From a virus: a DNA stretch of 64,000 nucleotides. The DNA is taken from IMG/VR virus record IMGVR_UViG_3300046492_000199; one strand, 5' to 3'. Below are positions 1 to 64,000 of the stretch, piece by piece. The notes below the pieces were generated by a model. That model made no database searches, was not told the origin of the DNA, and saw only the letters and a list, made by a program, of their open reading frames with translations. A program made the translations under genes and the position numbers. Each line of letters starts with the position of its first letter. The stretch's first letter is position 1.

Positions 1-742
1 TTATTATAAAAATCACGTCGTGCATAACACTCTGACCAACAAAATGATCGAACTGATTCGCGAAGGTTGGGACGTTGGTATTTGGGCCAACTTCTTGAAT
101 AATGTGATGAAGAACCCTTCACAAACTGCTGTTGACGAACTATATCTGTTTCTTGAAGCGGCGCAAATGCCCCTCACATCAGATGGCCACTTCCTAGCAT
201 TTAAGAAGGTACGCGATGACTACACCAGTATCCACGACGGAAAGACCGATAATAGTATTGGGTCAAAACCTTCTATGCCTCGCGAAGAAGTCGATCCCGA
301 CCGTGACCGTCATTGCAGCCGTGGTCTTCATTTTTGTGCTCATAGTTACTTAGGTTCTTTCGGTAGCACCGTAGGTCATCGTGTCGTTGTGGTTAAAATC
401 AACCCCGCCGATGTTGTCGCCATCCCTTCAGATTATGCTAATGCAAAGGGTAGGGCTTGGACCTATGAAGTCGTAGATGAAATTGATAATCCCGGCAAGG
501 GTGAGCGTGACAAGCGTTTCAATGTTGCGGTAGATGATTCGTGGGACGCTCCCGAGGAACTAGCCCTTGGTGATACTCCTAGTGATCTTCTCTTTGGCGA
601 CATTTATACCGCTAAGGAAATCCTTGACAAGGTGAACGAAGTAGGGTCTGTCAGGGGTGCGGGTCGAGCCCTTGGAATCGCTAAGTCAACTTTTGGCGAT
701 TGGGTTAAGAAGGCTAAGGAAATCGTTTCACAGGAGGATTAA
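1..742 (+). CDS. rIIB: rIIB-like protein with C-terminal HTH; frame open to the window edge, so 5'-truncated
   Basis: FLAFKKVR..YTSIHDGK.DNSIG...MPREEVDPDRDRHCSRGLHFC and VVVVKINPADVVAIPSDY..AKGR are hallmark rIIB motifs; the frame continues upstream of 20 (YYKNHVVH). Confidence 0.9.
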   Translation, partial: YYKNHVVHNTLTNKMIELIREGWDVGIWANFLNNVMKNPSQTAVDELYLFLEAAQMPLTSDGHFLAFKKVRDDYTSIHDGKTDNSIGSKPSMPREEVDPDRDRHCSRGLHFCAHSYLGSFGSTVGHRVVVVKINPADVVAIPSDYANAKGRAWTYEVVDEIDNPGKGERDKRFNVAVDDSWDAPEELALGDTPSDLLFGDIYTAKEILDKVNEVGSVRGAGRALGIAKSTFGDWVKKAKEIVSQED

Positions 743-1096
743 ATGAAATTTCGTTACAAGATGGCTTTAGGACTGGCGGCTTTTTTGGCAGTCACCTATG
801 GCGTGCGATACATATATGTAGCTGCGACGACAACCACAGTCACTGACCTATTTGTTAGGGACAGTGAGAGGGTTTGCGACAAGACTGGCAAGGATTGCAA
901 GTACCTAGCCTTTGGACAGAACGAGACTTACGAAAATGTAGATGAATGGGTTTTTGCAAAATATAATTCGTCTGATGTTAATAAAGTTCTTGTCAAGGGC
1001 AATAGCTGTAGGCTCAAGGTTCACGGCTTCAGATTTGGTTATATGTCATGGTACAGAAATATTATCACGGCGGACTGTGTACCAAATACTAAATAA
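743..1096 (+). CDS. Membrane-anchored/secreted phage protein (DUF1523-like)
   Basis: N-terminal TM; KYLAF...ENVD..F.KYNSSD...V.GFRFGYMSWYRNII pattern. Confidence 0.6.
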   Translation: MKFRYKMALGLAAFLAVTYGVRYIYVAATTTTVTDLFVRDSERVCDKTGKDCKYLAFGQNETYENVDEWVFAKYNSSDVNKVLVKGNSCRLKVHGFRFGYMSWYRNIITADCVPNTK

Positions 1097-1098
1097 AT

Positions 1099-1114
1099 GA
1101 GCGCTTCGGCGCTC
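1099..1114 (+). terminator. cUUCGg tetraloop hairpin (terminator or mRNA-stabilising stem)
   Basis: gagcgc-ttcg-gcgctc directly after the stop at 1096; weak U-tail. Confidence 0.5.
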
Positions 1115-1142
1115 CCTTCCCGTTTCAAAATTAAGAAAAATT

Positions 1143-2279
1143 ATGATTTATAAAACATTATTCCACCTCGATAACAACGACAATATTCGAACATGGTTTA
1201 TGGAGCAGGACGGCTCTCAATATCGGACCCACTCAGGCATTGAAGGCGGCAAGATCGTCATTTCTGAATGGAAGCAGGCCACGGCGAAAAATGTTGGCAA
1301 GACAAATGCCACGAGTGATGAGAGCCAAGCCACGGCTGAAATTGAAGCTCTGTATCAAAAGAAGCTGGACCGCAAGTACAGTCTAACTCCCGACACGGCG
1401 CAGCGCTCAAATTTTGTCCAGCCCATGCTAGCTGATAAATTTCACGAAACCAAAACTTTTAAAACCAAGAAGACTTGGATTCTCCAACCAAAGCTAGACG
1501 GACTCCGCTGTGTCATGGATGACACTGGTGGCACGTCGCGCGCCGGTAAGCCGTTTCACACCGTGGCGCATCTCGTCGCTAAACTGGACGAAGCCGCGCT
1601 AAAATATAATGTCACTTTCGACGGCGAGCTTTATAATCATTCGTACAAGGAGGATTTCGAAAAGATCGTTTCACTGGTCAAAAAGCAAAAGCTCTCAAGC
1701 CTAACAGATGAAGAGTTGCGAGAAATTGCTGACAAGGTTGAATTCCATATCTACGACGTAATTTTTTGGGACAATCTTGAGCGACCGTATCGCGAAAGAC
1801 TTGACTTTCTGGAAGAAATCTTTGTCGAAGACTTTTCTACCAGCACCAAAATTAAACTAGTCGAAGCGATTCAAATCGAAGGCCTTGATTTTGAAAGGGT
1901 TCAGCAGGCACACGACAAGTATTTTGCTGAAGGTTATGAAGGCCTTATGCTTCGTGACGCGGATTCTCCCTACGAATTCAAGCGCTCAAAAGGCCTTCTA
2001 AAATATAAAAACTTTGACGAAGATGAATTTGAACTTGTAGATATCATCGAAGGTCAGGGCAATTGGAGCGGCGCGGCTAAGGCTGTAGTTGTTAAAACCC
2101 CGCACGGAGAATCCGAAGCCGGTGTTGCTGGCACCTACGAGCGCAACAAAGAGATTTGGGAAAACCCTAAAAAGTATATCGGCGGACAAGTTACCGTTAA
2201 ATATCAAGGGTATACCAAAGACAATAAATTGCGTTTCGGTGTAGTCAAAGCTTTCCATGAAGGCAAAAGAGATTATTAA
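1143..2279 (+). CDS. lig: ATP-dependent DNA ligase
   Basis: QPKLDGLRC (motif I), FDGELY, EGYEGLMLR, LLKYK, VTVKYQ...LRF. Confidence 0.95.
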   Translation: MIYKTLFHLDNNDNIRTWFMEQDGSQYRTHSGIEGGKIVISEWKQATAKNVGKTNATSDESQATAEIEALYQKKLDRKYSLTPDTAQRSNFVQPMLADKFHETKTFKTKKTWILQPKLDGLRCVMDDTGGTSRAGKPFHTVAHLVAKLDEAALKYNVTFDGELYNHSYKEDFEKIVSLVKKQKLSSLTDEELREIADKVEFHIYDVIFWDNLERPYRERLDFLEEIFVEDFSTSTKIKLVEAIQIEGLDFERVQQAHDKYFAEGYEGLMLRDADSPYEFKRSKGLLKYKNFDEDEFELVDIIEGQGNWSGAAKAVVVKTPHGESEAGVAGTYERNKEIWENPKKYIGGQVTVKYQGYTKDNKLRFGVVKAFHEGKRDY

Positions 2280-2282
2280 ATC

Positions 2283-2471
2283 ATGGATAATTGGTATCCT
2301 TGGACCGGTGGACACAGTAATGGACCGGTTAGTCCAACAGCTGTTGTTGAGACTAAACTTCGGGATGGAACTTTGATGAAGCCATATCCAAGTGAAGGCA
2401 TCATTTGGACTCATTATGGCCAATCCACTGATATTATTGAATATCGTGTTATTAACAAAGAAGAGTCTTGA
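2283..2471 (+). CDS. Hypothetical protein
   Basis: Tiles the operon; 4-nt overlap with the next ORF. Confidence 0.6.
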   Translation: MDNWYPWTGGHSNGPVSPTAVVETKLRDGTLMKPYPSEGIIWTHYGQSTDIIEYRVINKEES

Positions 2472-2800
2472 TGTACGGAGTAGAAAAAATAACGCTGACG
2501 AGGCCTGAGTACAATCTCATGCAACGTCGGCTCGCAAAACTAGCTGCATTGGAAAGTCGCGGCGTCAATTATTGGGAATTTCATGACGAAGCGCTGATTG
2601 AATGGAAACGTGAAGAAGCGCTAAGCGATTTACTTTCCGCAATTATTGATGAAATTAACGACTTCCTAACCGAAGCTGAAATAGATCAACCCGCTGGTTA
2701 TGGCTGTGGATATTCGATTACATTTGACGAGGGTCAGATGGAAAATATCTTAAAAGGCTTTGCCGATAAATATGTTAGAATTAAGACCGATGACAGATGA
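2468..2800 (+). CDS. Hypothetical protein
   Basis: Tiles the operon. Confidence 0.6.
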   Translation: MMYGVEKITLTRPEYNLMQRRLAKLAALESRGVNYWEFHDEALIEWKREEALSDLLSAIIDEINDFLTEAEIDQPAGYGCGYSITFDEGQMENILKGFADKYVRIKTDDR

Positions 2801-3284
2801 AGTTTTAAAATATTATTGCGGCGTGGGCAGCAGACAAACGCCGGATGAAGTGATGGCGGAAATGAGAATGATTGCTGCTATCTTGAGAGAGAATGGCTAT
2901 ATTCTCAATTCTGGCGGCGCAGACGGAGCCGACACAGCTTTTGAAGATGGCGCGGGCGATGAGAAGCAAATCTTTCTCCCTTGGGAAGGTTTTAACGGCA
3001 GAGATGGCATTGTTGCTGGCGGAAAAACTGCGGCAAGAAAGATCGCAATGAGAATTCATCCCTATTGGGATAATCTGACACAGGGCGGGAAGAAGCTTCA
3101 CACCCGCAACGCGTGTCAAGTCCTCGGCTTCGATCTGAAGACTCCTGTGGATTTTGTTGTGTGTTGGACCCCCGATGGCAAACCAAGTGGTGGAACCAGA
3201 ACTGCCGTAATTATTGCTGAAGAACATGGAATTCCGGTATATAATTTAAAGGTCGATAAATTTCCTATTGACAAATTCCTGTGA
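2790..3284 (+). CDS. SLOG-superfamily (DprA/Smf-like) nucleotide-binding protein
   Basis: YCGVGSRQTP, SGGADGADTAFE, RNACQVLG, SGGTRTA motifs; likely start at ATG 2790. Confidence 0.85.
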   Translation: MTDEVLKYYCGVGSRQTPDEVMAEMRMIAAILRENGYILNSGGADGADTAFEDGAGDEKQIFLPWEGFNGRDGIVAGGKTAARKIAMRIHPYWDNLTQGGKKLHTRNACQVLGFDLKTPVDFVVCWTPDGKPSGGTRTAVIIAEEHGIPVYNLKVDKFPIDKFL

Positions 3285-3295
3285 CGTGCTAACTT
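3268..3295 (+). promoter_or_regulatory. Sigma70-type promoter
   Basis: TTGACA-16 nt-TAACTT with extended -10 TG; downstream RBS aaggag before 3327. Confidence 0.6.
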
Positions 3296-3326
3296 TTCCT
3301 TACATTCAAATCAAAGGAGAAACCAG

Positions 3327-3644
3327 ATGCAACAGATTAGCTACCGCGCCGCGCTTCGCAAGATCATTCTCGCTGGCGGCGATATCATGGGCATCACATT
3401 CGTTAAGGCTGACGGCGAACTTCGCGACATGACGTTTCGCCGTAACGTCGCTACGATGGTAAAGAACAACCCCGACAATGCAAAGAACGATAGCACTAAG
3501 AGAGTACGTCGCGGCTCTCTCATCACTGTCGTTGAAATGGATGGGACGCAGGACCGGAAGTGGAAGACGATTAATCTTCGCACCGTAACAGAACTGCGTG
3601 TCAATAAAGAAAGATATGTAATCGATGAATCAACAGTACGTTGA
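3327..3644 (+). CDS. Hypothetical protein (SH3/WYL-like small beta fold)
   Basis: ITFVKADGELRDM...WKTINLRTV pattern; strong RBS. Confidence 0.6.
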   Translation: MQQISYRAALRKIILAGGDIMGITFVKADGELRDMTFRRNVATMVKNNPDNAKNDSTKRVRRGSLITVVEMDGTQDRKWKTINLRTVTELRVNKERYVIDESTVR

Positions 3645-3963
3645 AGGACTGCTTGAACATTTAAAAACCTTTTACTGCGAAACGCAGTGGGATAAGGTAC
3701 TTGAATATTTTGGCGAAGAAGCTGCAAATGATCTTGACTTCATGGCACATTTTGATTATGAAGAAATCTTTGCCAGAGGCGACCTAAAAGAATGTGAAGC
3801 ATTTTATCACGTCTGCTTTATGCAGAGATGCTTGATTCTTGGCATGTTTGATCTTTCAAAAAACGAGGAAGCTGCAACAACTTTTGCCTATCTCGAATAT
3901 TGGGTAATTAAATTGCACACGAAATTTACAGGAAGTACGGAAAAAGATTTATGGCTTCATTGA
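3625..3963 (+). CDS. Hypothetical protein
   Basis: Overlapping operon tiling. Confidence 0.55.
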   Translation: MNQQYVEGLLEHLKTFYCETQWDKVLEYFGEEAANDLDFMAHFDYEEIFARGDLKECEAFYHVCFMQRCLILGMFDLSKNEEAATTFAYLEYWVIKLHTKFTGSTEKDLWLH

Positions 3964-4193
3964 TTAAGAGAACTGCTGTTATTTGCGACGACGTTGTAGA
4001 ATTTGACGAACTGACTAGGTTTCGCCACAAAGAGGGTGTAGAGGAATATATTCACGTAACGACGGTAGACGTATTAAAAAGTATTGACATTCTTACAAAT
4101 GCCATATACCTTGGTTCGGCTACTAAGTTAGACGAATTTGCAGCACTACGTGCCGCAGTGAGTGAAAGAGGAGTATCGGAGCGATGGCAGTAA
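3951..4193 (+). CDS. Hypothetical protein
   Basis: Overlapping operon tiling. Confidence 0.5.
   Translation: MASLIKRTAVICDDVVEFDELTRFRHKEGVEEYIHVTTVDVLKSIDILTNAIYLGSATKLDEFAALRAAVSERGVSERWQ
4084..4112 (+). promoter_or_regulatory. Possible sigma70 promoter for the recombinase
   Basis: TTGACA-17 nt-TACCTT about 70 nt upstream of 4184, inside the upstream ORF. Confidence 0.4.
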
Positions 4194-4768
4194 AGCGAGC
4201 TAAAATTCTAGAATCGAAAGATTTGAAGACCATCTTTAAATACATAGATTCGAACAAAGACCATAAGACAAATGCTCGCGACAAGGTCGCTGTACTTCTG
4301 AGCGCCAAGGCAGGGCTTAGAGCTTCTGAAATCGCCGGGATTCGCTGGATCGATGTGACGAAAGCCGATGGCACGATTAACGATGTGATGCATATCGGCA
4401 ATCACATCACCAAGGGCGGGAAGCGAGAGCGACAAGTACCTATCCATCCAGAACTGAAACATTACCTTGAAGTCCTGAGACGCCAGCGCCCCGCTGATGA
4501 GTACATCCGATTCGGAGACTACAAGGAGACCATGACGGCCAACGCCATGACGGTGTGGTTCACGCGCCTGTATAAGGCTGTGGAGCTTCAAGGCTGTTCC
4601 TCCCATAGCGGTAGACGGACCTTCATCACAGAGGCGGCACGCCGCGCCAACCTGTACAACGCATCACTTCGGGATGTACAGGACTTGGCGGGACATGCGA
4701 ACCTTACCACAACGGAACGGTATATCGATCCTAGCGACGGTGTCAAGAAGCTGGTGTCATCTTTGTGA
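4184..4768 (+). CDS. Tyrosine recombinase, catalytic domain only (194 aa)
   Basis: GLRASEI (R), TKGGK (K), SHSGRR (HxxR), AGHANLTTTERY (H, Y): complete catalytic set. Confidence 0.92.
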   Translation: MAVKRAKILESKDLKTIFKYIDSNKDHKTNARDKVAVLLSAKAGLRASEIAGIRWIDVTKADGTINDVMHIGNHITKGGKRERQVPIHPELKHYLEVLRRQRPADEYIRFGDYKETMTANAMTVWFTRLYKAVELQGCSSHSGRRTFITEAARRANLYNASLRDVQDLAGHANLTTTERYIDPSDGVKKLVSSL

Positions 4769-5013
4769 CACAAGATATCCCCGTATTTGAATATGTCGAG
4801 ACGTTTAAGATATCAGGGAGAGGGACGCTTTATTGCGGCCCTTCCCCCTTTGACGATCCGTTGCGCGTCATGACGTGGATCGGAACCAAAGTCATGATTG
4901 ACGGCGAGGTTCGCACGATTCGCGGCACTGAGACATACATGTCATTCGTAGGCCCTAGGAAGGGAAGTCCGATTGGGCTACTTTTTACTGCTGAAAATAA
5001 GGAAGATTTATGA
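4765..5013 (+). CDS. Hypothetical protein
   Basis: 4-nt overlaps on both sides. Confidence 0.6.
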   Translation: MTQDIPVFEYVETFKISGRGTLYCGPSPFDDPLRVMTWIGTKVMIDGEVRTIRGTETYMSFVGPRKGSPIGLLFTAENKEDL

Positions 5014-5258
5014 CTACGACAACTATTGATAAAGTTGATATTTTAGACACTCTCAACGCGGCTGAAGATTACGGTTATTTTAAGCCTATCATTCTGCAAA
5101 CATTGACGGCGTGGTACGGCCCTATCACTGTGGCTGAGATTGCAGCCTTTGCCGAAAGCTATCTAGAAGAGGATGGCTATAACGAAAATGATGTAGATTT
5201 TACCATAGAAAATATTACTTACATTTTTAAGATGTATGGGAAAATTATTGATGCGTGA
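5010..5258 (+). CDS. Hypothetical protein
   Basis: Operon tiling. Confidence 0.55.
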   Translation: MTTTTIDKVDILDTLNAAEDYGYFKPIILQTLTAWYGPITVAEIAAFAESYLEEDGYNENDVDFTIENITYIFKMYGKIIDA

Positions 5259-5688
5259 TATTATTGTCGATCTAGACGGCACGGTTGCGGACTGTAGCCA
5301 TCGCCAGCATTACGTGCAATCCAAACCATCAAACTGGAAAGCCTTCGAAGCAGGTATTCCTCATGATACGCCACACCAGCACGTCATCGATCTGGTCAAC
5401 GCGCTCTATGCCGCTGGCTGGCGCGTCGTGCTTTGCTCCGGTCGTGGCGAGCAATCCAGAGACCATAGCGTAACATGGCTTGAGAAGCATGACGTAAATT
5501 ATCATGCCCTTTATATGAGAGCGCGTAACGATAGCCGCCGCGATGATATCGTCAAGATGGAGCTTCTTGATCAAATTATTGCAGATGGTTACAACCCTTC
5601 GTTTGTATTAGACGATCGAGATCAAGTTGTAGTTGCTTGGCGAGCCCGAGGTATTCCCTGCTTCCAAGTCGCGCCGGGAGATTTTTAA
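5251..5688 (+). CDS. HAD-family polynucleotide 3'-phosphatase (PseT C-terminal-like), stand-alone
   Basis: IIVDLDGTVAD, CSGR, LYMR...RRDDIVK, LDDRDQVV..WR..GIPCFQV. Confidence 0.9.
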   Translation: MRDIIVDLDGTVADCSHRQHYVQSKPSNWKAFEAGIPHDTPHQHVIDLVNALYAAGWRVVLCSGRGEQSRDHSVTWLEKHDVNYHALYMRARNDSRRDDIVKMELLDQIIADGYNPSFVLDDRDQVVVAWRARGIPCFQVAPGDF

Positions 5689-5689
5689 A

Positions 5690-5773
5690 ATGAATCCTTT
5701 CACTAACAAAGGCTCAGAGAAACTTGCTAAGTTTTTGCGTGGGCTTTGGAACAAGATTGCAGTTAAAAAATAA
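5690..5773 (+). CDS. 27-aa cationic amphipathic peptide (absent from the ORF track)
   Basis: MNPFTNKGSEKLAKFLRGLWNKIAVKK; fills the gap exactly; TAATG coupling to 5773. Confidence 0.5.
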   Translation: MNPFTNKGSEKLAKFLRGLWNKIAVKK

Positions 5774-6099
5774 TGAAAATGTACATCGCCGTACTTGATG
5801 AGTTTCCTGACTATATGGTCCCGACGCTTGTCGCTCATTCCGTGCTAGGCGCTCATCTCGAATTCCAAACGCAGCCTAGGTATAAGGGCTGGCTCAGCAT
5901 GTCTTTCAAGAAATGTGTGGTCCGTGTCAATCAGCGCGAATTCGATAAGATTGCTGCGTTAGAGCATGTCTACCTAGGCCACGAGAACAAGACTCTCGAC
6001 GGTCGTAAAGCTTGCGCCGTTGTTCTGCCTAATTTGGAGGAAGACGATCCTAACGTTTTAAAATTTGCAAAATTGTGGAAGCCAAAAGTTAATGATTAA
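5773..6099 (+). CDS. Peptidyl-tRNA hydrolase type 2-like protein
   Basis: KMYIAV...TLVAHSVL...WL..SFKKCVVRV pattern typical of phage Pth2-like proteins. Confidence 0.65.
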   Translation: MKMYIAVLDEFPDYMVPTLVAHSVLGAHLEFQTQPRYKGWLSMSFKKCVVRVNQREFDKIAALEHVYLGHENKTLDGRKACAVVLPNLEEDDPNVLKFAKLWKPKVND

Positions 6100-6205
6100 A
6101 TGGCATTACGGCATAATTGTTAAATCAAACAAGCCACTTAAAGAACAAATCTGTGACGCGGTCAAGCGTTTAGAAGAAAAAGATAATTAATAGAAAGATA
6201 AAATT

Positions 6206-6739
6206 TTGGGAAAGCGTTCTGATTTCGAACGACTTCCACGTGATTATTATAGAACCATTGATCCTAGGGCTGTTCAAGCCCTTAAGCCTTTTATCGAGGA
6301 AAATCAAACCTTTATCGAGCCATGTGCCGGTGATGGGATTCTTACTGATCAATTAGTGGAAGTTTTAAAACTTAAATGTGTAGCAGAATATGACATTGAG
6401 CCTGATCACAAACGCATTTTGCAAAAAGATGCATTGACTTTGACGGAAAGTGATGTTATAGGTGTTGACATAATCGCTTCTAACCCGCCTTGGGATAGGA
6501 AGTTACTTCACCCGCTTATCGAAAGGTTCGCTACACTTCGTCCAACTTGGCTCCTTTTCGATGCAAATTGGGTCTGGACCAAACAATCGTCACGTTTCAT
6601 CACATCCTATTGTACCGATATCGTTGCAATCGGCAGGCTAAAGTGGATCGAGAACACCACAATGTCTGGTAAGGATGACAATGCGTGGTTCCGTTTCGAT
6701 ATAAACAAACAAGGATCGACAAAGTTCCATGGCCGTTAG
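6206..6739 (+). CDS. Solitary amino (N6-adenine/N4-cytosine) DNA methyltransferase
   Basis: DYYRT, FIEPCAGDG (motif I), IASNPPW (motif IV). Confidence 0.85.
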   Translation: MGKRSDFERLPRDYYRTIDPRAVQALKPFIEENQTFIEPCAGDGILTDQLVEVLKLKCVAEYDIEPDHKRILQKDALTLTESDVIGVDIIASNPPWDRKLLHPLIERFATLRPTWLLFDANWVWTKQSSRFITSYCTDIVAIGRLKWIENTTMSGKDDNAWFRFDINKQGSTKFHGR

Positions 6740-7085
6740 AGAAATGAGCGAAGAAGAGAAGGTTGAGTGTGAAACCATCACTAAAGAGATGCACGCTCAA
6801 GCCAGAAATCTTCTGAAAGACAAAGAGAAAACTGTTTGGCTATTTAAACCAAAGCCGCCTGAACCGGTGGGCTACATAACTACCCCGATGGGCGAATACC
6901 AAACATCAGCCTCAATCGCGAAAGAGGTGCAAGAATTCTTTGATTCAACCCGCAGAGAAAATACGGGAGCAATCGGTGGTCAATACAGTTACACCTTTAC
7001 TGACACACAGCTAGGCCTGATTCTAGAAATCAAAGACGGTTTTACCAATAAAACCATCAACGCAACGGACTTTAGTGAATTTTAA
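6729..7085 (+). CDS. Hypothetical protein
   Basis: C-terminal GAIGGQYSYTFT.T.LG.I.EI.D motif recurrent in phages. Confidence 0.6.
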   Translation: MAVREMSEEEKVECETITKEMHAQARNLLKDKEKTVWLFKPKPPEPVGYITTPMGEYQTSASIAKEVQEFFDSTRRENTGAIGGQYSYTFTDTQLGLILEIKDGFTNKTINATDFSEF

Positions 7086-7105
7086 AGCAGAAAGGGAAAT
7101 ACGAA

Positions 7106-7444
7106 ATGAAGCCTGACATTTATTACGAAAACAAGTGCGCCCACATCATCAACTGCTCCGCAATTATCAACCTTCAGATTCCACGTGCCGCTCGTGACGG
7201 CGGAAACGCGATCAGAAATCTCCGACAGCATGTCATTGACTTCATTGCCCTTACTCCTGATGTTTCTGATGGCCGTACCGATATGACTTGGGTCGCGTGT
7301 TGGAAAACAACCTATGCCCGCGTCAGTGATGCTATTCGTGATATCAAGGATATTGGCGATTATCGTCTGGATCAGAAGCGTAAGGAACTTGTTGCTGTGG
7401 CTAACTCTCTCCTCGCCGCACGCCGTGCCGTGTTCTGGTCCTAA
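7106..7444 (+). CDS. Hypothetical protein
   Basis: RBS aaggg; host-like codon use. Confidence 0.6.
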   Translation: MKPDIYYENKCAHIINCSAIINLQIPRAARDGGNAIRNLRQHVIDFIALTPDVSDGRTDMTWVACWKTTYARVSDAIRDIKDIGDYRLDQKRKELVAVANSLLAARRAVFWS

Positions 7445-7462
7445 ACGAAAAGTTTTTATTTT

Positions 7463-7861
7463 ATGAAGCCATTTATTCACGCCAGATCGAGTGCCGCCAA
7501 GTTCGGCGGCACCCCTTCAGATTACATTAAAATTCACGAATATTTCGATAGCACGAAGTCCAGTCATGCCGATGTTCGCCACAGGGCAATTCTCCATACC
7601 GCGTTTGGTATTTATCTCGTGGCAGATGTTTTTGGTCATCACATCACCAACAGCGACGGCAAAACCGTTTCAGTGCGCGATATTGGCGAGCAGCACGTCA
7701 TGGAAGATTTGGGCCGCATCCCATCCATGTCTGATTATTTAAATCATATGACGATTGAGGATTGGATGTTGGGTCCGCATAATAAAGCAAAAAGAAATAT
7801 TACTAAATTTTCGATGGCTGGTACGGACGAAGGTGATTCCCACGTATTCTGCCGAGTATGA
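7463..7861 (+). CDS. His-rich conserved phage protein (DUF6915-like)
   Basis: P.IHA.SSA.KFGG...DY..IH.YFD.TK....D.RHRAILH..FGI...EQHV.EDLG. Confidence 0.7.
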   Translation: MKPFIHARSSAAKFGGTPSDYIKIHEYFDSTKSSHADVRHRAILHTAFGIYLVADVFGHHITNSDGKTVSVRDIGEQHVMEDLGRIPSMSDYLNHMTIEDWMLGPHNKAKRNITKFSMAGTDEGDSHVFCRV

Positions 7862-7885
7862 TTATCACTTAGAAAGTTTAATTTA

Positions 7886-9067
7886 ATGAATTACGAATTC
7901 CCTCGGATCGTTCACATTCAGCAGGCGCTTGATGCAATCAAAGGAGATGAAGACCTTTTCTACGTCGTGGAGAAGGATGGTTATACCGTCATCAATTATA
8001 AGCTGCCATGCAACAAGACCTTTCCGCCTGTGACAAATCGTAACACTGCGATTCGTAGGGAACTTCGTGGCATTAAATTTGATTCCGCTACAGGCGAGAC
8101 AATTTCTCGCCCGTACCACAAATTCTTCAACGCGGGAGAGCGTGAAGAAACTCTTCTTCCCTCTATCGATATTTCAAAAATCTACAATCGTTTGGAAAAG
8201 CTTGATGGGTCTATGGTTCATCCGTTGAGGATCAGAGGTGCCCAACGTTGGGCCACCAAAATGGGGATTACTGATACCTCAATGCAAACCGAGAATTGGT
8301 TAGTCGCTAATCATTATCAGGAAATTATTGAATTTTGCAACGAAGCTATGGACGACGGTTTTACTCCTATTTTTGAATGGTGTAGTCGTTTGAATAGAAT
8401 TGTCGTGGACTATCCAGTAGATAGACTTGTGCTTACCGCTGTTCGCCACACCTTGGACGGTTGGTACATGACCTATGACGAAATGGTTGTCTATGATGCG
8501 GTAAAAGAATATGGAATAGAAGTTGTGAGCAAAAACGAAGCTCCTCTTCATTCCATGGAAGAATATGTTAATTTCATCTACGAACTGAAGTCCGATGAAA
8601 TGACTGAAGGTGAAGTCCTTCGGTTCAGCGACGGCCACATGGTCAAGGTAAAAACGCAAGACTACATCAATCTCCATAGGACCAAGGATAAGATTCAGCG
8701 TGAAAGACATTTCGTTGCTATACTGCTCGCTGGTCAATTAGACGACCTAAAGCCATTCATGCTAGCCGAAGATTTGACTAAGGCCGAGGCTTACGAGATT
8801 CAGTTAAACCAGAACATCACAGAACTTTGCCGAACCTTGTTTCATGAAGTTAATGCCATTCTGAAAGTGAAGCTCCCGCGTAAGGACTTCGCCATTAATT
8901 CAAAAGCGCCTCCTTTGATCAAGTCAATCATTTTCCATCTGTGGGACAGAGATTTTCCATTGGATGAGATGGAAGATGAAATCATGAATCGGCTCCGAGA
9001 GGCGTGTGAATCTGAGCAGAAATTTGAACGAGTCAAACCCTTAATCTTGAAAGGATGTGAGTGGTGA
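7886..9067 (+). CDS. rnlA: RNA ligase 1 (T4 RnlA-like)
   Basis: RELRGIKF, SRPYHKFFN, EKLDGSM, TPIFEW, EGEV, VKVK. Confidence 0.9.
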   Translation: MNYEFPRIVHIQQALDAIKGDEDLFYVVEKDGYTVINYKLPCNKTFPPVTNRNTAIRRELRGIKFDSATGETISRPYHKFFNAGEREETLLPSIDISKIYNRLEKLDGSMVHPLRIRGAQRWATKMGITDTSMQTENWLVANHYQEIIEFCNEAMDDGFTPIFEWCSRLNRIVVDYPVDRLVLTAVRHTLDGWYMTYDEMVVYDAVKEYGIEVVSKNEAPLHSMEEYVNFIYELKSDEMTEGEVLRFSDGHMVKVKTQDYINLHRTKDKIQRERHFVAILLAGQLDDLKPFMLAEDLTKAEAYEIQLNQNITELCRTLFHEVNAILKVKLPRKDFAINSKAPPLIKSIIFHLWDRDFPLDEMEDEIMNRLREACESEQKFERVKPLILKGCEW

Positions 9068-9285
9068 AAAAGTTTATAATCATTGGGGTGATGGCGTTAG
9101 GTCTAACGTCTTGTGGAATAGATGAAGGTGATTTTGTTTATGTCAGAGGTGACACTGAGACGCTTTTTGGCTATGTCATTACAAAAAACTTTAACGTGAC
9201 TTTTGTTAAGCTTTGTGACGGCAGGGTTGTTAGTGCCTCCGAAGGCTATATGGCTGAAGCCCCTGACGGGGAAGTATGCCAATGA
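9061..9285 (+). CDS. Small lipoprotein, paralog 1
   Basis: Signal peptide with lipobox LTSC; VKLCDG; terminal Cys. Confidence 0.75.
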   Translation: MVKKFIIIGVMALGLTSCGIDEGDFVYVRGDTETLFGYVITKNFNVTFVKLCDGRVVSASEGYMAEAPDGEVCQ

Positions 9286-9509
9286 GAAAGCTTTTAATCC
9301 TTGGCCTAATTGCTTTAGGTCTCACGTCTTGCGGACCTGAAGTTGGACAGAATGTTTATGTCGGCGCTAAGGGTGGGCCAACCCTTTTAGGCGCTGTCGT
9401 GGCTGGCGGTTACGCCAGAGACTATTCTGTTGTGCGCCTTTGCGATGGCCAAACCTTCTCCGTGAAGACTGACAATCTCATAGTCACTGAAGAAATGTGC
9501 CCCCAATGA
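9276..9509 (+). CDS. Small lipoprotein, paralog 2
   Basis: Signal peptide with lipobox LTSC; VRLCDG; terminal Cys. Confidence 0.75.
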   Translation: MPMRKLLILGLIALGLTSCGPEVGQNVYVGAKGGPTLLGAVVAGGYARDYSVVRLCDGQTFSVKTDNLIVTEEMCPQ

Positions 9510-10129
9510 GTGAGTGCGCCAATTGTGACACGTGCCCCTTCACTACGCCGGTCGATACACTTCATTACGAGATTCACATCACTGTGGATCACCGTGATAC
9601 TTTTGTGGACGATTGTTACGCCATCGGTGTACGGCCTGTCATTATTGATATGGGACATGGCGTCCCGACCCACTCAATGACTACGTCCACGCTTAAAGAT
9701 TCAAACGACACCATGGCGTTTGTCACGGCACATTCCATAGCAAAAGCTTTAGAAGATATTGGTTACGACGTAGAACGTATCAAAATCGAAACGGTTCCAT
9801 GGCATCCCAAAGCCTCATGCCCGGAGTCGGAACAATATTTCGAAACGCATTTCGCTATCGACAATCCTAGTACGATGGACAATGTTTTAATATTAGGGCT
9901 GGCAAGTTTTCTCCACCGCTCCCGAAATGTCCTAAAGAAGAATGATAAAAACGTTCAGATGTACACTTACAGGAGTAGGGACAAGGCTGAACACTTCCGA
10001 ACCGTGACAGAGGTAACAGATACTTTGAAATGGTCCGAAGTGCCTCTGAATAAAGTGATTACAGAATTTGCATTATATGACACAAACGAAAGAATGGATG
10101 ATCCATGGCTAAAATCCTTATTGCGCTGA
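9497..10129 (+). CDS. Conserved hypothetical protein with two E.H motifs
   Basis: YEIHITV...RIKIETVPWHP...YFETHF. Confidence 0.65.
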   Translation: MPPMSECANCDTCPFTTPVDTLHYEIHITVDHRDTFVDDCYAIGVRPVIIDMGHGVPTHSMTTSTLKDSNDTMAFVTAHSIAKALEDIGYDVERIKIETVPWHPKASCPESEQYFETHFAIDNPSTMDNVLILGLASFLHRSRNVLKKNDKNVQMYTYRSRDKAEHFRTVTEVTDTLKWSEVPLNKVITEFALYDTNERMDDPWLKSLLR

Positions 10130-10572
10130 GCTATCCGCTCTATGCCGTTTACTTCCCCTTCAATCTCTTACTCGTACTGCTCTCCTATATCCTGTCGCCA
10201 GTTCTTGCCGCGCTATCTTTTATTTTCGGCCCTAAGCTTCCCGGTATGCTTCAGTGGTTCGGAACAATTGATGACGATCTAGATGGAGGAATTCACCAAC
10301 ACGTAGGCGGTTATGATCCTGATGCAAAGGGTTTCTCGTTGTGGTGGCAAAGAACTTGTTGGGTATGTCGTAATCCGGCCCACGGTTGGCAGTCCGTCGT
10401 TCTTGGATTTAAAGGTACTAATAAAGGCTTCACTTTTAAACGCGATATCAATGTCACTTCAAAATACTACCTAAAGCTTTGGCTCGGTTGGAGCGATAGA
10501 TCGTATGACGGAACTTATTTCCACTACCTGTTCCAGTCCGGAATTAAAACAAGAAAAGATTACAATGACTGA
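10105..10572 (+). CDS. Membrane protein
   Basis: N-terminal TM; LQWFGTIDDDLDG...WVCRNPAHG motif common in phages. Confidence 0.6.
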   Translation: MAKILIALSYPLYAVYFPFNLLLVLLSYILSPVLAALSFIFGPKLPGMLQWFGTIDDDLDGGIHQHVGGYDPDAKGFSLWWQRTCWVCRNPAHGWQSVVLGFKGTNKGFTFKRDINVTSKYYLKLWLGWSDRSYDGTYFHYLFQSGIKTRKDYND

Positions 10573-11041
10573 ATATCTGTACAATCCTGACATGCCCCTC
10601 GTGACGCAGTTTGATTTCCTGAGAGAAAACATTAGACCAGAGGCTTATACCGATACCGCAATCGCAGCCGCGATGGAACGTCTCTATGACGCCATTGTTC
10701 CAGTGATGCAGGGCTATCGAGACTTGTTGGGCCCAGATGATCCCCTTGCGGTCTATCTCAATTATTTCACCCGCACCGCTATTGATATTTTGGAGGATGA
10801 AAATGATGAACCCGAACTTTATGCAACAGTACCACTTGGAAGCATCATTGAAGGGAAATTCACTAAAATCCCTGCTCTGTCTACTGTTCGCATCACTGCT
10901 GCCTCCCCTCTTGGTGATGTTGGCATCACTCGTAATCTATCAGCATCTCGTGGCTTTGAAACTCGCGTCTTTTGGGACAGCTTGACAGATTACCGCGTCA
11001 CGGCAGAGAAGGAAGTCGAAAATGGAAACACCTCCGCCTAG
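10505..11041 (+). CDS. Hypothetical protein (true start probably MTEYL near 10565)
   Basis: Operon tiling. Confidence 0.55.
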   Translation: MTELISTTCSSPELKQEKITMTEYLYNPDMPLVTQFDFLRENIRPEAYTDTAIAAAMERLYDAIVPVMQGYRDLLGPDDPLAVYLNYFTRTAIDILEDENDEPELYATVPLGSIIEGKFTKIPALSTVRITAASPLGDVGITRNLSASRGFETRVFWDSLTDYRVTAEKEVENGNTSA

Positions 11042-11197
11042 AACAATTACGCGAGAAAACGCGACAGTATTTCTTATCGAAGATGGTGGATTAACGCTGC
11101 CAATCGATGACGGGCTGGATGTGCCGGGATGGGAATATGTAGTGCTCAGAACTGTTGATGGTATGACAGTTAGAATGCCAACCAAGCGTGAGGGATA

Positions 11198-11401
11198 TTG
11201 ATTATGACAAATGAAGAACGCCGCGCAGCTTATTCTCAGTTCCGCTTGGATTATAATGATTATCTTAATTCGGAAGTCCCTGTGGATGAGAAGGAAGATT
11301 TGTTCGAACCTCCCGTTGGTGTCAACATTATTTGGGCCAGTGGATCAAGTGATTTTCTCGGACAAGATGATCGAAGGTACTTTACTTTTCTAGGAGATTG
11401 A
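11198..11401 (+). CDS. Hypothetical protein
   Basis: RBS gaggg; tiling. Confidence 0.5.
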   Translation: MIMTNEERRAAYSQFRLDYNDYLNSEVPVDEKEDLFEPPVGVNIIWASGSSDFLGQDDRRYFTFLGD

Positions 11402-11402
11402 T

Positions 11403-11918
11403 TTGCCTAAAAATTTTATTATTGTGCTTGTCGGACCGCCCTGTACCGGCAAGTCCACGTTCCGCCAAAGACTGAAGCAAGACTTTGAATTCATGCCGAT
11501 TTCTTCAGACGATTATATCGAGGAAGCGGCACGTCGCCACAACACGACGTATAGCAAAATCTTTGAACACGCTGTGAGTAATGCTACGAAACAGGCCGAG
11601 CTTGATGCTAAATTAGCTTTGGATAGCAGTCTTGACGTGGTTTGGGATCAGACTAACTTAACCGAGAAGAAGCGGAAGAAAATCCTTGACAAATTCGATA
11701 ATTATGTTAAGATATGCGTATATTTCGAGATTGAAGACTCTTTCGAATGGATGAAGCGATTGTATCATAGGGCCGGAGCTGAAGGTAAGTACATTCCTTA
11801 CCATATCATTGATGGTATGAACCGCACCTATCAGCATCCGGTTTATTCCGAAGGTTTTGATTACGTCACGGATCGACATGGCTTCAGTAATAATATTGTG
11901 AAGGAGTTAATTAAGTAA
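11403..11918 (+). CDS. P-loop polynucleotide kinase (AAA_33/PseT N-terminal-like), stand-alone
   Basis: VGPPCTGKST, ISSDD, VVWDQTNL, R......IP. Confidence 0.85.
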   Translation: MPKNFIIVLVGPPCTGKSTFRQRLKQDFEFMPISSDDYIEEAARRHNTTYSKIFEHAVSNATKQAELDAKLALDSSLDVVWDQTNLTEKKRKKILDKFDNYVKICVYFEIEDSFEWMKRLYHRAGAEGKYIPYHIIDGMNRTYQHPVYSEGFDYVTDRHGFSNNIVKELIK

Positions 11919-12466
11919 TGTCTAATGTTTACTTCACCAGTGATACCCATTTTGGTCACGCCCGAATCATCACTATCGGCGCGGGTCGCCCCTTCAAAAC
12001 CATTCAGGAGCATGACGCTGAACTTATCAAGCGTTGGAACGCCAAGGTAGGACCGGATGACGTTGTTTTCCACCTCGGAGATTTCAACTACAAATCTTCC
12101 GTCGATGCTGATTACTATCTGAAGCAACTCAATGGCAAAATATTCTTCCTCATCATTGGGAATCACGACGGGCAAAAGACTATCACAGCCGAAGGTTGGG
12201 GAGTTACACCGCTTCCGTACCAAGAGCTTGAACTGAATGGCACGCTTATCACGCTCTGCCATTATCCAATCGAAGAATGGAACGGTTATTTCAAAGGTTC
12301 GTGGATGCTACACGGCCATGTCCACGGCATGACGAAGACTGTTCCAATCAGGAAGAATAGAGTAGATGTAGGCGTTGATAATTTCAACTTCGCCCCGGCT
12401 ACTTTCGAAGAAATTCAGGAGTTTAACAGAAAGGCTTTAGATGCCAAAATACCTGCGACAAGTTAA
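11918..12466 (+). CDS. Calcineurin-like metallophosphoesterase
   Basis: TSDTHFGH, HLGDF, GNHD, LCHYP, LHGHVH. Confidence 0.9.
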   Translation: MSNVYFTSDTHFGHARIITIGAGRPFKTIQEHDAELIKRWNAKVGPDDVVFHLGDFNYKSSVDADYYLKQLNGKIFFLIIGNHDGQKTITAEGWGVTPLPYQELELNGTLITLCHYPIEEWNGYFKGSWMLHGHVHGMTKTVPIRKNRVDVGVDNFNFAPATFEEIQEFNRKALDAKIPATS

Positions 12467-12692
12467 TCAAGGGGTAGAAGCTTTTAAAATTAGAAATGAT
12501 GGACCTACGCCTGTCCCTGATTGGTTTCCTTCCAATTATGAAATAGTCAGAGTTGGCATTGTGTTCGAATCTTCAAAAGGAGATTATAGTCTAGCCCCTT
12601 GGGGAAGTTACATAGTGAAATATGAAGGTGAAGATTTATTAGGAGTAATGAGTGCTCTCACGTTTGAGAACCACTTCACTCTAGTTCCATAA
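12441..12692 (+). CDS. Hypothetical protein
   Basis: Operon tiling. Confidence 0.5.
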   Translation: MPKYLRQVNQGVEAFKIRNDGPTPVPDWFPSNYEIVRVGIVFESSKGDYSLAPWGSYIVKYEGEDLLGVMSALTFENHFTLVP

Positions 12693-12729
12693 TTAAATAA
12701 TAAAAACAAAATAGAATAGGAATGGGCAT

Positions 12730-13230
12730 TTGACCACAATCGCATTTCGTGACGGCGTACTAGCATCAGATTCAAAAGTATCTTCAGGTTCTGATGTTTT
12801 CGTTGGAGAATTCCAGAAGATTTTTAAATTGATTGTCGAAGAAGAATTATCTTGGATCGATAGATTAGTTTTTAGGAAAGAGCCGGAACAGGTTGAATAT
12901 CTGATTGGCGCAGCTGGCACCTTGGAGGATATTCAGGAGTATATTGGTAATATGTTTATGGGAGGAGAAAGAACCAAAGCAAGTTATGATTGCTCTCTCC
13001 TCGCAGTTTGTCAAGATGATGAAGGCGGTTACATCATTACTAAATATGACGGCGGGCAAAAAGGTTTTCAACTCTCAGCAAAATACGCTTCTATCGGCTC
13101 TGGATACGAAATTGCGCTAGGCGCGATGTATCATGGCGCGTCGGCGGAAGAAGCTGTCAAAGCGGCAATGTATCACGACAATACAAGCGGCGGCGAGTTG
13201 CAAAGAGTGAGCTTCGCTGACGATGAGTGA
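12730..13230 (+). CDS. Ntn-hydrolase (proteasome-beta/HslV-like) peptidase
   Basis: N-terminal (M)TTIA..DGVLASDS; SIGSG..IALGAM; A.EAVKAA...D..SGG. Confidence 0.8.
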   Translation: MTTIAFRDGVLASDSKVSSGSDVFVGEFQKIFKLIVEEELSWIDRLVFRKEPEQVEYLIGAAGTLEDIQEYIGNMFMGGERTKASYDCSLLAVCQDDEGGYIITKYDGGQKGFQLSAKYASIGSGYEIALGAMYHGASAEEAVKAAMYHDNTSGGELQRVSFADDE

Positions 13231-13398
13231 AGAATTTAAAAAGGACTTTGGCGAGCTAAATAAATATTTTGAAATGCTGCGCCAAGGCAACGCAATTGCG
13301 TCTCGTCTCAATGCTCAAATCATTTCCGAACACAGCGCAAAAACTTTATTTGTCAAAATGATTGAGAATTTGACCAAGGAAGTTTTGAAAGATAAAAA

Positions 13399-13755
13399 AT
13401 GAATATAATGATTGACTATGACCTAACCTATACCGCTGCGATTGAGATGTGGCGCATGGTAGTGCCCATGTTTCTGGATCACGGTCATAAGGTTTTCCTA
13501 GTCACGTCGAGAGGGATGGACACGCCGGTTGAACTGGTTAACGATTTCCTTCCTCTAAATATTCCCATAATTTACTGCAACTACAGGGCTAAGAAGAAGG
13601 TCTGCGAAGGGCGCGGTATCAAAATTGATATCTGGATCGATGACGATCCTTATTACATCGTACATGGATTTATTGAAGAAGATGATCAAGATATTCAAAA
13701 CGGACCCGGAGACAGTCACACCGTTCGGCATCTGGTTGGCAACGGGCCTAAATAA
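13399..13755 (+). CDS. HAD-superfamily hydrolase
   Basis: IDYDLTYT, VTSR, IDIWIDDDP. Confidence 0.75.
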   Translation: MNIMIDYDLTYTAAIEMWRMVVPMFLDHGHKVFLVTSRGMDTPVELVNDFLPLNIPIIYCNYRAKKKVCEGRGIKIDIWIDDDPYYIVHGFIEEDDQDIQNGPGDSHTVRHLVGNGPK

Positions 13756-14167
13756 AGCAATCAATATTATTTGGCCTTTTGTGCCACGGCACAGATACGA
13801 ATACCTAGAAGAAAAGTACACTATTAAAAGTTTCGAACTTTACGAGACCACCAGAAATTTAGCCGAGTTAGAAGAGTTTCAATTTAATAAGGGTCCGCGT
13901 TACGTCCCGTTCCCGGACTACAAATATTCGTTTAGGCAGCAAGAAATTGCCGACCAACGCCCCATCACTCGCATTAGTTTGAGTGCTGAGCCGCTTCGAA
14001 GTTATTATCAGATCGATACCTATCAATTAAGTTTCGAAGATAGTTCCGAATATATTAAAAATTTATTAGTACGACAATCCGGTGAACTTTTCAGAAAGAA
14101 GGGTGAGGCTGATATGCGTAAAGTTATTGAAAGTTTATCCCAAAATGACGACAGGAAAATTTATTAA
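13625..14167 (+). CDS. Hypothetical protein (start uncertain)
   Basis: Fills the gap between HAD and Rnl2. Confidence 0.5.
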   Translation: MISGSMTILITSYMDLLKKMIKIFKTDPETVTPFGIWLATGLNKAINIIWPFVPRHRYEYLEEKYTIKSFELYETTRNLAELEEFQFNKGPRYVPFPDYKYSFRQQEIADQRPITRISLSAEPLRSYYQIDTYQLSFEDSSEYIKNLLVRQSGELFRKKGEADMRKVIESLSQNDDRKIY

Positions 14168-15194
14168 ATTCCCTTCTATCGAAGCGTTTTCAAGTGTGAA
14201 TGCCACGGTCAAGCGTCGATTCGAACTTGACAATCGACCAAAGGTGTTGTACCGTGGCAAGGTAAAACTTCATGGCACGAACGCCGGGATCAGAGTCGAT
14301 CCAGATGGGACAGTGACTTGCTTCAAAAGAACCGGGGTTTGCAACGTCGAGAACGATAATGCAGGATTCGCTAATTGGGTGGAGACTGTAAAAGATAAAC
14401 TTATTGTTTATCCTTGGACCTACATCCTTTATGGTGAATGGGCCGGTCCCGGTATTCAAAAGAAAGTGGCTGTATCTCAAATTGCCAAGAAGACTTTCTT
14501 TGTGTTCGCTGCGCATCTTCCTCACGCTGTTATGTTAGAAGCTCTTCCCGGCGAGCCTAGAATTCCTAGCGGAAGTGACAGAAGTAATTATGTGATGCTG
14601 GATAAGAGCGGAATTGATTACGTCTTTAACAAGCACAATGTCTTTGAGACAATCCCTTGGGGAACGGAAGAATTTGTCGTAGATTTCAGGCTGCAAAGCT
14701 CTATGGAGCGTTTCACCAAGGAAGTGACTTCTTTGGTCGAAGCTTGTGACAAAGTCGATCCTTACATTAAAGATCGATACGGAATTGAAGGCATTGGTGA
14801 GGGTTATGTTTTTGTGCCTCTTGATCCAATTGATTCTTTAGACTTCGATGTTTACAGCGATTTTCTTTTCAAGGCTAAGGGTGAGAGCCATCACGTCTCT
14901 TCCTCTGAGAAGAAGGTTTCGATTCAAATCGATCCAGCCGTGCTAGAAGGCTCAGCGGCTTTTGCCAAGGAGTTTGTCACTCAAGGCCGTTGCGAACAAG
15001 GCGTGACTGAGGCTTGCGGCGGGGAAGCTGTGATGAAGAATATGGGCGCATTCATGAAGTGGATCGGCCAAGACGTGCAGAAAGAATCTGTGAATGAGTT
15101 GGAAGCTTCTGGCCTTGATTGGAAGAACGTTTCTAAAGCAGTAAATCAACAAGCGAGAGATTGGTATATCCTCGCAACTGAGAGGAATTTGTAA
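14145..15194 (+). CDS. rnl2: RNA ligase 2 family
   Basis: KVKLHGTNAG (KxHGxN), LYGEWAGPGIQK, IGEGYV, FKAKG; start at ATG 14145. Confidence 0.88.
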   Translation: MTTGKFIKFPSIEAFSSVNATVKRRFELDNRPKVLYRGKVKLHGTNAGIRVDPDGTVTCFKRTGVCNVENDNAGFANWVETVKDKLIVYPWTYILYGEWAGPGIQKKVAVSQIAKKTFFVFAAHLPHAVMLEALPGEPRIPSGSDRSNYVMLDKSGIDYVFNKHNVFETIPWGTEEFVVDFRLQSSMERFTKEVTSLVEACDKVDPYIKDRYGIEGIGEGYVFVPLDPIDSLDFDVYSDFLFKAKGESHHVSSSEKKVSIQIDPAVLEGSAAFAKEFVTQGRCEQGVTEACGGEAVMKNMGAFMKWIGQDVQKESVNELEASGLDWKNVSKAVNQQARDWYILATERNL

Positions 15195-15676
15195 TGTCTA
15201 ACGAGTCTTTTAATGATTACGTAGTTTTCGATCTTGAATCATTGAGTCAAGTCCACGGAAGCGATTTTTATAACATTTCTTATGACTTAAGCGGGGCAGA
15301 AGCTCCTGTGGCTGGCGCTCCGACCACTCCTGATAGTGGTGAAGTCGTTGTCGGTGATCGATTCTACGACACCCTAGCCGGTGAAATCGAAGTAATTTAT
15401 GTTTCGGAGTTTGGTCAGATCGTTGCTAAGTTTAGCGACAACTCTATCTCGCTATTCGAATGCCTAGAAGATATTGAGGATGATGGCTTTGTTAAGGTCT
15501 TGGAAACCTCTGGCTTCATCAACGTGATTCGCGACACAGATTTCAATGACATTTTCTTTGACGATGGTGTGTATCTAACTCGGGATGCGGCGATTGCTGC
15601 ATTTGCAGATAACAAGCTTTCGACATGGGAACTGCTTGACACGACGCCCATTTCTTGGAGCAACAAGAATGACTGA
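15194..15676 (+). CDS. Acidic hypothetical protein
   Basis: TAATG coupling to rnl2. Confidence 0.55.
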   Translation: MSNESFNDYVVFDLESLSQVHGSDFYNISYDLSGAEAPVAGAPTTPDSGEVVVGDRFYDTLAGEIEVIYVSEFGQIVAKFSDNSISLFECLEDIEDDGFVKVLETSGFINVIRDTDFNDIFFDDGVYLTRDAAIAAFADNKLSTWELLDTTPISWSNKND

Positions 15677-15859
15677 CAAGTCAGAAATTTGGGTCACAAG
15701 TGGAACGACTGAAAGTGGCGATCCCATCGCCATTTTCCTTTGGGACAAAATGCCGTCTCGGAAGGAAGTGAAGAAAGTTTATATGGAACTTTATCCTGAC
15801 GAGTATGAAGAAGTGGGCCACGTATATTTCAACATAGAATTAGCAAGTTGGGCAAATAA

Positions 15860-16057
15860 ATGAGAAAAGAAGCTAAAGCAGCAGTCCTCAAAGCCGTTAC
15901 GAAACTCTTGGAAACAGCTACTGATCAACTGGAATATGACATTTACGGCGTAGATGATAAAGACTTGATCAACGTGATGAAGACCACGCTTGAGAAGCAG
16001 GCCGACGTAAATATCCAGCTGGCAGTTAGTTTTCTCAACAAGTTGAACGAGTCGTAA
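15860..16057 (+). CDS. Hypothetical protein
   Basis: Operon tiling. Confidence 0.5.
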   Translation: MRKEAKAAVLKAVTKLLETATDQLEYDIYGVDDKDLINVMKTTLEKQADVNIQLAVSFLNKLNES

Positions 16058-16058
16058 C

Positions 16059-16319
16059 ATGTCAAAGAAAAAGATGGGCTACCATCTCACAGAAATCAAG
16101 AAGGGCGAGTTGGGTAAAAGCTCAAAGATTTTAGAGGAAATTCTTGAGCTTCAGGACGCGGAACAACAGGGCTGTAAGGTTATGGCCCTTGTCGAATTAT
16201 CTGACATGGTAGGCGCGATTCAGGCTTATCTGGTCAGCAATTATCCCGATATGAGTCTTGCCGATCTGATGATTATGGCAGGAATTACGAAACGAGCTTT
16301 TGACAATGGAAGACGATGA
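16059..16319 (+). CDS. MazG-like NTP pyrophosphohydrolase
   Basis: GYH..EI.KG.LG..SKI.EE..EL.DA..Q...M.LVELSD..GAI (EExxE...ELxD metal motif). Confidence 0.7.
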   Translation: MSKKKMGYHLTEIKKGELGKSSKILEEILELQDAEQQGCKVMALVELSDMVGAIQAYLVSNYPDMSLADLMIMAGITKRAFDNGRR

Positions 16320-16509
16320 TTTTGAAAACTCAATGGCGGAATATGATGAAGGTTACGAGCGCGTAAGATCACTTCTTCTAGAACAGTTGCGCCATCTGGA
16401 CCAAGAATATAAAATGCGGGCCAGACCAATTATAGATAAACTTGCGCAGCTTGAAGCCTATAGGCCTTCGCCATTTTTAAGAGAGTTGTCATGGAAGACG
16501 ATAACCTAA
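16300..16509 (+). CDS. Hypothetical coiled-coil protein
   Basis: Overlaps both neighbours. Confidence 0.5.
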   Translation: MTMEDDDFENSMAEYDEGYERVRSLLLEQLRHLDQEYKMRARPIIDKLAQLEAYRPSPFLRELSWKTIT

Positions 16510-17042
16510 TTCGTTACGATCTAATCGCTAAAGCTCTTGACTTTTATAAAGATAAGGGTTATGTGGAGATATGTGTACCGTGGCACGTCAGGCCAGAAAT
16601 TTCGGCACTGACTTGCCCTAGCCCCGATAGGGCATATCCGTTTGAAGATGGCGTGTTTGTCGGCTCGGCTGAACAATCTATGATCCAAATGGCTGTTGAT
16701 GGCGAACTGATCGAAGATCAATATTATGTTGCCTGCTCCCCATGTTTCAGAAATGAGCCGGTTCTCGATGACCTTCATCAAAAATATTTTATGAAGGTCG
16801 AATTGTTTCATTTCGGAACCGCCCAAGACCCGTACAACAAAATCCGCAGAGATGCGTACAACTTCTTTAAAACTTTAACTAATAAAACTATTTATTGGAC
16901 GTTCGAAAACGAGACCGAGACAGATACCGACTTCGAAATAGCTGGCATCGAAATCGGCTCGTACAATTATAGAACTGGCGCTGGAATTACGTGGACCTGT
17001 GGTACTGGCCTCGCATTGCCTCGATTTACTAAGGTGATGTGA
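16491..17042 (+). CDS. Class II aminoacyl-tRNA-synthetase catalytic-core-only protein
   Basis: Motif 1 KGYVEICVP, GSAEQS, motif 2 PCFRNE...FMKVELF, IEIGSY, motif 3 GTGLALPRF; no anticodon-binding domain. Confidence 0.8.
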   Translation: MEDDNLIRYDLIAKALDFYKDKGYVEICVPWHVRPEISALTCPSPDRAYPFEDGVFVGSAEQSMIQMAVDGELIEDQYYVACSPCFRNEPVLDDLHQKYFMKVELFHFGTAQDPYNKIRRDAYNFFKTLTNKTIYWTFENETETDTDFEIAGIEIGSYNYRTGAGITWTCGTGLALPRFTKVM

Positions 17043-17323
17043 TGTTCCAAATTGCTTGGGTAATGTTTGACGGTTCATTTGATATTGCAAACGAATTTGC
17101 CTCATTGAGCGAACTACATGAATGGGCCAGAAAATGGCCATCGTCAGAATATGTTTGGAGACAAATCTGATGACCATCAAATTATTTGATTATAAGCTTT
17201 CTAAATTAACAGAGAAACGAGACGCGGCGATGAGTGCCGGTGCAACAGCCGTCGCGTTGAGACTGACATACGAAATTCTTGAACTAATTAATAATGAAAA
17301 GACTTTAAGAAAATTAGTATATA

Positions 17324-17527
17324 ATGTATAGAGAATTTCATTGTAAAATAGTTAGGGACGAACTTCCAAACGAAGAGGGAAGATGGGTTTCCTATATTGT
17401 AAAAGAGGGAGAAGATATCCCTACTTATGATACAATAATTAGAAATGGATGCCATATAGTCGCTTTGAGGGAAATCAAACCCGGACCCTCGGATCAGCCG
17501 GGGTTTATGGGTCAAGTTAATTTATAA
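17324..17527 (+). CDS. Hypothetical protein
   Basis: Operon tiling. Confidence 0.45.
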   Translation: MYREFHCKIVRDELPNEEGRWVSYIVKEGEDIPTYDTIIRNGCHIVALREIKPGPSDQPGFMGQVNL

Positions 17528-17530
17528 AAT

Positions 17531-19264
17531 ATGACAATAAAAATTGACAGACTAAACGGTCTCTATGTCGCGCGATGCACTTATGAAGAACGTTTGATAC
17601 TGAAGCGTGCCGGATTTAAATTTAATGGTACTCGTTGGGTCACTGAGAATGACGACACGGCGAGGAAGTTTTATGATAACTGCATCGGTGCGGCGAAGGA
17701 ACGTCTAGATAACTTAGACGAAATCAAGCGTCAACTCGTAGAAGCTAGTTTCGCAGATGACTATGACGGCCACCTTCTTGCACCCGATGGCCTGACCTAT
17801 CTCCCGTTCCAACGCGCCGGTATTGCGTTTGCGTTGGAACGTCCTGATACATTGATTGCTGATTCGCCGGGACTTGGCAAGACGGTTCAAGCTCTTGGCG
17901 TTATCAATAATTTAATAAACGTTAAGAACGTTTTGTTAGTTGTCCCTGCCTCGCTCAAAATCAATTGGGCAAAAGAAGCAAGGAAATGGGTTAGGTCTGA
18001 ATTAGGTCTGACAATTGGCACCGCTCATACTAAACCTAAAATCATTATTGATGCTGAAGGCACGAAGAAATCCACCACTGAATACATTTGGCCCGACGAA
18101 AATATTGTAATTATTAATTACGATATGTTGGAACAATTTCATGACGAAGTAAGATCGCGCAAGTGGGATGTTCTGGTCTGCGACGAGGCTCACGTTTTAA
18201 AGAATAAAGAAGCCCGCAAGACCAAGCAAGTCATCGGCTACGAGGGAAAGCGCAGAAAAGATAAAATCAGCGCTATCGAAGCTATCAAGAGGATTTTCCT
18301 AACCGGAACGCCGATCCTGAACAAGCCTCTCGATATGTTCTGCGTCATCTCAGCATTCGGTTTCGAGAATGTTTTTGGCAATTACGTTAAGTTTATCAAG
18401 AAGTTCTGTGCCGCGTTCGAAACCCCTTGGGGCCATTGGGACACAACTGGCACAGATAATCTAGAAGAGTTTCAAGAACTACTCCGCTCCACGTTTATGA
18501 TTCGCCGTCACAAAAACGACGTGCTGAAAGAGTTGCCGCCGAAACGCAGGCAAATCATCACGCTTCCGCAAGACGGCCTTTCTAGAATTGTCAAGAAGGA
18601 AAAGCAAATCTTTTCAGACAATTTGAAAAATCTTATGATCCTCAACGGTGAAAAGACCGAAGCGGATTATGAGGAAATGACTGATGCCCAACTCAGGCAA
18701 CTCATTGATAACATTCATGAAAGAACAAAAAACTTTGATGATGTGGAAGACTTCGATAATTATGAAGCGACTCACTTCGAAGCCATTGCAAATGCCAGAG
18801 AAGAAATCGGCTTAGCCAAACTTCCCATGATGATCGAATATATCAGGTCATTGTTAGAGAGTGGAGAGAAAGTCGTTGTCCTCGTGGTTCACAGAACTGT
18901 GGCTCACAGGATCGCAGACGCGTTCGAAGGCAGTGTGAAATTCATCGGAGGCATGAGCGATAAAGAAAAGAACGCTTCGGTCGAACGTTTCCAGAACGAT
19001 CCTGATTGCCGCGTCTTCGTTGGCAACATTAATGCCGCTGGCGTGGGGATCACATTGACCGAGGCTTGGAACTTGGTCATGGGCGAATTGTGTTTCGTCC
19101 CTGCACTATTGGAGCAGGGCGAAGATAGGATTCACAGAATCGGTCAAACCGCACACGCTCTGATTCACTACCTCATCGTCTCTGGTTCGTTGGAAGAACG
19201 TTTGATGGAAATCGTGTTGGAGAAGTTAGAAATGATTCACGCCGCACTGGATAGGAAGAAATGA
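17531..19264 (+). CDS. SNF2-family (HARP/SMARCAL1-like) helicase/translocase
   Basis: HARP-like N-terminus, ADSPGLGKT, DEAH, LTGTP, AAGVGITL, QGEDRIHRIGQ. Confidence 0.93.
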   Translation: MTIKIDRLNGLYVARCTYEERLILKRAGFKFNGTRWVTENDDTARKFYDNCIGAAKERLDNLDEIKRQLVEASFADDYDGHLLAPDGLTYLPFQRAGIAFALERPDTLIADSPGLGKTVQALGVINNLINVKNVLLVVPASLKINWAKEARKWVRSELGLTIGTAHTKPKIIIDAEGTKKSTTEYIWPDENIVIINYDMLEQFHDEVRSRKWDVLVCDEAHVLKNKEARKTKQVIGYEGKRRKDKISAIEAIKRIFLTGTPILNKPLDMFCVISAFGFENVFGNYVKFIKKFCAAFETPWGHWDTTGTDNLEEFQELLRSTFMIRRHKNDVLKELPPKRRQIITLPQDGLSRIVKKEKQIFSDNLKNLMILNGEKTEADYEEMTDAQLRQLIDNIHERTKNFDDVEDFDNYEATHFEAIANAREEIGLAKLPMMIEYIRSLLESGEKVVVLVVHRTVAHRIADAFEGSVKFIGGMSDKEKNASVERFQNDPDCRVFVGNINAAGVGITLTEAWNLVMGELCFVPALLEQGEDRIHRIGQTAHALIHYLIVSGSLEERLMEIVLEKLEMIHAALDRKK

Positions 19265-19429
19265 CAGACAACGAAGTATTTAAAATTCTTATTTTCATTT
19301 TGGCGAAGAGAAATGGCGGAACGCTAACCATCAATAAAATTGACTTGTTACAATATGCTCCCTCAGTGACAGAAAAACTATACTTCAACGAGGACATAGA
19401 AAATCACAAATGGATATTGGAAGTTAAAG

Positions 19430-19564
19430 ATGAATAGAAAAAGAAGCGAGTGCAATTGTATATGTCATAGGATGCCGGTTCTACATTTCACGGCATGCTG
19501 TTATCCAGATGAACTTTTCAAAGCAGAGGAAGTTAAAGAAAATGAAGTTCAAGACAAACGCTGA
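19430..19564 (+). CDS. 44-aa Cys/His-rich mini-protein (absent from the ORF track)
   Basis: MNRKRSECNCICHRMPVLHFTACCYPDELF...; overlaps neighbours on both sides. Confidence 0.55.
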   Translation: MNRKRSECNCICHRMPVLHFTACCYPDELFKAEEVKENEVQDKR

Positions 19565-19730
19565 ACCGATTATCACATCAGAATTTTTCTACGATCTATT
19601 CGATGGTGGTTATATCGAGCCTCAGAATTTGCTGGAAGCTAAAGATGCGGCCCGCGTGAATGAAGCGATTCACCTAATCCTTGAATTCAGGGATGCGCTT
19701 GAAGAAGAAGGTTTGATGGAATACAGCTGA
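19509..19730 (+). CDS. Hypothetical protein (probable start MKFKT near 19542)
   Basis: FFYDLFDGGYI.P motif; tiling. Confidence 0.6.
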   Translation: MNFSKQRKLKKMKFKTNAEPIITSEFFYDLFDGGYIEPQNLLEAKDAARVNEAIHLILEFRDALEEEGLMEYS

Positions 19731-20050
19731 TGAAATTTAGAAGATATGATAAGACGTGGGTTGATTGGGACAAGGATTTTGATTTCTATGGCTCGCTCGC
19801 GGAAGAGGTTGGATGCGTTCGCCGCGCCGCTAAGCTTTTGTATTGGAACGTCATTTATGGTGCCAATGATTTGAGGCTCGGTGCGGCGGCTGCTGAAATT
19901 AAGTTGGAAGATATTTCTGCCGAAGATGGACACACTTATTCAATCGCTGGTGAATGGTTGAGAGAAATCGTTGCGCACTACATTATTGAACGTGTAAGGA
20001 TTTTAGATAAATTAGGGCAAATTAATTACGTCATCCCTGTTGACAACTAA
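19730..20050 (+). CDS. Hypothetical protein
   Basis: TGATG coupling. Confidence 0.55.
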   Translation: MKFRRYDKTWVDWDKDFDFYGSLAEEVGCVRRAAKLLYWNVIYGANDLRLGAAAAEIKLEDISAEDGHTYSIAGEWLREIVAHYIIERVRILDKLGQINYVIPVDN

Positions 20051-20068
20051 AACGACAACCGCTATATC
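20040..20068 (+). promoter_or_regulatory. Possible promoter for the TAXI gene
   Basis: TTGACA-17 nt-TATATC (GCTATA alphaproteobacterial-like -10), then RBS aaggag. Confidence 0.45.
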
Positions 20069-20112
20069 AGTGTTGCGAAAACAAATTCCGCAACATTCAA
20101 AAGGAGAAAAAT

Positions 20113-21021
20113 ATGTTTAAGAAGATGATTATGGGTGCCGCTCTCGCTCTGGCGGCAATGGCTGGCGTTGCAATGGCTCAGGACGTACCGACGCTGAAGT
20201 TCTGCTCCGGTGCAAAGGGTGGGGTTTACGACTTCACCGCTGAAGTTCTGAAGCAGCAACTTGCTGGTACGGTTGATGTTGTCAATGTCAACACCGCTGG
20301 CTCGATGGAAAACCTTCAGAAGATCGCAAGTGGTGATTGTGACGCAGCTGCGGCGCAGAGTGATAGTCTTTACCTCTACGGCAAGGAAAATCCGAATGCG
20401 CTCGATCTGATCGTGCTGGAAAATAGTCTCTACACTGAGTATTTCCACTTGATCTGCAATCGCAAGTCTGGCGTGACGCAGTTCTCCGATCTGAACAAAG
20501 GCACTCTGGTTTACTCCGGTGGACGAGGTTCCGGTTCCGATGTTTCGCTACGTGGTCTTATTGCTTCCGACATTGAAAACGGCGGTGCGGATTACAAGGA
20601 AGTTCCGATCAGCAATGAAGGCGGCGCAGCTGCTTTGATTAAGCTGAATGGCGGTAAGGGCGCTTGTCTCGCATATACCGGTGCTCCGGGTGGTAAGTTC
20701 GTGACTGGTGATGCTTCGAGGTTCGCTGAATCTCTGGTCATTGTACCGGTAGAAGATAAGGACTTCAATGACGCGGAATACACAGACTCGAATGGTGTGA
20801 AGCAGTCTGTTTGGTCCAACGTGGTAATGCCTTATAGCTCTTACGGTAAGCTCATGCCGAGCGGTACGTTTGGTCGTAAGGATGTAAATACCATGGGCGT
20901 TGCAGCTGAAATCGTTATCTCCTCGGCTTGGTCCACCGCAAATCCTGACGCCTTTGGCGAAGTCGGTCTCTCCATTCCCGACGTGAAGAATTTGGTCCGC
21001 TCGACCAAGAAGCTTCAGTAA
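20113..21021 (+). CDS. TAXI-family TRAP solute-binding periplasmic protein
   Basis: Sec signal (AMA|Q); SG..GGVY, TAGSMENL..I.SG.CD.A.AQSD, LYTEYFHL. Confidence 0.85.
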   Translation: MFKKMIMGAALALAAMAGVAMAQDVPTLKFCSGAKGGVYDFTAEVLKQQLAGTVDVVNVNTAGSMENLQKIASGDCDAAAAQSDSLYLYGKENPNALDLIVLENSLYTEYFHLICNRKSGVTQFSDLNKGTLVYSGGRGSGSDVSLRGLIASDIENGGADYKEVPISNEGGAAALIKLNGGKGACLAYTGAPGGKFVTGDASRFAESLVIVPVEDKDFNDAEYTDSNGVKQSVWSNVVMPYSSYGKLMPSGTFGRKDVNTMGVAAEIVISSAWSTANPDAFGEVGLSIPDVKNLVRSTKKLQ

Positions 21022-21240
21022 ATGTTCTCGGATTATAAGATTGATACTGAAGGCGGCGAGAGTCGCCTTCATTTTTCTGTTAGAGAAGAAATGATGAAGC
21101 AGATACTTAGGGCTTGTCAGCAATTCATGGTCCCGCATCTTGATTTCAAGTATGATGAAAAAACCCATATATTGACATATATTATCACGGAAACGGCACA
21201 TTTAAATGACGAAGAAAAGAAATATTTACGTATGGGTTGA
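21022..21240 (+). CDS. Hypothetical protein
   Basis: Abuts the TAXI stop. Confidence 0.5.
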   Translation: MFSDYKIDTEGGESRLHFSVREEMMKQILRACQQFMVPHLDFKYDEKTHILTYIITETAHLNDEEKKYLRMG

Positions 21241-21445
21241 ACGTCCTAGTGCAGCCGTCATCGTCCATAAGAATATATCATCATTCTTAGATTTTGAAGG
21301 ACGATTGACAGTTGAGTACAATTTCTACAAGGAAGCACATGGGGCGCTGATAAGTATGACAAAGCAGTTTATCCCACTGGCACCTATCTCAGATATGAAG
21401 TTAGATACGAAGATTAAAATGCCTATTGCATAAGAGAAAATATAG

Positions 21446-22465
21446 ATGAAACAATTATTTAAAGTTAGTTTTGGCAGCGATTTGTACGGCACGAAAACTC
21501 CAACAAGTGATACTGACTATAAGGGAGTGCATATCCCGGCTGGTCGTGATCTCGTGATGCAGGACACGGCACGTGTCATCTCCAACAGCACAGGCAGTGA
21601 TAAGACAAAAAACACTGTGGATGACATCGATGACGAAAGTTTTTCACTCCTGAAGTTCTTCGACATGCTGAAAAAGGGCGACATGGTTGCCCAAGAATTG
21701 TTACACGTTCCGGTTGAAAAAGCAATTGTTATGTCGTCTGAGTGGAGAGATATTATCCTGCCAAATAAACACAGACTGGTATCACGAGATATTAAAGGTT
21801 TCGTAGGATATGTGAAAACGCAGGCCGCAAAATATGGTATACGCGGATCGCGTGTAGCAACTTCTCGTAACGCGATGGACCTGTTTTCATTTTGGGTCGC
21901 GAGCTATGGCGCTAACACCAAAATCAAAGACGTTCCGATGTTCCATGAAGAGCTTGAGCGCTTCATCGTAGTCAATGAGCATTCTCAGTTTGTTGAAATG
22001 CCTGTGGCCAAAGGTTCAACGGAAACTGTGGAATACTTTGAAGCGATTAACCGCAAGGTGGGCTACACCATTGCTCTGAAAGAGGCTCACGCGATCTACA
22101 AGCGCAGCTTCGATGAGTATGGCTCTAGGGCTCTCATGGCTGAACAGAATGAGGGTGTGGACTGGAAAGCGCTGTATCACGCTATACGGGTCTCTGAGCA
22201 GGCCATGGAGTTACTTCAGTTCAATACGATTACGTTTCCGCGTCACAACGCTGCTGAACTTCTAACAATCAAAAGAGGGGAGCATCCTTATAAAGAAATC
22301 GCTTCAATGTTAGAAGATAATCTTGACAAATTGGAAAAATTAATGTTAGTATCTGATTTGCCACCTGAAGTGGACGTTAAATTTATGGACGAAATTGTTC
22401 ATGATCTCCACCTCGATAGGATCACAGAAGATTATGGTCTTCACAAAGCGGAATGGTGCCATTAG
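21446..22465 (+). CDS. Pol-beta-superfamily nucleotidyltransferase (RlaP/NrdC.11-like, RNA-repair-associated)
   Basis: FGSDLYGT.TPTSDTDYKG (GS..DxD), DWKALYHAIR, LL.IKRG. Confidence 0.88.
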   Translation: MKQLFKVSFGSDLYGTKTPTSDTDYKGVHIPAGRDLVMQDTARVISNSTGSDKTKNTVDDIDDESFSLLKFFDMLKKGDMVAQELLHVPVEKAIVMSSEWRDIILPNKHRLVSRDIKGFVGYVKTQAAKYGIRGSRVATSRNAMDLFSFWVASYGANTKIKDVPMFHEELERFIVVNEHSQFVEMPVAKGSTETVEYFEAINRKVGYTIALKEAHAIYKRSFDEYGSRALMAEQNEGVDWKALYHAIRVSEQAMELLQFNTITFPRHNAAELLTIKRGEHPYKEIASMLEDNLDKLEKLMLVSDLPPEVDVKFMDEIVHDLHLDRITEDYGLHKAEWCH

Positions 22466-22770
22466 TGGATAATTTAGATACGCCTTTAGACGTGGAACGA
22501 TATCACTTCGAAAAACATCTGGTTGACCTAAAATGGCAACCAGATGTTTGGTGGGACGAAGATTATTTAGAAATCATTTACGAGTGGACCAGTGAAGATA
22601 AGAAACGCCGTGCCGTTGTTTCACTAGACGGCACTGACGGTAGGTACGGTTATTGCTACCTCGTGGGTCACAAATTCGTGGCTGGCGAAGAGTTTGATCC
22701 ACTCGTTACACACTTCCCCAATGACTTAAGGGAGTATCTTAATGACAGTGTACGTCCTGCGGGAACTTGA
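22453..22770 (+). CDS. Hypothetical protein
   Basis: Operon tiling. Confidence 0.5.
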   Translation: MVPLVDNLDTPLDVERYHFEKHLVDLKWQPDVWWDEDYLEIIYEWTSEDKKRRAVVSLDGTDGRYGYCYLVGHKFVAGEEFDPLVTHFPNDLREYLNDSVRPAGT

Positions 22771-23020
22771 AAATATGGTTTGGTTTAATGTTGGCGTTGT
22801 TGATGAATTAGCGCTGGCAGAAAAATGGATGAATGAATCGTTTGCTTATGGTTATCGAAATTTCATAGCTTACGAATTGAATAGAGGTTTTAAATGATTC
22901 GTTATAAATCCGGCGACGTGCTTCAATTCAAAAATAGTAAAGAAATTAAAAGAATTATTATTAAAGTCAATAATGATGGCTACATATTTACAAAAGAAGT
23001 TTCAGGCCTAGCCGAGAACA

Positions 23021-23266
23021 GTGCCGAAACAAATGATCCTTTCTTTGAAGATGGGTGGAGAATTTATGATAACGATTAAAGTAGAAGAGCGCGACGATTA
23101 TTGGACCTGTGGCGACGGATGTTGCTCCAATTACGAAACGGTAAACGTGTTCCATTATGACGGCGAGACATACGAGTATCGCGGCAGTGATGCACATTAC
23201 AATTTTCGCAATTTTGCTGAAGAAGTTTTAAAAATTAAATTTGAGTATGATTACGATGTGGAGTAA
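23021..23266 (+). CDS. Hypothetical protein with WTCGDGCC motif (probable start near 23069)
   Basis: TCGDGCC motif recurrent in phage small proteins. Confidence 0.55.
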   Translation: MPKQMILSLKMGGEFMITIKVEERDDYWTCGDGCCSNYETVNVFHYDGETYEYRGSDAHYNFRNFAEEVLKIKFEYDYDVE

Positions 23267-23489
23267 ATTCGAGACAGAGACTCCCGTACCGGGGAGTAAA
23301 ATTGTAATTGTCTCGGAACGCGGCTCGTCTTGCTACGCCGCTTATGTTAATAAAAACGGTGACATTCTATATGCCGAAGACGGTGAATCACTTAGCGGAG
23401 GCGGATGGGACAGTTCCACTATTTGGAACTATCTTCCGAACGATTATCCAATTCAATTTATGGAACAGTCAGAAGCGGATTGGTACTGA
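23241..23489 (+). CDS. Hypothetical protein
   Basis: Operon tiling. Confidence 0.5.
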   Translation: MSMITMWSKFETETPVPGSKIVIVSERGSSCYAAYVNKNGDILYAEDGESLSGGGWDSSTIWNYLPNDYPIQFMEQSEADWY

Positions 23490-23814
23490 TGCTGGATTAC
23501 GAAATTCTATTGACGCGGCTTAAAAATAAAGAAGCCTTAGATTCACGCTACGTCGAACTGACGCACCACGATCTTAGAATTTTTATTGCTCTGGTGGAAC
23601 GAGAACTTGCTAAGACATACGATCAATGGGAATGGAACGGCTCTTAAATGTTAATCGCGATTTGGGACTTTTTATTTACACGCCGTAAGTGGATCATCGT
23701 AGAAACATATCCTCTTTTTGGGGAAACTTACGAAGGCACTAAAGGCTGTATCGGTAACGTTTATGTTCTTCAAGACCAATTCGGAAACATTAAAAAGAAA
23801 GAAGTTACGAGCTA

Positions 23815-24381
23815 ATGGCTAAACTTCATTTTTTCTATAGTGTTATGAATGCTGGCAAATCAACTGCCTTGCTCCAAGCCGCACATAATTATGAAACTAA
23901 AGGTTGGAAAGTATATTATTTCACTTCAGGGCTTGACAATCGAGACGGAATAGGTTACATCAGTTCTAGAGTTGGAATTCAAAAAGCAGCCGTCGCCCTT
24001 AATTCAGACGACCTGTTTGTTGAGAAGGTCTCAATGTTTGATTGGGACAAGTCTGTCATTTTTGTCGATGAAATCCAATTTTTCACCGCAGCGCAAATTA
24101 GCGAACTAGCTGATATTGTTGATCATTTTAAAATCCCCGTTCTCTGCTACGGCCTGAAGAACAATTCCAACGGCGAACTGTTCGGACCCGCGATCCACGC
24201 CCTCCTCGCCCTCGCGGATCAAATTAAAGAATTAAAAACTGTGTGCCACTGCGGCGCTAAGGCAACTCAAATCATCAGACGCCAAAATGGCGTTCCTATT
24301 ATCACTTCATCTGTTGTCGAAGTTGGCGACAGTGACTACGAGTCGGTTTGCCGACGCCATTGGAAAGAAGCTCATGACTGA
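23815..24381 (+). CDS. tk: Thymidine kinase
   Basis: YSVMNAGKSTALL, FVDEIQF, CYGL, KTVCHCG..A...Y.SVCRRH. Confidence 0.95.
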   Translation: MAKLHFFYSVMNAGKSTALLQAAHNYETKGWKVYYFTSGLDNRDGIGYISSRVGIQKAAVALNSDDLFVEKVSMFDWDKSVIFVDEIQFFTAAQISELADIVDHFKIPVLCYGLKNNSNGELFGPAIHALLALADQIKELKTVCHCGAKATQIIRRQNGVPIITSSVVEVGDSDYESVCRRHWKEAHD

Positions 24382-24688
24382 AGATAAAGCCACTGCTACT
24401 GCCTTGATTGCTAATATTGTTTCTACTATTTTCGGGGTATTTCTAAACGCTTATGCCTTTGCCTATCTCTGGCTCTGGTTCATTGTACCACTAGGTGTTC
24501 CTGTCATTGGCATGGCTCACGCCCTTGGCATTATCGCTATCCGAGGCTTCTTATTCTACGGCTACGCCTTGGATAAGCATGAAAGTGCCGCGTCAGCGAC
24601 GGAAAAACTGTGGACCGCCACGGCGAAACGACTTACTGTTCCGCTTGTCAGTCTCACATTCGGATATATTTTCCACAGCTTTATGTAA
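24374..24688 (+). CDS. Integral membrane protein with about 3 TM segments (start MTEDK)
   Basis: Hydrophobic segments; overlaps the tk stop. Confidence 0.6.
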   Translation: MTEDKATATALIANIVSTIFGVFLNAYAFAYLWLWFIVPLGVPVIGMAHALGIIAIRGFLFYGYALDKHESAASATEKLWTATAKRLTVPLVSLTFGYIFHSFM

Positions 24689-24705
24689 TTGGAAATTTTA
24701 ATTTT

Positions 24706-25224
24706 ATGGGTTATATTACAACATTTACGGGGATTGATTTTAATCCCCTCAAATTCACTGAAGACGATTTTGATATTGAAGATATTGCCCACGCCCTTTC
24801 GATGAATTGCCGGTGGTCCGGTCATTGTAGCGCGTTCTATAGCGTGGCACAGCACAGTGTTTATGTCGCTCGCTTCATGCAACGAAATCAAATGCTTGGT
24901 CTTCTTCATGACGGCAGTGAAGCTTATGGCTCTGACATGCCAACGCCGTTCAAGAATATTCTTCCAGACTTTAGAAAGCTGGAAGATAATATTCAAGCCA
25001 AAATTTATAAAAAATTTCTTGGACGTATTCCTACTGAAGAAGAGCACCGCTATCTCAAAATTTATGACAAGCTTCTGCTTGACTTCGAAGGCACAACGTT
25101 TATTAAACATTGGGGCGCTCCAATCGACGTTTCAATTATTAGGCAAGTAGATGAGAAGTTCCATCCTTGGACCCCGGCAGAGGCAAAGGAGAAGTTTCTT
25201 AAAGAGTTTAGAAAGTTGATTTAA
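24706..25224 (+). CDS. HD-domain 5'-deoxynucleotidase (YfbR-like)
   Basis: DIAHALS..CRW.GH...FYSVAQHS, LLHDGSEAY..D.PTPFK, D..LL.FE. Confidence 0.88.
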   Translation: MGYITTFTGIDFNPLKFTEDDFDIEDIAHALSMNCRWSGHCSAFYSVAQHSVYVARFMQRNQMLGLLHDGSEAYGSDMPTPFKNILPDFRKLEDNIQAKIYKKFLGRIPTEEEHRYLKIYDKLLLDFEGTTFIKHWGAPIDVSIIRQVDEKFHPWTPAEAKEKFLKEFRKLI

Positions 25225-25226
25225 TA

Positions 25227-26510
25227 ATGGACCTTTCTACGATTACTACTGTAGCAGAATCGCAGTTTCATATTTGGCTACAGGCTCAGCTTAAAAATGA
25301 TTTTCTCATAGCTGGCATTGGCACTGTCATGCTTTCAGGTGTGATGTACGCCTTGAAAAGCATTCCGGGTAAGGTTTGGGACGCGGTGTATCACAGATCC
25401 ACTATCACGATCAACGTGTTCAGCGATAATGATAACTTTGTTGATGTTGTGACTGAACTGAATGCAAACACCATAAACTTCTTATCCCGACAGAACATTC
25501 TAGACGGAGAGAAAATGAGCGTTGGCCTCGGTACGTCGTGGACCAGATTTCGTGGTCACATCGTTAAGCTGGATCGGCAGAAAGAGAAGTCTGATAGTAA
25601 GGATTTTAAGCAAGACCTGACCGTGACGCATTTCTTCACGTCGAAGAAAAAAGTATTAAAGCTTTACGAAGATTTCTTCGAAGAGCGTAAGGCGAAAAAT
25701 AAAGATAAAATAAAAATCTACTCTCTCGACAAGGAGTATGTACAGCATCTGAAAGATATGCCAAAGCGCAAGAGAGAAGGCGTGTTCATCTCTCCCGATA
25801 TTTTGGAACATATTGAGAAGAGAATTAGGTTCTTCCAAAACAATAGGGCGTGGTACGAGGATCGCGGCATCCCTTATAAGTATGCCATTCTTCTGCATGG
25901 TGTTCCCGGTACGGGTAAAACCACACTGGCGAAATACATCGCTTCCATCACTAATCGTCACGTCGTTATGGTAAGCCCTACCAGACTTCCGGGACTTGCT
26001 GTTGCTTTGAATAATATCTACGAAGATGATTACAGCAGTGAAAGGGTTAGAGCTTCTTATCTAGGTATTATGGAAGATATTGACACAGATAATATCACGG
26101 CTAAGCGAGACGAAGCGCCAGACGATGACGATGATGACGACTCATCCACTGGAAATAATAATGCCGGGAAGTTCAGCCTGATTACTCTTGCCGATCTACT
26201 GAACGCAATCGACGGCATTAATGCGCCTGAGAATTTCATACTGGTTGCAACTACTAACCACTTAGGTAAGCTCGATCCAGCCCTTTTCAGAAAGGGACGT
26301 TTCGATGACGTGATTGAGATTAAGCCATTGGAAACGCCTGAGATTATCCGCATGGTCAAGTTCTTTTTTGAGGTAGATGGCGCGACAGGCTTTGTCAAGG
26401 AGTATGAGCCGATCCCCGGTGCTGTGCTGCAAGACCTGATCCTGCAATATTATGACGAGGGCGTTGATAGAGTTATTGAGGTTTTGAATGAAAAATTTAG
26501 CAGAGTTTGA
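25227..26510 (+). CDS. BCS1-like membrane-anchored AAA+ ATPase
   Basis: N-terminal TM; WY.DRGIPYK..ILLHGVPGTGKT; MEDID; LLNAIDG; TTNH..KLDPAL.R.GRFD. Confidence 0.88.
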   Translation: MDLSTITTVAESQFHIWLQAQLKNDFLIAGIGTVMLSGVMYALKSIPGKVWDAVYHRSTITINVFSDNDNFVDVVTELNANTINFLSRQNILDGEKMSVGLGTSWTRFRGHIVKLDRQKEKSDSKDFKQDLTVTHFFTSKKKVLKLYEDFFEERKAKNKDKIKIYSLDKEYVQHLKDMPKRKREGVFISPDILEHIEKRIRFFQNNRAWYEDRGIPYKYAILLHGVPGTGKTTLAKYIASITNRHVVMVSPTRLPGLAVALNNIYEDDYSSERVRASYLGIMEDIDTDNITAKRDEAPDDDDDDDSSTGNNNAGKFSLITLADLLNAIDGINAPENFILVATTNHLGKLDPALFRKGRFDDVIEIKPLETPEIIRMVKFFFEVDGATGFVKEYEPIPGAVLQDLILQYYDEGVDRVIEVLNEKFSRV

Positions 26511-27246
26511 TTATTTAAAAACGCTGGAAGATAGCGTCGAAACTTATATCCCGGCTGACCAATACATGGTGGCTCGATTGGATGGGCATGGGTTTCACAA
26601 CTTCACCAAGGGGCTGACTCGCCCATTCGACGCTACGCTACGTGAGACAATGGCAGATGTGACAAAGCTGTTGATGGAACGTTTCGGCGCGACTGAAAGT
26701 TATACCCAAAGCGATGAAATAACTTTGATCTGGCACCCTCGCCAGAACCGTAACGGAACTGGTTGGGTCGAGCATCCACACTCAGGTCGCGTCGTGAAGC
26801 TCGCAACTCTGATGGCAAGCTACTGTTCCACAGAATTTTATAAATTAATTCAAGGATATAAGGTCACAAACTATAATGGTTTTGACTGCCGTGTCTATGG
26901 CGGACCAGAGAATGTCGCGACAGATAGCAAGAGGTTCAGGTTCATTGATTGCGCCACAAACGCGTATCAGCAAGTCGCTCAATCGTTGTGGAGCCAGAAG
27001 CAGTTAAACGGTGTCAGTGTTCAGCAAATTAAAGCCATGCTGAAAGAACGCGATATCAATGTTTGGCACGCCTACGGCGATGACGCAATGCTGGGTGTTT
27101 ATTTTTATAAAGAAGAAATTGTTGTGCCTAGTTCGCGCGAATACGAACTTTTTGGCCATGTAGCGAAAATCATAAATAGAACAGGGCGTTACAGAATCGT
27201 TAGATCAAACGGCGCTGAAATGATGAAGAGGATTAAAGAAAATTAA
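26488..27246 (+). CDS. thg1: tRNA(His) guanylyltransferase Thg1-like
   Basis: VARLDGHGFHNFT...PFD, YTQSDEI, GFDCRV. Confidence 0.9.
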   Translation: MKNLAEFDYLKTLEDSVETYIPADQYMVARLDGHGFHNFTKGLTRPFDATLRETMADVTKLLMERFGATESYTQSDEITLIWHPRQNRNGTGWVEHPHSGRVVKLATLMASYCSTEFYKLIQGYKVTNYNGFDCRVYGGPENVATDSKRFRFIDCATNAYQQVAQSLWSQKQLNGVSVQQIKAMLKERDINVWHAYGDDAMLGVYFYKEEIVVPSSREYELFGHVAKIINRTGRYRIVRSNGAEMMKRIKEN

Positions 27247-27256
27247 AGATGATCAC

Positions 27257-27285
27257 TTGACTTTTTAATTTTTATATGATACGCT
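27257..27285 (+). promoter_or_regulatory. Sigma70 promoter
   Basis: TTGACT-17 nt-TACGCT with extended -10 TG, in the intergenic gap. Confidence 0.65.
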
Positions 27286-27322
27286 TCTCACGATTTTAAC
27301 ATAAAGTAGAAAAATAAAAAGA

Positions 27323-28906
27323 ATGAATTTATCGGACAAAGAAATTTTCCATGCCATCAAAAAGTATGGCAGTGCCCGCAAAGCAGCTAAAGAATTAGGA
27401 ATTCCTAAGTCAACATTCTCAGACGCGGTGCGCAGAATTCGCACCGGGAACCTTACCGAAACTAAAGTTATCAAGCCGGTAGTTTTTAAAGCACCTAAGA
27501 AGAAGGGTGTGGTAAAGCGCTACATCCTCACCAGTGTTCAAGACGGAACCAAGATTCACCCTTTCTTCGATGTGCTTAAAGTTTATGCCGATTACCTCGA
27601 TGCTCAAATTATGGTTTCTGGTTATACCTACAATAAATCACTTTTCCAAGAGCATAGCAAGCACAAAGTTGTTTTCCCTTACGAGGTTCAACCTTATCTC
27701 ACGAATGACCGAGTCCTGCTAGGTGACAATGTTGTGTTCGCCGGGGAAATGAATATCCTCCCCACGGCAAGTGACCCACTGCTAGGGCTAAAGACTTATA
27801 CCGAAAACAAGTGGGGCATCATTCCGCACGCAAAGATTCGTCTAGAATCTGTACCAATGATGAAGGGCGATCCAGCAAAGATCGTCATGACGACTGGCAC
27901 GATCTCTAAGCCTAATTATGTTCAAAAAAGGGCGGGCCTGATTGCTGAATTTCATCACACATATGGTGCTGTTCTGGTTGAGGTTTGTGCCAACGGCGAA
28001 TTCTTCTGCCGTCACCTCATGGGCGAAGATGATACAGGTAATTTCTACGACTTGACACGCTATGTCACAGCAGATGGCGTTATAGAAGGCAATCGAGTCG
28101 CTGCAATTACGTGGGGCGACATTCATTTAGACAAATTAGATGAAACAGCTTCAGTCGCCGCTTTAGGCTTTTCGCCATCAATGAAGCGTAATATCGTCAG
28201 TAATTCGCTCCTCGATATCTTGAAACCTTACCATCAATTCTTTCACGACACGGTCGATTTTCGCCGCAGAAATCACCACTCTATCAACGATCCCCATTTC
28301 AGGTTTGAGATGTGGGTAAATAATACTGAGAATGTGGAGAGCGAGTTCACGGACGCGGCGCTGTTCCTCCGTGAGACGAAGAGGGATTGGTGCAACAGTG
28401 TTGTCATCGAATCGAATCACGATACAGCCCTATCTAAATGGTTGAAGACTGGTGATTATAGGCAAGACCCTGTAAACGCTATCTTTTTCCTAGAGACTCA
28501 ACTCGGTAAATACAAAGCTCTTCGCGATGGCGTTACCGACTATAACATCTTTTGGGAATCTATCAAGCGCTATAGTCCTGACAATGCAGCTGGCCTTGTG
28601 TTCGTCCCTGAAGATCAGTCATACAAGGTGTGCGGAATTGAGAATGGGATGCACGGCCATCTAGGCGCAAACGGGGCACGGCCTTCGCCACGATCCTTCT
28701 CCCGCATGGGCACGAAGGCTAACACGGCCCATGCTCACAGCGCCAGTATCTTTGACGGGATTTGGACCTGTGGCGTAATGGGTAAACTAGACATGGGATA
28801 TAACAAGGGCCTTAGCTCTTGGAGCCCGACCCACACCCTGACTCACCTTAACGCGAAGCGCCAGATGCTGACCATGAGCCCTAGTGGTAGATTTTATGCG
28901 GAGTAA
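27323..28906 (+). CDS. HTH + calcineurin-like phosphoesterase (large conserved phage protein)
   Basis: N-terminal HTH; WGDIH, FHD..D, SNHD, HGH, HAHS motifs. Confidence 0.75.
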   Translation: MNLSDKEIFHAIKKYGSARKAAKELGIPKSTFSDAVRRIRTGNLTETKVIKPVVFKAPKKKGVVKRYILTSVQDGTKIHPFFDVLKVYADYLDAQIMVSGYTYNKSLFQEHSKHKVVFPYEVQPYLTNDRVLLGDNVVFAGEMNILPTASDPLLGLKTYTENKWGIIPHAKIRLESVPMMKGDPAKIVMTTGTISKPNYVQKRAGLIAEFHHTYGAVLVEVCANGEFFCRHLMGEDDTGNFYDLTRYVTADGVIEGNRVAAITWGDIHLDKLDETASVAALGFSPSMKRNIVSNSLLDILKPYHQFFHDTVDFRRRNHHSINDPHFRFEMWVNNTENVESEFTDAALFLRETKRDWCNSVVIESNHDTALSKWLKTGDYRQDPVNAIFFLETQLGKYKALRDGVTDYNIFWESIKRYSPDNAAGLVFVPEDQSYKVCGIENGMHGHLGANGARPSPRSFSRMGTKANTAHAHSASIFDGIWTCGVMGKLDMGYNKGLSSWSPTHTLTHLNAKRQMLTMSPSGRFYAE

Positions 28907-28911
28907 AATAA

Positions 28912-29112
28912 ATGGCTGATTATGACGGCGATCCGACAAAGCAACCATCAGAATGTAAACCTGTGTTCACTCCATCCCACCACAACCCTCACTTCGGAAC
29001 TTGGTCTCAGTGTCCAAATCTTTATGAGAATGGTGGTGGGATGGAGAGCGAGCGTTACAAGTGTGATGTTTGCGGAAAATATTATACCCTCTATTATGAG
29101 GATATGGCGTAA
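28912..29112 (+). CDS. Small zinc-ribbon-like protein
   Basis: C...C...CDVC. Confidence 0.55.
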   Translation: MADYDGDPTKQPSECKPVFTPSHHNPHFGTWSQCPNLYENGGGMESERYKCDVCGKYYTLYYEDMA

Positions 29113-29445
29113 TCACTCCTCGATAGAAGATTCCTTCAATTCGTAGATCGCGTCTGAAACTTCAAATCCATGAATCAAGTCTTGAAGAATCATCTGCCCC
29201 TCAAAACACGCCTCGAAATCTTTACGATTAAAAGTCATATCAGGAAGTTTCTCCATTCTTGCTGAATGGAGTGTTCCCATTCCATCCACGTAAGCGTCTT
29301 TCGTCACGGCGCGAAGGTGTACAGTGACCTTGTCGCCGTGCATCCTGCCAAAATTTTTGGCCCAATTATTAAGGGCCTCGATTGAGCTTTCTCCTTTGCC
29401 CCAAGACTGGCCACCGACTGCCATGACGTGAGTAAGCTGTTCCAT
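29113..29445 (-). CDS. Hypothetical protein; the only counter-oriented gene in the left arm
   Basis: Own promoter (29482-29510) and RBS aaggag; occupies a gap with no + strand gene. Confidence 0.75.
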   Translation of the reverse strand: MEQLTHVMAVGGQSWGKGESSIEALNNWAKNFGRMHGDKVTVHLRAVTKDAYVDGMGTLHSARMEKLPDMTFNRKDFEACFEGQMILQDLIHGFEVSDAIYELKESSIEE

Positions 29446-29481
29446 TTACGTTTCTCCTTATGTGATGGGCTAACAAAACCC

Positions 29482-29510
29482 AATGTAAGGAAAATCAATA
29501 AGTTTGTCAA
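29482..29510 (-). promoter_or_regulatory. Sigma70 promoter for 29113-29445
   Basis: TTGACA-17 nt-TACATT. Confidence 0.65.
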
Positions 29511-29536
29511 CACCTAAATTTAACCCATGGTGAGAT

Positions 29537-29725
29537 ATGAAAATTATTATAAGAGATAATCTCGATAGAGAAAGCGTGGCTGACAGGCTAGTCGCTGAAA
29601 ACGTCGATAAAAATTACGCCGAATTTATTGCGGATAAGCTAAACGATTATTTTGGTGGTGGAGGCTATTTTTCTGTTGAGCAAGATGATTATGTCCTCTG
29701 GCGCGGCATGGAAGAATTAATTTAA
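29537..29725 (+). CDS. Hypothetical protein
   Basis: RBS ggtgag; abuts NUDIX. Confidence 0.55.
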   Translation: MKIIIRDNLDRESVADRLVAENVDKNYAEFIADKLNDYFGGGGYFSVEQDDYVLWRGMEELI

Positions 29726-30166
29726 ATGACTTTACAAATTAAAAAATATGTGTTAGGATTTGCGTTCTGGCGCGGCTGTGTGGCTTTGATTTATAAAACC
29801 AAAGGGCCTTCCTATGTCATTTCGACATGGAACGGTATCGGCGGTAAGGTTGAAGAGCAAGATGATGGGTGGATCGAAGGCGCTATGATGCGCGAATTTG
29901 CCGAAGAAACTCATCTCGTCATCGGTCCCGATCTTTGGAACCACTTCGCTACTCAGCACGGAGAAGGTTACGAACTTAATTGCCTCGCCGCTACAATTCC
30001 AGATGATTTCGACGCGGCTAATATTTCAAACACTGAAGGTGATGGCGAAGTAGTTCAATGGTTCCAGATGCATAACCTGCCAAAGAACATTACACCAAAC
30101 CTTTCGTGGATGCTGCCTCTCGCCACGGATAAAACAACCGGCTACCTAGAGATTACTGAACGATGA
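29726..30166 (+). CDS. NUDIX hydrolase
   Basis: WNGIGGKVE.......GAMMREFAEET Nudix box. Confidence 0.9.
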   Translation: MTLQIKKYVLGFAFWRGCVALIYKTKGPSYVISTWNGIGGKVEEQDDGWIEGAMMREFAEETHLVIGPDLWNHFATQHGEGYELNCLAATIPDDFDAANISNTEGDGEVVQWFQMHNLPKNITPNLSWMLPLATDKTTGYLEITER

Positions 30167-30620
30167 TTGTTTACGCCCTTGAACTGGAATATGAAGACGT
30201 GACAGGCGAAAGCCATTTCGAGTTACGTTCGCTGTACGAAACTCATGACGACGCGCTGTGGTACTGGACTTGGCACGTCTCTGACGCTGATAAAAAATCA
30301 ATTTATAAAAATTATCGAATTTCCAAATGGACAATCTAAAATGTACTCCATCAGATATTTAATTAAAAAAGAAGGTTCTCAGATTGCGTTCTGGAACCAC
30401 AACGCGAGTCATGATCTGGCCAAGGCGCTAGAGATTGCGTTCAAGTTTGGCACGGACCATAACAACACTGTCATGACCAATTCTGGTTGGATCAAAGAAG
30501 ACAAAGACCTTTACAGAATGAAGATTGTCTACGCCCTGACCCATCCCGAAGATACGACAAACTTCGCGCTGCATATCACGGTATCATTGGCCAGCGAAAC
30601 ACACAAATCAAACTTTTAAC

Positions 30621-32993
30621 GTGCCGAGGGTTCACAATAAGTATCACAACACCGCCCCTAACGGGGCCGTATATTGCGGTCGCGGCTCTAGGTTCGGCAA
30701 TCCCTTCGTCATAGGAAGTGACGGTGATAGGGATGAGGTGTGTGACAAGTTTGAAAAATTAATTCTTCCTACTCTCGATGTATCAGATTTGAAAGGCAAA
30801 GATTTGGTCTGCTTCTGCAAACCGAAACGTTGCCACTGTGATGCTATTCTATTAAAAGCTAATAAAGAAGAAAAAATGAAACTTAGAACAGCGCTATTCG
30901 ATATTGAAGGTGATGGACTTTTAAAAAGTAAGTTCATTAAATATGAAGACGAACTAGTTGAAATTCCTCCCATGACAAAGATTCATTGTCTTTGCATCAC
31001 GGAATTCGAGACAGGTAGAAAATTTAAATTTGTTGGTCTGAAGGAAATCGAAAAGGGTGTTAAGCTTCTTGAACAAGCTGAGATGGTCGTGGGCCATAAC
31101 ATTCTGGACTTCGACTTAAGAGCGATAGCTAAAGTTTTCCCATGGTTTGAATTCCGTGGCAAGGTTCGCGATACGCTTGTCATGACACGTCTGATGTTCT
31201 CACACCAGAAAGAATTGGATTTTCGCCTCCACGAACGCGATAGACTTCCGTCTAAATTCATCGGTCGTCACAGCTTGGATAGTTGGGGCTACAGAATTGG
31301 GAAGTGGAAAGGCGACTATTCGGAACAGAAAGAAAAGGAAGCAAAAGCTCTTGGAATTACTAATCCTCTTGCAATACATATGCATGTATGGGGAACCTAC
31401 AATGAGGAAATGGGTGAGTATTGCGAAAACGACGTTGACGTTACTGAAGAACTTTGGAAGATGCTCATTGAGCTTAACTATCCAGAGTTTCCGATCATCT
31501 TCGAACACGAAATCGCGGATCGACTGATCCAGCAAGAGGATAACGGATTCCCATTCGACACCGACGCGGCTAACAAACTCAGACTAGAGCTTGAAAAGTT
31601 CAGGGAAATTATCAGCCTAGAGTGTGAAGAGAAGTTCCCCGGCAGAATGGAACCTCAGAAACATGTCACATATAGTCAGCTGAGAGAAGATTTCAATGGT
31701 GTGAATTGGGACGCGGTTAATAACATTGAACTTGAAAATTCGGTCTACGAAATGTTGGCCAATCATCCAAGCGATAAGAAGACGCCGCAAATCATGATCC
31801 CTAAAAGGTCCATCAATTACAAGGATGTGACTAAAGGCGATAGAACAGCTGGTGCCCCTTATACCCCGGTTTATTACAAAGAGTTCAATCCCGGATCGCG
31901 TCAACAGGTCGCGGAACGTTTGATCGAACTTGGCTGGAAGCCTGAAGAGTTTACGGAGAAGGGTCAGCCGCAGGTAAACGAAATCACACTCAAACACGCC
32001 GCCGATAATATTCCAATCGCTGGATCACTGGCGGATTACTTCGGGGTTCAAAAGACTTTGGGCCAATTGGCCGAAGGTGAAAACGGCTGGCTCAGACTGG
32101 TAACGGCTGAGAATAAAATCCATCACCACGTTAATCCTTGCGGCGCTGTAACAGGTCGTTGCACTCATGCCAATCCTAATCTTGGTCAGGTTCCTTCGAT
32201 TTCTAAAAAAGAAATTGAAGACGAGGCTGGAAATAAGAAGAAGGTTATTAAGATGGGCCGCGAAGGCGGTTGGGGCTTTGAGTGCCGCTCATTGTTCCAT
32301 ACCGTCTCGCCATTCACAATGATGGGTTCCGACCTAAGTGGTATCGAGCTTCGCTGCTTGGCCCACTACATGGCTGAATTTGACAACGGTGAATACGGTA
32401 AGATTCTTCTTGAAGGTGATATTCACTCCGTCAATCAGCAAGCCGCTGGGTTAGAAACCCGCGAGCAAGCCAAGACTTTTATTTATGCAACCCTATATGG
32501 TGCAGGCCCTGAAAAGATCGGATCGATTGTATTACCATTTGGTACGCCTGACGCTCAGACCAGAATTGGTAAAGAACTTCTAGATCGATTCCTTCGTAAC
32601 ATGCCAGCGCTTAAGAAGCTGATGAAGAAACTTAAGACAGAGGCACGTCGTGGTTGGATCGAAGGCATTGATGGCCGTCGTCTCTATATCAGGGCACAAC
32701 ATGCCGCGCTAAATACTTTGCTTCAGAACGCGGGCGCGATGCTGGCCAAGAAGTGGTATCTTCTGTTCGAAGAATTTATGGAAGATCGCGGGTTCGTGCA
32801 TTCATGGGAACAAGATTTTGCGATGATGGCTTTCGTTCATGACGAAATTCAGGTCGCGGTACGTGAAGAGATTGCACAAATCGCGGGCGAGACTTCGGTT
32901 GAGGCAGCTGCCGCATCTGGTGACTTCTTTAAATTCAAACTTCCGGTCGAGGCGCAGTTCAAAATCGGAAACAATTGGGCATTGACTCACTAA
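30621..32993 (+). CDS. polA: Family A DNA polymerase (T7 gp5-type exo + pol) with in-frame N-terminal DUF4326 domain
   Basis: aa 1-80 YCGRGSRFGNPF...GKDLVCFCKPKRCHCD; ExoI FDIEGD; GHNILDFD; motif A SDLSGIELR; motif B AKTFIYATLYG; motif C VHDEIQ. Confidence 0.95.
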   Translation: MPRVHNKYHNTAPNGAVYCGRGSRFGNPFVIGSDGDRDEVCDKFEKLILPTLDVSDLKGKDLVCFCKPKRCHCDAILLKANKEEKMKLRTALFDIEGDGLLKSKFIKYEDELVEIPPMTKIHCLCITEFETGRKFKFVGLKEIEKGVKLLEQAEMVVGHNILDFDLRAIAKVFPWFEFRGKVRDTLVMTRLMFSHQKELDFRLHERDRLPSKFIGRHSLDSWGYRIGKWKGDYSEQKEKEAKALGITNPLAIHMHVWGTYNEEMGEYCENDVDVTEELWKMLIELNYPEFPIIFEHEIADRLIQQEDNGFPFDTDAANKLRLELEKFREIISLECEEKFPGRMEPQKHVTYSQLREDFNGVNWDAVNNIELENSVYEMLANHPSDKKTPQIMIPKRSINYKDVTKGDRTAGAPYTPVYYKEFNPGSRQQVAERLIELGWKPEEFTEKGQPQVNEITLKHAADNIPIAGSLADYFGVQKTLGQLAEGENGWLRLVTAENKIHHHVNPCGAVTGRCTHANPNLGQVPSISKKEIEDEAGNKKKVIKMGREGGWGFECRSLFHTVSPFTMMGSDLSGIELRCLAHYMAEFDNGEYGKILLEGDIHSVNQQAAGLETREQAKTFIYATLYGAGPEKIGSIVLPFGTPDAQTRIGKELLDRFLRNMPALKKLMKKLKTEARRGWIEGIDGRRLYIRAQHAALNTLLQNAGAMLAKKWYLLFEEFMEDRGFVHSWEQDFAMMAFVHDEIQVAVREEIAQIAGETSVEAAAASGDFFKFKLPVEAQFKIGNNWALTH

Positions 32994-33043
32994 ACCATTG
33001 GTATTGTTAAGGAAATTATTATACAGTGTTTTTAATTTTTTCC

Positions 33044-33072
33044 TTGACAATCTAAAATCTTTATGGTATAGT
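33044..33072 (+). promoter_or_regulatory. Sigma70 promoter
   Basis: TTGACA-17 nt-TATAGT with extended -10 TG. Confidence 0.75.
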
Positions 33073-33112
33073 TCGCACATAATAACAAAAGTAAAAATTA
33101 GAAAATTGATAA

Positions 33113-33352
33113 ATGGCATTATTCACATATCTCGGCTACGGCGTCGTAGCTCTTTTTCTCCTTATTATTTATTACCTCGTCACGGTTCTGGCTATCAAGA
33201 ATGGCTTAAACCTCTACATGGATACCCTTGTTGGACAATCCATGACTGAACCAACATCTCAAGAAGAAGATGAAGACGACGTAACGATTGAACCTCTCAT
33301 GACAGATGAAGAGGCAGTCACAGTCCTCCGCAACATGCGGGGAGCAAATTAA
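33113..33352 (+). CDS. Small bitopic membrane protein with acidic tail
   Basis: N-terminal TM; first gene after the promoter. Confidence 0.6.
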   Translation: MALFTYLGYGVVALFLLIIYYLVTVLAIKNGLNLYMDTLVGQSMTEPTSQEEDEDDVTIEPLMTDEEAVTVLRNMRGAN

Positions 33353-33945
33353 TGAAATCATTAGTATTTGATACCGAAACAACTGGCTTGGTCAGTTGGG
33401 GCGCACCTCCGTCTGACCCCCGTCATTGTAAACTGGTTCAGCTTGGTTGCATTCTGTTCGACTCCAATCACAACGAAATCGCTACACTCAAAACGATTGT
33501 TATTCCGTCTGTTCCTATTGGCGAAAAGGCTGAAGAAACTCACGGCATTAGCCTAGAGATGGCTCAAGAATATGGCGTCTCAAGCCAATCCGCGTTAGAG
33601 ATTTTCTGTGACTTCGTTGATATAGCAGATGTGATCGTGGCACACAATATGTCTTTCGATTCCCTCGTAATGCGCCACATGGCACACGAACTTAAAATGC
33701 AGGGCGACATTTTCGAAGGCAAAGAACTTCGCTGCACCAAGGAAGCCACGACAAGCATTCTCAGACTTCCAAAAGTTAAAGGCGGTAAGGGTTATAAGTG
33801 GCCCACGCTTCAGGAATGCATGACCTATTTCTTTAAAGAAAATATCGACGGGGCGCACGATGCCATGGTTGACGTTAGGGCATGTGCCAGAGTTTACCAA
33901 AACCTAGTAGATAATTTTGAACCGAGAGAATTAAAATGGCAGTAA
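33352..33945 (+). CDS. DEDDh 3'-5' exonuclease (DnaQ-like)
   Basis: FDTETTG, AHNMSFD, AHDAMVD. Confidence 0.92.
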   Translation: MKSLVFDTETTGLVSWGAPPSDPRHCKLVQLGCILFDSNHNEIATLKTIVIPSVPIGEKAEETHGISLEMAQEYGVSSQSALEIFCDFVDIADVIVAHNMSFDSLVMRHMAHELKMQGDIFEGKELRCTKEATTSILRLPKVKGGKGYKWPTLQECMTYFFKENIDGAHDAMVDVRACARVYQNLVDNFEPRELKWQ

Positions 33946-35027
33946 CAGGTTCCAAAATTTTAGATTTCGATAAAATCTTTAATAACTACATGGCTCATGA
34001 GAGCAAACAAAAGAAGTGGATGTACGACCGTAAACTTTCTATGGGCGCGTCTGAGGCATTTGATTGTCTCAGAAAGGCATACTTCAAGAAGAAGGATTAC
34101 GAACAAGACGCGGATTATTCTCAGTCTTGGGGCGCGATGGAACGCGGAAATCTTATCGAAGATTTCTATGTCGTACCTGCACTCGAACTTGGTCTTCCTG
34201 AAGGTATCGATCTAATCGGTGCGGGTCAGCAGGATCAAACCACCTTCTTGGACGAAGAGAATCGCTTATCTGCAACGCCAGACGGCTTGCTCGCAAATCT
34301 AGAACGTGACGCGCTCAGCCTTTATGGCATTGATGATATCGAAAGTGATTGTATCACGGTCGAAGTCAAGTCAATCGATCCTCGCGTCTCCCTCACGGAA
34401 GAAAAAGCGATTCACCGTGGACAGGTTAATATCCAGATCGGTCTAATCCGCGATCAAACTGATTTCAAGCCCCGCTACGGCGTCATTCTTTACGTTGATG
34501 CTTCCTTCCTCGACAACATCACACCTTTCGTAATTCGCTTCGATGAAAAGACTTACGAAGCGGCTAAGGTCAGGTCAAAGAAAGTGTTTGCGGCTAAAGA
34601 ACCTTCCGATCTACCGGCTGAAGGTAAGATCACAGGGGCATGTAAACTTTGCCCATGGGCCAAGCAATGTAACGGTCTCAATCTGGCTGCTGTGCCACAA
34701 GAATCATTCGATAAAACAGCGCTTGAAAAAGATCGCGTTATCATGGGCAAGCTAGTCGAGGCGGAACAAGAAGCCAAGGAACGCAAGAAACTTGCGGAAA
34801 TGGACGAAGAACGAATCCGCGTCGAAATGAAAGAATTCCTGAAGAAGCTCGGCACAAGAAATCTAAAAGCAACCGATGGTTCATGGGGCGTTACTTATTC
34901 TACGCAGAAGGGCCGTACCGGTCTAGATAAAGAAAAAATGATTGAGGATGGAATTGATCTAACGCTCTATGAAAAAGAGGGCGAAGGGTTTGAAGTTCTC
35001 CGTGTCACGACAAAGAAAGTTAAGTAA
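33936..35027 (+). CDS. Cas4/AddB-like PD-(D/E)XK exonuclease with probable Fe-S cluster
   Basis: GASE..DC.RK, SATPDG, EVKS, Q...Q, CKLCPWAKQC. Confidence 0.8.
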   Translation: MAVTGSKILDFDKIFNNYMAHESKQKKWMYDRKLSMGASEAFDCLRKAYFKKKDYEQDADYSQSWGAMERGNLIEDFYVVPALELGLPEGIDLIGAGQQDQTTFLDEENRLSATPDGLLANLERDALSLYGIDDIESDCITVEVKSIDPRVSLTEEKAIHRGQVNIQIGLIRDQTDFKPRYGVILYVDASFLDNITPFVIRFDEKTYEAAKVRSKKVFAAKEPSDLPAEGKITGACKLCPWAKQCNGLNLAAVPQESFDKTALEKDRVIMGKLVEAEQEAKERKKLAEMDEERIRVEMKEFLKKLGTRNLKATDGSWGVTYSTQKGRTGLDKEKMIEDGIDLTLYEKEGEGFEVLRVTTKKVK

Positions 35028-35260
35028 TGGTAAAGCTAAACGACGACAAAGTAGTAGAACTTATGGAAGAACTGGCTAACGCGATCATTGAGTGTATCAC
35101 TGATCGTGCCACGGCGGCAGAGGCGCGAGGCTCATCAGAAGAAGATTTTAACGCCGCAGTATATGCCACCGTCACCGCTCTAGTTGCTGGTTTTGAAGAT
35201 GGTATGGACCCTGCAACACTTGATGCGGTCAAGGCACTACTAAGTCAGGACAAGATTTAA
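35027..35260 (+). CDS. Hypothetical protein
   Basis: TAATG coupling. Confidence 0.55.
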   Translation: MVKLNDDKVVELMEELANAIIECITDRATAAEARGSSEEDFNAAVYATVTALVAGFEDGMDPATLDAVKALLSQDKI

Positions 35261-35358
35261 ACTCCAATCGTCTCTAGGAGATTTAAAAAAATAAAAGACT
35301 GTAGAGACATAAACATCGAAACGTTAAACAAGAAACTAAGAAACGAGAAAATTATAAC
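35258..35358 (+). promoter_or_regulatory. Putative translational operator: H-type pseudoknot plus AAAC-repeat leader
   Basis: S1 35262-35265/35277-35280, S2 35270-35276/35302-35308; AAAC at 35311, 35319, 35326, 35333, 35341. Confidence 0.5.
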
Positions 35359-36150
35359 ATGGCAAATGAACTTACAACCCGTAACAACAATGCAGTCGCT
35401 AACGCTGGTGCAGCCTCTGGCAACCCGTTCCTAAGCGCTGCGTCCTCACTCGGTGGCGGTAATGATGGCCTCACTTTCGCTGGTTTCAGCGGCAAGACCG
35501 GCGATTATACCTACGGTGCTGAAAAGGACGAACTTGATGACGGTTGGGAAGGCGCTGTAAATATGAATTCTGCTAAGCAGGGCCATATTTGCTGGAAGGA
35601 TTCTGAAGTCGTTGGCGAAGATATGACTCGCATCCTCGACGGTAATCCGACGCCAAAGGGTCAGCTTGAGGATCACGGTCCTTACGATGATGACGATGAT
35701 GGTTGGCAGCAGCAGATCAGCTTCGAAGTCGCTGTACTTGAAGGCGGTGGTGATGCTGAAGGTGAAAAGCTCCTCCTGAAGAATAGCTCAAAGTCTGGTA
35801 TTCGCGCCTTTGGTAATCTCCTAGCGGCTTACGGTAAGGCGATTCAGAAGGGTCAGAACATTGAGAATGGCGAAGAACTTCTTCCCATCGTAAAGTTCGA
35901 GGCCACTGAATTCACGCCGAAGGGTGCGAAGAAGAAGGAAAAGGCATACGCTCCGAAGTTCACTATCGTTGGCTGGATCAGCGAAACAGAGCTTGAAGAG
36001 AAGTATGGTGGCGAGAATGACGCTTCTAACTATGACGAAGATGAAGGCGATTCATCCGAGGCAGATGAAGAAGTAGTCAAGGAAGAAAAGGTAGTAGAAA
36101 AGAAGGCCGAAGAAGCCGCTGCTACCGGTGGTCGTCGCCGTCGTTTCTAA
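35359..36150 (+). CDS. ssDNA-binding/annealing protein (probable SSB)
   Basis: Highly biased codons, acidic C-terminal tail, position among replication genes. Confidence 0.7.
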   Translation: MANELTTRNNNAVANAGAASGNPFLSAASSLGGGNDGLTFAGFSGKTGDYTYGAEKDELDDGWEGAVNMNSAKQGHICWKDSEVVGEDMTRILDGNPTPKGQLEDHGPYDDDDDGWQQQISFEVAVLEGGGDAEGEKLLLKNSSKSGIRAFGNLLAAYGKAIQKGQNIENGEELLPIVKFEATEFTPKGAKKKEKAYAPKFTIVGWISETELEEKYGGENDASNYDEDEGDSSEADEEVVKEEKVVEKKAEEAAATGGRRRRF

Positions 36151-36175
36151 GATTTAAAAGCTTAGAAATCTAGTC

Positions 36176-36252
36176 GAAGATTTGAAACGGTCATCCAACC
36201 TTAAGTGAGTTGGGACGCTAACGGCAACCCTTTCAAGGTGTTTCAAATCTTC
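36176..36252 (+). ncRNA. Putative structured RNA (multibranch)
   Basis: Perfect 13-bp closing stem gaagatttgaaac/gtttcaaatcttc enclosing internal hairpins. Confidence 0.4.
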
Positions 36253-36256
36253 TGAA

Positions 36257-36286
36257 AATAAAAGGGCTATTCTGAGCCCTTTTATT
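36257..36286 (+). terminator. Intrinsic terminator, possibly bidirectional
   Basis: aataaaagggct-attctg-agcccttttatt. Confidence 0.8.
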
Positions 36287-36309
36287 TATGACTTAAGAAG
36301 GAGATTGCT

Positions 36310-37644
36310 ATGTCAATTACCCTAACTGACCACCAAAATGCCGCAGTCAAAAAAGTAGTGGCATGGTTTAAAAAAGCCCAAACTGAAGAAGAGCCAAAGC
36401 CTTGCTATCTAGGCGGTTATGCCGGTTCAGGTAAAACAGCAATTCTCCCTTTTATTGTTGAAGCTTGCGGCCTGACCACGACCGAAGTCTTTGTTGTCAC
36501 CCCTACGGGGAAGGCTGCTCGGGTGGCGGGCAAAAAACTGCGTGACGCTGGTGTAGATATTATCCCTAGCACGATTCATTCCGCGATCTATAGACCCAAA
36601 GCTCTAAAGGCTGAAGTGCTCGAATATAAAATCGCTGATCTTGGTAAAGCACTTAGTTCAGCTGCTGAATTCAGCGCGCCAGATGTTTTCTTTGAAGGCA
36701 AGAAGTACAATCTAAAAGATGCTCAGCGCACCCTCAAACTTTTAAACGAAGATTTGGACAAGGCTTACATTTCGACCGATGGGCCGACTTGGCACCTCAA
36801 TACTGAAGGATCGATTCGCGAAGCTTCACTCATCATTGTGGACGAAGCGTCTATGGTTGGTGAGATGATTCGCGATGATTTAAAATCTTTTGGTATTCCA
36901 ATTCTAGCAATTGGTGATCCGGGACAGCTTCAGCCCGTTAAAGATAATCCCGGATTTTGCATCGGCACTCCTGATGTATTCCTGACTGAGATTCACAGGC
37001 AGGCCAAAGATAATCCGATCATCGCATTAGCCACACATATCAGAGAAGGTGGTGAACTGGAAGTTGGAACGTGGGGCGAGACTGTTGATATTGTTCGTAA
37101 GAGAGATGACGAAGACACACTAGATATGGACAAAGAAGTCCAAGTGCTTTGTGGTACAAATGCCACACGTTGGAAACTTACGAAGAAAATTCGCAAAGCA
37201 GCTGGTTATGATCTCGTTGGTCCAATGGCTGGCGAACCACTCATCGTTCGTAAAAATTCAAGAGTCGCTAAAGAACTTGTCAATGGCATGTTCCTAACAA
37301 ATAATAAAGATTACGAATTGGTTGAGGGCCGTGCCACATTCTATATGAATGCCACGGATGAAGATGGTGTCGTTAGAAACATCACAGTTTGTCAAGCTCT
37401 GTTCGAAGAACATTACGGAAGGCAAGCCGGATATTTCACTGGCGACAAGAAGGAAGTGTTTGAGGCGAAGAAAAAACAGCATCACGTCGATTGGGGCCAT
37501 TGCATCACGACTCATCTAAGTCAGGGATCGCAATGGAGCCATGTCGTGGTGCATGACGAAGGTTATGTTTTCAGGGATGATATTGACAAGTGGCGATATA
37601 CAGCTGTGACAAGAGCCGCAGATAAATTAACAGTGGTAATTTAA
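36310..37644 (+). CDS. Dda/RecD-like SF1B helicase
   Basis: GGYAGSGKT, PTGKAA, DEASM, GDPGQLQPV, LTEIHRQ, ITTHLSQGSQW, YTAVTRA. Confidence 0.92.
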   Translation: MSITLTDHQNAAVKKVVAWFKKAQTEEEPKPCYLGGYAGSGKTAILPFIVEACGLTTTEVFVVTPTGKAARVAGKKLRDAGVDIIPSTIHSAIYRPKALKAEVLEYKIADLGKALSSAAEFSAPDVFFEGKKYNLKDAQRTLKLLNEDLDKAYISTDGPTWHLNTEGSIREASLIIVDEASMVGEMIRDDLKSFGIPILAIGDPGQLQPVKDNPGFCIGTPDVFLTEIHRQAKDNPIIALATHIREGGELEVGTWGETVDIVRKRDDEDTLDMDKEVQVLCGTNATRWKLTKKIRKAAGYDLVGPMAGEPLIVRKNSRVAKELVNGMFLTNNKDYELVEGRATFYMNATDEDGVVRNITVCQALFEEHYGRQAGYFTGDKKEVFEAKKKQHHVDWGHCITTHLSQGSQWSHVVVHDEGYVFRDDIDKWRYTAVTRAADKLTVVI

Positions 37645-38234
37645 TGGCAGAGAAGAAATTTAAATTCATTGATAAACGCATCGTTGGTTTTTGCGGTTAT
37701 AAACGCTCAGGAAAAGGGACATGCGCCGAAGCTTTGGCAGACCTAGGTTATGTCGATGTTCCTTTCGCTGGCGGATTGAAGTCAATGCTCACGGCGTGGC
37801 TCGAATATAATGGCGTCGAAAATACTGATCTCTATACCGATGACTGGTACAAGGATCACAGGAGTAGATATTTCAATAATAAAGAATTCCGCTTCGCGAT
37901 GCAAACTCTTGGCACGGAGTGGGGCAGAAATATTATGGGGAAAAACTTCTGGATCAGTGGTTGGGAACGGAAAATGGCTGACCTAGACCTAGTTGCGGTG
38001 AGTGATGTTCGCTTCCCCGATGAAGTAGACGCTGTCAGAGAAAGAGATGGCATTATGATCAGAGTTAGACGCCCGAAATTCTACAACACCGACAACCATG
38101 AATCAGAAAAACTTATGGAATCTTTAAAATGTGATTACGAAGTCGTCAATGTCGAAATTGAAGACACGCAGCAGCAGGTTAGAGAAATTGTAGAGAACCA
38201 TTTTAAAGGTAAAGGAAATTTTATTCGTGACTAA
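37644..38234 (+). CDS. Deoxynucleoside monophosphate kinase
   Basis: GFCGYKRSGKGT, R.AMQTLGTEWGR, VSDVRFPDE, HESE. Confidence 0.92.
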   Translation: MAEKKFKFIDKRIVGFCGYKRSGKGTCAEALADLGYVDVPFAGGLKSMLTAWLEYNGVENTDLYTDDWYKDHRSRYFNNKEFRFAMQTLGTEWGRNIMGKNFWISGWERKMADLDLVAVSDVRFPDEVDAVRERDGIMIRVRRPKFYNTDNHESEKLMESLKCDYEVVNVEIEDTQQQVREIVENHFKGKGNFIRD

Positions 38235-39084
38235 GTTTATTACAGCGCCAACGGTTCACGTCGTGGCTGAAACCAAAATCAATCCCGAAGGGATACGGGC
38301 TTGGGCCGGGGAACACAACCTGACCGAAGTTCTACATGATGGCGGAACTCCGCTCGGCGTGCTGTGGCACGATCTTTACCATGACGAAAACGACGTTTCT
38401 CTTGACGCCCTTCCTGAATTTGCTGGTCGGCATTGTTATCGCTCGTTTTCAAAAGGCAGAGCGAGAGATAAGTATATTGAAAACATTATCGAGATGGAAC
38501 ACGGTTCAGTTCTTGAGCACGCCAACATTTCGTTTGCCATCTCTGGCGTCTCACGTTCCTTGACCCACGAATTGATTCGTCACAGGGCCGGGGCAGCGCC
38601 TAGCCAAGAGAGCCAGCGTTACGTAGATGCTCAAGACGTTAACTTCGTTGTCCCGCCCCTGATCCAGAGCCTAGATAGTCGAGCCGTAAATTCTGTGGGT
38701 AAGATTTTCGCAAACACTTGTCTTGATTCTCTGCAAAGATATAAAGATTTGATTTCCTTTATGGAGTCATTGACTACCTCTGGCGAAGGTTCTGAACTAG
38801 GCGTAAAACTCGCTACGATGCGCAAGAAGCGCATTCTAGAAGCGGCCCGTTCAGTTCTGCCTAATGCGGCTGAGACGCGCCTAACATGGACCATGAACAT
38901 GAGAGCGGCACGTCACGTCTGCGCCCTACGTGGCGGTGAAGGTGCCGATCTGGAAATTCGAGTGTTGGCAGTCGAAATGCTTAAACATCTTCAGGAACGC
39001 GCTCCGATCATTTTCAGCGACTTCGAAATCTATACCGCTGATGACGGGTTTAAAGCAATTAAGTGTGATAAGCCAAAGGTATGA
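38227..39084 (+). CDS. thyX: Flavin-dependent thymidylate synthase
   Basis: HGSVLEH, SRSLTHELIRHR, SQESQRY, RSVLPNA. Confidence 0.95.
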   Translation: MTKFITAPTVHVVAETKINPEGIRAWAGEHNLTEVLHDGGTPLGVLWHDLYHDENDVSLDALPEFAGRHCYRSFSKGRARDKYIENIIEMEHGSVLEHANISFAISGVSRSLTHELIRHRAGAAPSQESQRYVDAQDVNFVVPPLIQSLDSRAVNSVGKIFANTCLDSLQRYKDLISFMESLTTSGEGSELGVKLATMRKKRILEAARSVLPNAAETRLTWTMNMRAARHVCALRGGEGADLEIRVLAVEMLKHLQERAPIIFSDFEIYTADDGFKAIKCDKPKV

Positions 39085-39311
39085 TTGAAGAATTCGATGA
39101 AGACTTTGCAGATGGCCTTTGTTATATCGGCGGGGAAGATTTTGAAGGGTCATATTTGGACTGGCTGCAAAGAAACAGAATCTTTCAACTACAACGACGC
39201 GGTGATGACTTTATTCTTATCGAAGCTTGCGACGATTACTTCGCCGTAGATATTAGCAAAGATCAACTTAAAAATATAATAAAAGAACTACAGGAACTTT
39301 TAGATGCTTAA
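39081..39311 (+). CDS. Hypothetical protein
   Basis: 4-nt overlap with thyX. Confidence 0.55.
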   Translation: MIEEFDEDFADGLCYIGGEDFEGSYLDWLQRNRIFQLQRRGDDFILIEACDDYFAVDISKDQLKNIIKELQELLDA

Positions 39312-39510
39312 TTTAAAAGACATGGTTTCGGATGGCAAGAAAGTCCGATTCAAATACTACAGAGCCGGTAATCTTTGGTACGAAACGGAAAGTGAATTTC
39401 TCTTCCCCGTACCGATTGGCGACACAGGCGATGCCACTTTCCTTGACGAAGATAAAGCTATCCTCTTCATGCGTTATATCAGAAAACAAATCAAACTATT
39501 AGAAAGTTAA
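39304..39510 (+). CDS. Conserved small phage protein
   Basis: FKYYRAGNLWYET...F.FPVP..D.G.ATF...DKAI.FMRYIRK motif widespread in phages. Confidence 0.7.
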   Translation: MLNLKDMVSDGKKVRFKYYRAGNLWYETESEFLFPVPIGDTGDATFLDEDKAILFMRYIRKQIKLLES

Positions 39511-39513
39511 AAC

Positions 39514-39750
39514 ATGTACGGCAATATTAAAGTTACAAACGGTGAAAATGGTACAGTCATTACCGAAACTTCGTTTGAATTCGAGAATGACGAAGAGCGC
39601 GCCGGTCCTGTCAGTAACGCAGGATTTTACACCTATGTCGTGGACTGGCTTTTCAGGACTGGCCACATTCAGGACTACGTTCAAGAGGCTGGCGACGAAC
39701 TGAGGGCGTTTGAGGCTCAAGAAAATGCGGCGCAGGAAGTAGATGAATAA
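39514..39750 (+). CDS. Hypothetical protein
   Basis: Operon tiling. Confidence 0.5.
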   Translation: MYGNIKVTNGENGTVITETSFEFENDEERAGPVSNAGFYTYVVDWLFRTGHIQDYVQEAGDELRAFEAQENAAQEVDE

Positions 39751-39938
39751 TTACGGAACAAAAATGGTTGATGGTGTGGAGGAATTAACCTCCTTCATCA
39801 CCACGACTGACAAAGAAATTATCAGCGTTAACAGTCATGGTACTGGATTTATTATTGTTTTCAAACAAAGCGATCCTGAACTTGAAGACTGGATCAGAAA
39901 CATTCGCGTAGAACCAATTTAATTTTTTAAGGAATCTA

Positions 39939-40457
39939 ATGACTTACGTTGCAATCACTACGGCAGACCTCCTCGTGCTTCAGGACGAGATTTTTGAAAT
40001 TAATAAAGCTAATGGCTTTTGGGATATGGGTGTCGAGAACCGCTCATTTGCTCAGCACATCTCGCTCGTGCATTCCGAAGTTTCCGAAGCGGTCGAGGCG
40101 GATCGTAAAGACCTAGACGATGACAAGCTACCGGAATACAAAGGTGTTCCCGTTGAACTGGCTGATACAGCGATTCGCATCCTAGATTGGACCGGGGCTA
40201 ACAAGCAGGGCTATACCGTTGACACTAAGGGCATTCCTTATGACGGTGAATACAGTGACTTCTCAGAATTCGCGGCTGAGCTTCACCTCCTGATTTCCAG
40301 CTGGTACGTCACAGATAACGCGGCATGGGGCTTCATCGCTCTGGACGAAATCGTTAAGTACGCAAACGATAATCAATTCCCGTTCATGGAAATCGTTCTC
40401 AAGAAACTACAAAAGAATCGCGAACGCGGGTATAAGCATGGCGGAAAGAATTACTAA
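39939..40457 (+). CDS. MazG-like NTP pyrophosphohydrolase
   Basis: LVHSEVSEAVEADRK, VELADTAIRILD, K..KN..R...HG. Confidence 0.85.
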   Translation: MTYVAITTADLLVLQDEIFEINKANGFWDMGVENRSFAQHISLVHSEVSEAVEADRKDLDDDKLPEYKGVPVELADTAIRILDWTGANKQGYTVDTKGIPYDGEYSDFSEFAAELHLLISSWYVTDNAAWGFIALDEIVKYANDNQFPFMEIVLKKLQKNRERGYKHGGKNY

Positions 40458-40478
40458 TTAATTCAATTAGTTATACAG

Positions 40479-40508
40479 AAATTGCCCGCCACGTGGCGGG
40501 TAATTTTT
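40479..40508 (+). terminator. Palindromic hairpin/terminator
   Basis: aaattgcccgcc-acgt-ggcgggtaattttt. Confidence 0.65.
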
Positions 40509-40796
40509 ATGGAGAAAGATATGGCAGAAGAAAAATTTTATATGAAGCCTAAAGACATTGTCGAGCTTTTTAAAAAGTTCGAGATGGAAAAGAAGGACAC
40601 AAAAAATCCTAAGAAGAATAAGCCGACTGGCAGAAAGCGCCCAAAGAATCATGACGGGCTTCCGCTGATGGAACGTTGCCAAGCTATTTTAGGACGCCGT
40701 ATGAAAGAGCGCAAGGGCGTTGGATATATGCTAGATGGTGTACACGTTTCGTGTGAACGACTATTGCGCGAAGCTGGCCTCTTTCTTCTGGACTAA
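40509..40796 (+). CDS. Basic hypothetical protein
   Basis: Start after the hairpin (MEKDM). Confidence 0.5.
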   Translation: MEKDMAEEKFYMKPKDIVELFKKFEMEKKDTKNPKKNKPTGRKRPKNHDGLPLMERCQAILGRRMKERKGVGYMLDGVHVSCERLLREAGLFLLD

Positions 40797-40808
40797 GATA
40801 ATTTTAAC

Positions 40809-40837
40809 TTGACTTTTTAGAAGTTTTGTGTTAAGAT
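40809..40837 (+). promoter_or_regulatory. Sigma70 promoter for the nrd operon
   Basis: TTGACT-17 nt-TAAGAT with extended -10 TG. Confidence 0.7.
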
Positions 40838-40895
40838 TTTAATCTTTCAATAATGAAAAATGGACGTTTTAAGTAGGCCAATAAGGAGGTGGCAG

Positions 40896-41285
40896 GTGTA
40901 TAATATTGTCTTTTATTCCTCCGAAACTGGTAACACTCTTTCATTCATTAAGAAATTAGGTATGGAAGAAAACGCATTCCAGATCAAGACTAGAATGCCA
41001 AATTTAGTAGAAATTTCAAGTCCTTACATTTTATTTATCCCGACCTATGCAGCAAATGACGGACGAGGGGCTATCCCAAAATCAATAGTAAAATTTCTAA
41101 ATAATCAAAATAACAGAACACACCTCAAAGGTATTGTGGCTTCCGGTAATAAAAACTTCGGGAGCAATTTTTGTCTCGCGGGCGATCTGATCTCGAATAA
41201 ATGTGATGTGCCAGTCTTATACAGGTATGAGCTACGCGGCACGCAACACGACGTAACAAATGTAATGGATATTTTCAATGCTTGA
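40896..41285 (+). CDS. nrdI: Class Ib RNR flavodoxin NrdI
   Basis: [33 protein letters not shown]; GTG start after RBS aaggaggt. Confidence 0.93.
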
Positions 41286-43392
41286 TTATCACTCTCTTAA
41301 CGCACTACTGGCAATTCCCACTCATGACGGAAAAGTAAATTTCGACGCAGACAAAGAAGCAGCACGTCAGTATTTTTTGAATCATATAAATCAGAATACC
41401 GTTTTCTTCCACTCTCTGGAAGAGAAGATCGCATACCTCATCGAGAATGAATATTACGAGCAGGACGTTTTTGATCTCTACAAATTTGAAGATATTAAAA
41501 ACCTATTCAAGACTATCTATGACGTAAAGTTTCGCTTCCCCTCATTCATGGGCGCTTTTAAATTTTATACCCAATACGCGATGAAGACGTTCGATGGCGA
41601 GCGTTATATCGAACGCTATGAAGATCGCGTCTGCATGACAGCGCTCTACCTTGGCCGTGGTGATTTAGCTCTGGCCCATGACATAGCTTCCGCCATTGTC
41701 AAGGGCGAGTATCAACCCGCTACGCCAACCTTCCTTAATTCTGGTAAGAAGCAGCGTGGCGAACTTGTTTCGTGTTTCCTTCTCCGTGTCGAAGATAATA
41801 TGGAAAGCATTTCACGCGCCATCAACTCTTCACTTCAGCTTTCTAAGCGTGGCGGTGGTGTTGCCCTCCTCCTCACAAATCTTCGTGAAGCTGGTGCGCC
41901 GATCAAGAAAATTGAGAATCAGTCTTCCGGCGTTGTGCCTGTGATGAAAATTTTAGAAGATTCATTCTCCTACGCAAATCAGCTTGGGGCTCGACAAGGC
42001 GCTGGCGCGGTTTACCTAAACGTTCACCACCCCGACATTTTGGAATTTCTTGACACGAAGCGCGAGAATGCTGATGAGAAGATTCGTATCAAGACACTTT
42101 CCCTCGGGCTAGTCGTACCAGATATTACGTTTGAACTGGCGAAGAAGAATGAAGACATGTTCCTGTTTTCGCCTTATGATGTTGAGCGCGTCTATGGCAA
42201 GCCAATGTCTGAAGTCTCTATCACAGAGAATTATTACGACATGGTAGCGAATACTGAGATTCGTAAGAAGTCAATCTCGGCTCGTGAACTGTTTCAAATC
42301 ATTGCTAAGATTCAGTTTGAATCTGGCTATCCATATCTGATGTTTGAAGATACTGTCAATAAGTTAAATCCGATTGACGGCGTTATCAACATGTCTAATC
42401 TTTGCTCAGAAATCCTACAGGTAAACACTCCTTCTGTTTACGAAGACGATCTCGGATATAAGGTTATTGGTAAAGACATTTCGTGTAACCTTGGCTCGCT
42501 TAACATTTACAACGCGATGAAGTCAGATGATCTTGGTAGGCTCGTTAGAACTTCTATCCTTGCCTTAAACACTGTATCGGAAATGTCATCCCTAGACAGC
42601 GTGCCTTCGATACGCGAAGGGAATGCTAAGAGCCACGCCATCGGCTTGGGGCAAATGAATCTTCATGGCTATCTCGCGAGTGAAAAGATTCATTACGGTT
42701 CAGAAGAATCTGTTGACTTTACGAATATTTACTTTTATACAGTTTTATATCACGCGCTGCGTGCGTCTAATGAACTGGCGAAACTTCGTGGTAAATCATT
42801 CGACGGCTTCGAAAAGAGTGCTTATGCCGATGGTTCATTCTTTGATAAATACATTAATCAAAAATGGGAACCTGCGACAGAACGCGTCAAAGAACTTTTC
42901 GGCGGCAAGTTTATCCCGACACAGGGTGATTGGGTCGATCTGGCTCAAGCCATCCTTATTGATGGATTGTATAATCAAAATCTTCAGGCCGTTCCGCCTA
43001 CAGGCTCGATCTCGTACATCAATAACGCCACGTCTTCAATTCATCCTATTGTTGAAAAGATCGAAGCTCGTAAGGAAGGTAAAATTGGACGCGTCTACTA
43101 TCCCGCGCCTCATCTCACAAACGACAATGCGGAATATTTTGCAGATGCTTACGAAATCGGTCCAGAAAAGATTATTGATATCTATGCCGCCGCTACTCAG
43201 CATGTGGATCAAGGCTTGTCGCTGACATTGTTCTTCCCTGACACAGCGACGACTAAAGATATCAACAAGGCGCAAATCTATGCGTGGAAGAAAGGTATCA
43301 AGACAATTTATTATATCAGGATTCGCAAAAAGGCTTTAGAAGCAAAAACAATCGAAGTAACTGAAGACTCTTGCGAAAGCTGTGTACTATGA
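41278..43392 (+). CDS. nrdE: Class Ib ribonucleotide reductase alpha subunit
   Basis: QPATPTF, VSCFL, SNLCSEI, CNLGSLN, PPTGSIS, C-terminal CESC. Confidence 0.97.
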
Positions 43393-44336
43393 ATTTCTCT
43401 GGCGCTATTAATTGGAATCAATTAGAAGATAACACGGATTTGGAAGTCTGGAACAGAATGACTTCTAGCTTTTGGCTCCCCGAAAAAATCGCGATATCCA
43501 ATGATATTCCATCGTGGACCACGATGAGTGAAATAGAACAAGAGACAACGGTGAAAGTCTTTACCGGTCTCACCTATCTTGACCACTTACAAAGCTCAGC
43601 CGGTGCGCCTTCTCTCATGGTAGATGCTGTGACGCAGCACGAAGAAGCTAATCTAGCTTTCATTGGTGCGATGGAAGCAATTCATGCCCGATCTTATTCT
43701 TCAGTGTTCGCTACACTGTGTAGCTCCTCTGAAATCGCAAAAACGTTCGAATGGGCGAAGAATAATAAGCACCTTCAACAGAAATTTGAAATAGTAAATA
43801 AGTATTATAGCGGTACTGATCCTCTTATGAAGAAAGCAGCTTCAGTATTTCTAGAAAGTTTTATGTTTTATTCCGGATTCTACTTGCCGCTTAAATTATC
43901 GGCAAGAAAGAAACTCACTAATACTGCTGATATTATTAAATTAATCATTGCAGACGAAGCGGTACATGGATATTACATTGGATATAAATTCCAAGTAGCG
44001 GCGCGTAAACTTTCTCAGGCAGAGCGAGACGAGTTGGAGCAAAAAGTTAAAATCCTACTTAACTCGCTTTACGCGGTAGAAACGGCATATGCTTATGAAA
44101 TTTATAAAGATATAGGCTGGTACGAAGAAGTAATTCCATTCCTAAATTACAACGCAAACAAAGCTCTGATGAATTTGGGCTATGACGAAATGTTTGATTT
44201 CAGTGAGACTCAAGCCGATCCTTCCGTCATTGCTGCACTGACTTCAGACGATAATCACGACTTTTTCTCCGGCGCTGGCTCAAATTACGTCATGGGAAAA
44301 GCAGTAGATACAGACGACTCAGATTGGGATTTTTAA
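43389..44336 (+). CDS. nrdF: Class Ib ribonucleotide reductase beta subunit
   Basis: [38 protein letters not shown]. Confidence 0.96.
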
Positions 44337-44339
44337 AAA

Positions 44340-44588
44340 ATGTTCACAGTGTACAGTAAAGATAATTGCGGATTTTGTGTCAAGGCTTATGCCTTGCTGG
44401 ACCTGAAAGGCGCGGCTTACAGGAAAGAAATTCTCGACACGGAAGAAAAATTGCAAGCTTTTAAAGCTCGGGGCTTTAGGCAAGTTCCTCAGATTTACTT
44501 TAATGATGAATTGATTGGCGGCTTCGATAAGCTTGAAGTTTGGTACAAGACGCGAGACGCAACCGAAGATAGTGCTTTTGATGATTAA
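44340..44588 (+). CDS. nrdH: Glutaredoxin/NrdH-like redoxin
   Basis: CGFC, RQVPQI, IGGFD. Confidence 0.9.
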   Translation: MFTVYSKDNCGFCVKAYALLDLKGAAYRKEILDTEEKLQAFKARGFRQVPQIYFNDELIGGFDKLEVWYKTRDATEDSAFDD

Positions 44589-44620
44589 AAAGAAACCCCG
44601 CTGAGAAGCGGGGTTTTTTA
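44588..44620. terminator. Bidirectional intrinsic terminator between the convergent arms
   Basis: aaaagaaaccccgct-gaga-agcggggtttttta. Confidence 0.9.
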
Positions 44621-44872
44621 TTATCGAAATCCGTATGTAGAACTTATTCCGTATCGGCCCTCAATTGCTTTGTTCAAAGCCGTAGCCCCTCTAGCAATAT
44701 CCTTGGCCACTTCGCTTCTCAACGTATCAAGAAGATTTTGGATATCCACGGTCTTGACAGTCTCAAATTTTAAAATACTCAGGACCGTATCTGATCCAAG
44801 TTTCCCAAACTCTTCCGCCGTGATATCTAGTGTGACATGTTCGGACGTGATCAGCATTATTTCTGACCCCAT
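44621..44872 (-). CDS. 83-aa protein homologous to the tape-measure C-terminus
   Basis: VAKDIARGATALNKAIEGRYG vs TMP VAKDISKGGTSLNKAIEGRYG; start overlaps the o-spanin end. Confidence 0.75.
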   Translation of the reverse strand: MGSEIMLITSEHVTLDITAEEFGKLGSDTVLSILKFETVKTVDIQNLLDTLRSEVAKDIARGATALNKAIEGRYGISSTYGFR

Positions 44873-45162
44873 TCTTCTTTGAGCTTCAACGCGTTTTCGT
44901 TCTGCTTATCGATCAGGCCAATAATTTCTTTGAGCTTCAATTTGCAATCAAGGCGAGCCGAATTCAATTTAATAATAAATTCGCCTACTTCACGCTGCGT
45001 GTAAATTCCTGTAGGCCTCTTGGGAAGGCCGGAACAGGTGCGCAACGCGGCAGGAATTTCCACGGTATAAATCAGGGGCTCGTATTTAGTTGTCGCCGCG
45101 CAACCCGCTAATGCTACGCTCCAAGAGAGGAGACACACTCCCATTATCGCTTTCAGGTTCAT
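44857..45162 (-). CDS. o-spanin (Rz1-like lipoprotein)
   Basis: Lipobox LAGC; IP..L..C...P; C-terminal second Cys; overlaps the i-spanin. Confidence 0.8.
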   Translation of the reverse strand: MNLKAIMGVCLLSWSVALAGCAATTKYEPLIYTVEIPAALRTCSGLPKRPTGIYTQREVGEFIIKLNSARLDCKLKLKEIIGLIDKQNENALKLKEEWGQK

Positions 45163-45421
45163 TTCTAAGTTTCTCCAAATCTTCTTCTAATTGTTTATTT
45201 GCTTCGTTCTGCTGTGTCAGTAGATTCTCAAGAGATTGCTGCGCCGCTTTAGAATTATCAACTTCTAATGCTTTGGATTTAAATGCCGCCTTGGCATTAT
45301 CTCTTTCGATACTGACTTGCAGAACTTCATTTTTTAAATGTTGGTTCGTGGCATAGAGCGAACTTAGCGCTCCAAATGCCAAGAGACCAACGATCAGATA
45401 TACACCAATTTGATTGAACAT
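45086..45421 (-). CDS. i-spanin (Rz-like)
   Basis: N-terminal TM followed by coiled coil; follows the endolysin. Confidence 0.8.
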   Translation of the reverse strand: MFNQIGVYLIVGLLAFGALSSLYATNQHLKNEVLQVSIERDNAKAAFKSKALEVDNSKAAQQSLENLLTQQNEANKQLEEDLEKLRNEPESDNGSVSPLLERSISGLRGDN

Positions 45422-46497
45422 TATTTATCCTCAAACGCTTTTTTATAGTTTGTGTAGGCCTTGATGATTTTATCTTGGGCCAGAATGCCTAGGACAGCTA
45501 GAACGATAAGGCTCAAGAAGATGGCAACAAGAATTCGCCAGTCCTGAAACCAAGCGAGTCCGCCAGCGAACGGGATAGATGAGAACCAATAACCGAAGCG
45601 GCTGAAGAAACCGGCTTGAATAGCAGGAGGTTGACCTAAAACGCCACTTGGATCTTGACCTTGATCTTCGACAACTTCAGCCAACTTCTGTTTCGTCAGT
45701 GGGCCAACTTCGCCATCAACGGTTAGGCCGTTAGCTTCTTGGAATTGCATCACGACTTCTTGAGTGTGACCACCAAAATCTCCATCAGAGTCCACATCAT
45801 ATCCAGCGGTTTGTAGCGCGCTCTGCACCGCCTCAACATCAGCGCCCTTCGTGCCAATATCGACAGTTGGATTGCTATACGAAACAGGCGTGAACTTAGA
45901 GCTATTAAGTTTGGCCTGCCACTTGCGATCCGCGTTTAGAAGCTTGACGTGATAGTTGTTAGCTTTATATTGCTTGCCGTTATAACCAGCGGCAAAAACT
46001 TCCCACTTGCCACTTTTCAGAGCTTCGAAGATACCCTTGGCCTGAGCAAATTTAATAATACCCTCAAGCTGATTAGCTTCGCTCTGAGCCATCCACTGAA
46101 CCATGGATAGCGCGGTTGGGAAGCCTAACATGGCATGATTGAAGCCCATGCACTGACCCATGCCAAACGAAGTTGACATAGCTGCGATCTCGTCTCCCGC
46201 GATAGAGGCGCAAAGATCGATCCTGTCATAGGATGTTTTGGGGTAATTGCGTACCCAATCCTTATAAGCAATGCCAGCCTTGACGAGTTTATCCCTTACC
46301 GCGCCCTTGGTGTAGCGGTAGGCGATATGAGGCTCGTACAGCGCGATTAGGCGGTTCTGGCTGTCGTAACCGCTACCGCGTGCTTCTACCTCTGCTACGG
46401 CTCTGAGGCGCGATTCTGCGATGTTGTACTTATTGGCTAGAGCAGTGAAATCCGCAGCGCTAATTTTTCTCCCTGTGCCGTAATAAAATCTTGTCAT
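45421..46497 (-). CDS. Endolysin: DUF3380 N-acetylmuramidase + PG-binding domain + C-terminal TM
   Basis: AVAEVEARG, LYEPH, STSFGMGQCMGFNH, FAAGYNG..Y..N.Y; DGDFG..T...V..FQ...GL.VDG.VGP.T. Confidence 0.9.
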   Translation of the reverse strand: MTRFYYGTGRKISAADFTALANKYNIAESRLRAVAEVEARGSGYDSQNRLIALYEPHIAYRYTKGAVRDKLVKAGIAYKDWVRNYPKTSYDRIDLCASIAGDEIAAMSTSFGMGQCMGFNHAMLGFPTALSMVQWMAQSEANQLEGIIKFAQAKGIFEALKSGKWEVFAAGYNGKQYKANNYHVKLLNADRKWQAKLNSSKFTPVSYSNPTVDIGTKGADVEAVQSALQTAGYDVDSDGDFGGHTQEVVMQFQEANGLTVDGEVGPLTKQKLAEVVEDQGQDPSGVLGQPPAIQAGFFSRFGYWFSSIPFAGGLAWFQDWRILVAIFLSLIVLAVLGILAQDKIIKAYTNYKKAFEDK

Positions 46498-49400
46498 TAT
46501 GTTGCCGTCCTACTAAATTGTGTTGAATAGAGATAACCGTTACCACCGGCATAACTATCGATTGTACTAACTCTGTAATAATATGTCGTCCCTGAAGCCA
46601 GACCAGTAATTGAAACACCTAGGGCGTTTGCATCAAATACTCTGTTTGCCGGGGCAGGAGTAAACCCGTTTACCGTGCTCATGAATACTTGATATTTAAT
46701 AATGTCTGATCCAGATACCGCGCTCCACGTGATATCAATTCTTCCCGCACTTGGGCTTGTTGAACTGATTGTCGTAGGTGCAGCTGGTGCATTATCAGCA
46801 ACGTTCAATGTTGTATCCGGCCCGACTAGGCTTGAGTTTTCAGCATTGACTTTCACGGAGAAAGTTCTCCAAGGCCCGCCATCTGCAATTAACTGTGAAT
46901 TACTATAGAAATAGTTATTCGAAGTTGTCGTGGTTTGCCTTACCAATGTGCCAATATTATTATAAATTTTAACTCTATAAAGCGTGGCGCTCGTAACTGT
47001 GTTCCATTGGATCGTAGCTTCTACGCCGGTATATGGCGAGGTGAGGGATAATCCAGAAACTGCACCCAATGTGAGACCAAGAATTTGATCCGACACGGCG
47101 GCAGATTCGCCATAATCATTAATAGCATAAACATTGACTTGAACCCTAGACCAAGGTCCGCCAGCAGCGGTAATCTCAGAAGAGGTCCATGATAAGAACG
47201 GCGACGATACAGTCTTAGAAAGTTTGATAGTATCAAAATTCCCGCTACCTACAACGCTTTCAATATAAACATCACCTCTGTAAGACGTGGCACGTGGCGC
47301 GGCGTTAAACGTGGCCTGAAGTGTACCAGCATTAACGTCAGCTGTTGCGTCCAAGTTACTTACTATACCCGGAGATAGAGAAGGAGTACCAAAGCTTTGG
47401 GGATTTGGATCAATATATTTCCAAGGCCCGATGATGGTATTAAAAGCCGCAACCCTTACATATAAATCACCAGCACTTGCGACGATCTGGAAATTCAGGT
47501 TGGAACCATTGTAAACGGTTTGCCAGCTAATTCCGTCATAAGAAATTTGCAGAATATAACTCTGCGCCCCAATAGCACCGGACCAGATAGCATTAATATC
47601 TACTGGATCACTGCCGCTCAATGGGTCTTGAGATATATGAATGCTCGTTACTTCAGGACCGGCAGGCACAACGCCGGGGCCATAATATGTAACACCCGGA
47701 GGAGGAGTACCGGTATCGGCGCTATATACTCTAGGATCATCAATTGCCAGAGTTAGATCGACTTTATCGATACCCCTCATTGTTGAGCCGACAACTATAA
47801 ATCTCTTTTTGTACTCCGTGGTAGAACCTAGGACAAAAGCCGTGTCTTTGGCTTCGCCGTCATAAGATAGAACTTCCTCAATTGTAATGTCTTGAGAAAT
47901 TTCCAAAGCATCTAGCGAGCCACTTTCTAATTGAACCTCATTCGTGAAACCAGTATATGTAACCTCTATCGGGCCAAATTCTTTACCATCACGGCGTCTC
48001 AATGAAATATAATTTGTTTCAGATTGACTCAATGTGACGTTTCTATCAAAAACAAGAATTCTATCAGATGGTAAATAATCCACGACCAACCCGTTCTGAG
48101 ACCAACCCGGAACGTCATGGCTAACAATAACTGGATCGCCTTTGAGCAGCAAACGTCCATCAGCTTCGGTCGAAACAGAAGCCATAATTCTGCGATAAGA
48201 ATTAGACGCGGCGTGATACATTCCTTCGCGCCAAGCCTGAGACCTATCTGTGATTCCGAAAAGTTGAATTCTTGCAGGTTTTGTCGAAGTCGATCCCGGC
48301 AGAGTACATTGAATTTCAGAATCTTCCCAAGTAGTCGAATCTTTAAATTCTACAATAACATCGTCAGCGCTATCTTCTCCTTTAGCAATGTGCGTAGTTT
48401 TAAAAGTGTTCTTCAAAATGGACTGAGGCGTAATAACAGTTCTGGCTAGAGAGCGTTGTTGATCCCTGACAAATGTCACCATGCCAGCGACAAGAATTGG
48501 CTGCGTTCTAACAACGGCTAGAACTGAATTTAGTGCATCCCACAAAGTTCTGGCCGTGTCAAAGACGCCGTTGAAACCATCATTTCTGGAGTCATAAATC
48601 TGAGCCAGTTCACTAAGTTTGGCAATGTCGATTCGACTATCTGGCAGGCCAGCGCCGTAAACAGTGTTTCTTAATATGTCAGCCGCGATCCATGCCGGAT
48701 TGCTAGTATCAGCTGGTGGTTGCCAAGCCCCATTATCCCAATAAGGAATTCTCCCCCTTTGGATGGTATTGATTTGAGTCGAACTCTGACTACTTAACTG
48801 ATTAGAAGCCCTGATCTTTACCGCTAACAGTGTAACATCTGGATAGATGTTATCGTCGGGGATGAAGGCTCTCAGACTTTGCCAAACAATATCATTACCG
48901 TAACGAGAATCTGTTTGTTTCGTGCTAGTTCTTCTAACTCTAACTTCGTATCTTCCGAGACTTACATAGATATTACGTGTGTAACGACGCTGTGTAGAAT
49001 CGGCAAGCGTAAACGTCTCGTTAAGTACGGTGATGTAGCTTCCGATAGGATCGCCTAGATTATCAATCTGTCTAACTTGAACTGTGTAGCTCACAGAAGC
49101 ATTGCTCAAACCACCAGCATCGTTGGCGTAGTAAAGCCCGCGAGGTAGGACAAGGTCAACTTGGAGGTGATCCGTGGCTTGATTGTTAGGGTTAGCCACA
49201 AATGGGCCGGTCCAAACAGAAGTGTCAATTAGTTCTTGGCCGCTTACTTCAGCCGACGTGTTGACGTTGGATGGAAATAGTGTAATAGTTCCACCGGGAG
49301 GAATGACTTCTATCTGAACATTGGAAAACGAGCCGCTGTAGCCAGAAGTGGTATCCCACAATTCTGTTTCGCCAATGTTAATTTTCATTAGATCATAATA

Positions 49401-49985
49401 ACCAACACCGAGGCAAAACAATTGGTATAGATATTGATCGTTATTTTCAAAGCTTTGAAATGGCTGTGACGCAAAGTCTGGATATAGAATATGCGTCCCA
49501 TAAAGTCTTGGGATAGGATTTAAGAGTCTGGCGCTATTACCCTGAGCCCCAATATCATAAGTAGGGCTAGCGGCTTGAGCCGATTCTTGCTTAGGGGTTT
49601 TTACTGAAGAGCCTAGGAATGCATTGATTAGAAACGTGCCGCCAAGAACGATTGCGGCAGAAATGAGTGCAAACGCAAATGTACCAGAGGCCGCGAAAAG
49701 CCCAGCGATAGGACCAGCGACAATACCAAGCGCAATGATAGCAACGGTTTTAAGAATATCTTTAAATGTTTCGCCACGAGGGATTACAACGAATTTAATC
49801 TCGTCTTCCTTCATCCCGACTACATTCCCCCAATCCTTTCTAAGGACCGGTACGCCGTTGCGTACACAAATTACCGGTTCTCTTTTATAAGGCGCACCTA
49901 GTTTGTCAGCGATATCGTAATACGTATCACTGCAAACATAGTTATCAATTTTTAAATTAGCAAAAGGTGAATTATATTCAATCAT
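46497..49985 (-). CDS. Tail tip/central fiber protein (lambda J-like) with FN3 repeats
   Basis: GN.ARL..PIP.LYG, YLYQLFCLG.G, TLLAVKIRA, FN3 W..V.G...Y.V patterns. Confidence 0.9.
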   Translation of the reverse strand: MIEYNSPFANLKIDNYVCSDTYYDIADKLGAPYKREPVICVRNGVPVLRKDWGNVVGMKEDEIKFVVIPRGETFKDILKTVAIIALGIVAGPIAGLFAASGTFAFALISAAIVLGGTFLINAFLGSSVKTPKQESAQAASPTYDIGAQGNSARLLNPIPRLYGTHILYPDFASQPFQSFENNDQYLYQLFCLGVGYYDLMKINIGETELWDTTSGYSGSFSNVQIEVIPPGGTITLFPSNVNTSAEVSGQELIDTSVWTGPFVANPNNQATDHLQVDLVLPRGLYYANDAGGLSNASVSYTVQVRQIDNLGDPIGSYITVLNETFTLADSTQRRYTRNIYVSLGRYEVRVRRTSTKQTDSRYGNDIVWQSLRAFIPDDNIYPDVTLLAVKIRASNQLSSQSSTQINTIQRGRIPYWDNGAWQPPADTSNPAWIAADILRNTVYGAGLPDSRIDIAKLSELAQIYDSRNDGFNGVFDTARTLWDALNSVLAVVRTQPILVAGMVTFVRDQQRSLARTVITPQSILKNTFKTTHIAKGEDSADDVIVEFKDSTTWEDSEIQCTLPGSTSTKPARIQLFGITDRSQAWREGMYHAASNSYRRIMASVSTEADGRLLLKGDPVIVSHDVPGWSQNGLVVDYLPSDRILVFDRNVTLSQSETNYISLRRRDGKEFGPIEVTYTGFTNEVQLESGSLDALEISQDITIEEVLSYDGEAKDTAFVLGSTTEYKKRFIVVGSTMRGIDKVDLTLAIDDPRVYSADTGTPPPGVTYYGPGVVPAGPEVTSIHISQDPLSGSDPVDINAIWSGAIGAQSYILQISYDGISWQTVYNGSNLNFQIVASAGDLYVRVAAFNTIIGPWKYIDPNPQSFGTPSLSPGIVSNLDATADVNAGTLQATFNAAPRATSYRGDVYIESVVGSGNFDTIKLSKTVSSPFLSWTSSEITAAGGPWSRVQVNVYAINDYGESAAVSDQILGLTLGAVSGLSLTSPYTGVEATIQWNTVTSATLYRVKIYNNIGTLVRQTTTTSNNYFYSNSQLIADGGPWRTFSVKVNAENSSLVGPDTTLNVADNAPAAPTTISSTSPSAGRIDITWSAVSGSDIIKYQVFMSTVNGFTPAPANRVFDANALGVSITGLASGTTYYYRVSTIDSYAGGNGYLYSTQFSRTAT

Positions 49986-50397
49986 GTTTATACTTATAAA
50001 AATTAAAACGACGCCAGCCAGAAGCTTTTAAAACAATTAGAGGGTCAAAAGTAACCCCGGCAAATGAGCAATGTAAAATCCCTCCACCGTCGATATCTAG
50101 ATAAACCCCGATATGATGTGGGTTATTGGAATTGGATAGTTCGACCACACCACCATGAACCGGAGCATCTACTTTTTCCCAATTTAAATGTTCGGAATGG
50201 TTTCTGATAAATTTAACTAAATCTCTGGCATTATCAGATGGCGGTTCAATAATTTGTAATTCCCTACCAAACGCTTCTTTTTGAACATGGCGGACCAAAC
50301 CCCAACAGTCGAAAGTATCTGGCCCCATAGAGCCAGATTCATATTTAACACCTAGTACAGAGTAAACAATTTCTATTAATTTTTCATCATCTGTCAT
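49978..50397 (-). CDS. NlpC/P60 tail-tip protein (gpK-like)
   Basis: GPDTFDCWGLV, HHIGVY, ILHC. Confidence 0.88.
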   Translation of the reverse strand: MTDDEKLIEIVYSVLGVKYESGSMGPDTFDCWGLVRHVQKEAFGRELQIIEPPSDNARDLVKFIRNHSEHLNWEKVDAPVHGGVVELSNSNNPHHIGVYLDIDGGGILHCSFAGVTFDPLIVLKASGWRRFNFYKYKHD

Positions 50398-50398
50398 A

Positions 50399-50974
50399 TT
50401 AAATCAAACCTCTAAACTCTTCAGGTCTGTATAACTTTCCCGGAAAGTTTCTGTTAACCAGATCGGCAAAACTGGCCGTAGCGGTTACACGAGTTACTGT
50501 GGTATCTATTGATTGAATCGACATGCCGTTCAAAATAAACTGAGGTACTTCTAAATCGCTTAACAGATATTCTCTATAAGTAACCTCAATGCTAGTGTCC
50601 AGTTCAACAACTGAATCTAAATATTTTCCAACTTCTTTAGTTACGTTATCGATAACGATTTCGATGGTTGGCAGACTTCCTTCTTGCTGCGCCGGAAGTT
50701 CAAAATCAAACATACAGGAGACGTAGCGAACCACTTCTCCCGCATTTACCGGGGCGTCATCTTCAAGCGTGAAATCATACCCAAAAATATCAGGATCGCC
50801 TTCTTCAAGAAGCTCTCCATTATCCCTAACCAACCTAATAGGAGTTAAGTCTCCATTGCTATCCACAAAAGATGGGTGGCGAAGTTCCAGCGTATACAGA
50901 ATTATTTCGCCGGAAGGCGCGGAAGCATAAGCTTCTTGGATAGCTTGGTCCCAAATGTCGTCAGATGTTGCCAT
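50399..50974 (-). CDS. Minor tail protein (DUF1833/gpL-like)
   Basis: A..EAYASAP...LYTLELRH, FDFELP, IDNV, YL.SDL..P, FP...Y.P..F.GL. Confidence 0.85.
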   Translation of the reverse strand: MATSDDIWDQAIQEAYASAPSGEIILYTLELRHPSFVDSNGDLTPIRLVRDNGELLEEGDPDIFGYDFTLEDDAPVNAGEVVRYVSCMFDFELPAQQEGSLPTIEIVIDNVTKEVGKYLDSVVELDTSIEVTYREYLLSDLEVPQFILNGMSIQSIDTTVTRVTATASFADLVNRNFPGKLYRPEEFRGLI

Positions 50975-51457
50975 TTATAAATAGTCTGCCATAATTGTCG
51001 GGTAAGTTTGATTTACTATAATTTGAAGTTTGTCAGCCAATTCTATCGCGAAATCTGCGCCATAGATGCTGATAAAATAAGTAGAAAATGTATTGTAATA
51101 AAAATAATTTCTAACATCTAATTTAATGGTGACTGTGTATTGGTTCCAGCCCTCGTCTTTAACCGAGTATTTTTCAGCAAATCTTGCTTTTCTGACGGTG
51201 TAACTGTTTCCTTCCCAAACAGGAAGTTCAAACCATCTACTGCCCTGATTAAGTGTACCGAAATAGAAACTTCTAAAAACCATGAACTCGTCATTAGTCA
51301 TGGTTAAGGTGCCGCTGTAAGTGAGAAGAGGATTATTAAATCTCACTCTCACCAACTGCGGACCATCATCAAAATCAGTGCGTGCCGGTTCTTTCTCTTC
51401 AATCGAGAAAGAGCCGCGATCTAATGTATAGTTAAGATTAGTAGGCCACTGATCCAT
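50975..51457 (-). CDS. Distal tail protein (Dit/gpM-like)
   Basis: Follows TMP; RTDFDDGP..VR, F..FY...L..GSRWF. Confidence 0.75.
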   Translation of the reverse strand: MDQWPTNLNYTLDRGSFSIEEKEPARTDFDDGPQLVRVRFNNPLLTYSGTLTMTNDEFMVFRSFYFGTLNQGSRWFELPVWEGNSYTVRKARFAEKYSVKDEGWNQYTVTIKLDVRNYFYYNTFSTYFISIYGADFAIELADKLQIIVNQTYPTIMADYL

Positions 51458-51465
51458 TATTTTTA

Positions 51466-54400
51466 TTATCTTCTCTTATTGCCAGCGGCTGGTGAAGAAC
51501 CGTAACGGCCTTCAATAGCTTTATTAAGGCTAGTACCACCCTTGGAAATATCTTTGGCCACACCGTCTTTAATTTGTTCAAGTAGAACATTAACATCCAA
51601 CGAACCATCTGAATTTTGTTTCGTTGAAGTTGAGGCGTTAGCATTAGTTCCGTTATTTATAACATTCAAATTAATTTTGGGCTGAACAAAAACAGCTGAA
51701 GACGAAGCTTGAACCGCACCGCTGGCTTGGACGCCTAATGAACCATCAGCTGCTCTTTTAAGAGGCATAATCGCTTCAGGTCCAGCCTCACCCATTAAGC
51801 CAGTTCTATTTCCTGACATTCCAAATGTGGTAGGAGAATTTACTATACCATTGTTTGAACCATTTGTCAAGCCCCCGTTAGCAAAAGCAATGAGTTTTCC
51901 TGAATTAAATGCTCCACCATTGGCAAAAGTCATTGGAGTTGAAATAGCCGACATGCCGCCGCCAAGATCAAATCCACCTAATGAACTTGAACCGCCGCCG
52001 AACATACCACCAAAAGCACCAGACAATGCTTTGATGATCGGCTGAATCACTGTGTAACGAATAACGATTCTAGCAATATCACCTAAGATACTCTGAGCCA
52101 AAGATTTGAAATCCATTTTACCTGTTGTTACCCAACTCGTCAAAGCATCCTCAAGACCGTTGAAAGCATTGGAAACAGCGCCAGCAACATCCGTAGTGAA
52201 ATCCTCAGATGTTTTAGTTAGATCGGTCAAGCCTTTATTGATACCCGAAATCCATGGAGAACTACCACCTGAAGCAGCTTCAGAATATTGCTTCTTCAGG
52301 CGAGTCAATAGCTCAGTGTATTCCTGAAGATTACCAGTGTTGGCAAATTCTTGATCAAGGAGTTGCTTCTTCTGAGTAAACTCATCAAGTGCCGTTGTTG
52401 ACGGCATCAATTCGTTTCTTAGTTTCTCAAAATCAGAAGTGAAGGCGGAAGAACCCGGAAGAACGCCGCCGTACTGATCCCTAAGTTCAGCAAGGCCTTT
52501 GTTATACTCAGCCTGTGTTATTTGACCCTTCTTGAGTTGTTTCTCAAGAGCTTCCTGTGCTTTATTATACTTTATAGTATCTTTCGCAGCACCGTCAAGA
52601 TACGAAGAAGCCGCACCTCCGGTATGGTCTACCTTTGGTTTACCGCCATTAGCAATATCTTTTTGTGTCTTGATTAAGTCCGTTTGCATCGCGGTCAATG
52701 CGGCAACTTGATCCGGCGACTTGCTTTGAACCTTTTGAAGAGCAGCTATATCATCTTTTAATTGAGAAACTTTACGAGAGGCTGAAGTTGCTCCTTCAGC
52801 GTATTTTTCAATACGCTTGTTGAAATCATCAGCTGCGTCGTGTCGTTTCGTAGCGGTTTCTACAGCCTTGACAGAAGTGCCAATTTGGTCATAAGTCTTT
52901 TTTAATTGTTGACCAGCTTGAGCAATGGCTTGGATTGCACCAGCAGGATCATTCTTTGCAGATTCATTGATTGTCTTTACCATATTTTGATAAGACTCAT
53001 CAGCCTTCTCGTACTGTTGCGAAAATTGGGCCGCAGCCTTGGATCGATTCAGTTCTGCGATAGCTTGATTCGCTTTACTAGCCGCGCTGGCCACTGCTTC
53101 AGCCATGCCACCAGCTGCTGACGCAACACTGTTCATCACAGCAACTGCGTTAGCCGATGACATATGATTCATTACACCTTGAATTAGTTCAAGTTTCTGA
53201 GCCGCATTGAGAGCTTCACCTTGCGCCGACGCAAGAACGTTTTGCAGTTCGATAAAACCTCTAGCCAATTCGGCAGTGTTACCGTCTTCAAATTTCGAAC
53301 TTGCGATTTCCATGACAAACTGATTATATGATTTGCCGGTCTCGTCAAGATATTGTTTAATATTCTGAAGTTTAGTGGCTAATTGATCATACTCTTGTGT
53401 GTTTTGTCCGCCAGTCAAGGATTGGTCGGTTGATCTGCGCAGAAGCTCAAATTGTCCGCGAGCCTCTTCCACTCGCTGAGCCACGTCTATTAGCTCAGTC
53501 TTTAGTTTTTGCTGCTCCGTGACGATCTGAGACGCAGAAAGAGCCTCTACAGATTCTCTATATCGGTCCATAGCTTCTTTAGAAAACCTAATTACTTCCG
53601 TGAATTCTTTCGCGCTCGAACTAGATGCATACCAAGACGCAGCTAGAATGCCTAGGCCAATGATTAGAGCACCTACTGGACCAGAAGCAAGACCAGCAAT
53701 TGCGCCGCCAGCGCGTCCAAAAAGTGATACAGCAATGGAAGCTTCTGACGCGGTTGTAGCAACGCCGGTAATGGCATATTTTATTAAATTTAGATTAGTT
53801 ACCCAAGCTGTTCCGCTAGCAATGCTCCCTAGAACCATTGAGGCGAAACTTTGTAAAAATCTAGCAATATTAAGGGCGAGCAATACCTTTAGACCGTTAA
53901 CTACAGTGTCAACGTGCTTGATCAGGAACGAGAATGCCGAACCTAATGCTTCAATAGCCTTACCAGAACGTTCGCCAAATTTATCAGCAAACTCCAAAAA
54001 TTCAGGTGATGAGATTGAATCTTTTACTTGTTCAATTGCCTTAGCTAGAGATGCCATAGCACCACCTTGACCAACGGCGACTTCTAGGTCATAAACCGCG
54101 TTCTGCAATAGATTAAACTGCGCCGTTGAATTCTTCAACGCGCTCTGAAGTGATCCACCATAAGTTCTTTGAATTTCAGCTGCGAATTTAGGCAAGGCAT
54201 CAGAAGAAAGAATTTCACCCTTCTTAAGCATATCTTGTAGTTCAGCAGTTCCTACACCTAATGCACGAGCCATTAAGTTAACGGAACCCGGTAATTGCTC
54301 GCCCAACTGTCTACGAAGTTCTTCGGAAGACACAGTTCCTTTGCTCATCATCTGTTCAAGAGCAAGCAACGCAAGTTTAGTTCTATCACTTGAACGGTGC

Positions 54401-55758
54401 AATACTGTCATGGCAGTAATTGTTGCTTCGAAGATAGTTCTGGTTTGCTCAGTGGAAACGCCTGCCAATTTTGAGGAGATAGAAAATGAGCCAAAAGATT
54501 CTTGAATATCTTCTACACGCTGACCAAGGCGATTAGCCATGTCTTCGGTGTAGCGCATTTCTTCGCCGGTCTTGCTTAAGCTTCCCTCATTTACGGCCAG
54601 CAGTGTGCTTTTGAAAGCGTTGAAATTCGTGTTAGCGTCATAAATTGACTTGGATAGTGTACCCAGCGTGATAGAGCCAATCAGGGTACGAAATACCGAT
54701 GCGGCTTGGAACGTACCGCTGAAAGCATTCTCTAAGCCACGAAGGTTCGTTGTCATGCCAGCGGCTTGACTTGAGAACTTTCCGCCGCCAATGTTGCTTA
54801 AGTTGGTGCGGAAATTATTTAGGAATTTATTAGCCATACCCGCTGCCATACCGATCTTTTCGATATAAGCTGCGATCTGAGGGGCGTTGGTTGGTACTTT
54901 TAAATTGCCCAACATCTTGACGAAAGATTCGACATTCTTAATCTGAGCCGGTGTGGGGCCTTTGAAATTAGAGAAGGCCTGAGTAATGGCTGAGATAGAG
55001 CTTGTGCCACTGATCGGCTTAAAAGTCGATAGGGCTGAGAAAAGATCACGCAGGTTCTTAACGCTGGTAGAGCTAGGAGCTTTCATACCAGCTACAGCGC
55101 TACTTAAATTAATAATTCCTGTGATCAGCGAGCCATTGATGGAAGCTTTCGCGCCGCTGTTGTTCAGCGCGCTAAAGAAAGCCTTCATGTTGGAAACAGC
55201 TTTTTCAGAAGGGGCGCGGAACCCGCCTAGTGCATCACCTAATTTAGTAATGCCTGTGAAACTACCTGAGATGCGAAGCAGTGGAGCTACTTCTGAAAGA
55301 GAAGTGCCAAATACTTTTAAAGCTTCAATCTTTGAAGCACTTGGGACTTTGAATCCAGCCATGGCAGCGCTGATCTTGTTTACAGATTCAGCAAAGTTCC
55401 CACTAACATTAAAACTGTTTAGCAGGGCAGGAATAGATGTGGCAAATGTGTTGATGTTTTTAAGCGCGGCAGGGCTAGGCGCTTTTAGATTTTTAAAAGC
55501 GTTACCAATGCTGTTAATGCTCTTAACAGCAGCCGGATTGATATTGATGTTGTTGAGTTTGCCTAAGTCTTTAGCGAGCTTAGTAAAGTCGCCGCCAGAG
55601 GCACCGCCCGCCATCAGTTTAGAGAAAGCAGCTTGGGCCTTGGCGTCTAGGTTGTCTAAACCTTTATTAATAGAAGAAATGGCCGAAACAAACTTTTTCG
55701 CCCCCGCTTCGGCGCGAGAGGCGTCAATTTCGAAGCGTAAGGAAAATGTATCGGCCAT
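51466..55758 (-). CDS. Tape measure protein (1430 aa)
   Basis: MMSKGTVSSEELRRQLGEQLPG tape-measure motif; lambda-type LT.WV.TGKMDFKSL; FANGG and GLMGEAGPEAIMPL. Confidence 0.95.
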   Translation of the reverse strand: MADTFSLRFEIDASRAEAGAKKFVSAISSINKGLDNLDAKAQAAFSKLMAGGASGGDFTKLAKDLGKLNNININPAAVKSINSIGNAFKNLKAPSPAALKNINTFATSIPALLNSFNVSGNFAESVNKISAAMAGFKVPSASKIEALKVFGTSLSEVAPLLRISGSFTGITKLGDALGGFRAPSEKAVSNMKAFFSALNNSGAKASINGSLITGIINLSSAVAGMKAPSSTSVKNLRDLFSALSTFKPISGTSSISAITQAFSNFKGPTPAQIKNVESFVKMLGNLKVPTNAPQIAAYIEKIGMAAGMANKFLNNFRTNLSNIGGGKFSSQAAGMTTNLRGLENAFSGTFQAASVFRTLIGSITLGTLSKSIYDANTNFNAFKSTLLAVNEGSLSKTGEEMRYTEDMANRLGQRVEDIQESFGSFSISSKLAGVSTEQTRTIFEATITAMTVLHRSSDRTKLALLALEQMMSKGTVSSEELRRQLGEQLPGSVNLMARALGVGTAELQDMLKKGEILSSDALPKFAAEIQRTYGGSLQSALKNSTAQFNLLQNAVYDLEVAVGQGGAMASLAKAIEQVKDSISSPEFLEFADKFGERSGKAIEALGSAFSFLIKHVDTVVNGLKVLLALNIARFLQSFASMVLGSIASGTAWVTNLNLIKYAITGVATTASEASIAVSLFGRAGGAIAGLASGPVGALIIGLGILAASWYASSSSAKEFTEVIRFSKEAMDRYRESVEALSASQIVTEQQKLKTELIDVAQRVEEARGQFELLRRSTDQSLTGGQNTQEYDQLATKLQNIKQYLDETGKSYNQFVMEIASSKFEDGNTAELARGFIELQNVLASAQGEALNAAQKLELIQGVMNHMSSANAVAVMNSVASAAGGMAEAVASAASKANQAIAELNRSKAAAQFSQQYEKADESYQNMVKTINESAKNDPAGAIQAIAQAGQQLKKTYDQIGTSVKAVETATKRHDAADDFNKRIEKYAEGATSASRKVSQLKDDIAALQKVQSKSPDQVAALTAMQTDLIKTQKDIANGGKPKVDHTGGAASSYLDGAAKDTIKYNKAQEALEKQLKKGQITQAEYNKGLAELRDQYGGVLPGSSAFTSDFEKLRNELMPSTTALDEFTQKKQLLDQEFANTGNLQEYTELLTRLKKQYSEAASGGSSPWISGINKGLTDLTKTSEDFTTDVAGAVSNAFNGLEDALTSWVTTGKMDFKSLAQSILGDIARIVIRYTVIQPIIKALSGAFGGMFGGGSSSLGGFDLGGGMSAISTPMTFANGGAFNSGKLIAFANGGLTNGSNNGIVNSPTTFGMSGNRTGLMGEAGPEAIMPLKRAADGSLGVQASGAVQASSSAVFVQPKINLNVINNGTNANASTSTKQNSDGSLDVNVLLEQIKDGVAKDISKGGTSLNKAIEGRYGSSPAAGNKRR

Positions 55759-56168
55759 TATTTATTCTTCTTTATTTTATTAGCAGCTTCGTCAGCCAAT
55801 CTTTTCTTTTTGTCTTTTTCGTAATAATCTTCTATCCACAGATTATCCAAAAGTTTTACAAAATCGGAAAAGTCTATTCTCTTCCTATAATCATCAATGC
55901 CATATAATTGGCAATAGTGATTTATTTCAGAAAAAGAAATATGCATCGGGCCAGCCATTCCGGCAGGTCTTGATGAAGAAAGAGTTAAAAACCCTTCCCA
56001 CACCCAATACAAATCCTCGAAAAGTTGTGGCCCTTCTTCTTGAACTTCCTGTACTTCTACAGGAAGTCCTTTTTCTTTTCTTACCTTAGCTATCCATTCA
56101 TTATCTTTTTTGGAGATTTTATTATTGACTTTGGATAGTGAATAGTTAAGGTACTCTGTTAGTTTTTT
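55758..56168 (-). CDS. Tail assembly chaperone gpT part (-1 frameshift extension)
   Basis: The -1 frame is open from the slippery site through 55758 (KLTEYLNYSLS...LFEDLYWVWEGF..LSSSR). Confidence 0.8.
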   Translation of the reverse strand, partial: KKLTEYLNYSLSKVNNKISKKDNEWIAKVRKEKGLPVEVQEVQEEGPQLFEDLYWVWEGFLTLSSSRPAGMAGPMHISFSEINHYCQLYGIDDYRKRIDFSDFVKLLDNLWIEDYYEKDKKKRLADEAANKIKKNK

Positions 56169-56560
56169 TCTGCTTCAGCCTTGTTCTGGACCTTGAACGC
56201 GTCATCGTCCGTGACAAGCTTGGCAATTAGGTTGCGGAATTCGCGGTACTTGGTAAGCTGATCTTCAGCGGCCTTGACAGAGAAAGGAAGGACAGTCTCT
56301 TCGTCTTCTTCTGTGAAGCCTTCCCAATCAGCAACAATGGCCTGTGCCATCTGAGCGATCAATAGGCGTTCCTGATCACCCTGTGGAATGCCTTTGCCGG
56401 AACGCTTCATAGCGAGGTAAGGAGCTTCAAGAGCCTCACGGACTTCCTGTGAGCGCTTGCTCTGGAAAGAGCGAAGCTTGATGCGAGCCTTATCGCCAAG
56501 TTCGAACCACTTACCAGTTTCTTCAGATTCAACGTCGGTAGCAAATGTAGAGAATTTCAT
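56159..56560 (-). CDS. Tail assembly chaperone (gpG-like)
   Basis: Between tube and TMP; D...E..G.WF, A.AIVADWEG. Confidence 0.85.
   Translation of the reverse strand: MKFSTFATDVESEETGKWFELGDKARIKLRSFQSKRSQEVREALEAPYLAMKRSGKGIPQGDQERLLIAQMAQAIVADWEGFTEEDEETVLPFSVKAAEDQLTKYREFRNLIAKLVTDDDAFKVQNKAEAEKN
56162..56168 (-). other. Programmed -1 ribosomal frameshift site A AAA AAC
   Basis: GAA AAA AAC TAA at the end of the chaperone gene; X XXY YYZ heptamer. Confidence 0.8.
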
Positions 56561-56608
56561 GTTCGGGATTTCCTATGTTTTTAAATATTTCGGGTTATTA
56601 ATTGAGAC

Positions 56609-56644
56609 AAAAATGGCGGCGGCACCCGACAACCCCCGCCATTT
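56609..56644 (-). terminator. Intrinsic terminator/attenuator after the tail tube gene
   Basis: aaatggcgg...ccgccattttt on the - strand. Confidence 0.7.
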
Positions 56645-56753
56645 CCTATTAAGCCTCTTGGCTTAAATTTTTTAACTATTTGTCAGACCGAGAAGTAGCC
56701 CGAGAGGCGACCCTGTAGTCCCGCCGCCCCCGCCTGTAGGAGGCGAGACTGGA

Positions 56754-58613
56754 TCAGGAGCAGACGTTACTCACGTCACTCCAACGGTCGATTTGGAACA
56801 TCGTACCAGTGGATGCGTCACGGAAAGCAACGAATTCAAGTGGTTCAACAACGTCTTGGTCGATACCCTGAGCCGCAATGTTATCGCTTGAGAACTTAAC
56901 AGCTGGTAGGGTGTACTTGTAAGTATTACCATCAACGTCAGTGAACTTGAAAGCGAGAGAAGACGTTTCGTGGTTGATGAAGTCGTCATAGAACGGGCTA
57001 CCAGCTTCGAAATAAGCCGTAACAGTGCCGGTTAGGTTGAAACGGCCTGTACCGATACCACGAGCGAACTTAGAACCAACGGCGGGCTGCTGACGCAGTG
57101 TAGCATCACCCTGAAGCGCGATTGACTGAAGTGCTGAAGAAAGTTCAACACCATCTTTTTCAATCGAACCTACGTTGGTCGTAGCGTTCATAACTTCAGT
57201 ACCAGTTGAGCGAAGCGCAACGTAAGGAGAAAGAGCTAGTTTGGAAACGTTCGTGATCTGACGCTTAGTTTCTTTACCTTCGAATGAATACGTACCGGTA
57301 ACGATGGCACCTGAGCTTACGTCCATTGAGAACGAACCTACGCGTAGGCCGTTGTGAACGAAGAACTGGTTAACGTCGTTGTAAGCCGATTCAGCGCTGA
57401 AGCTCTGAGCCACGATTTGCTGGTGAGGCAGTGATCCGGTCCCGTCAGGGTTACGAAGCATTGAACCTTTAATAGTTACACCAAGTGTACCACCGTTAGC
57501 GTCTGTAGCAGGGGCTGGCGAAACTGTTAGAACATCGTCCGCAACAGAAAGGATTTTGAAGAAACCACCAGAAGCTAGGCCACCGCTGAAGTTAGTCGTA
57601 ACAGCGTTGGTAGAAACGTCAGCAAGTGTACCACCAGTTCTACGAAGGTTCGTTACAGTAACTGTAGCGGTAGACACAGTAGCCTTGGCCTGAAGACGAC
57701 CATCAACACGAGCTTGGTTGATAGCAGCGGCAATGTTAGTCGCTGTGGCAGCACCAGAACCACCGAGCGTTACGATCTGATTACCAGCCGTTGCGCCACC
57801 GTCTGAAGACGTTTCGAAAACAACCTGATTCACGCCATCGTAAACCGTGAACGTGTCGTGGTTAGCAGCGTTGGTCGTGAAGTTAATCGTACCGGATTCT
57901 CTACCGGAAGCGTTATCTACATAGATGTTCTGACCGGCGACAAGATTGCCAGCTGCAATTGCAGCGGCAAAAGCATTTGTACCATTTGAGTCGATAGTAG
58001 AAGCGCCGCTAGTTCCGAAGCGAATAGCAGTGTTGTTGAGAATAATAACATCGTTTGCATCTTGAACCTTAGTAAAAGCAGTACCGGCTTCAACAACAGC
58101 TGTAGTTGTTGATACAGTAACTTGAGTTGCGCCGCCAGAAAAAGCAAGAGAAGCAACCTGCACATACTTGTTATTCAGCGGGTTAAGAAAGCCCGAAGTC
58201 TTGAGACGGCGACCTACCACGAAGTAGTCACGGAAGTCTCCACCAGCAATCGAGATGACGTTGTTCGCGGTCCAAGCAACACCAACACCTTTGAAGAAGT
58301 CAAACTCCATTGGGCGGCTCCAAAGGCCGAGCACGAAAGCTTGCATCAGAATGTCGTGAGAACCGGCGCTGAATTCGTAATTAATATCACCGCTTGTAGA
58401 GGCCGAAACTTCAACAACCGAGCTAACCATACGGTCGGCACGAAGTTCGTCAGACGTGACGGTTTCTTTGGCCGCAGCGAGGGAGTGGGATGTGATACGA
58501 ATTTCACGAGTCGCACCAGACGCAGGAGTCGTACCCCAAGTCAGGTTATTTTCTTGAATTAGGCGAATGCTATCGCGGTTACTATCAGCAAAGTTGGCCA
58601 CTATTGTCTCCAA
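56754..58613 (-). CDS. Major tail tube protein with large internal insertion
   Basis: R.TS.SL......S.E.R.DR.......S..G.INYEFS N-terminus; G.FN.TGT.TAYF and Y...LP.VKF C-terminus. Confidence 0.88.
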   Translation of the reverse strand: METIVANFADSNRDSIRLIQENNLTWGTTPASGATREIRITSHSLAAAKETVTSDELRADRMVSSVVEVSASTSGDINYEFSAGSHDILMQAFVLGLWSRPMEFDFFKGVGVAWTANNVISIAGGDFRDYFVVGRRLKTSGFLNPLNNKYVQVASLAFSGGATQVTVSTTTAVVEAGTAFTKVQDANDVIILNNTAIRFGTSGASTIDSNGTNAFAAAIAAGNLVAGQNIYVDNASGRESGTINFTTNAANHDTFTVYDGVNQVVFETSSDGGATAGNQIVTLGGSGAATATNIAAAINQARVDGRLQAKATVSTATVTVTNLRRTGGTLADVSTNAVTTNFSGGLASGGFFKILSVADDVLTVSPAPATDANGGTLGVTIKGSMLRNPDGTGSLPHQQIVAQSFSAESAYNDVNQFFVHNGLRVGSFSMDVSSGAIVTGTYSFEGKETKRQITNVSKLALSPYVALRSTGTEVMNATTNVGSIEKDGVELSSALQSIALQGDATLRQQPAVGSKFARGIGTGRFNLTGTVTAYFEAGSPFYDDFINHETSSLAFKFTDVDGNTYKYTLPAVKFSSDNIAAQGIDQDVVEPLEFVAFRDASTGTMFQIDRWSDVSNVCS

Positions 58614-58677
58614 ATATTTTGTTATTGTTATTAGATGGGGCTTTTAGTGACCCAAACTTTTATTAAATTTGAACTGC

Positions 58678-58706
58678 ATCATACTACAATTTTTAAAATT
58701 TGTCAA
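58678..58706 (-). promoter_or_regulatory. Near-consensus sigma70 promoter for the tail operon
   Basis: TTGACA-17 nt-TATGAT. Confidence 0.75.
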
Positions 58707-58727
58707 GAAAAATCTTCTTTGTACAGA

Positions 58728-58758
58728 AAATTAAACCCACTAAATTACTTAGTGGGTT
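58728..58758 (-). terminator. Intrinsic terminator
   Basis: aacccactaa-attac-ttagtgggtt; T-rich tail on the - strand. Confidence 0.7.
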
Positions 58759-58790
58759 CAATCATTATCTTAAAAATTTAATTGTTCGTA

Positions 58791-59834
58791 TTATACTGAT
58801 ACGGTGTGAAGCGTGATGGTATAAACTGAAGCTGAGTTAGGGGTGTAAGCGCCGTTAGTTACGAGATAGCCGTACACATTGGCTGAGCTTAACTTCATCT
58901 GCTTGTTGATGTTAGTCACTTCGCAGTATAGAGTCGAACCTAGATCGGCTGGTGTTCCCAAATCGATATAACCAAGGAACGAAGCTCTGTCGCCAGAAGG
59001 CAAGTCCCAAGCAGCATTGTCAGCCAAAGCGGATGGAGGCGTGACGTTGTAGAGGTAAAGTCTAAAGTTCGTCATACCAGAAGGAATGGCAGAAACATCG
59101 ATTTCTAGCTGAGCGCCAGTAATCATTGTTGTTGCACCTGAAACGCCTACAGTTGCAAAGGTGAGTGCAGCGGCGGTAGGGCCAACAACGTCGTTCGCGG
59201 TATAAGCCGTGGTGTCAGCTGGACGAGTCGCAGAAACAGCAACGTCGAAAGCTGAAGTGACTTGGTTGATCGGAACCGTGGCTTGGTCCGTAGCAAGAAC
59301 TACAGATAGCGAGCCTGTGCTTGCCTTAGCGCCAATCGAAGTTGGAAGTAGAGCAATTAGAGATGTTAAGCGTTGAGCCACGCGCTGTAAACGACCATTG
59401 AGACCGCTTGAAGCAGTATCGGAAGCTGGTGCGGTTTCAGTAACGATACCAAGTTGCGGGACTAGAACGTCATCAGTAGCAGTGGTTACAGCAAGTGATG
59501 CAGCAGCAGTCTTTGCGCCAAGCGAAGTTGGGAGCAATGCGATCAGCGATGTGAGACGCTGAGCCACGCGCTGTAGACGACCGTTCAGGCCGCTTGAAGC
59601 GGTATCAGAAGCTGGTGCAGTTTCAGTAACAATACCGATCTTAGCTTGCACGTCATCATCGCTGGCGATAGTGACTGGAAGCGAAGCCGCTTTGTTGCCC
59701 TGACCCAAAGTAACATCAGTGGCAGTGCCATCTGGACCTACAGTAAGTTTGACACGTTGAATAAGTACGCCGCCTACGTCATCGGCACCGATTGTAACGC
59801 CTGTTCCGGGAGTTACTGTGATATTATCAGCCAT
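58791..59834 (-). CDS. Probable virion protein with 62-aa internal tandem repeat
   Basis: Ala/Thr/Gly-rich; duplicated 38-aa identical core. Confidence 0.75.
   Translation of the reverse strand: MADNITVTPGTGVTIGADDVGGVLIQRVKLTVGPDGTATDVTLGQGNKAASLPVTIASDDDVQAKIGIVTETAPASDTASSGLNGRLQRVAQRLTSLIALLPTSLGAKTAAASLAVTTATDDVLVPQLGIVTETAPASDTASSGLNGRLQRVAQRLTSLIALLPTSIGAKASTGSLSVVLATDQATVPINQVTSAFDVAVSATRPADTTAYTANDVVGPTAAALTFATVGVSGATTMITGAQLEIDVSAIPSGMTNFRLYLYNVTPPSALADNAAWDLPSGDRASFLGYIDLGTPADLGSTLYCEVTNINKQMKLSSANVYGYLVTNGAYTPNSASVYTITLHTVSV
59337..59636 (-). repeat. Intragenic direct repeat, period 186 nt
   Basis: 59523-59636 and 59337-59450 both encode GIVTETAPASDTASSGLNGRLQRVAQRLTSLIALLPTS. 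Confidence 0.95.
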
Positions 59835-59840
59835 TTTAAA

Positions 59841-60038
59841 TTACCTCGTTAAGATTAAAAGTAGGCCGATTGGCGTACCTGAAGTTTCTGGAGGATTAAC
59901 TACCGGTGTGGGTGGTTTCCTACCTGCTTTTTTGTTTTTCTTCGGAGAAACTTCTCTAAAGGGTTCTGTCGGTATTTGATCCGTAAACACGATTAGTTTG
60001 TTTGCCGGATTATACCTTACTTTTTTTGGTGTTCCCAT
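59841..60038 (-). CDS. Small basic Pro/Lys-rich protein
   Basis: First ORF after promoter 60071-60098. Confidence 0.55.
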   Translation of the reverse strand: MGTPKKVRYNPANKLIVFTDQIPTEPFREVSPKKNKKAGRKPPTPVVNPPETSGTPIGLLLILTR

Positions 60039-60070
60039 GATGTATAATCCAGTTTATAATTATTGATTTC

Positions 60071-60098
60071 ATTATACCATAATTTTTTAAAAAGTCAA
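60071..60098 (-). promoter_or_regulatory. Sigma70 promoter
   Basis: TTGACT-16 nt-TATAAT with extended -10 TG. Confidence 0.75.
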
Positions 60099-60129
60099 GA
60101 TAAAGTGATTTAATCCAAAATTTTAAATA

Positions 60130-61836
60130 TTAAGGAGCCTCGTAACATCCAATATTGGCTGTGCCGCCAGCGGATAGTGCGTTGCCAAACAAATCAATTG
60201 AGCCTAGATTAATGCTAAACAGTGAGTTAATATTCTGCCCCGCGTTCTTAGCAGGGGAAGAAGATTGTAATTTATATGGAGCTAGTGCGGCAATGCTAAA
60301 GCCGTTGGTGTTCCCAACTGGAACAGTGCCTTGTAATAGTGGATCTCCGCTCACTGATACGTTAGTGCTTGTGATAGTTTCTTGAGTAGAGAATGCGCCG
60401 CGCCAAGCACCAATTGAAGTGTAAGTAGAAGGCCCCCATTTGATCGATACTGAAGCTACAGTGCTATAAAGATTTCCAATAAATCTAATGGCAGGCGTTA
60501 AGCTCGTGGATGAGTTGATCAGCTTTGTCGTCGCGCCGGTTAGATAGAAAATGTTGTTGCAGACATATGTGGTTGTAAATTTATCTGGATTGGAGAAAAC
60601 GTAGACACCATTAATCGAAGCAACACTGCTGTAGATCGTGTTATTATAAATAGAATTTCCAGACGCGGCTCTTGCTGTTTCCGCCGTGCCCATAAGAATG
60701 CCTCCCTTAGTAGTGGGAGCTTGTGTGCCGTCGTTTTCGGAGATATTAAAACGAATCGTATTTCCGGTTAGCGCTAATACAGTTGAATCATTATATTGAT
60801 AAAGTTGCAAACCAGAACCATAATTATCGTGACTGTAGCAAAATTGAACGATGCAGTTCTGACACCCGCCGTCAATATCAAAACCGCCGCCGTCTGATGT
60901 GCCGGTTCCGGTCTTGTTGTGGTGGCTTTCACTGTATTGAATAACAGTGCTGGTGCAATCGTACATCCAAATCCCTACCGGACCAGATGCATAAGTATTG
61001 TTTGCTCCATTATTATATGCTTCGCAAAATTCAATTAATCCACCACTGCACTGACCTAAGAGAATACCGCTGCCACAGTGAGAAACAGTAATGCCTGCCT
61101 TGCCGGTACAGTTATACGCTTTGCAATTTCTCACGACAGGATTTGTGTGACTCGCGGCATTAGCTACTAGGCCGTACAGTCCTTGAACCGTGATGCCGTT
61201 GCCTACATAATCAATACAATTTCCGGTGCAGTCATGAACAATACAACTATCAATTAGAGGCGCATCAAATCCAGAAGGAGAGTTGGCAGCATATGCCGTG
61301 TCTCCGGTGTAAAGCGCGATACCATCATAGCCATAACCAGAAACATCCAGTCTCAGAAGAGTTAGGCCTTTTAACTTAGTGCTGCCGAGTTGATCATTAA
61401 TGCAATAAACGCCAGTCGATGTACTGACAGTTGTGCCGGTTCCAACAAAAATTAAATCTTGAACCGTGACGTGGTGTGGATTAATTAGATAAGCGCCTCT
61501 ATCACTATTACCAGAAGCTTGAATAGTCGCTCTTCCAGTTCCATAAGAGCCAAATACAGTTGCCGCACCGCTGTTGCCATAGTGCTGACCTTCTACCAGA
61601 CTAAGAGTTCCAGAGAAAGTTGCGCCACCTTTAAATAGCACCCAAGCCCCAGCCGGGAAGGTGGCTCCGTTTACTTTGGACAGGGTTTGCCAAGGCGTAG
61701 AAGGTGACGTTCCGCTGTTTGTGTCTGACCCGTTAGGGTCAACATAATAAATAACGGATGGTTGTGAGACGCCTTTTTTCGTCACAGGAGCACTGGAAAT
61801 GACTGCTGTTTTTGTTTTATTTCTGGCTAGCGGCAT
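60130..61836 (-). CDS. Right-handed beta-helix (pectate-lyase-like) protein, paralog B; possible depolymerase
   Basis: YYVDPNGSDTNSGTSPSTPWQTL; PbH1-like repeats (DGGGFDIDGG, SHDNYGSG). Confidence 0.85.
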   Translation of the reverse strand: MPLARNKTKTAVISSAPVTKKGVSQPSVIYYVDPNGSDTNSGTSPSTPWQTLSKVNGATFPAGAWVLFKGGATFSGTLSLVEGQHYGNSGAATVFGSYGTGRATIQASGNSDRGAYLINPHHVTVQDLIFVGTGTTVSTSTGVYCINDQLGSTKLKGLTLLRLDVSGYGYDGIALYTGDTAYAANSPSGFDAPLIDSCIVHDCTGNCIDYVGNGITVQGLYGLVANAASHTNPVVRNCKAYNCTGKAGITVSHCGSGILLGQCSGGLIEFCEAYNNGANNTYASGPVGIWMYDCTSTVIQYSESHHNKTGTGTSDGGGFDIDGGCQNCIVQFCYSHDNYGSGLQLYQYNDSTVLALTGNTIRFNISENDGTQAPTTKGGILMGTAETARAASGNSIYNNTIYSSVASINGVYVFSNPDKFTTTYVCNNIFYLTGATTKLINSSTSLTPAIRFIGNLYSTVASVSIKWGPSTYTSIGAWRGAFSTQETITSTNVSVSGDPLLQGTVPVGNTNGFSIAALAPYKLQSSSPAKNAGQNINSLFSINLGSIDLFGNALSAGGTANIGCYEAP

Positions 61837-61878
61837 GACTGTCTTTCTAAAATTTTAAATTGTTTTATATGGGAAATA

Positions 61879-63597
61879 TTAAGAGGCTTCGTAGCACCCG
61901 ATATTTGCAACACCGCCTGCGGATAGGGGATTTCCAAATAAATCAATTGTGCCTAGGTTGATGCTGTACAGTGTGGCAAGGTCTTGACCTGCATTCTTTG
62001 CGGGGGATGAGGACTGCAATTTATAAGCCCCAAGCGCTGCTGCATTGAAACCGCCTATAGTGCCTACAGGAACTGATCCTACAAACAATGGATCACCAGA
62101 TACTGATGTGTTACCACCAGACACAGTCTCCTGAGTGACAAATGCGGCTCGCCATGTACCTAGACTGGAATATGTGGTCGCGCCCCACTTCAACGAGAAT
62201 GTCGCTGTGGTATAATAAAGATTACCGACGAACTTAAAAGTGGTATCCGGCGTAACGTTGTAGGTGTAGATCAATACGCCAGACGATCCAGTAACCCTTA
62301 TTATGTTGTTAGCAAAATAAGTGCTTTTTATGAGGTTGTGCGCCGCGCCGATAAAGTTTACCGCTACGCCGCCAGAAAGGGAAGTCATTATCACATTATT
62401 ATAAATTTTGTTTCCGGTGTGATCGCGGCCTGTCTCATCGTTACCAATTGTGATAGAAGCTTTGCCCACAGAGACGCCGCTAGCTCCTCCATCATTCTCT
62501 GTGATATTGAATCTAATAATATTTCCCTGAAGCGGATATTGGCCATAAGTAGCGCCGTCTTCATAGTTGTAGAGAAGATAACCAGCGCCAACGTTGTCGT
62601 GGCTGTAATTGTATTGTACCACGCAGTCTTTACAACCACCATCAAGATCAAAACCACCGCCATCTGACGTTCCAGCTTCTACGGTGTGAAACGCACTTTC
62701 ATTATACTGAAGCGTAACGGCTTCGCAGTCATAAATCCAGATGCCTACAAGACTTCCGCCTGAGCCTCCGTTGTGATGGACATAATTATATGCAATAAGT
62801 GAATCTTTGGCCTGCCCTAGCAGGATGCCATTACCTGAATGTGAATTTATAATTGCTTTGCTTTTACCGATGCAATTGTAAACCGTATTGTTACCTACAT
62901 AAGCATTGATGACCGTGGGAGGAACAGCGGCTAGTCCGTAGGTGTTCAGAGATTGTAGCGTGATGCCACAGCCTTGATAAGTGGTGGCGTTGCCGGTGCA
63001 ATCATGGACAACATTGCCTGTGATCACAATTCCATCAAAGCCTGAGCCAGACACATCAGAAGGATTTCCCCAACCAGAGATACCGTTGTTGCCGTATTGC
63101 GATACGATATTATTGATGATCGAAACGCCAAGTAGTTTGACGTTGCCTGTAAGCGTATTCTCAAAATAAATACCAGAACCTGTACCGACTAGAGTGCCGG
63201 TGCCACGAAGGTCTAGATCGCGGATAGTTACGTATTGAGGATTAATTGCATACACGCCGTGATGGGCATTGGTAGACGCTTGGATAATTGCTTTACCAGA
63301 GCCATAAGAACCGAAAACAGTAACTGAGCCCTTTACGCCAAAGTGTTGACCAGCAGTTAGGGTAAGCTGCCCGCTAAATGTAGCACCACCTTTAAAAAGT
63401 ACCCAAGCCCCTGCCGGGATAGTTGCGCCACTCACTTTGGAAAGAGTTTGCCAAGGTGTGGAAGGCGATGTTCCGCTATTTGTATCTGATCCGGCTGGAT
63501 CAACATAATAAATAATATTAGGTTGAGACACGCCTTTCTTAGAAGCGCCAGCGCTAGAAGTAATTGTATTATTTGTTTTTCTTCTACCTAAAGGCAT
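61879..63597 (-). CDS. Right-handed beta-helix protein, paralog A; possible depolymerase
   Basis: YYVDPAGSDTNSGTSPSTPWQTL; DGGGFDLDGG, SHDNVGAG. Confidence 0.85.
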   Translation of the reverse strand: MPLGRRKTNNTITSSAGASKKGVSQPNIIYYVDPAGSDTNSGTSPSTPWQTLSKVSGATIPAGAWVLFKGGATFSGQLTLTAGQHFGVKGSVTVFGSYGSGKAIIQASTNAHHGVYAINPQYVTIRDLDLRGTGTLVGTGSGIYFENTLTGNVKLLGVSIINNIVSQYGNNGISGWGNPSDVSGSGFDGIVITGNVVHDCTGNATTYQGCGITLQSLNTYGLAAVPPTVINAYVGNNTVYNCIGKSKAIINSHSGNGILLGQAKDSLIAYNYVHHNGGSGGSLVGIWIYDCEAVTLQYNESAFHTVEAGTSDGGGFDLDGGCKDCVVQYNYSHDNVGAGYLLYNYEDGATYGQYPLQGNIIRFNITENDGGASGVSVGKASITIGNDETGRDHTGNKIYNNVIMTSLSGGVAVNFIGAAHNLIKSTYFANNIIRVTGSSGVLIYTYNVTPDTTFKFVGNLYYTTATFSLKWGATTYSSLGTWRAAFVTQETVSGGNTSVSGDPLFVGSVPVGTIGGFNAAALGAYKLQSSSPAKNAGQDLATLYSINLGTIDLFGNPLSAGGVANIGCYEAS

Positions 63598-63627
63598 AGT
63601 GGTCTTTCTTTAATTGTTATTAGAAGT

Positions 63628-63656
63628 TTAATAACATAAATTTTTAAAAAAGTCAA
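63628..63656 (-). promoter_or_regulatory. Probable sigma70 promoter
   Basis: TTGACT-17 nt-TATTAA with TG; spacer nearly identical to that at 60077-60092. Confidence 0.55.
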
Positions 63657-64000
63657 GAAACTTCTTCGTCGCGCCTAAAAGGAATGCGAACCACAACTCT
63701 ATCTGCACCGCGTTCCTGTCCAACTACCAAATTGCTTGCTGTTTTAAATACTAAAGTACCAGCTGTTGTTGTCGGAATATTTGAACGGCGATATATTTTA
63801 CCAAGGTAATCCGCTACGTCATTTTGCTTCTTCGTGCCGCTATCTAACGGTGTCACAACATCGAACTGTAAAATTCCGACATGCCTATCGACTTGTCTCG
63901 TATTCGTTAATTGGGCTTGAATGGAATCTCCGTGGATGATAGAGAGGCGGATGTAGGTCTTGTCATCTGGCGTTTCAAAGGATTGATTCGGGTATTGAAT
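63653..64000 (-). CDS. Tail terminator-like protein (DUF4128-like), 5'-truncated by the window edge
   Basis: Frame open to the edge: IQYPNQSF.TP....YIRLSI.HG......GILQFDV.TP...G. Confidence 0.75.
   Translation of the reverse strand: MQYPNQSFETPDDKTYIRLSIIHGDSIQAQLTNTRQVDRHVGILQFDVVTPLDSGTKKQNDVADYLGKIYRRSNIPTTTAGTLVFKTASNLVVGQERGADRVVVRIPFRRDEEVS

Follow-up and report, generated by a model that had tools for sequence, protein, structure and literature searches.

Results

Organization of the locus

We analysed 64,000 nucleotides of viral DNA (the window), in which three genes overlap within a single kilobase (Table 1). The list of open reading frames agrees with the earlier note on the presence of three overlapping plus-strand frames of 86, 69 and 183 amino acids. 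The first two genes share 20 nt (14 nt if the in-frame ATG of the second is used) and the last two share 19 nt; a 65-aa ORF lies upstream, its stop one base ahead of the first gene. The three genes stand within a long co-directional gene train, inside which we found no convincing promoter or terminator.

Table 1. Overlapping genes of the locus, with coordinates in the window
Feature	Position	Strand	Remarks
86-aa HisE/MazG-type all-alpha NTP pyrophosphohydrolase-like protein (partner)	16059..16319	+	ATG start; phrog_6408 match
69-aa acidic, helical ORF between the two conserved genes	16300..16509	+	TTG start; in-frame ATG at 16306
183-aa loop-trimmed SerRS-like class II catalytic core (core)	16491..17042	+	ATG start; phrog_4806 match

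The middle ORF had been suggested as a possible acceptor. No family match was found for this ORF, and a tblastn search returned no match among 50,697 phage records. Its homologues were confined to four loci of the window's own clade (L005-L008), with a dN/dS of 0.24 relative to L005, and other lineages carry unrelated inserts or none at the same position. The ORF is not conserved and is therefore not a general acceptor; we regard it as a clade-specific passenger outside the conserved module.

A class II catalytic core related to seryl-tRNA synthetase

The 183-aa protein presents the antiparallel beta-sheet core and the three motifs of the class II aminoacyl-tRNA synthetase fold: motif 1 (GYVEICVP), motif 2 (CFRNE...YFMKVE) and motif 3 (GTGLALPR). 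Anticodon-binding and coiled-coil domains are absent and the catalytic core spans the whole length, so that sequence and model bear out the earlier description of a class II core devoid of a tRNA-binding domain. The protein matched phrog_4806 (E = 2.4e-43), and its family splits into about 1,200 clusters at an identity threshold of 50%. The best matches of a PDB profile search were all SerRS (E = 1.8e-7 to 1e-4) and the top NCBIfam match was serS (TIGR00414, E = 2e-4), with a score of 20.3 bits that falls far below the equivalog cut-off of 301.65. Scores also fell below the cut-offs for PF00587 (13.1 versus 29.3) and PF00152 (a weak match, E = 0.035). The AlphaFold model (pLDDT 95.1, pTM 0.91) retrieved PylRS and SerRS with Foldseek at E = 2e-10, and its eight top matches with VIA were SerRS (Z of 18.7-20.2 over 182 of the 183 residues), the best being a mitochondrial SerRS (Z = 20.2, rmsd 2.5 A).

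SerRS (class IIa; 2dq3, 1ser/9qrp, 7u2a, 6r1o) thus presents the same fold over the whole core (Z of 18-20) and the highest identity to it of any solved family (17-26%). The core, however, is less than half as long as SerRS, lacks its N-terminal coiled-coil tRNA arm and, unlike SerRS, nearly always occurs alongside a HisE/MazG-like protein. Compared with E. coli SerRS, it has trimmed hairpins in the stretch from motif 2 to motif 3, and an hhalign comparison with a canonical archaeal SerRS aligned the region from motif 1 to motif 2 only.

Across 64 diverse homologues of the core, four blocks were invariant or nearly so (VGSAEQ, PCFRNE, F.KVE, and E.GS together with GTGLA.PR), and these align with the SerRS blocks TAE/TSE, CFRRE, F.KVE and EVGS. 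Residues S59, E61, R87, F100, K102, E104, E154, S157, T172 and R178 are invariant. The core carries the entire SerRS signature for serine, ATP and Mg (T/S-x-E loop, FRxE, F.KVE, E..S and GT.LA..R); the equivalent positions of Thermus thermophilus SerRS bind the amino and hydroxyl groups of serine, ATP and Mg. The core retains all the blocks required for adenylate formation.

Such an active site is also what would be expected of a conventional or back-up seryl-tRNA synthetase for tRNA-Ser of host or phage origin, in which a further subunit would recognise the tRNA, and database annotations do name the protein "seryl-" or "histidyl tRNA synthetase". In addition, tRNA-Ser genes occur near the pair in five scanned loci (L012, L013, L041, L074 and L084). 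On the other hand, the core has no coiled-coil arm, its serS score (20 bits against 302) is far too low, and a normal SerRS is present alongside the pair in carrier cells, at least in L098. A search of five phage records related to the window, of which three are at least 99% complete, gave no Seryl_tRNA_N arm (PF02403), whereas 13 of the 14 control genomes scored; a split SerRS with a separately encoded arm was rejected on the basis of these records. Borel and colleagues reportedly found in 1994 that an arm-deleted E. coli SerRS still activates serine but loses tRNA charging. The core is not a conventional SerRS, with no tRNA-binding arm in the protein and none encoded elsewhere in the five related records, and a tRNA-charging function of this ordinary kind is very unlikely.

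Four groups of paralogues, namely the amino acid:[carrier protein] ligases, EpmA/PoxA, AsnA and HisZ, are likewise stand-alone class II cores without tRNA-recognition domains. Their adenylate chemistry, where it has not been lost, serves partners other than tRNA, and in contrast to the core they are not accompanied by an NTP pyrophosphohydrolase. The core scored 11 bits against the carrier-protein ligase model (NF005479, cut-off 357) and no carrier-protein-like neighbour recurred in the 101 loci. EpmA and AsnA belong to class IIb (Lys/Asp-like) and do not resemble SerRS. The catalytic residues found invariant in the core are missing from HisZ, which bears on whether the core could be a non-catalytic, HisZ-like ligand-sensing subunit that controls the HisE-like enzyme. 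HisZ structures do lie near SerRS in the VIA comparison (Z of 17.7-18.2 versus 18.7-20.2), and HisE and HisZ act in one pathway. However, the arginines of motifs 2 and 3 and the acidic and Ser/Thr residues of the active site are invariant across the roughly 1,200 clusters, unlike in HisZ, the identity of the core to HisZ structures is 7-9%, and no HisG-like neighbour was seen in the loci surveyed. We consider a purely regulatory core hardly credible.

A HisE/MazG-like partner

The 86-aa partner matched phrog_6408 (E = 1.6e-36). Five acidic residues (E26, E27, E30, E46 and D49), which form the metal-binding EExxE...ExxD signature of the MazG/HisE superfamily on a helical bundle, were invariant in 39 partner sequences. 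The only recurring Pfam family was PRA-PH, matched by 27 of the 39 members at E ≤ 1 (best 5e-4), although the 86-aa protein itself misses the PRA-PH/MazG gathering score (12.6 bits versus 21.3). Its model presents three helices, predicted at a pLDDT of 94. Among the fold matches, those combining a low rmsd with broad coverage of the model are HisE and MazG: HisE (PF01503) and MazG chains (1yvw, 2a7w, 1y6x, 3cra and 1vmg) carry the same signature on two antiparallel helices and superpose on the model with an rmsd of 1.3-1.9 A over 52-63 residues. The Z scores (6.2 for HisE 1yvw, 5.2 for MazG 3cra and 1vmg) are equalled by unrelated helical matches, and Foldseek gave E values of 1.2-5. The neighbours in the ESM Atlas that bear a family name were PRA-PH/MazG. 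Relative to known HisE and MazG proteins, the partner differs in having three helices only, a conserved N-terminal coil (GYH...KG..G..SK, also written GYH..I.KG..G..SK), a score below the Pfam gathering threshold, and its fusion or coupling to an aaRS-like core. The description of this protein as MazG-like thus holds at the level of the superfamily, within which it is closer to HisE.

Of the two proteins, the partner is the slower to diverge: it is 62.5% identical to its homologue in Vibrio phage 2.275.O against 40% for the core, and 55.8% identical to that of coliphage A73 against 36.9%.

The two genes form a conserved unit

The core was found in 276 phage records and the partner in 269, with matching taxon counts. 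Both were present in 78 of the 80 IMG/VR loci and in 18 of the 21 cellular loci, so that the pairing, which the earlier note expected to recur if the module was real, decisively does. In 77 of the 80 IMG/VR loci the partner lies on the same strand as the core, and in most of them the two genes share 4-20 nt. The 78th IMG/VR partner carries an in-frame TAA. The two genes are also fused, with the core first in Ma-LMM01 gp131 (hhalign 98%) and in six further cases (L089, L091, L096, L098, P0158 and P0230), and with the partner first in P0114. A 374-aa form from Brevundimonas was rejected as a MazG fusion since its N-terminal extension is not MazG-like. Separate or fused, the pair occurs in hundreds of large phages, coliphages among them, in ultra-small CPR bacteria and in DPANN archaea. 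The core and the partner are a single conserved unit.

The pair also appears to be undescribed, as had been supposed: a full-text literature search found no study of it. A comparative paper on jumbo phages mentions MazG-like enzymes only generically (PMC7824862).

Genomic neighbourhood

Several contexts link the pair to translation. tRNA genes lie within 4 kb of the pair in 18 of 60 loci (a raw count, given without a genome-wide baseline), and in about seven phage lineages the pair lies within tRNA arrays. The pair stands between rpsG and fusA in Saccharibacteria, adjoining rpsL and rpoC. A Nanoarchaeota MAG encodes a canonical SerRS 1 kb upstream of the pair, and a Woesearchaeota MAG encodes Trm1 nearby. 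Two proteins (P0065 and P0135) have an N-terminal RNA_pol_A_CTD (helix-hairpin-helix) domain fused to the core, above the Pfam cut-off. In coliphage JLBYU50 a GatB/YqeY protein follows the core. GatB/YqeY was rejected as a general partner since this arrangement is limited to one clade and neither the 101 loci nor the window contains a homologue. An RNA ligase was likewise discarded as a linked partner: it adjoins the pair only in the window's clade (L005-L008).

The position between rpsG and fusA would be compatible with a core whose acceptor is a conserved protein of translation, for instance an elongation factor or a protein of the ribosome, to which it would attach serine or a derived group; EpmA/PoxA, a tRNA-free class II core acting on EF-P, is a precedent. 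In some loci the pair is joined by a radical SAM enzyme or by a cupin-like domain (domain X), which recall EpmB and EpmC; domain X has no Pfam or PDB sequence match and gave weak Atlas leads to CDO/ADO-type cupins. Nevertheless, the universal HisE-like partner has no counterpart in the EpmA pathway, and among the matches listed for the core, which include no EpmA chain, the best in sequence and structure are SerRS (class IIa) rather than LysRS. Moreover, no conserved candidate acceptor gene was linked to the pair in the surveyed loci, and the target would have to be common to bacteria, archaea and the hosts of phages. We therefore regard a protein acceptor of this kind as improbable.

Other neighbours are of a different nature. 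Phage loci include the large and small subunits of RNR, a dNMP kinase and a UvrD-like helicase. Those of CPR bacteria and archaea include two kinases (one of AAA_28 type, in one case fused to CYTH, and one Udk-like), a NUDIX protein and a small MoaA/viperin/NrdG-like radical SAM enzyme. Many loci point in this way to nucleotide metabolism. The partner could convert an NTP or dNTP, possibly modified, to the monophosphate, and the core could ligate serine to a free nucleotide or build a nucleotide derivative through seryl-AMP. The superfamily of the obligate partner acts on nucleoside triphosphates and the core is acidic, both of which agree with such a pathway, and its logic would be akin to that of HisG/HisZ-HisE and MazZ-PurZ. 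In Z-genome phages, MazZ and PurZ associate a MazG-type NTP pyrophosphohydrolase with an ATP-dependent amino-acid-ligating enzyme in regions of phage nucleotide metabolism. This likeness would concern pathway architecture only: PurZ is an adenylosuccinate-synthetase homologue that does not have the class II aaRS fold, and the Z-genome genes are not linked to the pair. Each of the neighbour associations, however, involves 3-19 loci and none is universal. The tRNA arrays, the str operon, the adjacent SerRS and the helix-hairpin-helix fusions would be left unexplained, and we know of no class II aaRS paralogue, among those characterised, with a free nucleotide as its acceptor. A pathway ending on free nucleotides is in our opinion unlikely, less so than the other alternatives discussed here.

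The earlier note had put forward anti-defence or base modification as candidate roles. In the former case, seryl-AMP could serve the core as precursor of a signal such as a dinucleoside polyphosphate, while the partner degrades a host immune nucleotide. The module is well represented in phages, phage MazG-type enzymes have often been proposed to act on alarmones, and class II synthetases can make Ap4A. Yet no defence-linked neighbour recurred in the loci surveyed, the pair does not lie in variable islands, and a synthase and a hydrolase for the same bond type would be futile. The pair is chromosomal in CPR bacteria and DPANN archaea, where it stands at rpoC-rpsL-rpsG...fusA, stably beside core translation genes in Saccharibacteria, or next to a canonical SerRS. 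With these locations, neither anti-defence nor base modification is supported as the main role, and we consider an anti-defence or signalling function highly improbable.

Discussion

We favour an explanation in two layers, to which we assign as a whole a probability of about 0.4. The first layer is likely: a seryl-adenylate-forming SerRS core and an active pyrophosphohydrolase of the HisE/MazG type would act together, probably as a complex. The second layer is more tentative and proposes a non-canonical acceptor, possibly an RNA- or tRNA-type 3' end, which we place slightly ahead of a free nucleotide. The gene structure, the fold, the conserved motifs, the co-occurrence and the fusions are observed, whereas the catalytic steps, amino-acid specificity, complex and acceptor are inferred and would be as follows. 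The 183-aa protein would be the catalytic core of a SerRS cut down to its active-site scaffold. It would bind ATP together with L-serine, or else a near analogue of serine, and form seryl-adenylate. The partner would cleave the alpha-beta bond of a nucleoside-triphosphate-type substrate, and the two proteins would be subunits of one enzyme unit. Without the coiled-coil arm by which SerRS selects tRNA-Ser, the core would pick its acceptor by other means and would most likely pass the seryl group to the terminal ribose of an RNA- or tRNA-type 3' end, with the partner processing a triphosphate or pyrophosphate group within the same pathway. In a bolder version, which we hold to be unlikely, the two proteins, fused in some lineages, would be one enzyme that makes a serine-nucleotide conjugate, or that serylates or repairs an RNA 3' end outside the identity rules of tRNA-Ser.

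Several observations count against the explanation that we favour. The neighbours related to nucleotide metabolism are among them, as is the acidity of the core (pI 4.6; family median 5.2). No tRNA gene was found in the 64 kb of the window, and the partner was not detected in two large-genome MAGs that present the core. The motif-2 loop of SerRS contacts the acceptor stem, and that of the core is six residues shorter than in Aquifex SerRS in a profile alignment. We also know of no role of a HisE/MazG enzyme in tRNA charging.

Overall, the function of the pair looks like translation- or nucleotide-linked housekeeping in large phages and in cells with reduced genomes rather than dedicated anti-defence. 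Few uncharacterised enzyme pairs of large phages are as widespread as this one, and it occurs in genetically tractable coliphages. With 183 residues and an apparent capacity to form aminoacyl-adenylates, the core would represent a natural, near-minimal class II enzyme and bears on the evolution of aminoacyl-tRNA synthetases. The pair bears as well on the takeover of translation or of nucleotide pools by phages, and it may yield a new amino-acid conjugate. If the bolder, unlikely version is true, large phages, CPR bacteria and DPANN archaea would have in common a previously unrecognised aminoacylation pathway, to which some lineages would add a small radical SAM enzyme or a domain of cupin type.

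Co-occurrence of the two genes

The 183-aa SerRS-like protein (the core) and the 86-aa HisE/MazG-like protein (the partner) were recurrently found together, so that the pairing described in an earlier note extends well beyond the window. Using tblastn on phage records, the core was detected in 276 records and the partner in 269, with core/partner counts of 112/113 for Escherichia, 61/59 for Acinetobacter, 13/13 for Caulobacter, 10/10 for Pectobacterium and 7/7 for Brevundimonas. Among the 80 core-bearing IMG/VR loci retrieved, 77 carry a same-strand partner within 1.5 kb, usually directly upstream and overlapping by 4-20 nt. In a 78th locus (L016, on a 448-kb phage contig), the partner gene immediately upstream of the core contains an in-frame TAA, for which recoding, a sequencing error or pseudogenization could account. 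Both genes were also present in 18 of the 21 loci from bacterial and archaeal genome contigs. No partner was detected anywhere in the assemblies of two large-genome bacterial MAGs encoding a 181-aa core (L094, Pirellulaceae; L101, Verrucomicrobiia), which are either rare exceptions to the pairing or incomplete assemblies. All-against-all clustering of the flanks revealed no other universal neighbour.

Natural fusions are known in both gene orders. The core precedes the partner in gp131 of Microcystis phage Ma-LMM01 (hhalign probability 98%), in MAGs (two archaeal, one Nanoarchaeota, one Woesebacteria) and in the homologues P0158 and P0230; the order is reversed in homologue P0114. This near-obligate linkage, together with the fusions in both orders, argues that the two proteins work together. 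The partner is the more conserved of the two. When 1.84 billion representatives were searched with a profile, 1,206 core-family clusters were obtained at E<=1e-30, mostly of 180-200 aa, and full-text literature searches found no published study of the pair.

A trimmed SerRS-like catalytic core

The core is annotated in databases as "seryl-" or "histidyl tRNA synthetase" and matches phrog_4806 ("histidyl tRNA synthetase") with an E-value of 2.4e-43. Pfam class II families match it weakly, and the best NCBIfam model, serS (E 2e-4), scores 20 bits, below its cut-off of 302. A profile of 64 diverse homologues returned only SerRS as top PDB matches (E 1.8e-7 to 1e-4), with PylRS and AspRS far below. 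AlphaFold models the core with high confidence (pLDDT 95.1, pTM 0.91), and the Foldseek matches of the model are the compact class II cores of PylRS and SerRS (E ~1e-10). After VIA re-alignment, the best eight chains were all SerRS (Z 18.7-20.2, 182/183 residues aligned, 17-26% identity), and HisRS, PylRS and HisZ scored 1-2 Z units lower.

Residues S59, E61, Q62, P84, C85, R87, F100, K102, E104, D147, E154, G156, S157, T172 and R178 are invariant across the family. The blocks VGSAEQ, PCFRNE, F.KVE and E.GS align with TAE/TSE, CFRRE, F.KVE and EVGS of SerRS, and motif 3 reads GTGLA.PR; in T. thermophilus SerRS complexes, these positions bind serine through its amino and hydroxyl groups, together with adenine, the phosphates and Mg ions. 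The motif-2 loop is six residues shorter than in Aquifex SerRS (profile alignment) and, unlike SerRS, the core lacks the tRNA-binding arm. Together, these matches and differences indicate that the core is a SerRS core with trimmed loops.

We infer every catalytic step for both proteins: the core would form seryl-adenylate and, lacking the arm, would be unable to select tRNA-Ser classically. A conventional SerRS, ranked fourth, is therefore improbable: a search for the arm domain PF02403 scored in 13/14 control genomes and in none of five related phage records, of which three are at least 99% complete. In a Nanoarchaeota MAG (L098), the fused gene is preceded, at a distance of 1 kb, by a canonical SerRS, which implies that the mini-core adds to SerRS and does not replace it.

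The partner and the middle ORF

Database labels for the partner are "hypothetical" or "PRA-PH/MazG-like", and it matches the function-unknown family phrog_6408 (E 1.6e-36). Across 39 homologues, Y8, H9, G16, S22, K23, E26, E27, E30, E46, D49, A53, T77 and G84 are invariant, a set containing the EExxE...ExxD signature of all-alpha NTP pyrophosphohydrolases. Pfam PRA-PH (HisE) was the sole recurring family, matched by 27/39 members (best E 5e-4). The model (pLDDT 93.6), an N-terminal coil followed by three helices, superposes on HisE/MazG structures at 1.3-1.9 A over 52-63 residues, with Z of 5.2-6.2, not above other helical proteins; family-named ESM Atlas neighbours are PRA-PH/MazG. The earlier term "MazG-like" thus holds at the superfamily level, the nearest family being HisE. 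Catalytic residues are invariant in both proteins, which argues that both are active enzymes; a non-catalytic regulator is ranked last and would be very surprising.

The 69-aa middle ORF probably encodes a genuine protein, small, acidic and helical. Neither family searches nor tblastn against 50,697 phage records gave a match, and its homologues are confined to the four closest IMG/VR loci (35-88% identity). Its dN/dS against L005, a close relative, is 0.24 (partner 0.16, core 0.06). Inserted ORFs in the partner-core gaps of other lineages are unrelated to it and to one another. The middle ORF is a passenger and not a conserved third component, and its proposed role as acceptor was not borne out. 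A protein as seryl acceptor is ranked third and is improbable, if marginally less so than a conventional SerRS.

Coordinates of features in the window and in related loci
Feature	Location	Strand or setting	Basis
HslV-like peptidase	12730-13230	co-directional with train	phrog_1040
RNA ligase	14082-15194	co-directional with train, upstream of pair	PF09414, phrog_548
Partner gene, 86 aa, ATG start	16059-16319	+	ORF call
Middle ORF, 69 aa, TTG start, in-frame ATG at 16306	16300-16509	+	ORF call
Core gene, 183 aa, ATG start	16491-17042	+	ORF call
SNF2-family helicase	17531-19264	co-directional with train	
Partner with in-frame TAA	G006:C1:155235-155450	L016	
Canonical SerRS, 431 aa	L098:2798-4093	Nanoarchaeota MAG	PF02403 + PF00587
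Fused mini-core/MazG-like gene	L098:4977-5792	Nanoarchaeota MAG	
Small radical SAM enzyme	L089:5797-6480, L091:5786-6472, L096:4240-5010	flanking pair, archaeal/CPR loci	
AAA_28 (NadR-RNK-like) P-loop kinase, once CYTH-fused	L089:4472-5002, L103:4043-4699, L087:5366-6454	flanking pair, archaeal/CPR loci	
X-then-partner fusions	L009:3067-4014, L015:3172-3999, L028:4567-5436, L035:3106-4011, L085:3719-4618		
X-then-partner fusion	L064:2517-3449		weaker match
Partner-then-X fusions	L087:3965-4762, L052:3135-4007		
Stand-alone X	L038:3421-3984	between partner and core	

Genomic context and candidate acceptors

The window derives from a large phage whose closest relatives are IMG/VR contigs (L005 core 92% identical); the nearest cultured relative carrying the pair is Vibrio phage 2.275.O. 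The partner gene shares 20 nt with the middle ORF (14 if the internal ATG is used), and the middle ORF shares 19 nt with the core gene; the partner gene starts one base after the stop codon of a preceding 65-aa ORF. These genes lie in a tightly packed co-directional train (~12730-19264) that also holds small ORFs and in which no convincing internal promoter or terminator was found. The RNA ligase, HslV-like peptidase and SNF2-family helicase are common neighbours only in the window and its close relatives (L005-L008).

In other loci, a conserved domain of ~185 aa (domain X), absent from the window, occurs N- or C-terminal to the partner in fusion proteins, or on its own between the two genes. 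Its invariant residues (H38, H54, H56 in HDHRY, C91, G118, Y121 and H129, L038 numbering) look like a putative cupin-like 3-His metal site. No sequence match was obtained in Pfam or PDB, and weak ESM Atlas leads are CDO/ADO-type thiol dioxygenases and Cupin_2.

Of 60 IMG/VR loci, 18 have tRNA genes at a distance of up to 4 kb, by a raw, uncontrolled count, and the pair lies within tRNA arrays in ~7 lineages. Trm1 is nearby in a Woesearchaeota MAG. In coliphage JLBYU50, and in that clade only, the gene after the core encodes a GatB/YqeY protein. In Caulobacter- and Brevundimonas-type phages, an RNA_pol_A_CTD-like helix-hairpin-helix domain (PF03118) is N-terminal on the core, a hint of nucleic-acid tethering; homologues P0065 and P0135 score 25.0 and 25.9 bits, above the gathering score of 23.8, and P0070 is weaker. 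We rank an RNA/tRNA-type 3' end first as seryl acceptor, tentatively, with a probability of about 35-40%.

A free nucleotide, ranked second, is a somewhat less likely acceptor that fits the nucleotide-metabolism theme among the neighbours. Phage loci include RNR large and small subunits, dNMP kinase and UvrD-like helicases, with anaerobic RNR genes adjoining the pair in JLBYU50. CPR and archaeal loci present AAA_28 and Udk-like kinases, a wHTH-NUDIX protein and a small radical SAM enzyme (227-256 aa) with a cluster region similar to those of MoaA, viperin and NrdG.

In four Saccharibacteria-type loci (L090, L099, L100 and L103), the pair lies between rpsG (S7) and fusA (EF-G) together with a wHTH-NUDIX gene that is transcribed divergently; this site adjoins rpsL and rpoC inside an otherwise conserved str-operon region. 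Such stable chromosomal positions beside core translation genes in CPR and DPANN speak against the dedicated anti-phage-defence countermeasure suggested earlier, and a signalling or anti-defence device, ranked fifth, is very unlikely. They favour instead a housekeeping-type function that large phages would also need.

Follow-up and report, generated by a model that had tools for sequence, protein, structure and literature searches.

A small gene at the end of the late operon of this phage encodes a free-standing relative of the C-terminus of its tape measure protein (TMP). Judged by protein alignment and codon divergence, the C-terminal module of the small protein is an old copy of the last ~40 TMP residues. 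It is joined to a private N-terminal module, and the pattern of substitution among related genomes marks the gene as a working one and not a relic. We tentatively read its product as a late, low-abundance tail-tip binder or assembly factor. In the following, the window is the whole stretch of 64,000 nt that was analysed, and all positions refer to it unless another contig is named.

The small gene and the late operon

According to profile matches, the minus strand of the window holds a lambda-like late operon. The small gene is co-oriented with this operon (TMP, M, L, K, J and the lysis genes) and ends it in the window. The features of the region are listed below.

56560 to 55761, minus strand: G/GT-type tail chaperone pair (phrog_313, phrog_8233)
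51466 to 55758, minus strand: lambda-type TMP, 1430 aa (PF20155 TMP_3, PF09718 Tape_meas_lam_C)
51457 to 50975, minus strand: distal-tail-like protein
50974 to 50399, minus strand: DUF1833 hub protein
50397 to 49978, minus strand: NlpC/P60 protein
46497 to 49985, minus strand: gpJ-like central tip protein (J), 1162 aa (PF24801, PF13550, phrog_31)
45421 to 46497, minus strand: endolysin, N-acetylmuramidase plus PG_binding_1, with a hydrophobic C-terminal anchor (residues 314-348)
45086 to 45421, minus strand: i-spanin with an N-terminal membrane segment (phrog_739, phrog_4349, phrog_1152; hydropathy)
44857 to 45162, minus strand: o-spanin, a lipoprotein (PF23793 LysC-like, phrog_456), whose TAA stop overlaps the ATG of the small gene
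44621 to 44857, minus strand: small late gene, most likely 78 aa (ORF list, homologue starts, purifying selection)
44593 to 44616: strong bidirectional intrinsic terminator, which closes the late operon and the convergent nrd/glutaredoxin operon

The initial annotation placed the gene at 44621-44872. This frame was retained, and the start was moved downstream. The ATG at 44872 is an alternative start that gives an 83-aa form (ORF 44872 to 44621, minus strand), but all homologues start at the residue matching Met6 of this ORF, and the stop of the o-spanin and the ATG of the small gene overlap as TAATG (44855-44859) in all four genomes compared (the window and the IMG/VR contigs L001, L004 and L005). 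Because of these two features, the likely gene is 44857 to 44621, and its true start is probably the ATG at 44857, leading to a protein of 78 aa. Translation of the small gene is probably coupled to termination of the o-spanin, as had been proposed together with its distance from TMP and its place at the end of the lysis operon. Both of the latter hold: the frame is unbroken, with 6.6 kb between it and the TMP stop, and the gene is the last of the late tail-lysis operon in the window, with the terminator beginning 5 nt after its stop. Equivalent terminators are located directly 3' of the small gene in L001 and L004. A frameshift fusion of the o-spanin and the small ORF was also considered and dropped, since it comes with neither a conserved slippery site nor a conserved upstream open frame.

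The lysis cassette of the window is composed of endolysin, i-spanin, o-spanin and the small gene, and no recognisable separate holin is found in it. An endolysin that is anchored at its C-terminus and has no adjacent holin is unusual. At the other end of the tail genes, in the chaperone pair (55761-56560, minus strand), a 133-aa ORF is followed in another frame by one of 84 aa; each matches tail-assembly-chaperone PHROGs, and this arrangement is consistent with synthesis by programmed frameshift. As for the tail tip, the late operon of the window has no separate gpI gene. Residues 59-179 of J give a weak match to phrog_32 "tail assembly protein" (E 4e-4), and hydropathy shows a hydrophobic stretch at residues 76-128, as in lambda gpI. 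This match and the hydropathy suggest that the N-terminal ~180 residues of J (49450-49985, minus strand) may be gpI-like, in other words that J could be an I-J fusion.

Homology to the tape measure C-terminus, modules and selection

The small protein is divided into two modules, one of which corresponds to a segment of TMP.

44756 to 44857, minus strand: private N-terminal module, residues 1-34 of the 78-aa form (alignments, AF2)
44624 to 44752, minus strand: TMP-derived C-terminal module (BLASTP E 1e-12, AF2, conservation)
51469 to 51603, minus strand: TMP residues 1386-1430, the segment copied in the small protein (BLASTP)

We ran BLASTP between the 83-aa ORF and the 1430-aa TMP, and it turned out that residues 41-81 of the ORF align without gaps to TMP residues 1386-1426, with 22 of 41 positions identical and 31 of 41 positive (E 1e-12). 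A free-standing, intact paralogue of the TMP end had been described in the initial annotation with 21 identities in 36 residues; the homology is confirmed, and the BLASTP extent (22/41) replaces that count. The string LNKAIEGRYG is common to the small protein and TMP, and its codons differ at many synonymous positions, also in agreement with the earlier description. Over a 30-codon core, 58 of 90 bases are identical between the two genes and pS is 0.67. Such abundant synonymous differences indicate that the duplication is old and has been maintained as protein sequence, rather than being a repeat that arose recently in the DNA; on this evidence, the last ~40 TMP residues were copied long ago to give the C-terminal module. 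A recent gene conversion between TMP and the small gene in the window was rejected by the same pS of 0.67. The paralogy recurs in three related contigs, and the profile built from the small proteins also finds TMP ends in a library of 1.84 billion proteins. The small protein is not a tape measure protein proper, having 78 aa and lying 6.6 kb downstream, after the lysis genes. TMP of the window itself matches the solved TMP chains 25vf, 9l9p_B (T1) and 8iyk_H (lambda), almost to its end.

Two further cases were observed outside the window. For L005, gene conversion is weakly suggested by a core pS of 0.45 and one identical run of 26 nt, but pS reaches 0.68 over 48 codons. Both the small protein and TMP of L005 carry NKAF and the others carry NKAI, which appears to be a single case of co-variation or of local gene conversion. 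P0014 is a more distant TMP of 1446 aa with the same terminal motif (…DIARGDSAINKSIDGRYN…), so the docking motif would reach beyond the clade. P0014 also has an apparent VanY/M15-type peptidase motif upstream of its Gly-rich region.

Every member of the family consists of the N-terminal module followed by a TMP-derived tail of varying length (~40 to ~92 residues). The N-terminal module has the motif I.R/T...v.IDIT.EEF..G...V..L, is acidic (pI 4-5) and is predicted to form a beta-hairpin and two short helices (AF2, pLDDT ~75-85). An HMM of this module, run against all six-frame ORFs of the window and the related loci, found no second copy. The possibility that it is a DNA-binding domain of ribbon-helix-helix or AbrB-like type was rejected on the basis of its acidic pI of 4-5 and the lack of a fold match. 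In the C-terminal module, which is basic overall (pI ~9.5), a short strand precedes helix 1, and a G-x-T turn leads to helix 2 (LNKAIEGRYG) and then to a basic end; the helices are predicted at residues 44-60 and 64-74 in the numbering of the 83-aa ORF (AF2, pLDDT ~74-80). The distal motif is located 8-13 residues from the C-terminus in all members. In the longest form, that of L005 (171 aa), the match to the TMP of the same genome covers ~92 terminal residues with the GPEA motif among them (43% identity, E 1e-26), and the 119-aa form retains an Asn/Ser-rich loop, while the forms of 77-91 aa retain only the short strand, helix 1, the G-x-T turn, helix 2 and the basic end. Internal TMP-like material is variably deleted across these forms (77 to 171 aa), and the terminal ~40 residues are never lost. 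The private N-terminal module with its conservation, the longer TMP-like variants and the downstream start codon are points that go beyond the initial annotation.

The small protein is soluble. It has no membrane segment, signal peptide or lipobox, and its maximum Kyte-Doolittle score over 19 residues is 0.82, compared with 1.9-3.2 for the spanins and the endolysin anchor. For the predicted structure, Foldseek found no match in PDB at E<=0.001. VIA-align of the whole model returned Z scores of at most 3.2, among which the T1 TMP end (9l9p_B) at Z 2.7 is not meaningful alone, and the N-terminal module folded alone gave one match at Z 2.1. The top ESM Atlas score for the small protein was an uninformative 0.80, and a PDB profile search with the small-protein alignment yielded a designed coiled coil at E 2 only.

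Among the four genomes, pS is saturated (0.6-0.8) in all genes of the block, and pN of the small gene is 0.23-0.44. Given the saturated pS, the intact frame and pN below pS, the small gene is under purifying selection by these measures. Decay in relatives, which had been named as the sign of a duplication relic, was not found: the gene is intact in every genome seen, and this comparison of dN/dS type characterises it as a working gene, not a relic. The remaining chance that it is a non-functional duplication relic is very slight. Its small size, its rarity and the lack of a family match would fit such an origin, but the frame has stayed open despite saturated synonymous divergence, with pN lower than pS, and conservation extends to the N-terminal module, the overlap at the start codon and the terminator, by which a relic is effectively refuted.

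The small gene is the fastest-evolving gene of the block. Its product is 51-60% identical in amino acids among the window, L001 and L004, and the neighbouring genes are mostly 80-94% identical, with the i-spanin down to 73%. Within the 30-residue core, TMPs of these three genomes share 27-28 of 30 residues with each other and the small proteins 15-19 of 30; small proteins compared with TMPs share 18-19 of 30. This variation is distributed unevenly. The mean top-residue frequency of helix 1 is 0.55 in the small proteins vs 0.78 in TMPs, while that of the turn and helix 2 is 0.85 vs 0.78, and the motif VA.DI..G.T.LNKA.E.RYG is common to all small proteins and TMPs. As these frequencies indicate, selection acts on DI..G.T.LNKA.E.RYG and the basic end, not on the preceding coiled-coil helix. 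A poorly kept helix 1 beside a well kept turn and helix 2 points to a shared partner for the distal motif, not to co-oligomerisation with TMP.

Possible roles of the small protein

The copied segment corresponds to a part of TMP whose place in related particles is known. In the lumen of the lambda tip, residues 818-842 of gpH (818-849 in Ur-lambda) are arranged as a bundle of three helices that is seated on the gpI tripod (PMC10721106, PMC12617516). Only residues 921-956 of the 957-aa T1 TMP (gp38) are resolved, at the same place on the gp34 tripod (PMC11945409), and the F-type pyocin PyoF5 has the same arrangement of the TMP end (PMC13455828). In the tips of lambda, T1 and F-pyocin, TMP is resolved over its last 25-36 residues only (PMC10721106, PMC12617516, PMC11945409, PMC13455828). 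The last ~30-36 residues of these TMPs sit on the gpI tripod within the lumen, in agreement with the background cited in the initial annotation, in which the TMP C-terminus plugs the tail-tip complex. Proteolysis of lambda gpH gives gpH* and a C-terminal fragment of ~14 kDa, gpHC; six are made and three are seen docked, and the role of gpHC is stated as unknown (PMC12617516). By family membership and position, the last ~40 residues of TMP in the window would occupy the equivalent tip site.

Compared with the TMP ends of lambda (gpHC), T1 and PyoF5, the small protein is homologous, predicted to be helical, C-terminal in its TMP-like part and basic at the end, and it resembles gpHC in being a small free polypeptide. 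It differs from gpHC in having its own gene 6.6 kb from TMP, whereas gpHC is freed by proteolysis. Unlike a lambda-type TMP end, it is fused to the private N-terminal module, its helix 1 has diverged, and its short forms lack the Gly-rich and GPEA regions. The chaperones gpG/gpGT of lambda, which act on TMP during assembly, are likewise small and late, but this phage has its own G/GT pair (56560 to 55761) and the small protein matches neither. Exclusion proteins of Cor/Llp type are also encoded at the end of siphophage tail operons; these are exported outer-membrane lipoproteins that block the receptor, whereas the small protein has no signal peptide or lipobox and resembles TMP.

Our favoured, still tentative reading is that the small protein is a late, low-abundance tail-tip binder or assembly factor, and we infer its partner and role as follows. 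Owing to its operon position and the coupling, it would be expressed late and at a low level together with the tail and lysis proteins, with termination-reinitiation at the o-spanin stop yielding small amounts of it. Its distal motif and basic C-terminus would bind the same tip surface as the TMP end. This surface probably belongs to the hub lumen and to the N-terminal, gpI-like part of J, whose first ~180 residues are the presumed docking partner of the TMP end. The private acidic module may add a second activity, such as oligomerisation or capping, and the protein would work at the tail tip as an assembly factor, a placeholder or a minor component of the tip lumen. The initial annotation had offered four functions (an alternative tip plug, an assembly regulator, a decoy for defences sensing TMP or tail parts, and a superinfection blocker), among which a tip binder or assembly regulator fits best. 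Several points count against a tip binder. If it competed freely with the TMP end for docking, the protein should be toxic to tail assembly of its own phage, barring a difference in level, timing or site; the fast evolution of the gene also fits an arms-race function. Besides, the fixed place behind the spanins, not beside the tip genes, is left unaccounted for, and the gpI-like assignment of the J N-terminus comes from the weak PHROG match (E 4e-4) and hydropathy.

A counter-defence role is the main alternative, although we regard it as unlikely. The protein would be a decoy that shows the TMP end late in infection and soaks up a host or prophage factor recognising TMP, which would block tail assembly like Tab or trigger abortive infection on sensing TMP. 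Published systems make this conceivable: Tab blocks tail assembly by targeting TMP (PMC10884400), Tai does so by targeting the J C-terminus (PMC11364771), and phages carry late-expressed antidotes against them, anti-Tab and Ati (PMC10884400, PMC11364771). The small gene also evolves much faster than the TMP end (15-19/30 vs 27-28/30), as expected in conflict. When compared by description, the small protein is similar to anti-Tab (JBD26 gp30) and Ati (phi80), which are linked to protecting tail assembly, in that all are small, encoded in the late operon and translationally coupled to a neighbouring late gene. What anti-Tab and Ati reportedly bind, however, is the defence protein, and they are not described as mimics of a tail part; the small gene also has no cognate defence gene nearby, its neighbours being the spanins and the convergent nrd operon. 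A decoy would moreover be expected to follow the TMP epitope, but helix 1 of the small proteins is now very different from that of TMP, which hardly varies, and a simple decoy needs no conserved private N-terminal module. PADLOC gave no match, and to our knowledge no defence is known that senses the distal motif of the small protein and TMP. Somewhat less plausible again is that the copied helices pair with the C-terminal helices of TMP itself in a mixed bundle, where they might chaperone the sticky end before docking, cap undocked TMP ends or control a possible C-terminal cleavage of TMP. The segment is a self-associating coiled-coil part in lambda and T1 (PMC10721106, PMC11945409), lambda yields free gpHC, with neither its role nor the 6:3 stoichiometry explained so far (the tube holds six gpH, and three gpHC are docked; PMC12617516), and the 171-aa variant of L005 resembles gpHC with a head piece. 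The difficulty is that the mixed coiled coil would have to be formed by helix 1, where the small proteins vary most, whereas TMP is almost invariant there.

The setting behind the spanins raises the question of a lysis accessory, that is, a soluble regulator of the spanin/endolysin step that might link lysis timing to tail completion. The gene lies directly behind the o-spanin and is coupled to it in four of four genomes, and lysis control is unusual here because of the missing recognisable holin and the C-terminally anchored endolysin. We nevertheless consider this role improbable: without membrane segment, signal peptide or lipobox the protein has no way to the spanin domains in the periplasm, no lysis family of PHROG or Pfam matches it, and the conserved TMP docking motif would be left unexplained. 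In L005, a late gene of 647 aa follows, so that the small gene is not always the last of the operon. Interference between phages, in which the protein jams the tail tips or the entry of related co-infecting or superinfecting phages, is very improbable. Fast evolution would fit such a conflict, but the product of a late gene without export signal cannot meet incoming tails, self-poisoning would have to be avoided since the phage's own TMP has the motif, and there is no sign of lysogeny in the window. The earlier proposal of a superinfection blocker is disfavoured likewise, as signal peptide, lipobox and membrane segment are all missing from the protein, and its gene is a late one in a large phage that carries replication genes of its own.

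Compared with these alternatives, the tail-tip binder or assembly factor remains our preferred reading. A broader and doubtful reading is that separate copies of TMP tip helices represent a recurrent, undescribed class of phage "tail-part mimics", here in the form of a late TMP-end decoy or a gpHC equivalent. As a decoy, the copy would shield the TMP end from immunity that blocks tail assembly or senses TMP; as a gpHC equivalent, it would fill or prime the gpI docking site and resolve the six-to-three mismatch of TMP. If the decoy were true, target mimicry would join the known antidotes against defences that block tail assembly. In siphophage tail assembly and DNA ejection, the part played by the last TMP helices and by lambda gpHC is still an open question (PMC12617516). 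This phage lineage has kept the TMP end helices as an independent gene over long divergence, and the isolated minimal conserved determinant, DI..G.T.LNKA.E.RYG with the basic end, provides a handle for finding the binding partner.

Distribution and genomic context of the family

The family is rare, with about eight sequence clusters of the small protein among billions of proteins. A word-indexed search found two close homologues. Among 1.84 billion cluster representatives, the profile search retrieved TMP ends and also small proteins of 77, 78, 90, 119 and 171 aa, and the set of 5.8 billion clusters added one further member of 91 aa. A 1157-aa repeat protein (P0013) was discarded as a spurious low-complexity match. 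For annotated families, Pfam, PHROG, NCBIfam and PADLOC gave no credible match to the small protein or its variants, with noise at E 0.05-0.19, far below the curated cut-offs. A partial literature search returned no paper on such a gene.

In 50,697 phage records, tblastn found no match for the 83-aa protein and one weak TMP match only for the 171-aa variant, and megablast of the 8-kb region against phages gave no match. No relative was detected in the GTDB genome contigs scanned, hence no prophage copy, nor in the JGI metagenome contigs scanned with a degenerate motif. Taken over the tblastn of phage records and the scan of GTDB contigs, there is no copy in a cultured phage, prophage or bacterial genome. 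All members are from metagenome assemblies, where the long contigs that carry them measure 129-188 kb, and all carriers of the gene are uncultured.

The IMG/VR contigs L001, L004 and L005 are syntenic with the window, and the small gene is located directly behind the o-spanin in all three. The post-spanin position was counted in the window, L001, L004 and L005. L005 belongs to a complete genome of 184,940 bp with terminal repeats. In this genome, a Thr/Ser-rich late ORF of 647 aa follows the small gene on the same strand (L009:594-2537, plus strand, the same as G001:C1:99293-101236) and sits between it and the convergent nrd genes. The ORF had no match in Pfam or PHROG, and the window has no equivalent at that position. 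The same genome also carries a NUMOD3 homing-endonuclease gene (L009:4504-5415, minus strand) between the genes for the large and small subunits of ribonucleotide reductase, while the two subunit genes of the window are contiguous (41278-43392 and 43371-44336).
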